This document shows, in pieces, positions 1 to 31,776 of a DNA stretch of 31,776 nt. The stretch is taken from assembly GCF_003334355.1 (NCBI RefSeq), contig NZ_QOWP01000037.1; one strand, written 5' to 3'. A program made the position numbers and the translations under genes. Positions within the stretch are counted from its first letter, which is position 1; the number at the start of each line of letters is the position of its first letter. This DNA comes from Escherichia coli (GTDB lineage Bacteria; Pseudomonadota; Gammaproteobacteria; Enterobacterales; Enterobacteriaceae). Under the pieces are notes generated by a model. That model had not been told where the DNA came from, searched no databases, and saw nothing but the letters and a program-made list of their open reading frames with translations.

Positions 1-221
1 TGCACCTACCCGTTTTATTACATAACTGAAGAAAGCATTGCATTCCGGGAGCGTCCATATATGTTACCTCGCGCCCGTACCCGATAGCCGAAAGGAATAA
101 GATGAGGGAACCGCGCCAGCGGCGATTTACCGCCGGGAGCCCGGGTTGCCAGGGTGGTGGCGATTGAGCCACCCTGGCACGTTCACCGGCTTGAGCGTTC
201 CATAGTAGCGAGGAACATCAA

Positions 222-443
222 GTGAACGGAACAGCCTTCGATCTTACATATTCAGAATATAATAGTGCCGCCGCTCGCGATGCTGATGGGATCTATCGCG
301 TCATGTATGTCGCAAAATTTGAAGAAGCGGTTTACGTATTGCATTGTTTTCAAAAGAAAACACAGACTACCAGTCAATCGAATATTGATTTAGCCAAACG
401 ACGCTATAAAGAACTTGTTCAGGAGCGGAAAAATGAAAATTGA
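222..443 (+). pseudogene. N-terminally truncated RelE/ParE-superfamily (HigB-like) toxin remnant
   Basis: 73-aa ORF with a GTG start at 222. The C-terminal part (GIYRVMYVAKFEEAVYVLHCFQKKTQTTSQSNIDLAKRRYKEL) resembles the conserved core of RelE/HigB-type toxins. An in-frame TGA at 192-194 prevents any longer N-terminus, so about 30-40 residues expected for this family are missing. Overlaps the downstream antitoxin start by 11 nt. Confidence 0.4.
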
Positions 444-723
444 AACCTTTGATAGTGTGTGGGATGCGGTGAGTGACACCCCTGAACAAGCGGAAAATAT
501 GCGGATCCGTGCCGAGCTTGTAACGATCATTAATAACTGGATTGAACAACAAGGGTTTAGCCAGGCTCAGGCAGCTTCTGCTTTAGGGGTCACTCAACCT
601 CGCATATCTGAACTTGCCAGAGGTAAGATCCAGATCTTTAGTATCGATAAATTGATCACCATGATGGCTCATGCAGGATTGCATATTCAACGTATTGAAA
701 TTCAATATCCACATGCTGCTTAG
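433..723 (+). CDS. XRE-family helix-turn-helix antitoxin (HigA-like)
   Basis: Track ORF 415..723; the likely start is the ATG at 433 (MKIETF...). The motif QAQAASALGVTQPRISELARGK is a typical XRE HTH. Toxin-upstream, antitoxin-downstream order with start/stop overlap is the HigBA-type arrangement. Confidence 0.6.
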   Translation: MKIETFDSVWDAVSDTPEQAENMRIRAELVTIINNWIEQQGFSQAQAASALGVTQPRISELARGKIQIFSIDKLITMMAHAGLHIQRIEIQYPHAA

Positions 724-775
724 TGCTATAAATACAGATGGCGACAAATTGACGCCGCCATCTGCATAACTTGTC

Positions 776-2629
776 CTACATCTTCTCCAGCAACTTCTTC
801 ACATCTTTGCCATTGCGGGAATCTTTATTCCGCTCGGCCCAGTCATTCAGGCGACGTTTCGCTTCGTCCTGTAGATGTTTGCGCAGCAGCTGGTCCACTT
901 GCAGGCTGTAATTGAGTTGCTGCCAGTTGCCATAAACCCGCAGCGGTACTGGCGTTTCTTTGAGGAAATCAATCAGTTTGCTTTCTCCGTTCCAGCCACC
1001 CACGACCCGAATATCAAACTGAGTGTCGCAGGTTTGCTCCGCCAGATTCAACGTACCAGCCCCGGAAAGCGCCAGCATGGGCGATTGACCTTGCATGTCG
1101 TTTAACGTCACGACGCCATCCTTCAACATCAAATCGGTGGTAAAGCGGTCAAGACGCGTCACGTTATCAAAGTTTTCAGCGGCCTTCACATCACCACCAT
1201 TACGCTCTACCGCTTGCTGAATCATCTGCTGGAAGTTCATCCCTTCCATGCGTGTATCCGTCATTTCGACATGTGCCTGTCCTTGCCAGTTGTGGCGGAA
1301 TGCGTCGGCATCTATGTCAGCACCGGAGAAATCACCAGCCAGTGACATCTTTCCAGTCAACGAAATCGGATAGTTAAACGCCTTCAGAATGGTGCCAATC
1401 TCAACGTTTTCCAGCCGTGGCTGGAAGTTTATCCGCGGATTTATTGATGTCGCGTCCAGCATGCCCGGCAGTGAAACCTGTCCACCGTTAAGTTTGCCCT
1501 GCAGTTGAGTAATTTCCAGCAGACCCGACTTGTTGGTCATTTGCGTGGCAACATCTGTAAAATTCATTCCGCGCCAGCGCACGTTACTGGCCTGCAACAA
1601 AATATCAGCCGTAAAGCCTTGCAGTCCCTGATAGGCCGGTTCATCAATACGCGAAGAAATGACCGGGCGCGGCAACGTTGATTGGCTCTGCCCCTGCTGC
1701 GCGGCACCGTTTTCACCGTTCGCTGTTTCATTAAGCGGGATGAGGTTGTCAAGATTCAGTTGCGGAAATTGCAGTCTCAGCTGCCATTCCGGTTGCTCTG
1801 TCAGCGTGACCTGTGCTTGCCCGCTCAGCGTACTGTCATTGGCGGTCAAACTAATTTGGTTAAATGAAAGGCGTTTATGTGACTCCTGCCACTGGGCCTG
1901 GAAACTCCCCTGCCCCTGAATACCTTGTTTTGGTAAATCTGCACCCTGCAACTGCCAGTTAACTTGTTCAATAGCCGCCGTTAAATCATGCGGATAATCA
2001 GAAGCATCTACCGTACCGTTAAGGGATATCGTGAGATCGCGCTGATCGCGATTAACCCGCCCGGAGAACTCAAATGAACCACGATGTTGGGGATCTTGTT
2101 CCATTTGCAGGCGAATATTGCGGATTGTCACCTGCTCGTCATCTTCATGCTGGAACACCAGCACGCTGTCCGCCACCTTAAGACTGGATATATCAAACGA
2201 CCATCCGCGATCGTCTGACAGATCCGGCAAGGTATTGTCGCGTGGTGCAACCGGGGCATCTTCACTGCGTACTGCTTCCGTCTGCGGCGTCAGTTGGATC
2301 ACTGCCCCTTTTAGCATCACCTGCTTAACGCTCAGTTGATGACTCAGCAGTGGTAAAAGCGCCACGTCCAGACGCATGTTGTCTGCGCGAACCAGTGGCT
2401 GGCTCGCGCCCTGGGCAGTGAGAGACATTCGCCCGGAGAGGATACTAAGCTGCGGCCAGACGTGCCAACGCAGTGGCCCGTCGAGCTGCAATTGATAACC
2501 GCTACGTGCAGCAACTTGCTTGACCATATAGTCGCGGAAATCATTCGGATTCACCAGCAACACTAACGCAGATAACCCGGCCACCAGCACGACCAGGAGT
2601 ATCATCAGCGTCGTCAGAAATCGTCTCAT
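776..2629 (-). CDS. asmA: AsmA, outer-membrane assembly / AsmA-family protein
   Basis: 617-aa ORF with an N-terminal signal-anchor (MRRFLTTLMILLVVLVAGLSALVLL); length and sequence match my recollection of E. coli AsmA; sits upstream of dcd-udk in the conserved order. Confidence 0.9.
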   Translation of the reverse strand: MRRFLTTLMILLVVLVAGLSALVLLVNPNDFRDYMVKQVAARSGYQLQLDGPLRWHVWPQLSILSGRMSLTAQGASQPLVRADNMRLDVALLPLLSHQLSVKQVMLKGAVIQLTPQTEAVRSEDAPVAPRDNTLPDLSDDRGWSFDISSLKVADSVLVFQHEDDEQVTIRNIRLQMEQDPQHRGSFEFSGRVNRDQRDLTISLNGTVDASDYPHDLTAAIEQVNWQLQGADLPKQGIQGQGSFQAQWQESHKRLSFNQISLTANDSTLSGQAQVTLTEQPEWQLRLQFPQLNLDNLIPLNETANGENGAAQQGQSQSTLPRPVISSRIDEPAYQGLQGFTADILLQASNVRWRGMNFTDVATQMTNKSGLLEITQLQGKLNGGQVSLPGMLDATSINPRINFQPRLENVEIGTILKAFNYPISLTGKMSLAGDFSGADIDADAFRHNWQGQAHVEMTDTRMEGMNFQQMIQQAVERNGGDVKAAENFDNVTRLDRFTTDLMLKDGVVTLNDMQGQSPMLALSGAGTLNLAEQTCDTQFDIRVVGGWNGESKLIDFLKETPVPLRVYGNWQQLNYSLQVDQLLRKHLQDEAKRRLNDWAERNKDSRNGKDVKKLLEKM

Positions 2630-2650
2630 GGTATCCTCAATGGGCCTGAA

Positions 2651-3232
2651 TTAGTCTTTATCGATTCGGCTGGCTACCGCGCCCTGCTGGTTGCGATATT
2701 TCGCATCTTCACGGCGGTTGTAAGGTCGCGCCGCCGGGCCGGAAAGCGGCTCAAAGCTCAGCGCACCAATTAACATGCCCGGACGCAGCGCCAGCGGCAG
2801 CTTACCGGAGTTGTAGAACTCCAGCACAATACAGCCAGACCAGCCCGGATCGATACGGTGCGCGGTGACGTGCACCATCAGCCCCAGACGCGCCAGTGAG
2901 GAACGACCGTCCAGCCATCCCACCAGATCGGCTGGCAGCGTCACCGACTCCAGCGTCACCGCCAGCGCCAGCTCTCCTGGGTGAAGATAAAATGCCTCGC
3001 TTTCATCGAGTACGATCTCATCGCTCATCACGCGGTCAAGCGCGGCGCTCACTTCATCTTTGGGACCGCTCAGATCGATAAACGCTGCCGTGTGACCACG
3101 GAAGGTACGAAATTTATTGCCCAGGCGTACATCCACCGTCGCGCCGTTAATACGCTCCACTGGCGGACGTGGGTTGATCGACAAACGGCCTTCATCAAGC
3201 CAGGCTTCAATATCTCGGTCACACAGACGCAT
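2651..3232 (-). CDS. dcd: dCTP deaminase
   Basis: 193-aa ORF ([19 protein letters not shown]...), matching the length and N-terminus of E. coli Dcd; 21 nt upstream of asmA on the same strand. Confidence 0.9.
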
Positions 3233-3323
3233 GGCATTTTCTCCTTTCGCGCATCACTCCCTTAACGCCAATTACGTCAAGGGCATACCAGGTTATCACT
3301 GAACGGTACACAATTTATCAAGC

Positions 3324-3965
3324 TTATTCAAAGAACTGACTTATTTTCGCTTTCAATATATCGATCGCAATGCGGTTTTTCCCGCCGCGCGGCACGATAA
3401 TGTCCGCATATTGTTTAGAAGGCTCAATGAATTGCAGGAACATCGGACGCACGGTTTTTTGATATTGCGCCATCACTGAATCCATTGAACGCCCACGCTC
3501 GTTAACGTCACGCTTGATGCGGCGCATCAGGCAGATATCCAGCGGGGTATCAACGAAAATTGAGAAGTTAAGTTCGTCACGCAAACGCGCATCCGTCAGC
3601 AGCAAAATGCCTTCGAGAATGATGACCTTCTTCGGCTCAACCGTCACCGTTTCTTTCATACGCGTATGTTCAACATAGCTGTAAACCGGCAGGTCAATTG
3701 CCGAGCCGCGTTTCAACGCTTGTAAATGCTCAAGCAGCAGGCTGTGATCCATCGCGCTGGGATGGTCGTAGTTGGTCTTAACGCGTTCTTCCATCGACAG
3801 ATGGCTTTGATCTTTGTAATAGCAGTCTTCGGGAATTACGCCGATGTGTTCATCACCGACTTGCTCACGTAATTCACGATAAAGGGTACTGGCAATAAGA
3901 CTCTTGCCGGAAGCCGATGCGCCAGCGATACCGATAATGACGCACTGATGAGACTGATCAGTCAT
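3324..3965 (-). CDS. udk: uridine/cytidine kinase
   Basis: Track ORF 3324..4028 is over-extended. The start at 3965 gives 213 aa ([22 protein letters not shown]...) with a P-loop GxxxxGKS. Confidence 0.9.
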
Positions 3966-4282
3966 ATATTTAGCGACCTGATTAACCTGGATGTTAGGAA
4001 GGGGGCGACGAAGCGCCAAACGCGGCAATTATAGGGATTTCATCCGCCTGATACCAGTCGAATAGCGTTGCCGCGCGCTCAGAGTTAATTGTTGACGAAG
4101 AATTCCCGGTGGCAAATTACGTTGATCAGTTTTATACAAGGTAAAAAATGTTATACGCAGTTGCGCAAATCATCCGCCTTTACGTCACTTTATGAGCAAT
4201 TCGCATATAAAATGTAAAACTTTTGTACTAGCATAAACACAGAAACGAATACTGGCGACCAGGTCTTGCGGATAAAGCGGTA

Positions 4283-7200
4283 ATGAGCAAACAATCACAG
4301 CATGTATTAATTGCCCTGCCCCACCCGCTGCTTCACCTGGTCAGTTTAGGTTTAGTCTCGTTTATCTTTACCCTTTTCTCGCTTGAGCTTTCGCAGTTTG
4401 GCACCCAACTCGCCCCACTGTGGTTCCCGACGTCCATCATGATGGTGGCGTTTTATCGCCATGCCGGGCGCATGTGGCCGGGAATTGCGCTGAGCTGTTC
4501 GCTGGGAAATATCGCCGCATCCATCCTGCTTTTTTCCACCAGCTCGCTGAACATGACCTGGACGACCATCAATATTGTTGAAGCCGTGGTCGGGGCAGTG
4601 CTGCTACGTAAATTGCTGCCGTGGTATAACCCCTTGCAAAATCTGGCTGACTGGCTGCGTCTGGCACTCGGCAGCGCCATTGTTCCACCTCTGTTGGGGG
4701 GTGTTCTGGTTGTCCTGCTGACACCCGGAGACGATCCTCTCAGGGCATTTTTGATATGGGTACTGTCAGAATCCATCGGCGCTCTGGCACTGGTGCCGCT
4801 GGGATTGTTATTTAAACCGCACTATCTGCTGCGCCATCGCAACCCACGGTTGCTTTTTGAGTCGCTGCTCACGTTAGCCATCACACTGACGTTAAGCTGG
4901 CTTTCGATGCTGTATCTGCCGTGGCCTTTTACTTTCATTATTGTGCTGTTGATGTGGAGCGCCGTGCGCCTGCCACGAATGGAAGCCTTTTTGATCTTCC
5001 TTACCACGGTGATGATGGTGTCGCTGATGATGGCCGCGGATCCCTCCCTGCTTGCTACGCCGCGTACGTACCTGATGAGCCATATGCCGTGGCTACCGTT
5101 TTTGCTGATCCTGCTGCCCGCCAACATCATGACGATGGTGATGTATGCCTTTCGTGCGGAACGCAAACACATTTCCGAAAGCGAAACCCGTTTTCGAAAC
5201 GCGATGGAATATTCCGCCATCGGCATGGCATTAGTGGGCACCGAGGGACAATGGCTGCAATCCAACAAAGCACTCTGCCAGTTTCTCGGTTACAGTCAGG
5301 AAGAGCTGCGTGGACTCACCTTTCAGCAACTGACCTGGCCGGAGGATCTCAATAAAGATCTCCAACAGGTTGAAAAGCTGATAAGCGGTGAAATAAACAC
5401 CTATTCAATGGAAAAACGTTACTACAACCGCAATGGCGATGTTGTCTGGGCGTTGCTTGCCGTCTCTCTGGTGCGCCACACGGATGGCACGCCGCTCTAT
5501 TTTATCGCTCAGATTGAAGACATTAACGAGCTAAAACGCACCGAACAGGTCAATCAGCAACTGATGGAGCGCATCACTCTGGCTAACGAAGCGGGCGGGA
5601 TTGGCATCTGGGAGTGGGAGTTGAAGCCGAATATTTTTAGCTGGGATAAGCGGATGTTCGAGCTGTATGAAATTCCTCCGCATATCAAACCGAACTGGCA
5701 GGTGTGGTACGAGTGCGTGCTGCCGGAAGATCGCCAGCATGCCGAAAAAGTGATTCGTGATTCGTTGCAATCACGCTCGCCCTTTAAGCTGGAATTTCGC
5801 ATTGCTGTGAAAGATGGCATCCGCCATATCCGCGCCCTCGCCAACCGGGTACTGAATAAAGAAGGCGAAGTCGAACGCCTGCTCGGCATTAATATGGATA
5901 TGACTGAGGTTAAACAGCTTAACGAGGCATTGTTTCAGGAAAAAGAGCGCCTGCACATTACGCTTGATTCCATCGGTGAAGCCGTGGTCTGTATTGATAT
6001 GGCGATGAAAATTACCTTTATGAATCCGGTGGCGGAGAAGATGAGCGGCTGGACGCAGGAAGAAGCGTTAGGTGTTCCGCTCCTGACGGTGTTGCATATT
6101 ACTTTTGGCGACAACGGACCATTAATGGAGAACATTTACAGTGCCGACACCTCACGTTCCGCGATCGAGCAAGATGTGGTGTTGCACTGTCGGAGCGGCG
6201 GCAGTTACGACGTGCATTACAGTATTACGCCGTTAAGTACTCTGGACGGCAGCAATATTGGTTCGGTTCTGGTGATTCAGGACGTTACCGAATCACGCAA
6301 AATGCTGCGCCAGCTGAGCTACAGCGCCTCCCATGATGCACTGACGCATCTCGCCAACCGCGCCAGTTTTGAGAAACAACTGCGTATCCTGCTGCAAACG
6401 GTAAACAGTACACATCAGCGACATGCCCTGGTGTTTATCGATCTTGATCGCTTTAAAGCGGTGAATGACAGCGCCGGGCATGCGGCGGGTGACGCTTTGC
6501 TGCGCGAACTGGCGTCGTTAATGCTGAGTATGCTGCGTTCCAGCGACGTGCTGGCGCGACTCGGTGGGGATGAATTTGGTCTGCTGCTACCAGACTGTAA
6601 TGTTGAAAGCGCGCGTTTTATCGCTACACGCATTATCAGTGCCGTGAATGACTATCACTTTATATGGGAAGGCCGTGTGCATCGGGTAGGTGCCAGTGCC
6701 GGGATTACCTTGATTGATGACAACAATCATCAGGCGGCAGAAGTGATGTTGCAGGCTGATATCGCCTGTTATGCCTCCAAAAATGGTGGCCGGGGCCGGG
6801 TGACGGTTTACGAACCGCAGCAAGCTGCCGCACATAGCGAACGGGCGGCGATGTCGCTTGATGAACAGTGGCGGATGATTAAAGAGAATCAGTTGATGAT
6901 GCTCGCCCACGGTGTCGCTTCGCCACGGATCCCGGAAGCGCGTAATTTGTGGCTGATTTCACTTAAGCTCTGGAGTTGCGAAGGCGAGATTATTGATGAA
7001 CAAACATTTCGTCGTAGCTTCAGCGATCCGGCGCTTAGCCATGCTCTTGACCGCCGGGTATTCCACGAATTTTTCCAGCAGGCCGCAAAAGCGGTTGCCA
7101 GTAAAGGCATAAGCATCTCCCTCCCCCTTTCCGTTGCCGGTTTGAGTAGCGCCACGCTGGTGAATGATCTGCTTGAGCAGCTGGAAAATAGCCCTCTACC

Positions 7201-7600
7201 ACCACGGTTATTACATCTGATTATTCCGGCTGAAGCGATTTTAGATCACGCAGAAAGCGTGCAAAAACTGCGGCTGGCGGGATGTCGGATAGTGCTCAGC
7301 CAGGTGGGCCGCGATCTGCAAATCTTCAACTCGCTGAAAGCGAATATGGCAGATTACCTGCTACTTGATGGTGAGTTATGCGCCAACGTGCAGGGTAATT
7401 TGATGGATGAGATGCTGATTACGATTATTCAGGGGCACGCTCAGCGACTCGGGATGAAAACCATCGCCGGGCCAGTCGTTTTACCCTTAGTGATGGATAC
7501 GCTTTCTGGCATCGGCGTCGATCTGATTTATGGTGAGGTGATTGCCGATGCCCAACCGCTGGATTTGCTGGTGAATAGTAGTTATTTCGCGATTAACTGA
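4283..7600 (+). CDS. dgcE: diguanylate cyclase DgcE (MASE1-PAS-PAS-PAS-GGDEF-degenerate EAL)
   Basis: 1105-aa ORF with a hydrophobic N-terminal membrane domain, PAS-like repeats and an intact GGDEF motif (RLGGDEFGLLLPD). The C-terminal EAL-like region lacks the canonical EAL, DDFGTG and EGVE signatures. Confidence 0.9.
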   Translation: MSKQSQHVLIALPHPLLHLVSLGLVSFIFTLFSLELSQFGTQLAPLWFPTSIMMVAFYRHAGRMWPGIALSCSLGNIAASILLFSTSSLNMTWTTINIVEAVVGAVLLRKLLPWYNPLQNLADWLRLALGSAIVPPLLGGVLVVLLTPGDDPLRAFLIWVLSESIGALALVPLGLLFKPHYLLRHRNPRLLFESLLTLAITLTLSWLSMLYLPWPFTFIIVLLMWSAVRLPRMEAFLIFLTTVMMVSLMMAADPSLLATPRTYLMSHMPWLPFLLILLPANIMTMVMYAFRAERKHISESETRFRNAMEYSAIGMALVGTEGQWLQSNKALCQFLGYSQEELRGLTFQQLTWPEDLNKDLQQVEKLISGEINTYSMEKRYYNRNGDVVWALLAVSLVRHTDGTPLYFIAQIEDINELKRTEQVNQQLMERITLANEAGGIGIWEWELKPNIFSWDKRMFELYEIPPHIKPNWQVWYECVLPEDRQHAEKVIRDSLQSRSPFKLEFRIAVKDGIRHIRALANRVLNKEGEVERLLGINMDMTEVKQLNEALFQEKERLHITLDSIGEAVVCIDMAMKITFMNPVAEKMSGWTQEEALGVPLLTVLHITFGDNGPLMENIYSADTSRSAIEQDVVLHCRSGGSYDVHYSITPLSTLDGSNIGSVLVIQDVTESRKMLRQLSYSASHDALTHLANRASFEKQLRILLQTVNSTHQRHALVFIDLDRFKAVNDSAGHAAGDALLRELASLMLSMLRSSDVLARLGGDEFGLLLPDCNVESARFIATRIISAVNDYHFIWEGRVHRVGASAGITLIDDNNHQAAEVMLQADIACYASKNGGRGRVTVYEPQQAAAHSERAAMSLDEQWRMIKENQLMMLAHGVASPRIPEARNLWLISLKLWSCEGEIIDEQTFRRSFSDPALSHALDRRVFHEFFQQAAKAVASKGISISLPLSVAGLSSATLVNDLLEQLENSPLPPRLLHLIIPAEAILDHAESVQKLRLAGCRIVLSQVGRDLQIFNSLKANMADYLLLDGELCANVQGNLMDEMLITIIQGHAQRLGMKTIAGPVVLPLVMDTLSGIGVDLIYGEVIADAQPLDLLVNSSYFAIN

Positions 7601-7616
7601 GGCGTGCTTCCCCATC

Positions 7617-7653
7617 GCCTGATGCGACGCTAACGCGTCTTATCATGCCTACA
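7617..7653. repeat. REP (repetitive extragenic palindromic) element
   Basis: gcctgatgcgacgctaacgcgtcttatcatgcctaca matches the enterobacterial REP consensus family (GCCTGATGCGACGCT...CGTCTTATCAGGCCTAC). Confidence 0.75.
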
Positions 7654-7668
7654 AATCGCTCATTCCCC

Positions 7669-7701
7669 AGGCCGGATAAGGCGCTCGCACCGCATCCGGC
7701 G
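7669..7701. repeat. REP element, inverted partner (BIME-like pair with 7617..7653)
   Basis: aggccggataaggcgctcgcaccgcatccggcg is a REP in opposite orientation; lies between the dgcE stop and the alkA stop. Confidence 0.7.
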
Positions 7702-7708
7702 ACCAACG

Positions 7709-8557
7709 TCATGCTTCGTCTGGTTGCCAGCCTTCCGTATACCAGATATGCAACAGCGCATAAGAACGCCAGGGCTTCCAGCGCTCGGCATAACGGCGGA
7801 TTTGCGCCGGTGTCATTCCCGGAAATCGCTGTTTAATCAGATAATCATCCGGCAGGAAAACATCTTTCGCCTGCCAGCCACGCAAAGCAAAATAATTCGC
7901 CGTCCAGCGCCCGATACCCGGAAAAGTTTGCAGCGTTTTCATCGCCTGCTCCACATCGCCCGGTATTGTCATTGGTAAGGTGCCCTCCAGCGCCGCATTT
8001 GCCAGATGAATCAGCGCCTCTGCCCGTTTCAACGGCATACCTAACGCTTTTAATGCCTGCGGGTCTGCTGCTGCCAGCCGCTGAGGCGTCGGGAAGCAGA
8101 TATACTCCGGAAAATCATCCAGCCGTTCGCCATAAAGCTGTGCCACTCTGGCGGTCAATTTTGCCGCCATCGCCACGCTCACCAGTTGGCCTAAAATCGC
8201 CCGCACGCCCTGCTCAAAAGCATCAACACAGCCGGGTAAACGCAATCCGGGCCGCGCCGCGCCTAACCTGCCCAACGCACCGTTAACAATTTGTGGGTTA
8301 CATTGCAGATCAAACAGGCGGCTCATTTTCGCCAGACACTCTGCGGCAACAGGTTCTAAACCTGCACTTAAATTTATGTGCAGAGTATGGCGGGCTATAT
8401 CCGGAATAGCAGTCACCACGCCGCGATATTCGCCCACCGCCAGACTACGGGCATAATAACTGTCCGCGACCGTTTCCACACTGCTCACCGCACGGGCGGC
8501 GAGAAATCCCAACATCCACGACCAGTCATACGGCGGCTGCCAGTTCAGGGTATACAT
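7709..8557 (-). CDS. alkA: DNA-3-methyladenine glycosylase II
   Basis: 282-aa ORF (MYTLNWQPPYDWSWMLGFLAARAVSSVETV...) with a C-terminal HhH-GPD region (GIGRWTANYFALRG...D). Confidence 0.9.
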   Translation of the reverse strand: MYTLNWQPPYDWSWMLGFLAARAVSSVETVADSYYARSLAVGEYRGVVTAIPDIARHTLHINLSAGLEPVAAECLAKMSRLFDLQCNPQIVNGALGRLGAARPGLRLPGCVDAFEQGVRAILGQLVSVAMAAKLTARVAQLYGERLDDFPEYICFPTPQRLAAADPQALKALGMPLKRAEALIHLANAALEGTLPMTIPGDVEQAMKTLQTFPGIGRWTANYFALRGWQAKDVFLPDDYLIKQRFPGMTPAQIRRYAERWKPWRSYALLHIWYTEGWQPDEA

Positions 8558-8690
8558 CGCATCTCCTTATTCATCCGCTTTCAGCATAAACGTTATTCAG
8601 ACGCTGCGCTTTGCTTTCATATTCCGGTTGTCGCGACGGCAACATTTCGCTAAAGTCACGCCCCTTCTTCACCGGCATGGGGATTATTTC

Positions 8691-10043
8691 GTGTTTATTG
8701 GTTTTGATTACGGTACAGCAAACTGTTCAGTGGCGGTCATGCGTGACGGTAAACCGCATTTGCTAAAAATGGAAAACGACAGCACGCTGCTGCCTTCAAT
8801 GCTTTGCGCGCCAACGCGTGAAGCGGTAAGCGAATGGCTGTACCGCCATCATGATGTTCCGGCAGACGACGATGAAACGCAGGCGCTGTTACGTCGGGCG
8901 ATTCGTTATAACCGCGAAGAAGATATCGATGTTACGGCGAAAAGCGTGCAGTTCGGTCTTTCCTCACTGGCACAGTACATTGATGATCCAGAAGAAGTGT
9001 GGTTTGTGAAATCACCAAAATCGTTCCTCGGTGCCAGCGGCTTAAAACCGCAGCAGGTAGCGCTGTTTGAGGATCTGGTCTGCGCAATGATGTTGCACAT
9101 TCGCCAGCAGGCGCAGGCACAGCTGCCAGAAGCGATTACTCAGGCGGTGATTGGTCGTCCGATCAACTTCCAGGGGCTGGGCGGTGATGAAGCAAACACC
9201 CAGGCGCAAGGGATTCTGGAACGCGCGGCGAAGCGTGCCGGATTCAGGGACGTGGTATTCCAGTACGAGCCGGTCGCGGCTGGGCTGGATTACGAAGCCA
9301 CCTTGCAGGAAGAAAAACGGGTGCTGGTGGTGGATATCGGCGGTGGTACGACTGACTGTTCATTGCTGCTGATGGGGCCGCAGTGGCGTTCGCGTCTCGA
9401 TCGTGAAGCCAGCCTGCTGGGTCACAGTGGTTGCCGTATTGGCGGTAACGATCTGGATATCGCGCTGGCGTTTAAAAACCTGATGCCGTTACTGGGCATG
9501 GGTGGCGAAACCGAAAAAGGCATCGCCCTGCCGATTCTGCCGTGGTGGAATGCGGTTGCCATCAACGACGTTCCTGCACAGAGTGATTTCTACAGTAGTG
9601 CCAACGGTCGTCTGCTTAACGATCTGGTACGCGATGCCCGCGAACCGGAAAAAGTGGCCCTGTTACAGAAAGTCTGGCGTCAGCGTTTAAGCTATCGCCT
9701 GGTGCGTAGCGCAGAAGAGAGCAAAATCGCCCTTTCAAGCACTGCGGAAACCCGCGCCTCACTGCCGTTTATCAGCGATGAACTGGCTACGCTGATTAGC
9801 CAGCAAGGGCTGGAAAGCGCTCTCAGCCAGCCACTGGCGCGGATTCTGGAACAGGTGCAACTGGCGCTGGATAACGCCCAGGAAAAACCGGACGTTATCT
9901 ACCTGACCGGCGGTAGCGCCCGTTCGCCGCTGATTAAAAAAGCGCTGGCAGAACAGTTGCCGGGCATTCCGATTGCAGGCGGCGATGACTTTGGCTCCGT
10001 CACCGCCGGGCTGGCACGCTGGGCAGAAGTGGTATTTCGTTAA
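8691..10043 (+). CDS. yegD: Hsp70/actin-fold ATPase YegD (DnaK-like chaperone paralogue)
   Basis: Track ORF 8628..10043; the probable GTG start at 8691 gives 450 aa (VFIGFDYGTANCSVAV...). Hsp70-type phosphate-binding motifs IGFDYGTANC and VVDIGGGTTD are present. Confidence 0.8.
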   Translation: MFIGFDYGTANCSVAVMRDGKPHLLKMENDSTLLPSMLCAPTREAVSEWLYRHHDVPADDDETQALLRRAIRYNREEDIDVTAKSVQFGLSSLAQYIDDPEEVWFVKSPKSFLGASGLKPQQVALFEDLVCAMMLHIRQQAQAQLPEAITQAVIGRPINFQGLGGDEANTQAQGILERAAKRAGFRDVVFQYEPVAAGLDYEATLQEEKRVLVVDIGGGTTDCSLLLMGPQWRSRLDREASLLGHSGCRIGGNDLDIALAFKNLMPLLGMGGETEKGIALPILPWWNAVAINDVPAQSDFYSSANGRLLNDLVRDAREPEKVALLQKVWRQRLSYRLVRSAEESKIALSSTAETRASLPFISDELATLISQQGLESALSQPLARILEQVQLALDNAQEKPDVIYLTGGSARSPLIKKALAEQLPGIPIAGGDDFGSVTAGLARWAEVVFR

Positions 10044-10054
10044 AAGAAAATGGC

Positions 10055-18993: not shown

Positions 18994-21900
18994 GTGAAGT
19001 TTTTTGCCCTCTTCATTTACCGTCCGGTGGCGACGATTTTACTGTCGGTTGCCATTACCCTGTGCGGCATACTGGGCTTCCGTATGCTGCCGGTCGCCCC
19101 GCTGCCGCAGGTCGATTTTCCGGTGATTATGGTCAGCGCCTCGCTGCCCGGTGCGTCACCAGAAACAATGGCGTCTTCCGTTGCCACGCCGCTGGAGCGC
19201 TCACTTGGGCGCATTGCCGGAGTCAGTGAAATGACCTCCAGCAGTTCGCTCGGCAGCACGCGTATTATTTTGCAGTTTGATTTTGACCGGGATATCAACG
19301 GCGCAGCGCGTGATGTGCAGGCGGCGATCAACGCTGCACAAAGTTTGCTGCCCAGTGGGATGCCCAGCCGCCCGACCTATCGCAAAGCGAACCCGTCGGA
19401 TGCGCCAATTATGATCCTCACGCTGACGTCCGATACTTATTCGCAGGGTGAACTGTACGATTTCGCCTCGACGCAGCTGGCTCCGACGATTTCGCAAATC
19501 GACGGTGTTGGTGATGTCGATGTCGGAGGCAGCTCACTGCCCGCCGTACGCGTCGGGCTGAATCCGCAGGCGCTGTTTAATCAGGGCGTGTCGCTGGACG
19601 ACGTACGCACCGCCGTCAGCAATGCCAACGTGCGTAAACCGCAGGGCGCGCTGGAAGATGGCACTCACCGCTGGCAGATCCAGACCAATGATGAGCTAAA
19701 AACCGCCGCTGAATATCAGCCGTTGATTATTCACTACAACAACGGCGGCGCGGTTCGTCTGGGCGATGTGGCGACGGTGACCGACTCAGTGCAGGATGTG
19801 CGCAACGCCGGGATGACCAACGCCAAACCGGCTATTTTACTGATGATCCGCAAACTGCCGGAAGCCAATATTATCCAGACGGTTGACAGCATCCGGGCAA
19901 AATTACCGGAGTTGCAGGAAACCATTCCGGCGGCGATTGATCTGCAAATTGCCCAGGATCGCTCCCCCACCATTCGCGCCTCGCTGGAAGAAGTCGAGCA
20001 AACGCTGATTATCTCGGTGGCGCTGGTGATTCTGGTGGTGTTTTTATTCCTGCGCTCGGGTCGCGCCACTATTATTCCCGCCGTTTCGGTGCCGGTTTCG
20101 CTGATTGGTACGTTTGCGGCGATGTACCTGTGCGGATTCAGTCTCAATAACCTTTCGTTAATGGCGCTCACCATCGCTACTGGTTTCGTGGTGGATGACG
20201 CCATCGTGGTGCTGGAAAACATTGCACGTCATCTGGAAGCGGGAATGAAACCGTTGCAAGCCGCACTGCAAGGTACTCGCGAAGTCGGTTTTACGGTGCT
20301 GTCGATGAGTCTGTCACTGGTGGCGGTGTTCCTGCCGCTGCTGTTGATGGGCGGATTGCCGGGCCGACTGTTACGCGAATTTGCCGTGACGCTTTCTGTC
20401 GCCATTGGTATATCGTTGCTGGTTTCTCTGACATTAACGCCAATGATGTGTGGCTGGATGCTGAAAGCCAGCAAGCCGCGCGAGCAAAAGCGACTGCGTG
20501 GTTTTGGTCGCATGTTGGTAGCCCTGCAACAAGGCTACGGCAAGTCACTGAAATGGGTGCTCAATCATACCCGTCTGGTGGGCGTGGTGCTGCTTGGCAC
20601 CATTGCGCTGAATATCTGGCTGTATATCTCGATCCCGAAAACCTTCTTCCCGGAGCAGGACACTGGCGTGTTGATGGGCGGGATTCAGGCGGATCAGAGT
20701 ATTTCGTTTCAGGCGATGCGCGGTAAGTTGCAGGATTTCATGAAAATTATCCGTGACGATCCGGCAGTGGATAATGTCACCGGCTTTACAGGCGGTTCGC
20801 GAGTGAACAGCGGGATGATGTTTATCACCCTCAAGCCACGCGACGAACGCAGCGAAACGGCGCAGCAAATTATCGACCGTCTGCGCGTAAAACTGGCGAA
20901 AGAACCGGGGGCGAATCTGTTCCTGATGGCGGTACAGGATATTCGCGTTGGTGGGCGTCAGTCGAACGCCAGCTACCAGTACACGTTGTTATCCGACGAC
21001 CTGGCGGCACTGCGAGAATGGGAGCCGAAAATCCGCAAAAAACTGGCGACGTTGCCGGAACTGGCGGACGTGAACTCCGATCAGCAGGATAACGGCGCGG
21101 AGATGAATCTGGTTTACGACCGCGACACCATGGCACGGCTGGGAATCGACGTACAAGCCGCCAACAGTCTGTTAAATAACGCCTTCGGTCAGCGGCAAAT
21201 CTCGACCATTTACCAGCCGATGAACCAGTATAAAGTGGTGATGGAAGTGGATCCGCGCTATACCCAGGACATCAGTGCGCTGGAAAAAATGTTCGTTATC
21301 AATAACGAAGGCAAAGCGATCCCGCTGTCGTATTTCGCTAAATGGCAACCGGCGAATGCCCCACTATCGGTGAATCATCAGGGATTATCGGCGGCCTCGA
21401 CCATTTCGTTTAACCTGCCGACCGGAAAATCGCTCTCGGACGCCAGTGCGGCGATCGATCGCGCAATGACCCAGCTTGGTGTGCCTTCGACGGTGCGCGG
21501 CAGTTTTGCCGGCACGGCGCAGGTGTTCCAGGAGACGATGAACTCGCAGGTGATCCTGATTATCGCCGCCATCGCCACGGTGTATATCGTGCTGGGTATC
21601 CTTTACGAGAGTTACGTACATCCGCTGACGATTCTCTCCACCCTGCCCTCGGCGGGCGTTGGAGCGCTGTTGGCGCTGGAGCTGTTCAATGCCCCGTTCA
21701 GCCTAATCGCCCTGATAGGGATCATGCTATTAATCGGCATCGTGAAGAAAAACGCCATTATGATGGTCGATTTTGCGCTTGAAGCCCAACGGCACGGTAA
21801 CCTGACGCCGCAGGAAGCTATTTTCCAGGCCTGTCTGCTGCGTTTTCGCCCGATTATGATGACTACCCTGGCGGCGCTGTTTGGTGCGCTGCCGCTGGTA

Positions 21901-22071
21901 TTGTCGGGCGGCGACGGCTCGGAGCTGCGGCAACCCCTGGGGATCACCATTGTCGGCGGACTGGTAATGAGCCAGCTCCTTACGCTGTATACCACGCCGG
22001 TGGTGTATCTCTTTTTCGACCGTCTGCGGCTGCGTTTTTCGCGTAAACCTAAACAAACGGTAACCGAGTAA
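18994..22071 (+). CDS. mdtC: RND multidrug efflux transporter subunit MdtC
   Basis: 1025-aa ORF with a GTG start, paralogous to MdtB; begins 1 nt after the mdtB stop. Confidence 0.9.
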
Positions 22072-23487
22072 ATGACAGATCTTCCCGACAGCACCCGTTG
22101 GCAATTGTGGATTGTGGCTTTCGGCTTCTTTATGCAGTCGCTGGACACCACCATCGTAAACACCGCCCTTCCCTCAATGGCGCAAAGCCTCGGGGAAAGT
22201 CCGTTGCATATGCACATGGTCATTGTCTCTTATGTGCTGACCGTGGCGGTGATGCTGCCCGCCAGCGGCTGGCTGGCGGACAAAGTCGGCGTGCGCAATA
22301 TTTTCTTTACCGCCATCGTGCTGTTTACTCTCGGTTCACTGTTTTGCGCGCTTTCCGGCACGCTGAACGAACTGTTGCTGGCACGCGCGTTACAGGGCGT
22401 TGGCGGCGCGATGATGGTGCCGGTCGGCAGATTGACGGTGATGAAAATCGTACCGCGCGAGCAATATATGGCGGCGATGACCTTTGTCACGTTACCCGGT
22501 CAGGTCGGTCCGCTGCTCGGTCCGGCGCTCGGCGGTCTGCTGGTGGAGTACGCATCGTGGCACTGGATCTTTTTGATCAACATTCCGGTGGGGATTATCG
22601 GTGCGATCGCCACATTGCTGTTAATGCCGAACTACACCATGCAGACGCGGCGCTTTGATCTCTCCGGATTTTTATTGCTGGCGGTTGGCATGGCGGTATT
22701 AACCCTGGCGCTGGACGGCAGTAAAGGTACAGGTTTATCGCCGCTGACGATTGCAGGCCTGGTCGCAGTTGGCGTGGTGGCACTGGTGCTTTATCTGCTG
22801 CACGCCAGAAATAACAACCGTGCCCTGTTCAGTCTGAAACTGTTCCGTACTCGTACCTTTTCGCTGGGCCTGGCGGGGAGCTTTGCCGGACGTATTGGCA
22901 GTGGCATGTTGCCCTTTATGACACCGGTTTTCCTGCAAATTGGCCTCGGTTTCTCGCCGTTTCATGCCGGACTGATGATGATCCCGATGGTGCTTGGCAG
23001 CATGGGAATGAAGCGAATTGTGGTACAGGTGGTGAATCGCTTTGGTTATCGTCGGGTACTGGTAGCGACCACGCTGGGTCTGTCGCTGGTCACCCTGTTG
23101 TTTATGACTACCGCCCTGCTGGGCTGGTACTACGTTTTGCCGTTCGTCCTGTTTTTACAAGGGATGGTCAACTCGACGCGTTTCTCCTCCATGAACACCC
23201 TGACGCTGAAAGATCTCCCGGACAATCTGGCGAGCAGCGGCAACAGCCTGCTGTCGATGATTATGCAATTGTCGATGAGTATCGGCGTCACTATCGCCGG
23301 GCTGTTGCTGGGACTTTTTGGTTCACAGCATGTCAGCGTCGACAGCGGCACCACACAAACCGTCTTTATGTACACCTGGCTTAGCATGGCGTTGATCATC
23401 GCCCTTCCGGCGTTCATCTTTGCCAGAGTGCCGAACGATACGCATCAAAATGTAGCTATTTCGCGGCGAAAAAGGAGCGCGCAATGA
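22072..23487 (+). CDS. mdtD: MFS transporter MdtD
   Basis: 471-aa ORF, a multi-TM major-facilitator-type protein; begins 1 nt after the mdtC stop. Confidence 0.9.
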
Positions 23488-24887
23488 AGTTCTGGCGACC
23501 CGGTATTACCGGCAAACTGTTTCTGGCGATTTTCGCCACCTGCATTGTCTTGCTGATCAGTATGCACTGGGCGGTGCGTATCAGTTTTGAGCGTGGCTTT
23601 ATTGATTACATCAAGCATGGTAATGAACAGCGATTACAACTGTTAAGTGATGCGCTTGGCGAGCAGTATGCGCAGCATGGCAACTGGCGCTTCCTGCGCA
23701 ACAATGATCGCTTTGTCTTTCAGATCCTGCGTTCATTTGAACACGATAATTCGGAAGATAAACCCGGCCCGGGTATGCCACCGCACGGCTGGCGTACCCA
23801 GTTCTGGGTGGTTGATCAAAACAACAAAGTGCTGGTTGGTCCGCGAGCGCCGATTCCACCTGACGGTACACGGCGACCCATTCTGGTCAACGGTGCGGAA
23901 GTTGGCGCGGTGATCGCCTCCCCCGTTGAGCGGTTAACGCGCAATACTGATATCAATTTCGATAAACAACAGCGGCAAACCAGCTGGTTGATTGTCGCCC
24001 TGGCAACGTTACTCGCGGCACTTGCCACTTTTCTGCTGGCGCGCGGTTTACTGGCACCGGTAAAACGACTTGTCGATGGCACGCACAAACTGGCGGCGGG
24101 CGATTTCACTACCCGCGTAACGCCCACCAGTGAAGATGAACTGGGCAAACTGGCGCAAGACTTCAACCAGCTTGCCAGCACACTGGAGAAAAACCAGCAA
24201 ATGCGGCGCGATTTTATGGCCGATATTTCTCACGAACTGCGTACGCCATTAGCGGTGCTGCGCGGTGAACTGGAAGCCATTCAGGATGGCGTGCGTAAAT
24301 TCACGCCGGAGACGGTGGCGTCTTTACAGGCGGAGGTCGGTACACTGACCAAACTGGTTGACGATCTCCATCAGTTGTCGATGTCTGATGAAGGCGCTCT
24401 CGCCTATCAAAAAGCACCGGTAGATTTGATCCCACTGCTGGAAGTGGCGGGCGGCGCATTTCGCGAACGATTCGCCAGTCGTGGCCTGAAACTGCAATTT
24501 TCCCTGCCAGACAGTATTACCGTATTTGGCGATCGCGACCGTTTAATGCAGTTATTCAATAACTTACTGGAAAACAGCCTGCGCTACACTGACAGCGGCG
24601 GCAGCCTGCAAATCTCTGCCGGGCAGCGCGACAAAACGGTGCGCCTGACCTTTGCCGACAGTGCGCCAGGTGTCAGTGACGATCAGCTACAAAAATTGTT
24701 TGAACGTTTTTATCGCACCGAAGGTTCCCGCAACCGTGCCAGCGGCGGTTCCGGGCTGGGGCTGGCGATTTGCCTGAACATTGTTGAAGCACATAATGGT
24801 CGCATTATTGCTGCCCATTCGCCTTTTGGCGGGGTAAGCATTACAGTAGAGTTACCGCTGGAACGGGATTTACAGAGAGAAGTATGA
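23484..24887 (+). CDS. baeS: envelope-stress sensor histidine kinase BaeS
   Basis: 467-aa ORF with two N-terminal TM segments, H-box [11 protein letters not shown], and G-box GGSGLGLAI; overlaps mdtD by 4 nt. Confidence 0.9.
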
Positions 24888-25606
24888 CCGAGTTACCAAT
24901 CGACGAAAACACACCGCGTATTTTGATCGTGGAAGATGAACCGAAGCTGGGGCAGTTGCTCATTGATTATCTGCGTGCTGCGAGCTATGCGCCGACGCTT
25001 ATCAGCCACGGCGATCAGGTACTGCCGTATGTGCGCCAGACACCACCGGATCTGATCCTGTTAGATCTGATGCTCCCTGGCACCGATGGCCTGACGCTGT
25101 GCCGGGAAATTCGTCGTTTTTCTGACATTCCGATCGTGATGGTGACGGCAAAAATCGAAGAGATCGATCGCCTGCTGGGGCTGGAGATTGGCGCAGATGA
25201 TTATATCTGTAAGCCGTACAGCCCACGGGAAGTGGTAGCGCGCGTCAAAACCATTTTGCGCCGTTGCAAACCGCAGCGCGAGTTGCAGCAACAGGATGCT
25301 GAAAGCCCGTTGATTATCGACGAAGGTCGTTTTCAGGCTTCATGGCGCGGTAAAATGCTTGACCTGACGCCTGCGGAATTTCGTCTGCTGAAAACGCTCT
25401 CTCACGAACCAGGAAAAGTGTTCTCCCGCGAGCAATTGCTCAATCATCTTTATGACGACTACCGCGTAGTAACCGACCGCACCATCGACAGCCACATTAA
25501 AAACCTGCGCCGCAAGCTGGAATCTCTCGACGCCGAACAGTCATTTATCCGCGCCGTTTATGGCGTCGGTTACCGCTGGGAAGCCGACGCCTGCCGCATC
25601 GTTTAG
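24884..25606 (+). CDS. baeR: OmpR-family response regulator BaeR
   Basis: 240-aa ORF with a receiver domain (ILIVEDE...[13 protein letters not shown]) and a winged-helix C-terminus; overlaps baeS by 4 nt. Confidence 0.9.
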
Positions 25607-25796
25607 TTTTAGCGACATTATTTTGTTAGCCGGAGATGGCGTTCAGACCAGATCCGGCAACATTATCCCACGCATGGTCAGCAAACTGACATTATCTCTC
25701 CGCCCTGGCAGGCATCAGAAAATCGCTCATACTTTAATCGGTAAACAGCACCTTTAGATGCTGTTTTCGATACACAATTTCAATCAAGGAGTCATT

Positions 25797-26129
25797 ATGG
25801 CTGGTTGGTTTGAACTCAGTAAGAGCAGTGATAATCAGTTCCGGTTTGTGCTAAAAGCGGGCAATGGTGAGACTATCCTCACCAGCGAGCTTTATACCTC
25901 AAAAGCCTCTGCGGAAAAGGGCATCGCGTCGGTGCGTAGCAACAGCCCGCAAGAAGAACGCTATGAGAAAAAAACGGCAAGTAACGGCAAATTCTATTTC
26001 AATCTGAAAGCCGCTAATCATCAAATTATCGGCTCCAGCCAGATGTACGCCACCGCGCAATCTCGTGAAACCGGAATTGCCTCCGTTAAAGCCAATGGCA
26101 CAAGCCAGACGGTGAAAGACAATACGTAA
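25797..26129 (+). CDS. yegP: YegP (UPF0339 / tandem DUF1508 repeats)
   Basis: Track ORF 25758..26129; the start at 25797 gives 110 aa (MAGWFELSKSS...) with an SD (aaggag) 7 nt upstream. Two internal repeats of ~50 aa are visible. Confidence 0.8.
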   Translation: MAGWFELSKSSDNQFRFVLKAGNGETILTSELYTSKASAEKGIASVRSNSPQEERYEKKTASNGKFYFNLKAANHQIIGSSQMYATAQSRETGIASVKANGTSQTVKDNT

Positions 26130-26275
26130 TTACGATGCCGGGCGTGGGTTGTTGGCGTCCGGCGCTTTACCAGATCCCCCCACAGCGCTACAATGCCCGC
26201 CCTTAAAGTGGGGGCACTCCCCTAACCGCTTCATCAGGTGAAGCGGATCTGACCTGTCATCAGAACGAGAGAATT

Positions 26276-27637
26276 ATGTTTAAACCGGAACTCCTTTCCC
26301 CGGCGGGAACGCTGAAAAATATGCGTTACGCTTTCGCTTATGGCGCAGATGCTGTTTATGCGGGCCAGCCACGTTACTCCCTGCGTGTGCGCAACAACGA
26401 ATTCAACCACGAAAATCTTCAGCTCGGCATCAATGAAGCCCACGCGCTGGGGAAAAAGTTTTATGTCGTGGTCAACATTGCACCGCACAACGCCAAGCTG
26501 AAAACCTTTATTCGTGACCTGAAACCGGTGGTGGAAATGGGGCCGGATGCGCTGATTATGTCCGATCCAGGGCTGATTATGCTGGTGCGTGAGCACTTCC
26601 CTGAAATGCCGATCCACCTCTCGGTGCAGGCTAACGCCGTAAACTGGGCGACGGTGAAATTCTGGCAGCAAATGGGCCTGACCCGCGTGATCCTCTCTCG
26701 CGAGCTGTCGCTGGAAGAGATTGAAGAGATCCGCAATCAGGTGCCGGATATGGAGATCGAGATCTTCGTTCACGGCGCACTGTGCATGGCCTACTCCGGT
26801 CGCTGCCTGCTCTCTGGCTATATCAACAAGCGCGATCCGAACCAGGGTACCTGCACCAACGCCTGCCGCTGGGAGTACAACGTCCAGGAAGGGAAAGAAG
26901 ATGACGTTGGCAACATCGTACACAAGTACGAGCCGATTCCGGTGCAAAATGTTGAGCCGACGCTGGGTATCGGCGCACCAACCGACAAAGTGTTTATGAT
27001 CGAAGAAGCCCAGCGTCCGGGCGAGTATATGACCGCGTTTGAAGATGAGCACGGCACTTACATCATGAACTCGAAAGATCTGCGCGCCATCGCCCATGTA
27101 GAACGCCTGACCAAAATGGGCGTGCATTCGCTGAAAATCGAAGGCCGTACCAAATCTTTCTACTATTGCGCACGCACCGCACAGGTTTACCGCAAAGCTA
27201 TCGATGATGCCGCTGCGGGCAAACCGTTCGATACCAGCCTGCTGGAAACTCTGGAAGGTCTGGCGCATCGTGGCTATACCGAAGGTTTCCTGCGTCGTCA
27301 TACTCACGACGATTATCAGAACTACGAATACGGTTATTCAGTTTCTGACCGCCAGCAGTTTGTTGGTGAGTTTACCGGTGAGCGCAAGGGGGACCTCGCA
27401 GCGGTAGCGGTGAAAAATAAATTCTCCGTTGGCGACAGCCTTGAGCTGATGACGCCGCAAGGCAACATTTACTTTACCCTTGAGCACATGGAAAACGCCA
27501 AAGGTGAAGCGATGCCGGTCGCACCAGGCGATGGTTATACTGTGTGGCTCCCGGTCCCGCAGGATCTTGAGCTAAATTACGCTCTCCTGATGCGTAATTT
27601 CTCTGGGGAAACCACGCGTAACCCCCACGGTAAGTGA
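26276..27637 (+). CDS. trhP: peptidase U32-family protein YegQ (TrhP, tRNA 5-hydroxyuridine synthesis)
   Basis: 453-aa ORF (MFKPELLSPAGTLKNMRYAFAYGADAVYAGQP...) matching the U32 family as I recall it. Confidence 0.85.
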   Translation: MFKPELLSPAGTLKNMRYAFAYGADAVYAGQPRYSLRVRNNEFNHENLQLGINEAHALGKKFYVVVNIAPHNAKLKTFIRDLKPVVEMGPDALIMSDPGLIMLVREHFPEMPIHLSVQANAVNWATVKFWQQMGLTRVILSRELSLEEIEEIRNQVPDMEIEIFVHGALCMAYSGRCLLSGYINKRDPNQGTCTNACRWEYNVQEGKEDDVGNIVHKYEPIPVQNVEPTLGIGAPTDKVFMIEEAQRPGEYMTAFEDEHGTYIMNSKDLRAIAHVERLTKMGVHSLKIEGRTKSFYYCARTAQVYRKAIDDAAAGKPFDTSLLETLEGLAHRGYTEGFLRRHTHDDYQNYEYGYSVSDRQQFVGEFTGERKGDLAAVAVKNKFSVGDSLELMTPQGNIYFTLEHMENAKGEAMPVAPGDGYTVWLPVPQDLELNYALLMRNFSGETTRNPHGK

Positions 27638-27671
27638 TTAATTTCGATTATTTTTCCCGGATGGAAAATTC

Positions 27672-27714
27672 TTAGAAACCGATCACATACAGCTGCATTT
27701 ATTAAGGTTATCAT
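27672..27714 (+). promoter_or_regulatory. cyaR promoter with CRP-like half-site (class II position)
   Basis: TCACA half-site at 27683-27687 with a degenerate upstream half, centred about 41 nt upstream of the sRNA 5' end; -10 tatcat at 27709-27714. Confidence 0.5.
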
Positions 27715-27721
27715 CCGTTTC

Positions 27722-27808
27722 GCTGAAAAACATAACCCATAAAATGCTAGCTGTACCAGGAACCACCTCCTTAGCCTGTGTAATCTCCCTTACACGGGCT
27801 TATTTTTT
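27722..27808 (+). ncRNA. cyaR: CyaR (RyeE) Hfq-dependent sRNA
   Basis: gctgaaaaacataacccataaaatgctagctgtaccaggaaccacctcctta...cttacacgggcttatttttt matches the CyaR sequence as I recall it, including the terminal hairpin plus U-tract. Confidence 0.85.
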
Positions 27809-27966
27809 ATGCATAAGCCCTATCTCTGGTCACCGTCTTCCATTGACCACATCGATAGAATCCTCCTTCATAGCACGATGCCTTTCACTTATCGGCATCG
27901 TGCTCCCACAGGTTCCGGCTACGCACAGCCAGAACGCGCATATTTGACGCTTACCAAAAAATATTC

Positions 27967-28284
27967 TCACTCTCCACATTTGAATGTCAGACGAGCGACG
28001 CCATGTAATCCTGCACCTTCTGTCTTCAGGTCAACTATCTGCATTTTTTTGCCCTGAGTAACACAGAAATGGGCTGCATCATTTTTTACTATATTTTCTG
28101 CACCAGATATTCTGCCCCTGGCTAAAGAAGCTTCGGCTTCGGTGTAGTATTGGTTATCGAGTTTACGCTGAATATTACTTTTATATGCAAGACCAAATTT
28201 ACCGATACTTGTCTCATCATTATGCACAGCACAACCAGACATAATAAAAATACTAATTAATGATATAGCAGCTATCTTTTTCAT
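27967..28284 (-). CDS. yegR: small lipoprotein YegR
   Basis: Track ORF over-extended to 28389; the start at 28284 gives 105 aa (MKKIAAISLISIFIMSGCAVHND...) with a lipobox (MSGC). The gene and its flanks are markedly AT-rich. Confidence 0.75.
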   Translation of the reverse strand: MKKIAAISLISIFIMSGCAVHNDETSIGKFGLAYKSNIQRKLDNQYYTEAEASLARGRISGAENIVKNDAAHFCVTQGKKMQIVDLKTEGAGLHGVARLTFKCGE

Positions 28285-28697
28285 CTCACCTTTCCCCATT
28301 AAATACCAACGACACTCTCTAGTGTTTAAATATAATAATGGCTGATTATTATATTTGAATAGGATTATAATAAATGTTCTGTACAACATTTCCTACATAA
28401 GTAGGAATTACAGACATGAAGGCCCTTTCCAGGTAACTCCATGGAGCTTTAATATATTTGGAATAGTATATTGAAGATGCCACTGTTTGGTTGAATATTA
28501 GGCATATGCTCTTTTTTGAAATTTATCGGTGGCTACCGTTAATATTCGCTGTTCCCATTGCAAGCTCCTGGTGGTAACCACTGAATCCTCCATACTTGAA
28601 CTGACTTTTTATCCTCCGACTTTCATCCTGTTCTGACTCCACCTTTTCTTTTCTGCTCTACACTATCTACAGACCAATCATAAAGGCACATACGATC

Positions 28698-29597
28698 ATG
28701 GCAGAATTTCCCGCCAGCTTACTGATTCTTAATGGCAAAAGTACTGACAATCTACCCTTGCGCGAAGCAATTATGCTGTTGCGTGAGGAAGGAATGACGA
28801 TCCATGTGCGGGTCACCTGGGAGAAAGGCGATGCCGCACGATATGTAGAGGAGGCCCGGAAGTTGGGCGTCGCAACGGTGATTGCCGGTGGTGGAGATGG
28901 CACCATTAATGAAGTTTCTACGGCGTTGATTCAGTGTGAGGGGGATGACATACCCGCGCTGGGAATTTTGCCATTAGGAACTGCCAATGATTTTGCCACC
29001 AGTGTAGGGATTCCTGAGGCACTGGATAAGGCGCTGAAACTGGCAATTGCCGGTAACGCCATTGCGATAGATATGGCGCAGGTCAACAAACAAACCTGTT
29101 TTATTAATATGGCGACAGGCGGATTTGGGACGCGTATTACCACAGAAACGCCGGAAAAATTAAAAGCCGCGCTGGGTGGCGTCTCTTACATCATTCATGG
29201 CTTAATGCGCATGGATACTCTGCAACCAGACCGTTGTGAAATCCGCGGTGAAAACTTTCACTGGCAAGGTGACGCCCTGGTCATTGGTATTGGTAACGGG
29301 CGTCAGGCCGGTGGCGGTCAGCAATTGTGTCCGAACGCGTTAATTAACGATGGCTTGCTGCAACTGCGCATTTTTACCGGCGATGAAATTCTTCCAGCTC
29401 TCGTATCAACCTTAAAATCTGACGAAGATAACCCGAATATTATCGAAGGCGCTTCGTCGTGGTTTGATATACAAGCCCCACACGAAATCACTTTTAATCT
29501 TGATGGCGAACCGTTGAGTGGGCAAAACTTCCATATTGAAATACTTCCGGCGGCGTTGCGTTGTCGATTACCACCAGATTGTCCATTATTGCGTTAA
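28698..29597 (+). CDS. yegS: lipid kinase YegS (DAG-kinase-like fold)
   Basis: 299-aa ORF with the GGDG motif ([13 protein letters not shown]). Confidence 0.9.
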
Positions 29598-29634
29598 TCA
29601 AACTATTCTCTCTTGAACCAGGGAGAATCCGTAA

Positions 29635-29670
29635 TGCCGGATGCGGTGTAAACACCTTATCCGGCATACA
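29635..29670. repeat. REP element
   Basis: tgccggatgcggtgtaaacaccttatccggcataca is a typical REP palindrome between the convergent yegS and gatR. Confidence 0.75.
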
Positions 29671-29678
29671 GAACAATA

Positions 29679-31776: not shown

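Follow-up and report, generated by a model that had tools for sequence, protein, structure and literature searches.

The first 780 nucleotides of the window, by which we mean the whole 31,776-nt stretch of Escherichia coli DNA that was analysed, probably hold the relic of a toxin-antitoxin (TA) system: a toxin pseudogene followed by a promoterless orphan antitoxin gene, which would have arisen at a junction with a toxin-less allele and is fused to a TRIP1/RRS-family repeat that is split by an insertion sequence (IS). We put the probability of this reading at about 85%. Positions 1-780 were 100% identical to the yegH-asmA spacer of strain ARL09/232, and the window is E. coli chromosomal DNA. 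Judged by alignment, this segment represents a recombinant, or "hybrid", allele of the yegH-asmA spacer. On the right the locus is anchored by asmA (776-2629, minus strand), as defined by its ORF and annotation. Between the convergent stop codons of the antitoxin gene and asmA there is a 12-nt inverted repeat (732-767, not assigned to a strand), also found in the intact allele; it arrived with the TA cassette and may form a shared transcript-end hairpin, though it has no T-run. Promoter and terminator scans of window positions 1-900, with terminators sought on either strand, gave no sites, PADLOC reported nothing significant, and a literature search combining yegH, asmA and toxin-antitoxin found no paper.

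Alignment of annotated genomes revealed that this spacer is filled in two alternative ways in E. coli, the hybrid being a third state. In state A, exemplified by DA33133, the yegH stop codon is followed by 74 nt with two inverted repeats, a gene for a 112-aa toxin, a gene for a 96-aa antitoxin and asmA; the TA promoter directly abuts the yegH stop. In state B, exemplified by K-12 and O169:H41, there is no TA system; a GC-rich structured segment comes after the yegH stop, and a REP element lies between it and asmA. In state C, that of the window, state-B DNA runs to ...GTGCCGCCGC (nt 274) and state-A DNA then begins at TCGCGATGCTG, which is toxin codon 58. The DNA to the left of nt 274 had no similarity to the intact allele and was 97-99% identical to the toxin-less allele; from nt 274 onwards the identity to the intact allele was 99.4%. 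The last 43 nt before the join (232-274, plus strand) are a unique flank of the toxin-less allele and have the same context in K-12 and O169:H41, where they are followed by GAACG and the REP element instead of the toxin. Microhomology at the junction was limited to one nucleotide, C274, which is common to both parental sequences; a CTGATG patch 9 nt downstream also occurs in both. Alignment against intact homologous TA loci, the approach that the initial annotation had proposed for locating the lesion, therefore placed it at the 274/275 junction.

Among 5426 complete E. coli genomes, the 5' end of the intact toxin gene was found in 793, the state-B repeat segment without a TA system in approximately 4200, and the hybrid junction in 114 (junction-only query) or 117 (longer query). 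The genomes with the hybrid junction included 042 and ABU 83972, the latter of phylogroup B2, and the hybrid allele was spread over several lineages, among them that of EAEC 042, at 98.4-100% identity. A search for an ancestor, carried out with a chimeric query, showed that none of the 5426 complete genomes has the 5' end of the intact toxin gene within approximately 700 nt of the repeat segment. Since no genome carried both and the boundaries were defined to the base, the fillings exclude one another, and the window allele is a composite of the two.

The history that we propose is reconstructed from extant alleles only. It would start from two allele classes, one with the repeat and a REP element and the other with a complete toxin-first type II TA operon. 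The most likely event would be homology-facilitated illegitimate recombination between these classes, anchored in asmA, in which toxin-less DNA up to nt 274 was joined illegitimately to toxin codon 58. The join would have removed the REP element, the TA promoter with its candidate operator, and the part of the toxin that forms b1, a1, a2 and b2. Later, in some lineages including that of the window, an IS of the IS1111 group entered the hairpin-2 loop of the repeat. The remaining gene pair would be a neutral relic that is drifting.

A simple deletion in an ancestral arrangement of yegH, repeat, complete TA operon and asmA, rather than recombination between alleles, is possible though doubtful. 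A single deletion is mechanistically the simplest event, and REP elements and structured repeats are prone to deletion. However, the combination of repeat and toxin 5' end that such an ancestor would have contained was absent from every complete genome searched, the TA promoter lies directly against the yegH stop in the intact allele, and a second, precise deletion of the repeat would be required in all 793 intact-allele genomes. Recombination between the two allele classes is therefore preferred.

The antitoxin gene (433-723, plus strand) was intact; it encodes a 96-aa protein of the XRE helix-turn-helix (HTH) type, starts with ATG at 433 and is preceded by an AGGAG ribosome-binding site at 420-424. 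The protein matched Pfam HTH_37 (E 4.9e-22), was identical to that of the intact allele (WP_000687871.1) and was annotated by PGAP as an intact helix-turn-helix protein. Its ORF overlaps the toxin stop by 11 nt, which is the arrangement of a toxin-first module with an overlapping XRE-HTH antitoxin; the initial annotation had likewise described it as full-length and overlapping. The antitoxin ORF was intact and free of indels in 11/11 sampled hybrid loci, which encoded three protein variants. Variable sites in these loci comprised 5 nonsynonymous and 6-7 synonymous changes, a dN/dS of approximately 0.2 that could reflect purifying selection on the antitoxin. In the IMT16316/MS6198/N4220121 lineage the changes were 4 nonsynonymous to 1 synonymous, approximately the neutral ratio. 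Because divergence was only 1-2% and four of the five nonsynonymous changes fell in one lineage, selection cannot be concluded from either the open frame or the ratio. The earlier description of toxin inactivation with antitoxin retention was accurate as a description, but selection for that retention does not follow from these data.

It is accordingly unlikely, in our estimation, that the orphan antitoxin has been kept by selection, either as an anti-addiction factor against plasmid-borne homologous Gp49 toxins or as a stand-alone XRE transcription factor. In its favour are the open frame in hybrid loci of diverse lineages, the overall dN/dS, and the fact that closely related pairs occur in Salmonella, on DNA resembling conjugative plasmids and with a 79%-identical toxin, and in two E. 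coli plasmid records. Furthermore, E. coli has many orphan antitoxins, and a function in anti-addiction or regulation has been suggested for them (PMC10790755). Against it, the promoter and candidate operator have been deleted and no promoter-like site was found in 1-900, a 291-nt ORF would be expected to stay open by chance at the divergence observed, one lineage has a near-neutral ratio, and many of the synonymous differences may predate the truncation. In a drifting relic, the antitoxin would lack a promoter of its own and depend entirely on a weak promoter or on transcription running through from yegH or the IS, and it would have no cognate toxin left to neutralise.

The toxin of the intact allele provided the standard against which the window ORF was read. 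The 112-aa protein matched Pfam Gp49 (PF05973) with an E value of 1e-29 over residues 13-102, covering model positions 1-90. Full-length homologues are approximately 110 aa long, almost all of the best 120 of 7083 being 108-116 aa, and a length of approximately 73 aa, which the initial annotation had considered as a possible natural size, is therefore not natural for this toxin. An AlphaFold (AF2) model of the intact toxin, built with 26 homologues in the alignment (pLDDT 85.6), had the predicted secondary structure b1 4-7, a1 11-16, a2 20-34, b2 52-58, b3 64-71, b4 75-84 and a3 91-111. When the PDB was searched by fold, the best matches were HigB1 of Mycobacterium tuberculosis (7nbu, TM 0.66), HigB of Streptococcus pneumoniae (6af4), HigB2 of Vibrio cholerae (5ja8), ParE2 and RelE; a sequence search of the PDB gave only a weak match to a HigB C-terminus (E 0.01), and the fold search was required. 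The RelE/HigB microbial RNase fold, in which a b-sheet packs against N-terminal helices, was recovered for the model of the intact allele only. The promoter region of the intact allele (L002) is covered by inverted repeats at 3764-3779/3781-3796 and 3797-3806/3807-3816, and the interval 3764-3816 is a candidate operator and promoter. These repeats were absent from the window, which thus lacks the features of an autoregulated promoter. Other lesions have disabled this toxin elsewhere in E. coli: there was an 82-aa nonsense form on 326 contigs, a frameshifted form, a form with an 8-aa deletion, and strain G5, in which both genes are frameshifted. These are independent events. A literature search found no experimental test of any member of the E. 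coli yegH-asmA TA locus.

Within the window the toxin pseudogene (275-443, plus strand) was delimited by alignment, PGAP and Pfam; it consists of codons 58-112 and the stop codon of the 112-aa Gp49/HigB-like toxin. The features originally reported were all present: a 73-codon ORF (222-443) with a GTG start (222-224), and an in-frame TGA at 192-194 that leaves at most 82 codons open. In most other genomes with the hybrid allele this TGA is replaced by TAA. The last 56 codons of the ORF are the C-terminal half of the Gp49 (PF05973) HigB-like toxin, and the first 17, including the GTG, are state-B DNA. The ORF matched Pfam Gp49 with an E value of 5.7e-17, at model positions 46-90 of 90 only, and so falls short of the complete domain of approximately 90 residues in a protein of approximately 110 aa. 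In agreement with this result, PGAP annotated 276-443 in ARL09/232 as a "type II toxin-antitoxin system RelE/ParE family toxin", incomplete and missing its N-terminus. Against NCBIfam, the 73-aa ORF matched no family, and the matches of the intact proteins were weak and below the cutoff. In terms of the predicted structure of the intact protein, the fragment keeps b3, b4 and the C-terminal helix a3, and b1, a1, a2 and b2 are gone.

The proposed truncation and the kinship to RelE/ParE/HigB toxins were thereby confirmed. The upstream TGA, on the other hand, is not the lesion, since everything to the left of the 274/275 junction is unrelated DNA of the toxin-less allele that was joined to codon 58; for the same reason, the 17-codon start of the ORF is chance read-through into the repeat. 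On sequence comparison, the toxin gene is a pseudogene fragment and the 73-aa ORF its chance extension into repeat DNA. When the remnant was compared across the 11 hybrid loci and one intact allele, there were four variable sites, all nonsynonymous, and family-invariant residues were hit (R65H, and D93N in the window itself). A GAGG motif precedes the GTG by 8 nt and a lone TATAAT lies at 258-263, although no -35/-10 pair passed the promoter scan; given these two motifs, a fusion peptide may be expressed from the 73-aa ORF at a low level. We would expect the fragment to be unable to fold or to be toxic. That the ORF encodes a functional small protein, acting as a mini-toxin or titrating the antitoxin as a decoy, is very improbable: the GAGG and the retention of b3-b4 and the C-terminal helix would suit such a role, but the product is without b1, a1, a2 and b2 of a four-stranded sheet, carries substitutions at invariant positions, is called a pseudogene by PGAP, and owes its GTG and GAGG to a repeat that conserves both in genomes where no toxin exists.

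The strong hairpin upstream of the ORF (147-179, plus strand) has arms at 147-157 and 169-179 that are complementary at 11/11 positions around an 11-nt loop. A perfect 11-bp inverted repeat within 60 nt would be expected approximately 0.01 times by chance in 800 nt, by our own estimate. Beside it lies the CCGG palindrome ccgggagcccgg (133-144, plus strand; 5+2+5). Both elements had been noted before, although the perfect repeat is 11 bp rather than 10 bp in length. They had also been suggested to be a terminator or the former operator of the TA system, and neither suggestion was upheld, since the stem at 147-179 is followed by CGTTCACCGG and no T-run, both elements are also found in K-12, which has no TA system at yegH-asmA, and both are parts of a TRIP1/RRS-family repeat. 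Decay of the toxin in situ, by a point mutation or frameshift that closed its ORF, with the hairpin and palindrome as the old operator or a TA terminator, is hardly credible: it would account for the in-frame stop codon (192-194) and for the presence of a strong hairpin 43 nt ahead of the GTG, but the DNA to the left of 274 is that of the toxin-less allele, the hairpin occurs in K-12 and in other genera without this TA system, and the inverted repeats of the intact allele are different ones.

The hairpin-bearing segment was identified, by its similarity and its predicted pairing, as a diverged TRIP1/RRS-family structured repeat. The window holds the 3' two-thirds of this repeat (61-231, plus strand, 171 nt); the 5' third is on the far side of the IS, before the window begins. 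When one genome per species was scanned for GCCAGGGTGG-N9-13-CCACCCTGGC, at least 120 loci were found. The matches listed were mostly several copies per genome in Enterobacter, Lelliottia, Phytobacter, Silvania and Pseudescherichia, with a loop sequence common to all, and the hairpin is conserved across enterobacterial genera. These matches were copies of an element of approximately 255 nt, and the copy in strain 042 (L004 2330-2582) was 80-87% identical to the multi-copy elements of Enterobacter, Lelliottia and others. The full-length 042 copy also had 85-86% identity to K-12 TRIP1a and TRIP1c over positions 12-196 (185 nt). Within E. coli, the repeat segment at this locus was present in approximately 80% of genomes; the K-12 copy, at 2,139,5xx, is partial and 5'-truncated.

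An alignment of 54 copies yielded 12 helices, in which 99.1% of cells were paired compared to 34-41% in slid controls, and 13 pairs were changed on both sides compared to 5.9 in shuffles (0/500). The strong hairpin of the window is helix 11. It is invariant in the 54-copy alignment because the search pattern selected for it (an ascertainment effect); TRIP1a/c of K-12 carry GCAGGGGGCGGC/GCCGCCCCCTGC at the homologous place, and the stem is therefore kept with a different sequence. Positions 133-136 of the palindrome (CCGG) are the 3' strand of the long closing helix: the corresponding columns 159-162 pair with columns 5-8 in 54/54 copies, and the 5' partner lies upstream of the IS. Helix 12 (180-228, plus strand) is formed by CGTTCAC (180-186) and GTGAACG (222-228), columns 207-213 pairing with 250-256 in the 54 copies, and the 3' strand of this helix begins with the GTG that is read as the "start codon" of the 73-aa ORF. 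A 33-codon ATG ORF within the repeat (102-203) was rejected as a gene, as its start was not conserved in other copies. A MITE origin was considered for a 170-nt difference between K-12 and 042 and was also rejected; the difference is better read as a deletion of the 5' part of the repeat in K-12, between TACCC(A/G)AT direct repeats.

The TRIP1 repeats of Rudd (1999) are catalogued in PMC10888264 as TRIP1a (aqpZ-lysO), b (putP), c (dusC), d (alx) and e (copA). They have also been studied as "Replication Risk Sequences" (RRS-lysO and RRS-dusC), in which a G4-forming stretch blocks polymerases and provokes post-replication gaps (PMC10592627). The position of this G4 stretch is homologous to the window hairpin, and the RRS-lysO/dusC segment forms a hairpin there (GTGCAGGGGGCGGCGGCGATTGGCCGCCCCCTGCGC). 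An Rfam search of window positions 1-900 at E<=1 gave nothing. The only Rfam family matched was TwoAYGGAY (RF01731), with 31.5, 30.6 and 30.9 bits for three uninterrupted E. coli copies, all below the gathering score of 43; Enterobacter copies gave no Rfam match at E<=0.01 in a 49-kb search.

Positions 1-60 of the window (plus strand) are the right (3') non-coding end of an IS110-family, IS1111-group IS of approximately 1385 bp, as determined from filled sites (L001, L005) and an empty site (L004, E. coli 042). The IS has non-coding regions of 88 nt (5') and 273 nt (3') and subterminal inverted repeats ATGGACGCTCC/GGAGCGTCCAT, of which GGAGCGTCCAT is at 49-59. Its transposase gene lies upstream of the window; its DEDD transposase is taken from the annotation, "IS110 family RNA-guided transposase". 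The long 3' non-coding region and the subterminal inverted repeats place the element in the IS1111 group, and it has a single sequence-specific insertion point, as IS110/IS1111 elements do. The target has the dinucleotide AT (61-62) as its core, situated in the hairpin-2 loop of the repeat. The IS was found in 178 genomes, and the insertion point was the same in four contexts (yegH|asmA, lysO|yohP, yohP|dusC and dusC|aqpZ), namely the AT core within the A(G/A)GGAT loop of hairpin 2 in TRIP1-family copies. A non-coding region of the IS, upstream of the window, holds GAGGTAACA, a 9-mer that exactly matches the right flank of the target on the bottom strand; it is a putative guide, as expected for a seekRNA (PMC11187229). 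The element also lies at the inversion end-points in IAI39-type genomes. The IS was considered as the creator of the toxin junction and rejected: it was present in 6/11 hybrid loci and absent from 5/11, and since the junction was identical with and without it, the IS did not make the truncation.

The TA part of these results is a further case of TA erosion on the chromosome, in which PGAP had already marked the toxin gene as a pseudogene; such an outcome is ordinary (PMC10790755), although the lesion is here traced to one junction between the alternative alleles of a spacer. More useful are the by-products, namely a diverged TRIP1/RRS-like copy at yegH-asmA that is missing from both cataloguing papers, and an IS1111-group element specific to the hairpin loop of TRIP1/RRS repeats. 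Both bear on work on RNA-guided IS targeting and on RRS function. A broader proposal, which we regard as quite improbable, is that the yegH-asmA segment is a sixth TRIP1/RRS locus that still functions either as a structured RNA or as an element of replication risk or topology, that all examined copies of the family are natural loop-specific IS1111 targets, and that the orphan antitoxin is kept as an anti-addiction factor. Amplification between insH7 and insH8 (2,102,912-2,288,976) was the only way in which double RRS-deletion mutants were recovered (PMC10592627), and the yegH-asmA repeat copy lies inside this interval. If the proposal were true, the dosage of this copy could be what compensates in the amplified mutants.

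Compared to known systems, the repeat is closest to TRIP1/RRS, with which it shares the same helices, two hairpins with A(Y/G)GGAY loops and a GC-rich hairpin, as well as a GC-rich, intergenic nature. It differs in that the exact G4 motif GGGGGTGCAGGGGGCGGCGG is absent, GGGTTGCCAGGGTGGTGG being found at the homologous place in the window. The yegH-asmA copy is also not among the five catalogued TRIP1 types, is included in neither PMC10888264 nor PMC10592627, and is 5'-truncated in K-12 and split by the IS in the window. It resembles TwoAYGGAY in having two adjacent hairpins with ATGGAT and AGGGAT loops inside a closing helix, but its sub-threshold scores mean that it is not a member of that family by the standard of Rfam. 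The IS resembles the IS1111-group elements that are guided by a seekRNA or bridge RNA (ISEc11, ISPa11 and ISKpn4; PMC11187229) in its 3' non-coding region, its subterminal inverted repeats and its exact insertion point in a repeated, foldable target. Unlike ISEc11, which targets GTGAAAATACTG, it targets the hairpin-2 loop of TRIP1/RRS-family repeats.

For the gene pair, the comparison systems are the GP49-domain HigBA modules, including HigBA of Acinetobacter baumannii, HigB1/TAC of M. tuberculosis and HigB2-HigA2 of V. cholerae; GP49-domain toxins are classed as HigB-family toxins in toxin-first modules (PMC5906591). The intact allele is like these modules in having a full PF05973 domain, a HigB/RelE-like predicted fold, the toxin gene first, an overlapping XRE-HTH antitoxin gene and inverted repeats at the promoter, although its toxin has at most 20% sequence identity to any solved HigB. 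In contrast, the window pair keeps only Pfam positions 46-90 and is without the promoter and candidate operator, and it would therefore be unable to work as a TA module. Its nearest counterparts are the chromosomal orphan antitoxins of E. coli that lie beside toxin pseudogenes (PMC10790755), which likewise combine an intact antitoxin with an inactivated toxin in particular lineages. Unlike those cases, the lesion described here is defined to the base, it is a junction with an alternative allele of the same spacer, and the native promoter has been lost.

The yegH-asmA spacer of approximately 80% of E. coli was found to hold a diverged structured repeat of the TRIP1/RRS family. Part of this repeat lies in the window (61-231), a full copy is located in the insertion-free locus of strain 042 (L004 2330-2582), and the K-12 MG1655 copy lies at about 2,139,500-2,139,700. 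The yegH-asmA copy is absent from the TRIP1a-e set (PMC10888264) and from the two Replication Risk Sequences of PMC10592627. In MG1655 it falls within the insH7-insH8 interval (2,102,912-2,288,976); all double-RRS deletion mutants that survived had amplified this interval (PMC10592627).

At its 5' end the spacer repeat of 042 (L004 2259-2428) and O169:H41 contained 170 nt that were missing from K-12 (L003). TACCC(A/G)AT direct repeats lie at the borders of this block, which suggests that it was lost from the K-12 lineage by deletion between these short repeats.

The IS1111-group element that ends in the window (1-62; L001 4674-6060 in the ARL09/232 locus) was also identified at three further loci (L139, L140 and L141). 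It encodes a 341-aa transposase (WP_000868863.1) and was found in 178 of the 5426 genomes. The element inserts at a single exact point within the A(G/A)GGAT loop of hairpin 2 of TRIP1/RRS-family repeats; an AT core flanks the insertion, and the 3' non-coding region of the element carries a 9-mer that matches the target flank. In IAI39 and CUVET19-1396, copies in TRIP1a and TRIP1c coincided with the end-points of the lysO/aqpZ-yohP/dusC inversion, an inversion credited to the repeats alone by the TRIP1 paper (PMC10888264).

Other E. coli showed independent inactivations of the spacer toxin (proteins P0045, P0038 and P0015; strain G5 locus, L129). A nonsense form of 82 aa, with the stop after LHCF, was present on 326 contigs; further lesions comprised a frameshift form and an 8-aa in-frame deletion, and in one genome, G5, toxin and antitoxin were both frameshifted. 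An 80-90% identical variant of the toxin promoter and 5' region was found in 59 genomes. In Salmonella enterica subsp. diarizonae (L126-L128) a 79%-identical toxin is paired with a 98-aa HTH_37 protein, flanked by an exclusion-protein gene and TraX/TraW-like genes, with a second Gp49-HTH pair nearby. This gene neighbourhood indicates that outside this E. coli locus the toxin family is plasmid- or ICE-borne.

Elsewhere, the window carries three tandem copies of the Sib RNA, a type I antitoxin (13556-14360), at a position where K-12 has two, sibA and sibB; CyaR is located at 27720-27805. Upstream of the window, in the 100% matching genome of ARL09/232, the annotation lists two genes of the colanic-acid export operon, wzc and wza, as pseudogenes interrupted by internal stops (L001 1-2256).

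Genomes of Enterobacter, Lelliottia, Phytobacter, Silvania and Pseudescherichia contained multiple copies of the TRIP1/RRS-family element, which is approximately 255 nt long (loci L007-L124). In E. cloacae it is nested in a larger unit, about 470 nt long, with REP-like hairpins, CCCTCTCCC...GGGAGAGGG, at the unit ends. An RNA or single-strand DNA function is suggested for the element, because covariation and G-U pairs among 54 aligned copies (alignment A2) favour structure on the strand shown. It is similar to the Rfam family TwoAYGGAY, but scored below threshold.

Follow-up and report, generated by a model that had tools for sequence, protein, structure and literature searches.

DgcE of Escherichia coli is very probably a membrane-anchored 'master' cyclase of the CsgD curli/cellulose switch that carries a fully dead EAL-fold brake domain. 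When 105 EAL domains were aligned, DgcE kept 0 of 11 catalytic or ligand positions, against 9 to 11 in about 90 of the 104 diverse homologues; judged from this alignment, the pattern is not a product of chance. A 2019 publication (PMC6510439) already described the architecture, an EAL domain degenerate throughout, and the way in which that domain inhibits DgcE by opposing oligomerisation. To these we add a residue-by-residue table of the losses (0/11, and 0/13 on an extended set), a clade-wide degeneracy in which Gly-Pro invariably takes the general-base position, and an estimate of selection that is relaxed yet still purifying (pN/pS 0.23 versus about 0.02).

The dgcE locus and the domain order of its product

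The coding sequence of dgcE (yegE) occupies positions 4283..7600 on the plus strand of the window, the whole stretch of 31,776 nucleotides that was analysed, and specifies 1105 amino acids and a stop codon from an ATG start. It was identified from the list of open reading frames, from its 100% nucleotide identity to the gene annotated 'dgcE: diguanylate cyclase' in E. coli strain E5, and from the NCBIfam equivalog NF007298, which covers residues 1-1105 at 2066.6 bits (cut-off 1135) and places the protein in the DgcE orthologous group. The gene order udk-dgcE-alkA matches the E5 and K-12 annotations; past about position 8390 the window and E5 sequences diverge. DgcE of K-12 (YegE, b2067; PMC6510439) is encoded by the same gene, with 1105 residues, the same udk-dgcE-alkA context, a MASE1-PAS3-GGDEF-degenerate EAL architecture and both an A-site and an I-site. 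Only allelic differences separate the two: 33 nucleotides and four amino acid changes (H303R, T327S, T508A and S823L), none of the latter in the C-terminal domain. Of 5426 complete E. coli genomes, 5417 carry the gene. A promoter and terminator scan of positions 3900-7800 returned sites no more numerous than in shuffled sequence.

Pfam matches follow one another along DgcE in the order MASE1, three PAS, GGDEF and a partial EAL match, in agreement with an earlier note that had described a MASE1-type membrane domain and three PAS-like repeats. The MASE1 domain (residues 19-294, 4337..5164, plus strand; PF05231, E=8.6e-36, model positions 2-298 of 299) spans the whole hydrophobic N-terminal region of about 300 residues, with several hydrophobic stretches lying within residues 7-293. 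It has been described as ten transmembrane segments on which the GTPase RdcA acts and from which proteolysis starts (PMC6510439). Between MASE1 and GGDEF, three separate PAS profile matches were found on the plus strand, at residues 303-419 (5189..5539; PAS, PAS_9, PAS_3 and PAS_4, E from 1.7e-10 to 3.4e-6), 452-537 (5636..5893; PAS_3, E=1.4e-9) and 555-672 (5945..6298; PAS_4, E=2.1e-10, and PAS, E=1.1e-7), and TIGR00229 also hits three stretches. Among clade relatives of about 1000 amino acids, the second PAS domain is the unit most often missing (5 of 6), and the remaining relative is without the first. The PAS region is required for dimerisation and signal transmission (PMC6510439). The multi-signal input that the earlier note had read into this layout holds in part: RdcA/RdcB input does enter at MASE1, but no ligand is known for the PAS domains (PMC6510439).

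The GGDEF diguanylate cyclase domain (residues 682-838, 6326..6796, plus strand; PF00990, E=1.3e-44, model positions 1-160 of 161) is intact, as had been noted before. A regular-expression search of the translation located the A-site GGDEF motif at residues 761-765 (6563..6577, plus strand), and an I-site of RxxD type, RSSD, was read from the sequence at residues 752-755 (6536..6547, plus strand), exactly five residues upstream with the spacer VLARL. Table 1 of PMC11327459 lists the identical RSSD/VLARL/GGDEF combination. The domain also contains the conserved blocks DALTHLANR, IDLDRFKAVND and GHAAGD. Mutation of the motif to GGAAF abolishes the output of DgcE (PMC6510439), and about 75% of cellular c-di-GMP is lost when dgcE is knocked out in a pdeH mutant (PMC5635695).

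Fold and catalytic residues of the C-terminal domain

The degenerate EAL-fold domain extends over residues ~859-1098 (6857..7576, plus strand). Its Pfam match (PF00563, E=8.8e-21) covers residues 898-1088 (nucleotides 6974-7546; model positions 39-234 of 236), and the part of the model that bears the EAL motif falls outside it. An AlphaFold2 model of the domain reached a pLDDT of 91.8 and a pTM of 0.88, and the top 50 Foldseek matches in the PDB were all EAL domains (E from 1.3e-15 to about 7e-12; TM 0.70-0.82). On the strength of the Pfam match, the model confidence and these fold matches, the EAL fold is clearly recognisable in the predicted structure, with the signature and catalytic residues gone.

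A regular-expression search of the whole DgcE protein found no DDFG, DDFGTG, EGVE, EVL, ELL or EIL, and its only two 'EAL' tripeptides (at residues 548 and 594) lie in the PAS region, outside the EAL domain. These results, and the loss at all 11 aligned positions, bear out the earlier reading that the C-terminal part lacks EAL, DDFGTG and EGVE signatures. With PdeL as reference, E141, R145, N200, E232 and E235 correspond to L891, K895, P948, I980 and A983 in DgcE, and D262, D263, K283, E319, E322 and Q339 to S1006, Q1007, L1027, G1063, V1066 and Y1083. The E-A-L columns are occupied by L891-I892-S893 (6953..6961, plus strand), an assignment common to alignments of 105 and 29 domains and to the phmmer alignment with FimX, and the ExLxR columns read L891-I-S-L-K895, K895 replacing the arginine. 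At the DDFGTG columns the alignments place S1006-Q-V-G-R-D1011 (7298..7315, plus strand); the metal-ligand columns N200, E232 and DD hold P948, I980, S1006 and Q1007. At the AEGVE columns stands A1062-G-P-V-V1066 (7466..7480, plus strand); L1027 and G1063 take the places of the catalytic Lys of KxD and the general-base Glu of EGVE. Every sequence of the degenerate clade (12/12) carries the pair G1063-P1064 at the site of the general-base Glu found in every active enzyme (17/17). Taken together, the alignments support the view of a degenerate domain incapable of phosphodiesterase activity.

The assignments rest on the 105- and 29-domain alignments, which are consistent with the phmmer alignment to FimX. 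A five-sequence MAFFT alignment opened a long gap near the EAL motif and mis-assigned E141 and R145, and was replaced by the larger ones. Four active E. coli EAL domains were added to the 105-domain alignment by hand, their coverage in the local phmmer comparison with the DgcE domain being too low, and PdeH was left out of the EAL-motif columns since its N-terminal part was misaligned (signature 'LE...').

On 13 columns, DgcE kept 0 positions, RflP 3, CsrD 6 and BluF 7, and FimX 6 of the 10 that its fragment covers; by this count the DgcE domain is the most degenerate among the E. coli proteins compared. RflP (YdiV), BluF (YcgF) and CsrD resemble it in having an EAL fold whose catalytic set has gone in part or for the most part, with 3-7 of 13 columns kept; all three are listed as degenerate EAL proteins in PMC5635695. 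These proteins exert their effects by contacting other proteins or RNA. They are stand-alone regulators of other molecules, whereas the DgcE domain works in cis, on the cyclase to which it belongs. The PAS-GGDEF-EAL order of DgcE recurs in PdeR, RbdA and DosP, and the EAL domain of RbdA is its best PDB sequence match. In all three the EAL domain is the catalytic one (13/13 in PdeR and DosP), the reverse of the polarity seen in DgcE. Their GGDEF domain is degenerate in PdeR (PMC5635695) and presumably so in RbdA and DosP.

Conservation of the domain and alternative roles

Eleven DgcE-like representatives kept 0-3 of the 11 key positions, and GGDEF is intact in each of the nine that are full length. 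Two of them (P0006 and P0024) are syntenic with dgcE, adjoining dcd-udk and/or yegD and mdtAB homologues. These alignments and gene neighbourhoods are evidence that the degeneracy is ancestral to the syntenic orthologous group. One relative of like architecture, P0033, has an intact EAL domain. Among orthologues, identity is 26-43% in the degenerate EAL domain versus 52-64% in GGDEF; because the former is the fastest-evolving part of DgcE, some of it may be under little constraint. Across five E. coli alleles, whose pairs are non-independent, pN/pS was 0.234 for the degenerate EAL domain versus 0.014-0.020 for MASE1, PAS and GGDEF (0.014 for GGDEF), and 20 of 27 variable residues fell in residues 846-1105, that is, 74% in 24% of the protein. 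Selection on the degenerate EAL domain is about tenfold weaker yet still purifying.

Such figures might be read as the mark of a functionless relic, drifting neutrally and kept only because truncation would destabilise DgcE: the domain is the least conserved among orthologues, and its pN/pS is more than 10 times that of the others. We consider this reading quite improbable. The ratio is still far under 1, and syntenic orthologues down to 26% identity preserve the full domain length with near-zero indels. The clade also conserves residues foreign to active EAL domains (F889, K941, H1037, M1041, E1043, G1051, G1063-P1064 and F1102), and deletion of the EAL domain gives a gain-of-output phenotype (PMC6510439). 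That same rise in pathway output can be explained without phosphodiesterase chemistry (PMC6510439), which weighs against an EAL domain that still hydrolyses c-di-GMP through shifted or unconventional residues, a reading to which we give almost no credence. K895 is a conservative swap for the ExLxR arginine, E984 lies at +1 of the E235 column and E1085 at +2 of the Q339 column. However, a scan of ±3 positions found no acceptable residue for the five metal ligands (no Glu, Asp or Asn near any of their columns), for the catalytic Lys (no Lys or Arg near the K283 column) or for the general-base Glu (no acid near its clade-invariant Gly-Pro), and the degeneracy proposed in the earlier note stands. 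The alignment is nearly gap-free in this region, making register shifts unlikely, and the fall in c-di-GMP in the dgcE knockout described above is unlike the effect expected of a net phosphodiesterase (PMC5635695).

A role as c-di-GMP receptor, in which the domain would sense either what the neighbouring GGDEF domain makes or the pool in the cell and feed back on activity, was considered from the fold matches to FimX and LapD and rejected on the residue comparison; we hold it to be very improbable. The EAL domains of these two proteins, catalytically dead but c-di-GMP-binding, are the best structural matches, and FimX is among the best PDB sequence matches, sharing 'SQ' at the DD columns with DgcE. 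With the binding residues of receptor EALs defined from the FimX alignment and PMC3032553, FimX retains Q, E, L, R, E and K at Q(P), E-x-L-x-R, E235 and K-x-D, whereas none of the 13 columns is kept in DgcE and the receptor pattern was not found there. The greater degeneracy of DgcE than of FimX, CsrD, BluF and RflP argues against such a role. The residues at its pocket positions (L, P, I, A, S, Q, L, G, V, Y) are for the most part apolar or carry no charge, K895 being the one exception, and the pocket columns vary within the clade instead of being re-fixed. Key c-di-GMP-binding residues are likewise reported absent (PMC6510439), and the intact RxxD I-site already supplies product feedback. 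LapD and FimX are like DgcE in having an EAL fold without hydrolysis, and they offer a plausible structural analogy for its brake; they differ in keeping c-di-GMP-binding residues beside dead GGDEF domains, where DgcE keeps none beside an active one.

A probable brake on DgcE oligomerisation

The brake that we favour agrees with the suggestion in the earlier note that the C-terminal region is a non-catalytic regulatory module, and with published data. Deletion of the EAL domain raises oligomer levels together with output, the isolated degenerate domain dimerises, and the domain has been described as inhibitory, counteracting DgcE oligomerisation, whereas RdcA/RdcB act on DgcE independently of it (Pfiffer et al. 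2019, PMC6510439). The basis for inhibition and anti-oligomerisation in that work is one genetic and two-hybrid study, and the steric model is its authors' hypothesis. According to the published experiments, the RdcA/RdcB pair, when free of GTP, binds MASE1 and promotes the dimerisation of PAS and GGDEF on which cyclase activity depends. In the same account the degenerate EAL domain, which dimerises on its own, is a built-in brake against the active higher oligomer, and it also leaves DgcE more exposed to N-terminal proteolysis. We infer that it may work sterically, through EAL-EAL or EAL-GGDEF contacts and without nucleotide chemistry, in which case it would be like the autoinhibited state of LapD.

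Beyond being a passive steric brake, the domain could bear a lineage-specific docking surface, a proposal that we rate as unlikely. Its partner might be the trigger phosphodiesterase PdeR, bound through its EAL domain as an EAL-EAL heterodimer. Such a surface could comprise the conserved helix N-L-M-D-E-M-x-V-S-I-I-H-G-x-A-Q-R (residues ~1038-1055), the invariant Gly1063-Pro1064 and the C-terminal S-Y-F-A-I-N tail. If true, docking to PdeR would give a physical basis to the 'local' supply of c-di-GMP from DgcE to PdeR, for which an explanation has been lacking. For the brake itself, the biological relevance lies in what it would restrain: DgcE is the top-level trigger of the curli and cellulose matrix in E. 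coli biofilms.

dgcE and its genomic surroundings

The window carries one long open reading frame at 4283-7600 (+) in the ORF listing, with an ATG start and a length of 1105 amino acids. It is 100% identical to its counterpart in strain E5, which is annotated as dgcE and flanked by udk and alkA, and its chromosomal position is that of b2067 in K-12. The NCBIfam equivalog NF007298 matched residues 1-1105 with 2066.6 bits (cut-off 1135), and K-12 dgcE differs by 33 nucleotides and 4 amino acids (H303R, T327S, T508A, S823L), none of which falls in the C-terminal domain. Given this E5 identity, K-12 position, model score and small number of K-12 differences, window 4283-7600 holds the well-known gene dgcE (yegE) in an ordinary allelic form, and the feature is DgcE itself, neither a relative nor a variant.

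Megablast matched dgcE in 5417 of 5426 complete E. coli genomes. The copy in O157:H7 strain F8492 (sequence L010, NZ_CP038282.1 1977399-1980717) has one extra A at dgcE nucleotide 458, within the part that codes for MASE1, and its annotation calls it a frameshifted pseudogene; three further matches among those found measure 3319-3320 nt vs 3318. Pseudogenes of dgcE have been described in EHEC, EPEC and EAEC, as has an S. flexneri dgcE with an IS110-family insertion and a premature stop whose contribution to c-di-GMP persists (PMC11327459).

Window 1-8389 agrees with E5 base for base. SNPs build up from about 8390, inside alkA (7709-8557), followed by indels from about 10044, and the best complete-genome match in the collection for 8000-31776 reached no more than 98.8%. 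The pattern resembles a recombination breakpoint within or close to alkA, so the window would seem to come from a mosaic strain outside the collection. Upstream of asmA (276-723, +), the E5 annotation of the identical stretch calls a truncated RelE/ParE-family toxin remnant (276-443) and then an HTH-protein gene (433-723); an IS110-family transposase lies immediately ahead of the remnant in E5. At 10055-12753 (-), yegI-like and pphC-like frames overlap directly (10055-12004 and 11992-12753), so yegJ, the K-12 spacer between them, is absent from the window, as it is from E5. Three tandem SIB RNA (Sib antitoxin) genes at 13556-13704, 13891-14033 and 14218-14360 (+) (Rfam RF00113, 140-143 bits) imply three Ibs toxin/Sib modules; E5 has three annotated Ibs toxin genes, and K-12 has two modules at this site, sibA/ibsA and sibB/ibsB. 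Between yegP and trhP, E5 has a toxin-antitoxin cassette of ParE and a frameshifted ParD (26329-26924 of its sequence, L007); the window seemingly lacks it, since here the trhP-like frame begins about 150 nt past yegP (26130-26276). This 453-residue trhP/yegQ-like frame (26276-27637) lies directly upstream of a CyaR/RyeE sRNA gene at 27720-27805 (+) (RF00112, 100.7 bits). G+C content drops to 41% at 28001-29000, vs 50-58% elsewhere in the window, around a 140-residue frame at 27967-28389 (-) that by position belongs to the yegR region.

Domain layout and the cyclase domain

Pfam mapped MASE1 to residues 19-294 (E=8.6e-36), three PAS units to 303-419, 452-537 and 555-672, GGDEF to 682-838 (E=1.3e-44) and EAL to 898-1088 (E=8.8e-21). 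The EAL match covered model positions 39-234 of 236 only, leaving the model start that bears the EAL motif unmatched. This map agrees with the layout described in the earlier note, namely a long MASE1 domain, three PAS-like units, GGDEF and about 250 C-terminal residues. The GGDEF domain proved intact, as claimed there: the A-site motif lies at 761-765, exactly five residues (VLARL) after an I-site RxxD (RSSD, 752-755), and further conserved cyclase blocks are present (DALTHLANR, IDLDRFKAVND, GHAAGD). The same RSSD/VLARL/GGDEF order has been tabulated for dgcE (PMC11327459).

Fold and catalytic residues of the C-terminal domain

An AlphaFold2 model of residues 841-1105, built from a 29-sequence alignment in which the EAL region is nearly gap-free, showed alternating strands and helices (mean pLDDT 91.8, pTM 0.88). 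All of the best 50 Foldseek PDB matches were EAL domains (E 1.3e-15 to about 7e-12, TM 0.70-0.82), and the domain thus keeps the EAL fold. With the C-terminal domain as query, an exhaustive HMMER search supplied 150 representatives, of which we aligned the 100 well-covered ones with the DgcE domain and the active K-12 enzymes PdeL, PdeH, PdeR and DosP. Across these 105 sequences, the catalytic and ligand residues of PdeL correspond in DgcE to L891 (for E141), K895 (R145), P948 (N200), I980 (E232), A983 (E235), S1006 (D262), Q1007 (D263), L1027 (K283), G1063 (E319), V1066 (E322) and Y1083 (Q339). DgcE therefore keeps 0/11 positions; about 90 of the 104 other sequences keep 9-11. The strings DDFG, EGVE, EVL, ELL and EIL are absent from the whole protein, and its two 'EAL' tripeptides, at residues 548 and 594 in the PAS region, are chance occurrences. 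The degeneracy proposed from the sequence is borne out by both the empty positions and the missing signatures.

Catalytic residues might be conserved at shifted positions, and this was examined by scanning three residues to either side of each catalytic column. The sole finds were a conservative K895, a Glu one residue past the loop-anchor Glu column (E984) and another two residues past the Gln column (E1085). Shifted conservation is ruled out, because no acceptable residue type occurs near the columns of the five metal ligands, the catalytic Lys or the general-base Glu. A role as c-di-GMP receptor was weighed because the top structural matches, FimX and LapD, are both dead EAL domains that bind c-di-GMP. 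Over 13 columns, PdeL, PdeR, DosP and PdeG keep all 13, BluF 7, CsrD 6 and RflP/YdiV 3; FimX, with residues taken from its alignment to DgcE, keeps 6 of 10 covered columns (Q, E, L, R, E, K). DgcE keeps none, so it lacks even the subset that receptor EAL domains retain, and its one-time active-site positions are now mostly apolar; both points argue against a receptor. The preferred reading remains a non-catalytic regulatory module, which finds support in the lost catalytic set and a published inhibitory role (PMC6510439).

Evolution and regulatory role of the degenerate domain

Degeneracy is common to 11 DgcE-like representatives in the 105-sequence alignment (0-3/11 positions kept). The nine full-length ones have MASE1, 2-3 PAS units, an intact GGDEF domain (RxxD in 8/9) and a full-length degenerate EAL domain. 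Of all their domains this one is conserved least, at 26-43% identity to DgcE vs 52-64% for GGDEF. Two are syntenic orthologues: P0006 comes after dcd-udk and before a yegD-like HSP70 gene, and P0024 has yegD-like and mdtAB-like genes downstream. Lost catalytic columns vary within the clade and are not re-fixed, apart from the general-base column, which is invariably Gly-Pro (12/12), and the Asn column, where Pro prevails (9/12); F889, K941, H1037, M1041, E1043, G1051 and F1102 are conserved in this clade only. A more distant homologue of the same layout, P0033 (1142 residues; MASE1, three PAS, GGDEF, EAL), keeps 11/11 EAL positions, and its GGDEF motif is accompanied by RxxD. It may be bifunctional, or may be close to what the ancestor was like before phosphodiesterase activity disappeared from the DgcE lineage.

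Summed Nei-Gojobori-type counts over five E. coli alleles, in non-independent pairs, gave pN/pS values of 0.017 for MASE1, 0.020 for PAS, 0.014 for GGDEF and 0.234 for the degenerate EAL domain, and residues 846-1105 hold 20 of the 27 variable positions. Among these five alleles, constraint on the degenerate domain is therefore more than tenfold weaker than on the rest of DgcE, yet purifying. Such a pattern fits a structural or regulatory role, neither an enzyme nor a dead relic.

DgcE output needs the GGDEF motif, and MASE1 and the PAS region are the activating parts (PMC6510439). At low GTP, the dynamin-like GTPase RdcA, together with RdcB, binds MASE1 and favours productive dimerisation, and the pair's action does not depend on the degenerate EAL domain (PMC6510439). 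Deletion of that domain, which dimerises in isolation, raises output, protein level and SDS-resistant oligomers, and the authors of that study proposed that the domain perturbs productive oligomerisation (PMC6510439); the steric details of such a brake are inferred. Multi-signal input, also suggested in the earlier note, holds for one known signal (GTP via RdcA/RdcB) and otherwise goes beyond what is established, no PAS ligand having been found. The trigger phosphodiesterase PdeR senses c-di-GMP made by DgcE, and the two proteins make contact in two-hybrid assays (PMC5635695, PMC10211494). One speculative account of this local signalling is that PdeR might dock on the surface of the degenerate domain that is peculiar to the DgcE clade.

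The MASE1-PAS3-GGDEF-degenerate EAL layout, the catalytic loss and the inhibitory regulatory role are all in the literature already; the initial observation is confirmed and its interpretation supported, and the finding is real, ordinary and already explained. The sequence shows DgcE to be a cyclase that is anchored in the membrane and subject to inhibition by its product, and whose EAL-fold tail is non-catalytic.

Follow-up and report, generated by a model that had tools for sequence, protein, structure and literature searches.

A minimal Y/Z2 BIME and a single Y-type REP between convergent genes in an Escherichia coli chromosome segment

The stretch of DNA analysed here, referred to as the window, is a 31.8 kb segment of the chromosome of a non-K-12 strain of Escherichia coli. 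An alignment with MG1655 (2137500-2172000) shows it to be colinear over the region asmA-gatD, where the strains differ in several places, and the coordinate offset to MG1655 is 2138983 at dgcE/alkA and 2140014 at yegS/gatR. Two pairs of genes in the window, dgcE/alkA and yegS/gatR, face each other across short gaps that carry REP units (Table 1). The gene coordinates and the MG1655 alignment agree with the gene names and the convergent layout that an earlier note on this DNA had assigned to both pairs. All three REP units are extragenic, as they lie between the stop codons, in 7601-7708 and 29598-29678, at distances of 16 nt to the dgcE stop codon, 8 nt to that of alkA, 38 nt to that of yegS and 9 nt to that of gatR. 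Both intergenic regions are base-identical to MG1655, and 701 nt spanning the dgcE/alkA site show 100% identity to many E. coli chromosomes, MG1655 derivatives included. The gatR gene is whole in the window, whereas in MG1655 it is interrupted by IS3E, 478 bp from the REP element that is catalogued there as REP150.

Table 1. Genes, REP units and neighbouring elements at the two convergent gaps, in window coordinates, and alleles of the dgcE/alkA gap
Feature	Position	Strand	Description
dgcE	4283-7600	+	diguanylate cyclase; faces alkA
Z2-type REP	7617-7652	+	GCCTGATGCGACGCTAACGCGTCTTATCATGCCTAC; degenerate REP pattern, 1 mismatch
BIME linker	7653-7666		tail-to-tail, 14 nt, AAATCGCTCATTCC; similar short linkers recur in BIMEs elsewhere
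Y-type REP, inverted	7667-7700	-	core 7671-7700 fits the Y pattern GCCGGATGCGGYGNNNNCRCCTTATCCGGC with 0 mismatches
Entire Z2-linker-Y doublet	7615-7702		alternative single long hairpin on either transcript
alkA	7709-8557	-	faces dgcE
yegS	28698-29597	+	faces gatR
Non-REP hairpin	29605-29628		9-bp stem, ATTCTCTCT/AGGGAGAAT; 7 nt past the yegS stop, upstream of the REP
Single Y-type REP	29636-29669	+	core 29636-29665 fits GCCGGATGCGGYGNNNNCRCCTTATCCGGC with 0 mismatches
Equivalent of P_R10_1751	29660-29717	+	shares 10 nt with the 3′ end of REP150, on the yegS strand
gatR	29679-30458	-	faces yegS; 259 aa, intact
Window/K-12 allele	dgcE/alkA gap		913 records at ≥99%
3-nt deletion in the Y unit	dgcE/alkA gap		strain U14A
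8-nt duplication of CTACAAAT	dgcE/alkA gap		strain HCP6S3_I1; 251 records at ≥99%
9-nt deletion, one arm of the Y unit gone	dgcE/alkA gap		strain ATCC 11303; 1,232 records at ≥99%

The comparison with MG1655 also brought up differences away from the two gaps. At the left end, window positions 1-775 hold, upstream of asmA, a gene for an HTH antitoxin (415-723, +) and the truncated pseudogene of a RelE/ParE toxin. K-12 has no more than about 63 bp here, and just 117 of 5,426 complete E. coli genomes contain the 800-nt stretch in full. At 11950-12004 the window has neither yegJ nor the REP148 hairpin (about 786 bp in MG1655), and the yegI ORF (10055-12004) overlaps the pphC ORF (11992-12753). The supplementary table entry for REP148 places this element between yegJ and pphC in MG1655 (Harris et al., 2026), and it is missing from the window because yegJ is absent. 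Three tandem SIB RNA/Ibs type I toxin-antitoxin repeats lie at 13556-14360 (RF00113; 143.5, 142.9 and 140.1 bits), where MG1655 has two, sibA and sibB. The CyaR sRNA was located by Rfam at 27720-27805 (100.7 bits), and the cryptic P2 remnant PR-X of K-12 (ogrK and yegZ, about 600 bp), which lies 3′ of cyaR in MG1655, is missing from the window (27720-27816).

The gap between dgcE and alkA had been described as holding two REPs in inverted orientation, and pattern and consensus matches at 7617-7652 and 7667-7700 bear this out. For the Z2 unit, 0.00 pattern matches are expected by chance (100 shuffles). By hand alignment it agrees at 34 of 37 positions with the published Z2 unit flanking the RAYT gene yafM (GTAGGcatGATAAGaCGcgcCAgCGtCGCATCaGGCA), and it matches a Z2 consensus at 33 of 36 positions, as against 28 of 36 for Z1. 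The unit is predicted to form a hairpin of -15.1 kcal/mol (z = -5.2), and its GTAG foot is intact, with CTAC at 7649-7652 and the GTAG-hairpin on the minus strand. The core of the facing Y unit (7671-7700) is likewise expected 0.00 times by chance; over its full length the unit agrees with the published Y consensus GCCGGATGCGGCGTGAACGCCTTATCCGGCCTAC at 29 of 34 positions and folds with -19.7 kcal/mol, and its foot reads CCAG (7667-7670) in place of GTAG. Folded as one, the doublet pairs inverted-repeat arms at 7615-7636 and 7681-7702 and reaches a minimum free energy of -41.3 kcal/mol on the + strand (z = -4.1) and of -49.2 kcal/mol on the - strand (z = -3.2). In other strains, BIMEs 3′ of proX, 3′ of ybbJ and in the ubiG/yfaL gap can be aligned with the complete Z2-linker-Y module. 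Since it aligns end to end at three unrelated loci, we regard it as one copy of a composite repeat and not as two chance palindromes. A Z2 unit on the + strand, a 14-nt linker and a Y unit on the - strand make up the arrangement of a BIME, and on these sequence features the dgcE/alkA element is a minimal BIME of Y/Z2 (BIME-2) composition, a REPIN-like doublet. Judging by the numbering of its neighbours, it is probably the element called REP147 in K-12.

Between yegS and gatR the earlier note had placed a single REP, and this unit too was recovered, with a Y pattern free of mismatches; the coordinates given before for the two sites (7617-7701 and 29635-29670) were accurate. Its core is expected 0.00 times by chance, it agrees with the published Y consensus at 30 of 34 positions, and its predicted hairpin has -22.4 / -20.9 kcal/mol (z about -5.5). 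GTAT, read as the reverse complement of 29666-29669, replaces the GTAG foot. The unit is already catalogued: the supplementary table of Harris et al. (2026) has, among its entries for this region, REP150 at MG1655 2169651-2169684, assigned to gatR/yegS and labelled 'Convergent'. These coordinates correspond to window 29637-29670, and REP150 of MG1655 and the window singlet have the same sequence at equivalent coordinates, with no difference within the element. The MG1655 RefSeq annotation has no REP features in the corresponding region. A second, non-REP hairpin lies between the yegS stop and the REP. It is part of a -32.7 kcal/mol fold of the yegS/gatR intergenic RNA, and has no T-run; about 93% of E. 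coli genomes have kept it along with the REP.

The window holds exactly these three canonical REP units, and none would be expected by chance. A head-plus-tail half-site scan (Hamming distance) of the whole 31.8 kb found no further canonical REP. When the full 34-nt Y consensus was used with up to 3 mismatches there was no match in the window, because the two Y units show 4-5 deviations from it. The three units are imperfect palindromes of 34-36 nt, each with an internal loop of 1x1 or 2x2 and a folding energy of -15 to -22 kcal/mol. The units share the internal mismatch of the E. coli REP or palindromic units described by Stern, Higgins, Gilson and Hofnung, and their identity to published Y and Z2 sequences is 85-92%. 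Alignment to such published units had been named beforehand as the refuting test, and all three units align. They differ from these E. coli units in the GTAG foot, as the tetranucleotide is mutated in both window Y units, to CCAG and to GTAT. The word 'canonical' in the earlier description thus holds for the hairpin bodies but not for the feet of the two Y units.

REPs number about 600 units in E. coli and are its longest-known and most abundant repeats. The literature lists 355 annotated E. coli REP elements, which consist of 1-12 units of the Y, Z1 and Z2 types. Convergent gene pairs flank about 60% of all E. coli REPs, and of the 704 gaps between such genes 207 (about 30%) contain a REP. 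The dgcE/alkA element used as a query matched every one of the 5,426 complete E. coli genomes; the median was at least 40 places per genome, and 5,076 records had at least 40. With the singlet region as the query the median was 28 places per genome. By pattern, alignment and copy number, both sites are ordinary REP/BIME copies of a kind already known. REPs in the window are not confined to the convergent gene ends at which the earlier note had put them, since a further element lies between genes of the same orientation; the description holds for the two sites themselves, but REP149, between the co-oriented baeR and yegP, was overlooked. REP149 appears among the entries of the supplementary table of Harris et al. 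(2026) at MG1655 2165018-2165097, which is window 25626-25705. Its window equivalent is 100% identical to MG1655 and includes a hairpin of degenerate, Y-like sequence (GCCGGAGATGGCGTTCAGACCAGATCCGGC, -17.6 kcal/mol), which resembles the Y core at about 70% by eye and escaped the consensus scans.

We compared the dgcE/alkA element with the better-known arrangements of REP units. With BIME-2 and REPIN-like doublets it shares the inverted Y and Z2 units and the short, recurring linker. However, BIME-2 elements have several tandem units, whereas the half-site scan found a single Y/Z2 pair here, so that this is not a typical BIME-2; in many strains its Y arm also shows decay. Nor is it a BIME-1/RIP: BIME-1 and RIP-RIB elements combine Y with Z1 and have an IHF-binding linker, whereas the dgcE/alkA element has Z2 and a 14-nt linker, and the IHF consensus WATCAANNNNTTR is absent from both regions, the linker included. 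A REPtron, in which REPs flank a RAYT/TnpA-REP gene, was also considered and set aside, as no yafM lies adjacent in the window. Rfam gave no family at threshold at either REP site. Its naRNA4 model (RF02564) scored 22-28 bits (best 27.6) against a gathering score of 59.5; REP325/naRNA4 contains the same Z2 and Y hairpin pair, but REP325 has 12 units and the dgcE/alkA element two.

The link of these units to a transposase is, according to the literature, one in trans: the REP family is tied to a REP-associated transposase (yafM/TnpA-REP), whose single-copy gene is found at another place in the genome, flanked by its own BIMEs. No transposase gene was found in the window, all parts of which correspond to annotated genes, and the earlier remark that none is associated with the REPs is true in this local sense. 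The E. coli TnpA-REP has been reported to tolerate no mutation of GTAG and to require the bulge of the hairpin. GTAG is present in the Z2 unit and absent from two of the three units, and the two Y units that have lost it would therefore no longer be TnpA-REP substrates. Their CCAG and GTAT feet would fit decayed copies, which is still compatible with membership in the family. We read the REPs at the two sites as non-autonomous relics of dispersal by this transposase.

Being palindromic and lying between convergent genes, the units provide each of the two facing mRNAs with a stable 3′-terminal hairpin. Terminator scans reported no intrinsic terminator on either strand in 7400-7900 or 29400-29900, because no T-run follows the stems, and the REPs are consequently the only strong 3′ structures at the two sites. 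This speaks against reading them as bidirectional intrinsic (Rho-independent) terminators, which is extremely improbable: the hairpins are GC-rich and lie between convergent genes, and a few REPs are known to coincide with such terminators, but neither locus has a terminator-like site on either strand and read-through on the dgcE strand is sensitive to bicyclomycin.

The sensitivity to bicyclomycin comes from data on MG1655, in which Adams et al. (2021) list in their Supplementary file 2 a Rho termination region on the + strand with its best position at 2146686 (Rho score 6.8, significance 7.7e-7). Reads in the 800 nt upstream and downstream of this position were 43 and 8 in untreated cells, and 56 and 71 with bicyclomycin. 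The position corresponds to window 7703 (+), 2-3 nt past the BIME and on the dgcE strand; the Rho score is computed from 800-nt coverage windows and is not precise to the single nucleotide, so that the coincidence with the BIME is good to a few nucleotides at best. At the other gap, an entry of the supplementary table of Harris et al. (2026) gives an in vitro Rho site, P_R10_1751, at MG1655 2169674-2169731 (+), which in the window reaches into the end of the singlet (Table 1). Adams et al. (2021) also give curated lists of Term-seq 3′ ends for three growth conditions, and these contain no dominant 3′ end in MG1655 2146584-2146699 or 2169600-2169699. This counts against the function suggested in the earlier note, which had named Term-seq profiles as a check, although low expression could explain why such ends are missing from both gaps.

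In a general model from the literature, transcripts ended by Rho are trimmed back to a protective stem-loop without a U-tract, and REP325 has been described both as a partly Rho-dependent terminator and as an mRNA stabiliser. On this model, Rho would end transcription at or just past the hairpin, as the MG1655 data suggest for the dgcE side and the in vitro site for the yegS side. The hairpin would then set the 3′ boundary and block 3′-to-5′ exonucleases, as we infer from what is known of the REP family. By analogy with other REPs a role in mRNA stabilisation is plausible at both loci. Terminal REPs, according to the literature, do not lengthen mRNA half-lives genome-wide, and convergent pairs with REPs are expressed more highly than controls; if the REPs affect expression, we expect the effect to be modest and to depend on context. 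The earlier proposal that the units act as mRNA-stabilising 3′ structures is accordingly upheld in part: the stable hairpins, the lack of an intrinsic terminator and the Rho data agree with it, but the missing dominant Term-seq ends, the missing half-life effect and the deletions in the Y unit do not. A Rho-dependent 3′ boundary combined with a hairpin fits the data better than a simple stabiliser. Taking the results together, we read the two sites as ordinary members of the REP family, a minimal BIME and a singlet, which are transposase relics and would form a hairpin boundary at Rho-ended 3′ ends, and give this joint reading a probability of about 0.88.

How far the hairpins matter at these loci can be gauged from their variation among strains. 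The dgcE/alkA gap has at least four alleles, judged from an alignment of four (Table 1), whose record numbers are rough counts by identity band and not a census; the Z2 unit is intact in all four. In the fold of the 9-nt-deletion allele the Y hairpin is lost and the Z2 hairpin retained. Roughly one in every three to four complete E. coli genomes has this deletion, and that at least about 1,200 genomes have lost the alkA-side hairpin speaks against its being under strong selection. The yegS/gatR gap, by comparison, keeps the same length and an identity of 95% or more in about 5,070 of the 5,426 genomes. Some 6% of the complete E. coli genomes lose the homology exactly at the yegS stop codon, and a cluster with a HAD hydrolase and an RbtT/DalT transporter takes the place of the gat side. 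The substituted 3′ gap of yegS, as seen in E. coli EC4 (positions 1649-1721 of the stretch examined), is 73 nt long and has no REP; it contains a different inverted repeat, GCGCAGAAG...CTTCTGCGC.

This variation bears on the alternative that the REPs are selfish or neutral relics and nothing more, tolerated in convergent 3′ gaps without any function specific to the locus. We consider this rather unlikely, although a good deal of the evidence is in line with it. The alkA-side Y unit is polymorphic, by two deletions and a duplication, and the allele that loses the hairpin is common; two of the three units have lost the GTAG that TnpA-REP does not do without; the cluster that replaces the gat side in some genomes leaves yegS without a REP; and REPs have no genome-wide effect on half-life. 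The constancy of the singlet gap, the intact Z2 unit in all alleles examined, the Rho-dependent boundary at the edge of the BIME and the higher expression of REP-bearing convergent pairs are, however, at odds with relics alone.

Another alternative places the effect in translation. According to the rule of Liang, Rudd and Deutscher (2015), in the form in which PMC12306157 summarises it, a stop-proximal REP acts as a brake, and 260 of 496 REPs satisfy this rule; a REP hairpin within fewer than 16 nt of a stop codon would stall the terminating ribosome and lower the yield of the upstream protein. The gaps of 8 nt at alkA and 9 nt at gatR agree with such a brake, that of 16 nt at dgcE is marginal, and yegS, at 38 nt, is excluded. 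Yet the gatR transcript carries the inverted (iREP) strand of the hairpin and the alkA-proximal hairpin is deleted in many strains, and we hold a translational brake to be unlikely at these sites. Its more specific form, in which the stop-proximal Y REPs of alkA and gatR act as brakes and the alkA-side alleles alter the output of AlkA and DgcE, is very doubtful. If true, it would mean heritable differences between strains in AlkA and DgcE output with coding and promoter sequences unchanged.

A role at the level of DNA is quite improbable as well. In that case DNA gyrase would act at the Y/Z2 pair and relieve the positive supercoils that build up between the converging transcription units, and both the convergent location and the Y and Z2 composition point that way, the latter being that of BIME-2, a strong gyrase binder as reported. 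But a single Y/Z2 pair stands here against the several tandem units of BIME-2, and in a recent study the model element REP325 showed no role in organising the chromosome.

The preferred reading, of ordinary REP copies at a Rho-dependent 3′ boundary, gives these sites little importance by themselves, as they are commonplace repeats, identical to those of the reference strain, where REP150 has been catalogued. Their use lies in an anatomy that is now fixed exactly, with the Z2 and Y types, the orientation, the loss of GTAG and the distances to the stop codons, and in a dgcE-side element that is linked to a published Rho-dependent boundary. The alkA-side unit is naturally polymorphic, and its alleles could be used as a ready-made test of how REPs function.

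Follow-up and report, generated by a model that had tools for sequence, protein, structure and literature searches.

Organization of the yegP–trhP locus

The window, that is the whole 31,776-nucleotide stretch of Escherichia coli DNA analysed here, carries baeS, baeR, yegP, yegQ (trhP) and CyaR in that order. The ORF list and the RefSeq annotation place yegP, which encodes a DUF1508 protein, at 25797–26129 on the plus strand, and the regulated gene yegQ at 26276–27637 on the same strand; yegQ is trhP, which encodes the prephenate-dependent tRNA U34 hydroxylase (PMC6599085). The CyaR sRNA, located by Rfam search, lies downstream of trhP at 27720–27805. The 146-nt spacer between yegP and yegQ aligns to MG1655 with one SNP and no indel, which also provided a check of the coordinate offset. 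It consists of a yegP terminator, a trhP promoter and a conserved mRNA leader with three hairpins, mostly ordinary elements, and the folding stability of the spacer as a whole is unremarkable (z = -1.55).

For comparison we scanned one genome per species and obtained 80 YegQ-encoding loci from Enterobacteriaceae. In this set yegP is confined to some genera (Escherichia, some Citrobacter, Enterobacter and Kluyvera), and elsewhere baeR mostly lies directly before yegQ. About 110 nt 5' of the yegQ ATG are conserved in every locus, whichever of the two genes, baeR or yegP, is upstream. The segment from the -10 box to the start codon was found in 5424 of 5426 complete E. coli genomes, with at least 99% identity in 5042 records, and E. 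coli insertions in the spacer are confined to the upstream side of the -10 box.

Termination of the yegP transcript

The first element of the spacer is hairpin A (GCCGGGCG-11 nt-CGUCCGGC, followed by GCUUU), which folding and Term-seq identify as the intrinsic terminator of yegP (26137–26168, plus strand). Its arms, GCCGGGCG...CGTCCGGC, span 26137–26163 and form a GC-rich stem of 8–9 bp with a stability of -18.3 kcal/mol. In the Term-seq supplement of Adams et al., the 3' end of yegP, classed as "primary", is given as MG1655 2165559(+); this corresponds to window position 26167 and falls inside the UUU immediately after the hairpin (PMC7815308). Hairpin A followed by UUU therefore ends the yegP transcript, and it belongs to the class of intrinsic terminators, with a GC-rich stem-loop, a U-run and a mapped 3' end. 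The U-run is short (three U), which is why a simple terminator scan reported no site in the spacer. Other genera also carry the motif CCGGCG(C)TTTACC 3' of yegP. Hairpin A had gone unmentioned in the preliminary description of this DNA.

The trhP promoter

A sigma-70 promoter of trhP was recognized on the plus strand by consensus scan and conservation, and comprises a -35 element, TTTACC (26166–26171), a C-rich spacer of 17 nt and a -10 element, TACAAT (26189–26194). The scan gave a match to the sigma-70 consensus at 9 of 12 positions. Conservation also delineates a GC-rich discriminator, GCCCGCCC, at 26195–26202 on the plus strand. Our promoter survey covered 91 loci, 81 from Enterobacteriaceae and 10 from other Enterobacterales genera, and 77 of these matched the strict promoter pattern. 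Among the 77 matching loci the -35 element reads TTTAC[C/T/A] in 73, the spacer is exactly 17 nt in 73, the -10 element is TACAAT in 74 and the discriminator is (G/T)CCCGCCC in 68. What had been described as a TACAAT-like hexamer is thus a conserved -10 box.

On the evidence of this conservation, TTTACC-17-TACAAT together with the GCCCGCCC discriminator is the trhP promoter, and as judged from the same loci it is conserved across Enterobacteriaceae with or without yegP. From the usual distance to the -10 box, we predict that trhP transcription starts at about 26201 (+/-2). In the work of Sakai et al., the coding sequence with 200 bp of upstream DNA sufficed to complement a trhP deletion (PMC6599085), which is consistent with a promoter in the yegP–yegQ spacer.

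Helix H3 is a maintained structure of the trhP leader

The predicted start gives a leader of about 75 nt. Folding of the predicted transcript from 26201 onward (26201–26320) yielded three consecutive hairpins, which we term H2, H3 and H4, and left unpaired both the Shine-Dalgarno-like GAGAG (26267–26271) and the trhP AUG (26276–26278), the two plus-strand elements being assigned from sequence, fold and conservation.

Helix H3 (CCGCUUCA-UCAGG-UGAAGCGG; 26226–26246, plus strand) has a stem of 8 bp and was identified by inverted-repeat search and covariation. The preliminary description had drawn attention to this perfect hairpin about 30 nt before the yegQ start, and both the sequence and the inverted-repeat search confirm it: the arms at 26226–26233 (CCGCTTCA) and 26239–26246 (TGAAGCGG) are 100% complementary, enclose a 5-nt loop and end 30 nt before the ATG at 26276. 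When the 146-nt spacer was shuffled 20,000 times with its dinucleotide composition kept, perfect hairpins of at least 8 bp with a loop of 3–8 nt arose in 1.4% of the shuffles. Folding calculations agree, as H3 is stable alone (-13.2 kcal/mol, z = -5.6) and is present in the predicted leader fold.

We assessed covariation on two alignments, one made by MAFFT from 71 distinct leaders and fitted to no structure (A1) and one made with a covariance model and adding more distant genera (A2). On A1, double changes occur at 8 of 8 H3 pairs and 88% of cells are paired; the covariation score was reached by 0 of 500 shuffles, and pairing fell to 37–55% in shifted-register controls. On A2 the paired fraction is 94.5%, and the folds of individual species agree. 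The stem and loop sequences vary freely while the structure is kept in the 80 Enterobacteriaceae loci, which indicates that only base-pairing is selected. By this comparative evidence H3, with compensatory changes at every pair of its stem across Enterobacteriaceae, is a genuine, evolutionarily maintained structure of the yegQ 5' leader.

The hairpin had been suggested to be a yegP terminator, a structure of the yegQ 5'-UTR, or both. Covariation upholds the second of these roles. H3 is not the yegP terminator, because it is followed by AUCUGACC with no U-run, because it is equally conserved in the many genera without yegP, and because the yegP 3' end lies at 26167. The transcript end that Term-seq places in this region is located at hairpin A; the table contains no 3' end near 26250 or anywhere else in the trhP leader (PMC7815308). 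In terms of the intrinsic terminator class, H3 has neither a U-run nor a mapped 3' end.

The G-run pairs within helix H2

The preliminary description also noted a C-rich and a G-rich segment on either side of the -10 hexamer. CCCCCAC (26177–26183) and GTGGGGG (26208–26214) are indeed 100% complementary, 24 nt apart and with TACAAT between them, and the minimum free energy fold of the whole spacer does use this pairing. The C-rich arm, however, lies inside the promoter spacer and upstream of the predicted transcription start. Moreover, in about 400 of 5426 E. coli genomes a ParD/ParE cassette of approximately 780 bp replaces window positions 26164–26184, including the C-rich arm, and these genomes keep the -10 box, the G-run, its downstream partner and the whole leader.

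The G-run pairs instead with a downstream CCCC run, forming helix H2 (UGGGGG-CACU-CCCCUA; 26209–26224, plus strand) near the predicted 5' end of the transcript, as indicated by fold and covariation. Compensatory changes were found in Salmonella and some Citrobacter (GAGGA/UCCUC) and in Kosakonia oryzendophytica (CAGGGG/CCCCUG). In the model-fitted alignment both-side changes occur at all 6 pairs and 80% of cells are paired; H2 is weaker on the MAFFT alignment (75% paired), so that its support comes mainly from the fitted one. A 5-codon mini-ORF initiated by GUG at 26208–26225, which overlaps this helix, was considered and rejected, its frame not being conserved.

The long-range CCCCCAC/GTGGGGG pairing is not supported, because its C-rich arm is replaced in the ParDE genomes and its G-run covaries with the CCCC run. 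The reading in which the 8-bp hairpin terminates yegP, or the C-rich/G-rich pair functions around the -10 box, or both, can point to two complementarities that exist and to a spacer fold that uses one of them. It is nevertheless already largely refuted by the empty terminator scan and missing U-tract after H3, the conservation of H3 where yegP is absent, the mapped yegP 3' end, and the loss of the C-rich arm from genomes that keep the G-run and its covarying partner; we consider it very improbable.

Hairpin H4 is the most constrained element of the leader

The third hairpin, H4 (UCUGA-CCUGUCA-UCAGA; 26248–26264, plus strand), has a stem of 5 bp and a loop of 7 nt and ends 2 nt before the Shine-Dalgarno sequence. 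This element (TCTGA-N7-TCAGA at the DNA level) had been overlooked in the preliminary description. In 81 genomes, 12 of the 15 positions of the H4 core are invariant. As a control, we took the third positions of trhP codons 1–60 in the same 81 genomes; only 5 of these 60 are invariant, and their mean major-allele frequency is 0.78. The ACGAGA around the Shine-Dalgarno sequence is near-invariant as well.

Beyond the family, H4 is kept in 9 of the 10 further Enterobacterales genera that we fetched, with the consensus CUGA-C-Y-U-G-N-N-N-UCAG-A; the exception is Erwinia phyllosphaerae, where it is absent. The loop reads CUUGAAC in Yersinia and Morganella, CUUGAUA in Providencia, CUUGUGA in Pectobacterium and Limnobaculum, CCUGACA in Pantoea, CCUGAAU in Photorhabdus, CUUGACA in Sodalis and CCUGCGA in Musicola. 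Two more distant TrhP homologues of 63–65% identity, on metagenomic contigs reached by a search outside Enterobacterales, lack H4, a sample of two that is too small to set a phylogenetic limit.

The H4 loop is always 7 nt and the four inner pairs are invariant. Since the stem never varies, covariation on A1 and A2 is uninformative about its pairing. The outermost pair (27:43 in tRNA numbering) is broken in Providencia, Pectobacterium, Photorhabdus, Sodalis, Musicola and one locus from Shimwellia (L076). Conservation within the loop is asymmetric, its 5' half being fixed and its 3' half free. H4 is the leader's most constrained hairpin, and in the overall explanation that we favour it would be the functional core of the leader.

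An invariant inverted repeat could in principle act as DNA. A dimeric transcription factor would then bind H4 as its operator, CTGA-N7-TCAG, and thereby block either elongation or initiation at the trhP promoter, and the invariance of both arms as well as the lack of RNA covariation in H4 are what such a site would display. The fixed C-Y-T-G 5' of the centre and the free NNN 3' of it speak against this, as do the extended half-sites, CTGAC and ATCAG, which are not symmetric, and a location at about +48 to +64 adjoining H3, a helix selected as RNA. The asymmetric loop and the abutting RNA-selected helix thus argue for an RNA role over a palindromic DNA site, and we judge the DNA operator improbable. 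The odd spacing of 7 nt is ill-suited to the consensus of CRP/FNR-type sites, and on spacing and asymmetry we rejected H4 as a DNA site of either the FNR or the CRP type. A TGAC-CT-GTCA palindrome within H4 was likewise rejected, as its GTCA is not conserved. We also considered a kissing interaction between the loops of H3 (CAGGU) and H4 (ACCUG), which is possible in E. coli; it was rejected because the H3 loop varies and the H4 loop does not.

H4 resembles the anticodon arm of a TrhP substrate

The geometry of H4, a 5-bp stem closed by a 7-nt loop, is that of a tRNA anticodon arm. We compared it with the arm of thrU, tRNA-Thr(UGU), which in MG1655 reads ACUGA-CUUGUAA-UCAGU. Over the 15-nt core, H4 and thrU are identical at 13 positions in E. 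coli and at 14 in Pectobacterium and Limnobaculum, and every position that is invariant among the leaders is identical in the thrU arm. The residues corresponding to U34, G35 and U36 lie at 26255–26257.

We built a pattern, CTGACYTGNNNTCAG, from the leaders alone. Over 95 fetched loci it gave one match per leader, and in the thrU locus its match is exactly the tRNA-Thr(UGU) anticodon arm. When up to 2 mismatches to the 15-nt thrU core were allowed, only two other matches appeared in 880,506 scanned positions. By chance, a 75-nt leader would be expected to contain about 4e-4 such matches when the 6 substrate tRNAs are considered and about 3e-3 when all tRNA species are, in a comparison made post hoc.

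The triplets displayed by the H4 loops are UGU, UGA and UGC, and U34-G35 is always kept. The corresponding tRNAs, tRNA-Thr4 (UGU), Ser1 (UGA) and Ala1 (UGC), are substrates of TrhP, and deleting yegQ leaves them hypomodified (PMC6599085). Because each of the four UGN triplets is the anticodon of a substrate, position 36 is uninformative. The likeness has imperfections. Where tRNAs have the universal U33, the leaders of Enterobacteriaceae have C, and where tRNAs have purine 37, they mostly have C, a pyrimidine. U33 is present in Yersinia, Morganella, Providencia, Pectobacterium, Sodalis and Limnobaculum, and R37 in Yersinia, Morganella, Pectobacterium, Limnobaculum, Musicola and Photorhabdus. 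As far as these comparisons go, H4 resembles the anticodon arm of a substrate tRNA beyond chance, as an imperfect mimic (C33, C37). We rejected the idea that H4 derives from a fragment of a tRNA gene or from the remnant of an att site, since nothing 3' of it is like the variable or T arm of thrU.

The leader may also be understood without mimicry. H2 and H3 would be generic hairpins that protect the mRNA 5' end from decay and insulate the ribosome-binding site, and H4 would serve either as the binding site of a different factor (sRNA, RNase or RNA chaperone) or as a translation enhancer or standby site, its tRNA likeness being coincidental. Three simple hairpins with an open ribosome-binding site suit this account, and so do the lack of covariation in H4, the un-tRNA-like C33 and C37, and the observation that no H4-like motif lies upstream of the other xo5U genes, trhO and cmoA-cmoB, and hence no regulon signal. 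Stabilising hairpins need no sequence invariance across an order, however, as H3 itself illustrates, the thrU match is unlikely to have arisen by chance (about 4e-4 to 3e-3), and the tRNA that it matches is among the substrates of TrhP, which the downstream gene encodes. We therefore regard generic hairpins with a coincidental likeness as a doubtful account of the leader.

A model for post-transcriptional control of trhP

With moderate confidence, we favour an explanation in which the spacer comprises the yegP terminator, the trhP promoter and a three-hairpin leader whose H4 is a putative RNA operator for post-transcriptional control of trhP. H3 would probably be a scaffold, presenting H4 and preventing alternative folds. 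H4 would most likely be the operator, and since it ends so close to the Shine-Dalgarno sequence, a trans-acting factor on it would interfere with 30S binding. Rho would then gain access to the untranslated trhP mRNA and terminate transcription. As H4 matches the tRNA-Thr(UGU) arm and keeps U34-G35, the ligand would most likely be TrhP or a different xo5U34-pathway enzyme. Both the function of H4 as an operator and the nature of its ligand are inferences from comparative data. Free hypomodified tRNA could compete for the H4-binding enzyme, which would amount to negative feedback by substrate mimicry, as in thrS. In the most specific form of this model, which we put forward tentatively and by analogy, trhP is autoregulated: TrhP would bind H4 as a decoy when unmodified substrate tRNA is scarce, blocking the ribosome-binding site and exposing the message to Rho.

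The involvement of Rho has experimental precedent, as the rho N340S mutation raises yegQ mRNA more than 30-fold and yegQ is, together with thiC, among the strongest Rho-dependent cases by RT-qPCR (PMC9160355). This strong dependence fits the Rho step of the model and equally fits read-through from baeSR-yegP in the rho mutant. It also raises the possibility that the region is chiefly a Rho-dependent terminator or attenuator, with the C-rich, G-poor tract at 26170–26209 as the rut site. The tract would stop read-through from mdtABCD-baeSR-yegP, end trhP transcripts early, or both, and the hairpins would pause or shape the decision on termination. Base composition agrees with this proposal: the tract is 45% C and 15% G, and across 67 distinct promoter spacers the coding strand averages 54% C and 23% G. 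Hairpin A, moreover, has a tail of only 3 U and may leak. The tract, however, lies mostly upstream of the predicted trhP start, so that it would act only on read-through RNA, and it is replaced by the ParDE cassette in about 400 genomes. The invariance of H4 is left unexplained, and the Term-seq table has no 3' end in the leader. A chiefly Rho-dependent element is in our view possible but less than likely, and it is compatible with the RNA-operator explanation rather than exclusive of it.

Relation to known regulatory leaders

The nearest parallel to the model is the thrS operator of E. coli, where threonyl-tRNA synthetase represses its own translation via mimicry of the tRNA-Thr anticodon arm. 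Both genes encode proteins that act on tRNA, and both leaders carry, just 5' of the Shine-Dalgarno sequence, a stem-loop that resembles the anticodon arm of a substrate tRNA. The predicted logic is also alike, in that free enzyme would bind the mimic and block the ribosome while tRNA competes. The two leaders differ in that thrS has two anticodon-like domains and a dimeric synthetase, whereas the trhP leader has one hairpin and TrhP is no synthetase but a U32-family Fe-S hydroxylase that modifies U34. In addition, the "U33" and "R37" positions are un-tRNA-like in the E. coli trhP leader, and both binding and regulation are here hypothetical. Anticodon mimics are also described for yeast HisRS and for a GlyRS IRES (PMC6542539, PMC3384309).

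Leaders bound by ribosomal proteins (L1, S8, S15 and L20) share with the trhP leader a structured, conserved 5' region at the ribosome-binding site with invariant patches that copy the protein's primary RNA substrate. There the mimicked molecule is rRNA and here it is tRNA, and none of those Rfam models matches the trhP leader. The model also has features of Rho-dependent leader attenuators such as the thiC and thiM riboswitch leaders, in that leader translation or structure would decide Rho termination. Further Rho-dependent 5'-leader attenuators are those of mgtA, corA and rho. The trhP leader differs from this class in having no evident ligand-binding fold, a C-rich tract mostly upstream of the predicted start and no premature 3' end listed.

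TrhP was identified only in 2019, and we know of no in vitro reconstitution of its activity so far. H4 is a candidate minimal substrate or ligand for such biochemistry, and an order-wide conserved leader element that copies a substrate anticodon arm, in the best-studied bacterium, makes for a concrete and cheaply testable hypothesis. If the mimicry is real, TrhP would be the first bacterial tRNA-modification enzyme autoregulated by tRNA mimicry, which would extend the substrate-mimicry feedback of thrS and the ribosomal proteins to tRNA-modification enzymes, and its minimal RNA recognition element would be a CUGA/UCAG stem with C32, U34 and G35. If it is not, the locus would still have gained a clean annotation of terminator, promoter and leader together with an undescribed conserved 5'-UTR motif.

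In the literature on yegQ/trhP, PMC6599085 included, we found no leader, operator or autoregulation described. On present comparative grounds, the trhP leader is best filed as an apparently undescribed, conserved cis-regulatory 5' leader, with a possible tRNA-mimic operator as its distinctive feature. Searched against Rfam 15 at a permissive threshold, the spacer returned only a noise-level hit to PhotoRC-I (12.8 bits, gathering score 45, E = 9); the search itself works, as it found CyaR downstream at 100.7 bits.

Insertions at and upstream of the trhP promoter

The region just 5' of the trhP (yegQ) promoter, at window positions ~26130-26170, is an insertion hotspot in a comparison that takes in locus L003 and loci L004-L083. 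The yegP gene (25797-26129) is itself found in only some genera, and in E. coli C25 the site carries a larger insertion that codes for a DUF4034 protein. The SAIDI-1 islets of Salmonella have likewise been placed "upstream of yegQ" (PMC7400221). All of the insertion variants at the hotspot end before the -10 box (TACAAT, 26189-26194) and the leader.

A ~780-bp cassette encoding a ParD/ParE toxin-antitoxin pair takes the place of 21 bp (26164-26184; L001 681-1510, also present in L002) in about 400 of the 5426 complete E. coli genomes. The lost segment comprises the -35 box (TTTACC, 26166-26171) and most of the promoter spacer, and the -10 box and leader are unbroken. Locus L004 contains a shorter remnant with an identical right junction. 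Transcription of trhP in the cassette-carrying strains may start within the cassette or read through it.

Promoter spacer and discriminator

The 17-nt spacer between the -35 and -10 boxes (26172-26188 and its equivalents in L004-L083) is variable in sequence and consistently C-rich on the coding strand, with 54% C and 23% G over 67 distinct spacers, a composition that is unusual among sigma-70 spacers. Over the entire spacer between yegP and yegQ, the window and MG1655 differ only at position 26176, where the window has a T, common to E. albertii, and MG1655 has a G. The promoter spacer could serve as a rut site acting on transcripts that read through from baeSR-yegP; strong Rho dependence of yegQ has been reported (PMC9160355).

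The discriminator GCCCGCCC (26195-26202), located between the -10 box and the predicted transcription start, is almost invariant. GC-rich discriminators are a typical feature of promoters repressed by ppGpp/DksA, and such control of trhP would be in keeping with a gene that belongs to the translation apparatus.

Leader variants in single genera

Two loci show changes in the region of the leader hairpins H3 (26226-26246) and H4 (26248-26264). In Cedecea sulfonylureivorans (L077 1284-1473), H3 is separated from H4 by a ~135-nt insertion that is bordered by a 26-nt direct duplication, TTAACCGCTTCACCCGGTGAAGCGGT, within which the entire H3 hairpin is contained, and that has a terminator-like hairpin of its own. 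The promoter, H2 (26209-26224 in the window) and one H3 copy are pushed upstream, and H3 and H4 still adjoin the ribosome-binding site. In Erwinia phyllosphaerae (L091 560-600), the promoter and an H3-like hairpin are kept and H4 has lost its 5' arm together with its loop, the H4 region being reduced to UCAGA-UUGAGA; this leader is a natural loss-of-H4 variant.

Start of the trhP coding region and the downstream gene

The first 12 codons of trhP are MFKPELLSPAGT (26276-26311), and seven of them fall in family boxes that xo5U34 tRNAs decode: two CCG (Pro), CUC and CUU (Leu), UCC (Ser), GCG (Ala) and ACG (Thr). These codons may be without regulatory meaning, because the N-terminal peptide that the 12 codons encode is a conserved U32-family motif.

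Directly 3' of trhP lies the already known gene for the sRNA CyaR (RyeE), at 27720-27805 on the plus strand (Rfam RF00112, 100.7 bits), which is annotated in MG1655.

Follow-up and report, generated by a model that had tools for sequence, protein, structure and literature searches.

The yegR island downstream of cyaR in Escherichia coli: probable eroded remains of ancient P2-type integration

Results

Genes and composition of the cyaR-yegR-yegS locus

The DNA analysed is a stretch of 31,776 nucleotides (31.8 kb) from E. coli, hereafter called the window. The following features lie at the locus.

27722 to 27808, plus strand: cyaR (ryeE) small RNA gene, including its intrinsic terminator (Rfam RF00112)
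27782 to 27808: 27-nt P2 att core AATCTCCCTTACACGGGCTTATTTTTT, covering the cyaR terminator from its loop through the 3' stem to the U-tail; insertion site of present-day P2-like prophages
27809 to 28616: yegR island, 808 nt, GC 0.392, present in E. coli; delimited by alignment to E69 (L124) and Escherichia albertii (L024)
27967 to 28284, minus strand: yegR, encoding a 105-aa lipoprotein, putatively of the YegR family (PF27694), from the ORF and its homologues; the only intact gene of the island
28617 to 28697, plus strand: ancestral yegS leader, beginning CGACTTTCATCCTGTTCTGAC, which in E69 and E. albertii lies no more than 7 nt past the cyaR core and is recognisable in Enterobacter
28698 to 29597, plus strand: yegS (lipid kinase), from the ORF and the RefSeq annotation

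The CyaR/RyeE model RF00112 matched 27720-27805 over positions 1-85 of 85 with 100.7 bits (gathering threshold, 47; E 2e-20), and the terminator hairpin is located at 27773-27800. Because only CyaR was matched in an Rfam E-value scan of 27000-29200, the yegR-yegS spacer contains no known sRNA. The att core has the very sequence that is annotated as the attP core of P2. Occupied E. coli genomes break exactly at the core end (query position 283 in one search and 93 in another), and both the int side of the O157 prophage and the K-12 remnant adjoin the core. That cyaR is a P2 site, with an "ogr-D'" remnant in K-12 and an empty site in strain Crooks, has been published previously (PMC3032704).

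An earlier note on this DNA had described 27810-28700 as AT-rich, and a composition scan of the 31.8 kb agreed: GC is 0.395 there versus 0.525 in the whole window, and the window's GC minima at sizes of 300, 500, 600 and 900 nt all fall in this region (900-nt windows across the stretch: mean 0.526, sd 0.038). It should be mentioned that the AT-rich part starts near 27950 and not at the cyaR end. The cyaR-yegR spacer (27809-27966) has an ordinary GC of 0.487, and the values for yegR and the yegR-yegS intergenic region are 0.384 and 0.368, respectively. From the cyaR 3' end at 27808 to the yegR stop codon, we measured 158 nt, close to the gap of about 160 nt noted before; the yegR-yegS intergenic region is 413 nt long, not about 300 nt as had been thought.

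YegR starts with MKKIAAISLISIFIMSGC and possesses the lipobox ...FIMSGC18 of a bacterial lipoprotein, in which Cys18 is invariant among 16 diverse homologues. A Cys74/Cys103 pair is also conserved. The GC3 of yegR is 0.283 versus 0.634 for yegQ and 0.470 for yegS. Thus, both the lipobox and the codon composition fit the small lipoprotein with AT-biased codons that had been proposed. YegR was detected in the O157 proteome and classed as a lipoprotein with the lipobox MSGC (PMC3210124), and a yegR knockout showed no phenotype in glucose-limited chemostats (PMC3708739). Judged by dN/dS, yegR is under purifying selection, the ratio being 0.08 in comparison with an 81%-identical homologue and 0.1-0.3 among E. 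coli copies. This 81%-identical copy is in a different chromosomal context and dS is saturated. In the AF2 model, residues 40-105 have pLDDT values above 90. The assignment to PF27694 is a precomputed one on proteins 96-99% identical to the YegR of the window; a direct Pfam-A scan gave no significant family, and comparison of YegR with NCBIfam gave nothing significant. The family had only 37 matches among 1.84 billion representatives, and its members occur in at least four unrelated contexts, one of them IS-flanked.

A second lipoprotein gene has decayed: about a fifth of E. coli still have a stump of 170 bp, and these last 170 bp are deleted in the window. In the +170 allele, the N-terminus of orf110 of L017 was matched past yegR (tblastn, E 2.9e-6), and the DNA homology between this allele and L017 extends 118 nt beyond the yegR stop.

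Boundaries and species distribution of the island

We compared at least 120 cyaR loci in Enterobacterales. Because E. fergusonii, E. marmotae and other cryptic clades lie outside this sample, the timing of the insertion is known only roughly. In most species yegS directly follows cyaR, the YegS match lying 96-170 nt past the cyaR match; cyaR-yegS without YegR was found in Citrobacter, Enterobacter, Raoultella, Kosakonia, Yersinia, Serratia and many more. Among the matches listed, there was no YegR match at the cyaR locus in at least 120 non-E. coli loci. The island is thus AT-rich (GC 0.392 versus 0.525), essentially occurs at this locus only in E. coli/Shigella and is absent from the syntenic site in at least 120 loci of other species. 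In other words, it has the properties of xenogeneic DNA, as expected from the earlier suggestion of horizontal acquisition.

The edges of the island were defined by two genomes. In E69 (L124), an outlier labelled as E. coli, the core is followed by TGTACCA (7 nt) and CGACTTTC, and there is no island. In E. albertii (L024), the order is core, P2-type arm, 3.4-kb insert, second core, and then TGTACCG and CGACTTTC. The empty arrangement common to E69 and the far side in E. albertii is therefore core, TGTACCR and CGACTTTC. From this arrangement, the island starts at the last core base and ends within 7 nt of a P2-type attR end. On these alignments, the truly empty site is the cyaR core, approximately 7 nt and the yegS leader, in agreement with the adjacency of cyaR and yegS in most other genera.

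The E. albertii insert is a block of att-bounded, low-GC cargo (0.41) at the cyaR core, the 3.4 kb carrying no phage structural genes, and the yegR island would be a block of the same kind. In contrast to the yegR island, its cargo is the cytolethal distending toxin B subunit gene (cdtB) with two flanking ORFs, its second core and arm are well preserved, and it adjoins the ancestral flank directly, with no yegR. Remnants with ogr/D were also seen at the cyaR site in Citrobacter and Buttiauxella.

Occupancy of the cyaR site in E. coli

Where the core meets the flank in the window, a K-12-type genome has an additional stretch of exactly 630 bases, annotated as ogrK and a truncated "phage late control D" pseudogene. 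The earlier note had placed a P2-like remnant (ogrK/yegZ) at this point in K-12 that is missing here, and the 630 bp account for it. In the window, neither an ogrK/D' remnant nor a prophage lies between the core and the ATGCATAAGCCC flank. Thus, the description as an unoccupied junction holds relative to K-12; strictly, it does not hold, because 808 nt separate the core from the ancestral flank CGACTTTC and the site is not an empty P2 attB (locI). The absence of the remnant, which had been singled out, is the majority state of the species: in an even sample of 60 complete E. coli genomes, about 47 (approximately 78%) are insert-free, and about 5% possess a K-12-type remnant.

The cryptic K-12 remnant (ogrK and the D' pseudogene yegZ, at cyaR/locI) shares with the island the att core, the orientation and an ogr-side arm beside cyaR. 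Its anatomy, with a full core, arm DNA, surviving genes and a truncated second core CTACACGGGCTTATTTTTTT, is like the one proposed for the island. However, the K-12 remnant, which is located between the core and the yegR island, is young, having recognisable phage genes and a near-identical arm sequence, whereas the yegR island appears older: it is fixed in E. coli (5424/5426 genomes), no phage genes are recognisable in it and its att features have diverged by 14-33%.

Sequences resembling P2 att at both ends of the island

Three segments of the island resemble parts of P2 attP.

27821 to 27855: predicted P-arm site for a P2-type Int, now vestigial, with one TGTGGTC repeat intact and the second decayed
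28546 to 28583: vestigial similarity to P2 attP on the int-proximal side of its core, the distance to the core being kept in register
28584 to 28610: putative degenerate second att core AATCCTCCATACTTGAACTGACTTTTT, 18/27 identical, in the orientation of the true core, at the right edge of the island

The P-arm vestige agrees with the "Int P arm" feature of P2 at 31/36 aligned positions, a score that none of 2000 shuffles reached, and it is kept in K-12, O157 and B2-type strains. When the int-side flank was aligned globally with the register fixed, none of 5000 shuffles equalled it at 30, 40 or 80 nt, and it is the best 40-mer match on the plus strand of the window. Unconstrained local alignment of the right part of the island with the int side of P2, O157 and E. 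albertii gave no significance. The degenerate core is the best non-self ungapped match to the core among 63,500 positions on both strands; its shuffle P is 0.002 in the 81-nt junction neighbourhood and 0.02 anywhere in the island, and the corresponding region in other strains has 16-18/27 identities. Taken alone in unconstrained gapped local scoring, it is not significant. Because the degenerate core scores weakly with gaps and the flank is significant only in a fixed register, the weight of both rests on their position. The degenerate core is separated from the conserved leader by 6 nt, ATCCTC, which do not match the ancestral TGTACCR. The block has two properties of a P2-type prophage remnant, namely its location at the P2 att core and attP arms beside the cores in the correct order and orientation. 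A third core-like scar after the arm vestige, the exact 11-mer AATCTCCCTTA in +170 alleles, reached only the 95th percentile of shuffles and is not claimed.

P2 attP and the preferred bacterial site locI were reportedly described in E. coli C by Barreiro and Haggard-Ljungquist in 1992. As in P2, the 27-nt core is intact here, the left end of the island is similar to the annotated Int P-arm site and the right end is similar to the int-side core flank. Unlike P2, the window lacks the IHF-site segment that separates the core from the P arm (12 nt versus about 28 in P2), and a single arm repeat is intact where P2 has two.

Searches for phage genes and phage carriage of yegR

A tblastn search of the island with P2 Int, Ogr, D, C and Cox gave E values above 0.4 in all cases, and thus no recognisable gene of these phage proteins. 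We therefore classify the block as the fossil of an integration event and not as a prophage remnant defined by gene content. Among phage genomes and viral contigs, yegR was not found inside a phage genome save for overshoot at provirus boundaries. When IMG/VR was scanned with the YegR alignment, all copies recovered were from E. coli; almost all of them lay at the ends of proviruses and, in the top 80 matches, at the very end. Several candidates for phage carriage were discarded. The only two phage records matching the 158-nt spacer or YegR are prophage extractions that also contain yegS and gatR beside yegR, and thus host flank. The strong PHROG match phrog_21109 was set aside given the provirus-end overshoot of the IMG/VR copies, and a viral contig of 48 kb, at either end of which yegR occurs, is a palindromic assembly artefact. 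Prophage predictors habitually include yegR: it stands at the ends of IMG/VR entries, makes up a PHROG family of its own and is part of a record deposited in GenBank as a "phage". Finding yegR in phage databases should therefore not be taken to mean phage carriage.

P2-like phages carry AT-rich lysogenic-conversion cargo (the tin, old and Z/fun regions), and tin is annotated in the P2 record. The resemblance to yegR is that of small AT-rich non-phage genes left in the host after prophage decay. In contrast to this cargo, yegR was in no phage genome found, and its position is what suggests a cargo status.

Regulatory elements around yegR

28325 to 28352, plus strand: promoter-like TTTAAA-16-TATTAT facing yegS, from a consensus scan; inside the island
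28390 to 28407: predicted EvgA-box-like palindrome TTCCTACATAAGTAGGAA, lying upstream of yegR at 106 nt from its start codon
27872 to 27935, minus strand: two stable hairpins in the yegR 3' region (27872-27904, 11-bp stem; 27912-27935, 10-bp stem), neither with a U tract

In K-12, the yegR-yegS spacer is flagged as an H-NS site by genomic SELEX, which supports the H-NS involvement considered possible in the earlier note, and a "constitutive" yegS promoter, TTTAAA-17-TATTAT, is listed in it (PMC3946193). From its sequence, the element at 28325-28352 is probably this promoter. A scan of the window for the EvgA box gave a single site, 28390-28407, with 1 mismatch, where 0.02 would be expected by chance. 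We take the consensus of the EvgA box to be the 18-bp inverted repeat TTCYTACA-N2-TGTARGAA, for which Masuda and Church (2002) is said to be the primary source. When the motif was checked in K-12, the upstream regions of emrK-evgA, frc and yfdX gave 3 matches versus 0.03 expected. Three further E. coli lineages have kept the box; the upstream regions of yegR homologues elsewhere lack it. Binding of EvgA to the yegR promoter is stated in a review (PMC8147483), and yegR is co-induced with ydeO, yfdX and frc (PMC5811628). Thus, yegR resembles the xenogeneic genes of the EvgAS regulon (ydeP, safA-ydeO, yfdX, frc and emrKY) in having an AT-rich promoter flagged for H-NS, an 18-bp EvgA-type palindrome and co-induction.

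The two hairpins in the yegR 3' region fold with -47.6 kcal/mol (z = -2.74). A terminator scan of the minus strand found no intrinsic terminator for yegR. With no such terminator and, in this common configuration, only 158 nt between the yegR stop codon and the convergent cyaR 3' end, antisense read-through might occur. An EvgAS-induced yegR transcript would then run across cyaR, so that the amount of CyaR, a CRP-dependent sRNA, would depend on the acid response, and the 630-bp remnant of K-12 or a 30-kb prophage at the core would weaken or abolish this coupling. We regard this idea as speculative and doubtful; if true, occupancy of the att site would alter host sRNA regulation.

Discussion

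cyaR as a P2 site, the K-12 remnant and the empty site of Crooks were already in the literature; the boundaries of the island, the att-type vestiges at its ends, its species distribution, the selection on yegR and the presence of the EvgA-type motif are observed here. We propose, with a probability of roughly 0.65, that 27809-28616 is the eroded remains of one or more ancient P2-type integrations at the att core of the cyaR 3' end. In this proposal, one or more ancient P2-type phages would have integrated site-specifically, presumably by Int, into the core that forms the cyaR 3' end. As part of a working sRNA terminator, the left core would have been kept perfect, whereas the right core and the attP arms would have been free to decay, with the loss of all phage genes. 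The surviving cargo would be a two-gene lipoprotein cassette, of which yegR is intact and the second gene decayed. Given the reported H-NS binding and the EvgA box upstream, the most likely regime for yegR is default silencing, relieved when the EvgAS acid-response regulon is induced, and H-NS and EvgA may act in this way in the strain studied. Later P2-like phages may have reused the intact core on the cyaR side, giving the ogrK/D' remnant of K-12 and the full prophages of O157, B and W; the window would have none of these later insertions, which is the commonest state of E. coli. The P-arm vestige could derive from a later prophage, separate from any that delivered yegR.

The locus could instead be a naive, unoccupied P2 attB beside an unrelated AT-rich gene, with yegR having arrived by a non-P2 route (illegitimate recombination or another element) and the likeness to att being due to chance or to scars of later P2 phages. 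An island without phage genes, a yegR not found as phage cargo and the weakness of the degenerate core in gapped scoring are all in line with this, as are the yegR homologues elsewhere, which are not beside att sites or integrases and one of which is IS-flanked. However, both edges of the island fit a P2 slot, within 0 and 7 nt, and chance would have to place the best core-like 27-mer of the window at the right junction in the correct orientation, together with an in-register flank and a 31/36 left arm. We therefore consider such an origin unlikely, while giving it some weight. There is also little to recommend low GC as ordinary intergenic and small-gene composition, with yegR a fast-evolving native orphan. 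In E. coli, intergenic DNA tends to be richer in AT than coding DNA, and intergenic sequence makes up 413 of the 891 nt, but the coding part itself has a GC of 0.384 and a GC3 of 0.283 versus 0.634 in the neighbour gene, and the region is the compositional minimum at every window size. Moreover, the gene is missing at the syntenic site in every other species examined (at least 120 loci), and the 81%-identical copy with saturated dS stands in another chromosomal context. These points make a native orphan hardly credible.

Another scenario concerns the timing. The yegR block might be ancestral to the Escherichia lineage and have been lost precisely in E69 and E. albertii, for example by Int recombination between the cores, instead of being gained on the E. 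coli stem. An att-bounded element can excise cleanly, and P2-type activity or a clean core is seen at the site in E. albertii and E69. Because many outgroup genera have cyaR then yegS with no YegR, gain is far more parsimonious, and we judge ancestral presence to be improbable. Even if it were true, the block would still be an att-bounded element; the timing would change and its nature would be the same.

The reading of the island as a fossil of P2-type integration is a modest evolutionary refinement and introduces no new kind of system. It offers a concrete origin for yegR, an E. coli-specific orphan gene. The classic preferred P2 site in E. coli would be the left junction surviving from an older insertion and not naive host DNA, with later phages stacking on the cyaR side. 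In this way, the 3' end of an sRNA gene may keep an att site perfect while the DNA downstream erodes and turns over, as with yegR in E. coli, cdtB in E. albertii and ogr/D in Citrobacter and Buttiauxella.

Composition and variation of the locus

The window is E. coli DNA. In a genome comparison over the segment, strain AR_0369 was the best match (99.9% identity); most genomes are 95-99% identical. The gene order is as follows.

26276-27637, plus strand: yegQ/trhP, left of cyaR
27722-27808, plus strand: cyaR (Rfam RF00112, 100.7 bits against a threshold of 47)
27967-28284, minus strand: yegR, an ORF with a lipoprotein signal peptide at its start
28698-29597, plus strand: yegS
29679-30458, minus strand: gatR

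As the earlier note had described, 27810-28700 is AT-rich (GC 0.395 versus 0.525 in the window), and the GC minimum of all 31.8 kb falls here at every window size tried. The AT-rich sequence begins near the yegR 3′ end; the cyaR-yegR spacer, estimated in that note at about 160 nt, is 158 nt long and of ordinary GC (0.487). The AT-biased codons of yegR were also confirmed (GC3 0.283 versus 0.634 for yegQ), and YegR has been detected as a lipoprotein in an O157 proteome (PMC3210124).

The window allele of 27500-28800 is uncommon: only 92 of 5,427 records match it at 99% identity or more, most being at 95-99%. Strain-to-strain divergence is highest in the intergenic part of the island (94-96% identity). 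The window has a complete gatR (259 aa); in a K-12-type genome the gene is truncated beside an IS3 element (L001 4302-4923). IS1 activity at the locus was seen in H7 (NZ_CP147109.1) and L140 (NZ_CM186189.1, strain EC24.26): in one of them IS1 is inserted in yegR, and in the other an IS1-bounded rearrangement leaves a match starting only inside yegS, with polysaccharide genes upstream.

The cyaR terminator as a P2 attachment site

The part of the cyaR terminator from the loop through the 3′ stem to the U-tail is the 27-nt sequence AATCTCCCTTACACGGGCTTATTTTTT (27782-27808), which the P2 genome record annotates, base for base, as the attP core. In the paper on the E. coli W genome, 'cyaR RNA' is named as a P2 insertion site (PMC3032704): W has a complete prophage there, B a P2 element and K-12 'ogr-D'', and Crooks has no insert. 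The K-12 remnant mentioned in the earlier note was found: at the junction, a K-12-type genome is longer by exactly 630 bases, whose annotation is ogrK plus a D (phage late control) gene that is cut short; alignment placed them after the complete 27-nt core and before a second, truncated one. Thus, the facts in that note on composition, lipoprotein and K-12 junction were right. The normal E. coli state is without the K-12 remnant, and a second genome comparison was consistent with the frequencies below.

Forms of the junction in an even 60-row sample from 5,426 complete genomes
Window-like: 36/60
Window-like plus 170 bp: 11/60
K-12-type remnant: 3/60
Occupied, split exactly at the first core base: 9/60
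Deletion: 1/60

P2-type arm sequence (…AATGAAATAAA.GGATTTATTTC…) directly follows the cyaR core in six loci from Enterobacter sp., Citrobacter spp. and a Buttiauxella MAG (L025, L035, L045, L054, L096 and L108), and Ogr and/or D matches lie downstream of cyaR in L045, L054 and L108. Because such arms occur in several other genera, the role of the cyaR 3′ end as a P2-family att site extends far outside E. coli.

An 808-nt block occupies the slot in E. coli

One genome per species was scanned for the conserved CyaR core, and the 120 cyaR loci among the matches listed were oriented on it. YegS starts about 96-170 nt past the cyaR match in most Enterobacterales, and outside E. coli no YegR match was found at any of these 120 loci. 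In E69, which is labelled E. coli and is only about 90-96% identical here, the core is followed by TGTACCA and CGACTTTCATCC, straight into yegS. In E. albertii the order is core, P2-type arm, 3.4-kb insert, second core, TGTACCG and CGACTTTCATCC. Judged from these two Escherichia-level alignments, the island boundaries are those of an 808-nt block, 27809-28616 (GC 0.392). Both arrangements indicate that E. coli carries this block in the slot where P2-type elements integrate. Its GC and the distribution of YegR support the horizontal acquisition suggested in the earlier note. The proposal of an unoccupied junction holds relative to K-12 only; strictly, the block fills the slot, and the junction is not pristine.

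The E. albertii insert (NBRC 107761, L024 4957-8322, GC 0.41), bounded by the arm and second core, has ORFs at 5932-6708, 6705-7514 and 7529-8074. The middle one encodes a cytolethal distending toxin B subunit (NCBIfam, 364 bits versus a cutoff of 189); the secreted or lipoprotein-like ORFs on each side are presumably cdtA and cdtC. Across genera, the yegS leader motif CTTTCATCCTGTTCT(G/T)AC directly follows the cyaR terminator (Enterobacter L052, L101 and L112; window counterpart 28617-28660). It may be an ancestral yegS promoter or leader, in E. coli now 0.8 kb away from cyaR.

Att-like vestiges at both ends

On the left, 27821-27855 aligns to the annotated P2 feature 'Int, P arm' with 31 identities in 36 positions, a score reached by none of 2000 shuffles. 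One TGTGGTC repeat is intact, one is decayed, and the IHF segment is missing. On the right, 18 of the 27 bases at 28584-28610 agree with the core in the same orientation, the best non-self match among 63,500 window positions (shuffle P 0.002 in the junction neighbourhood, 0.02 anywhere in the island). With the register relative to the core fixed, the 30-40 nt immediately before it align with the flank on the int side of the P2 attP core at a score that none of 5000 shuffles reached, and no other 40-mer on the plus strand of the window matches better; under unconstrained local alignment neither right-end core nor flank was significant. The 6 nt following the degenerate core differ from the ancestral TGTACCR. 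No trace of P2 genes is left in the island at the protein level. The att-like features of both ends are conserved in K-12, O157 and B2-type alleles.

Directly past the P-arm vestige, +170 alleles (L003 1860-1870) have AATCTCCCTTA, identical to the opening 11 nt of the core; the window counterpart is AATCCTCCTTC at 27859-27869. This may be a third integration scar, its score lying only at the 95th percentile of shuffles.

In about 18% of the E. coli sampled, a further 170 bp (GC 0.30) separate the spacer from the yegR stop codon (L003, strain CUVET20-PYO1, 1964-2135; window point about 27955/27956). Where yegR lies in a glutaminase-nitroreductase-ivy-acs context, another small lipoprotein gene (about 110 aa) comes next, intact in L017 and L142. 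In the +170 form, DNA homology runs 118 nt beyond the yegR stop (tblastn E 2.9e-6 to this gene). By this homology, the 170 bp are the decayed 5′ (N-terminal) end of the second gene, which makes the 158-nt spacer of the window a derived deletion.

YegR family and regulation

The YegR family is very small (37 matches among 1.84 billion representatives). E. coli and Shigella copies are mostly near-identical; divergent ones (47-82% identity) lie in unrelated places, namely the ivy-acs neighbourhood, an IS-rich region of an Enterobacter genome, beside dnaG-rpoD and beside a bestrophin-like gene. The dN/dS values (0.08 versus an 81%-identical copy, 0.1-0.3 within E. coli) indicate constraint on yegR. 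In a 16-sequence alignment the lipobox Cys is invariant, with an E-A-x(3-4)-G-R-x-x-G-A motif and a conserved Cys74/Cys103 pair. The mature domain is confidently modelled by AF2, and fold searches led no further than the generic class of DUF4156/YecR-like small lipoproteins. In chemostats, knocking out yegR produced no phenotype (PMC3708739).

Repeated modules like the YegR C-terminal half (residues ~45-102) occur in a few very large proteins (P0107, 1461 aa with 10 matched stretches; P0112, P0115, P0116, P0117 and P0118), and the fold may also exist as a repeat unit. In three enteric loci (L017 7915-8361, L142 1792-2238, L143 1873-2295), ivy (inhibitor of vertebrate lysozyme) lies 1-3 genes from the yegR homologue, which may hint at the function of a small lipoprotein that faces the periplasm.

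The palindrome TTCCTACATAAGTAGGAA (28390-28407) lies 106 nt upstream of yegR and fits the EvgA box consensus; the window has no second site of this kind. An empirical check bore the consensus out: within 30 kb around evgAS of K-12 the motif has 3 sites against 0.03 expected, in the upstream regions of emrK-evgA, frc and yfdX. The palindrome is kept in other E. coli lineages and is absent ahead of the yegR homologues elsewhere. According to a review, EvgA binds the yegR promoter (PMC8147483); induction of yegR goes together with that of ydeO, yfdX and frc, in K-12 also with that of the downstream ogrK (PMC5811628). The H-NS involvement considered in the earlier note is supported by genomic SELEX, which lists an H-NS site in the yegR-yegS spacer and promoters facing either gene (PMC3946193). 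The one facing yegS is probably the island sequence TTTAAA-16-TATTAT at 28325-28352, by sequence correspondence. The yegR 3′ region has two strong hairpins with no U tract behind them, so read-through towards cyaR is possible.

Origin of the block

Entries for yegR in phage resources (phrog_21109; ON470606.1; IMG/VR loci L145-L224) were rejected as evidence of phage carriage, since they arise only where a provirus was delimited too widely and takes in host DNA. In nearly all of the best 80 matching viral contigs yegR is the outermost gene, and the GenBank 'phage' record ON470606.1 (L006) also holds yegS and gatR. IMGVR_UViG_2565956724_000008 (47,980 bp; L216, L217) has yegR at both ends; its 10.3-kb ends are 100% identical once one is inverted, and the contig is thus a palindromic assembly artefact.

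We propose, with a probability of roughly two in three, that the yegR block is the fossil of an ancient P2-type integration at the cyaR core, which would have been stripped down to one domesticated lipoprotein gene, yegR, wired into the EvgAS regulon. The att site and the kind of element were already known; the example is new.
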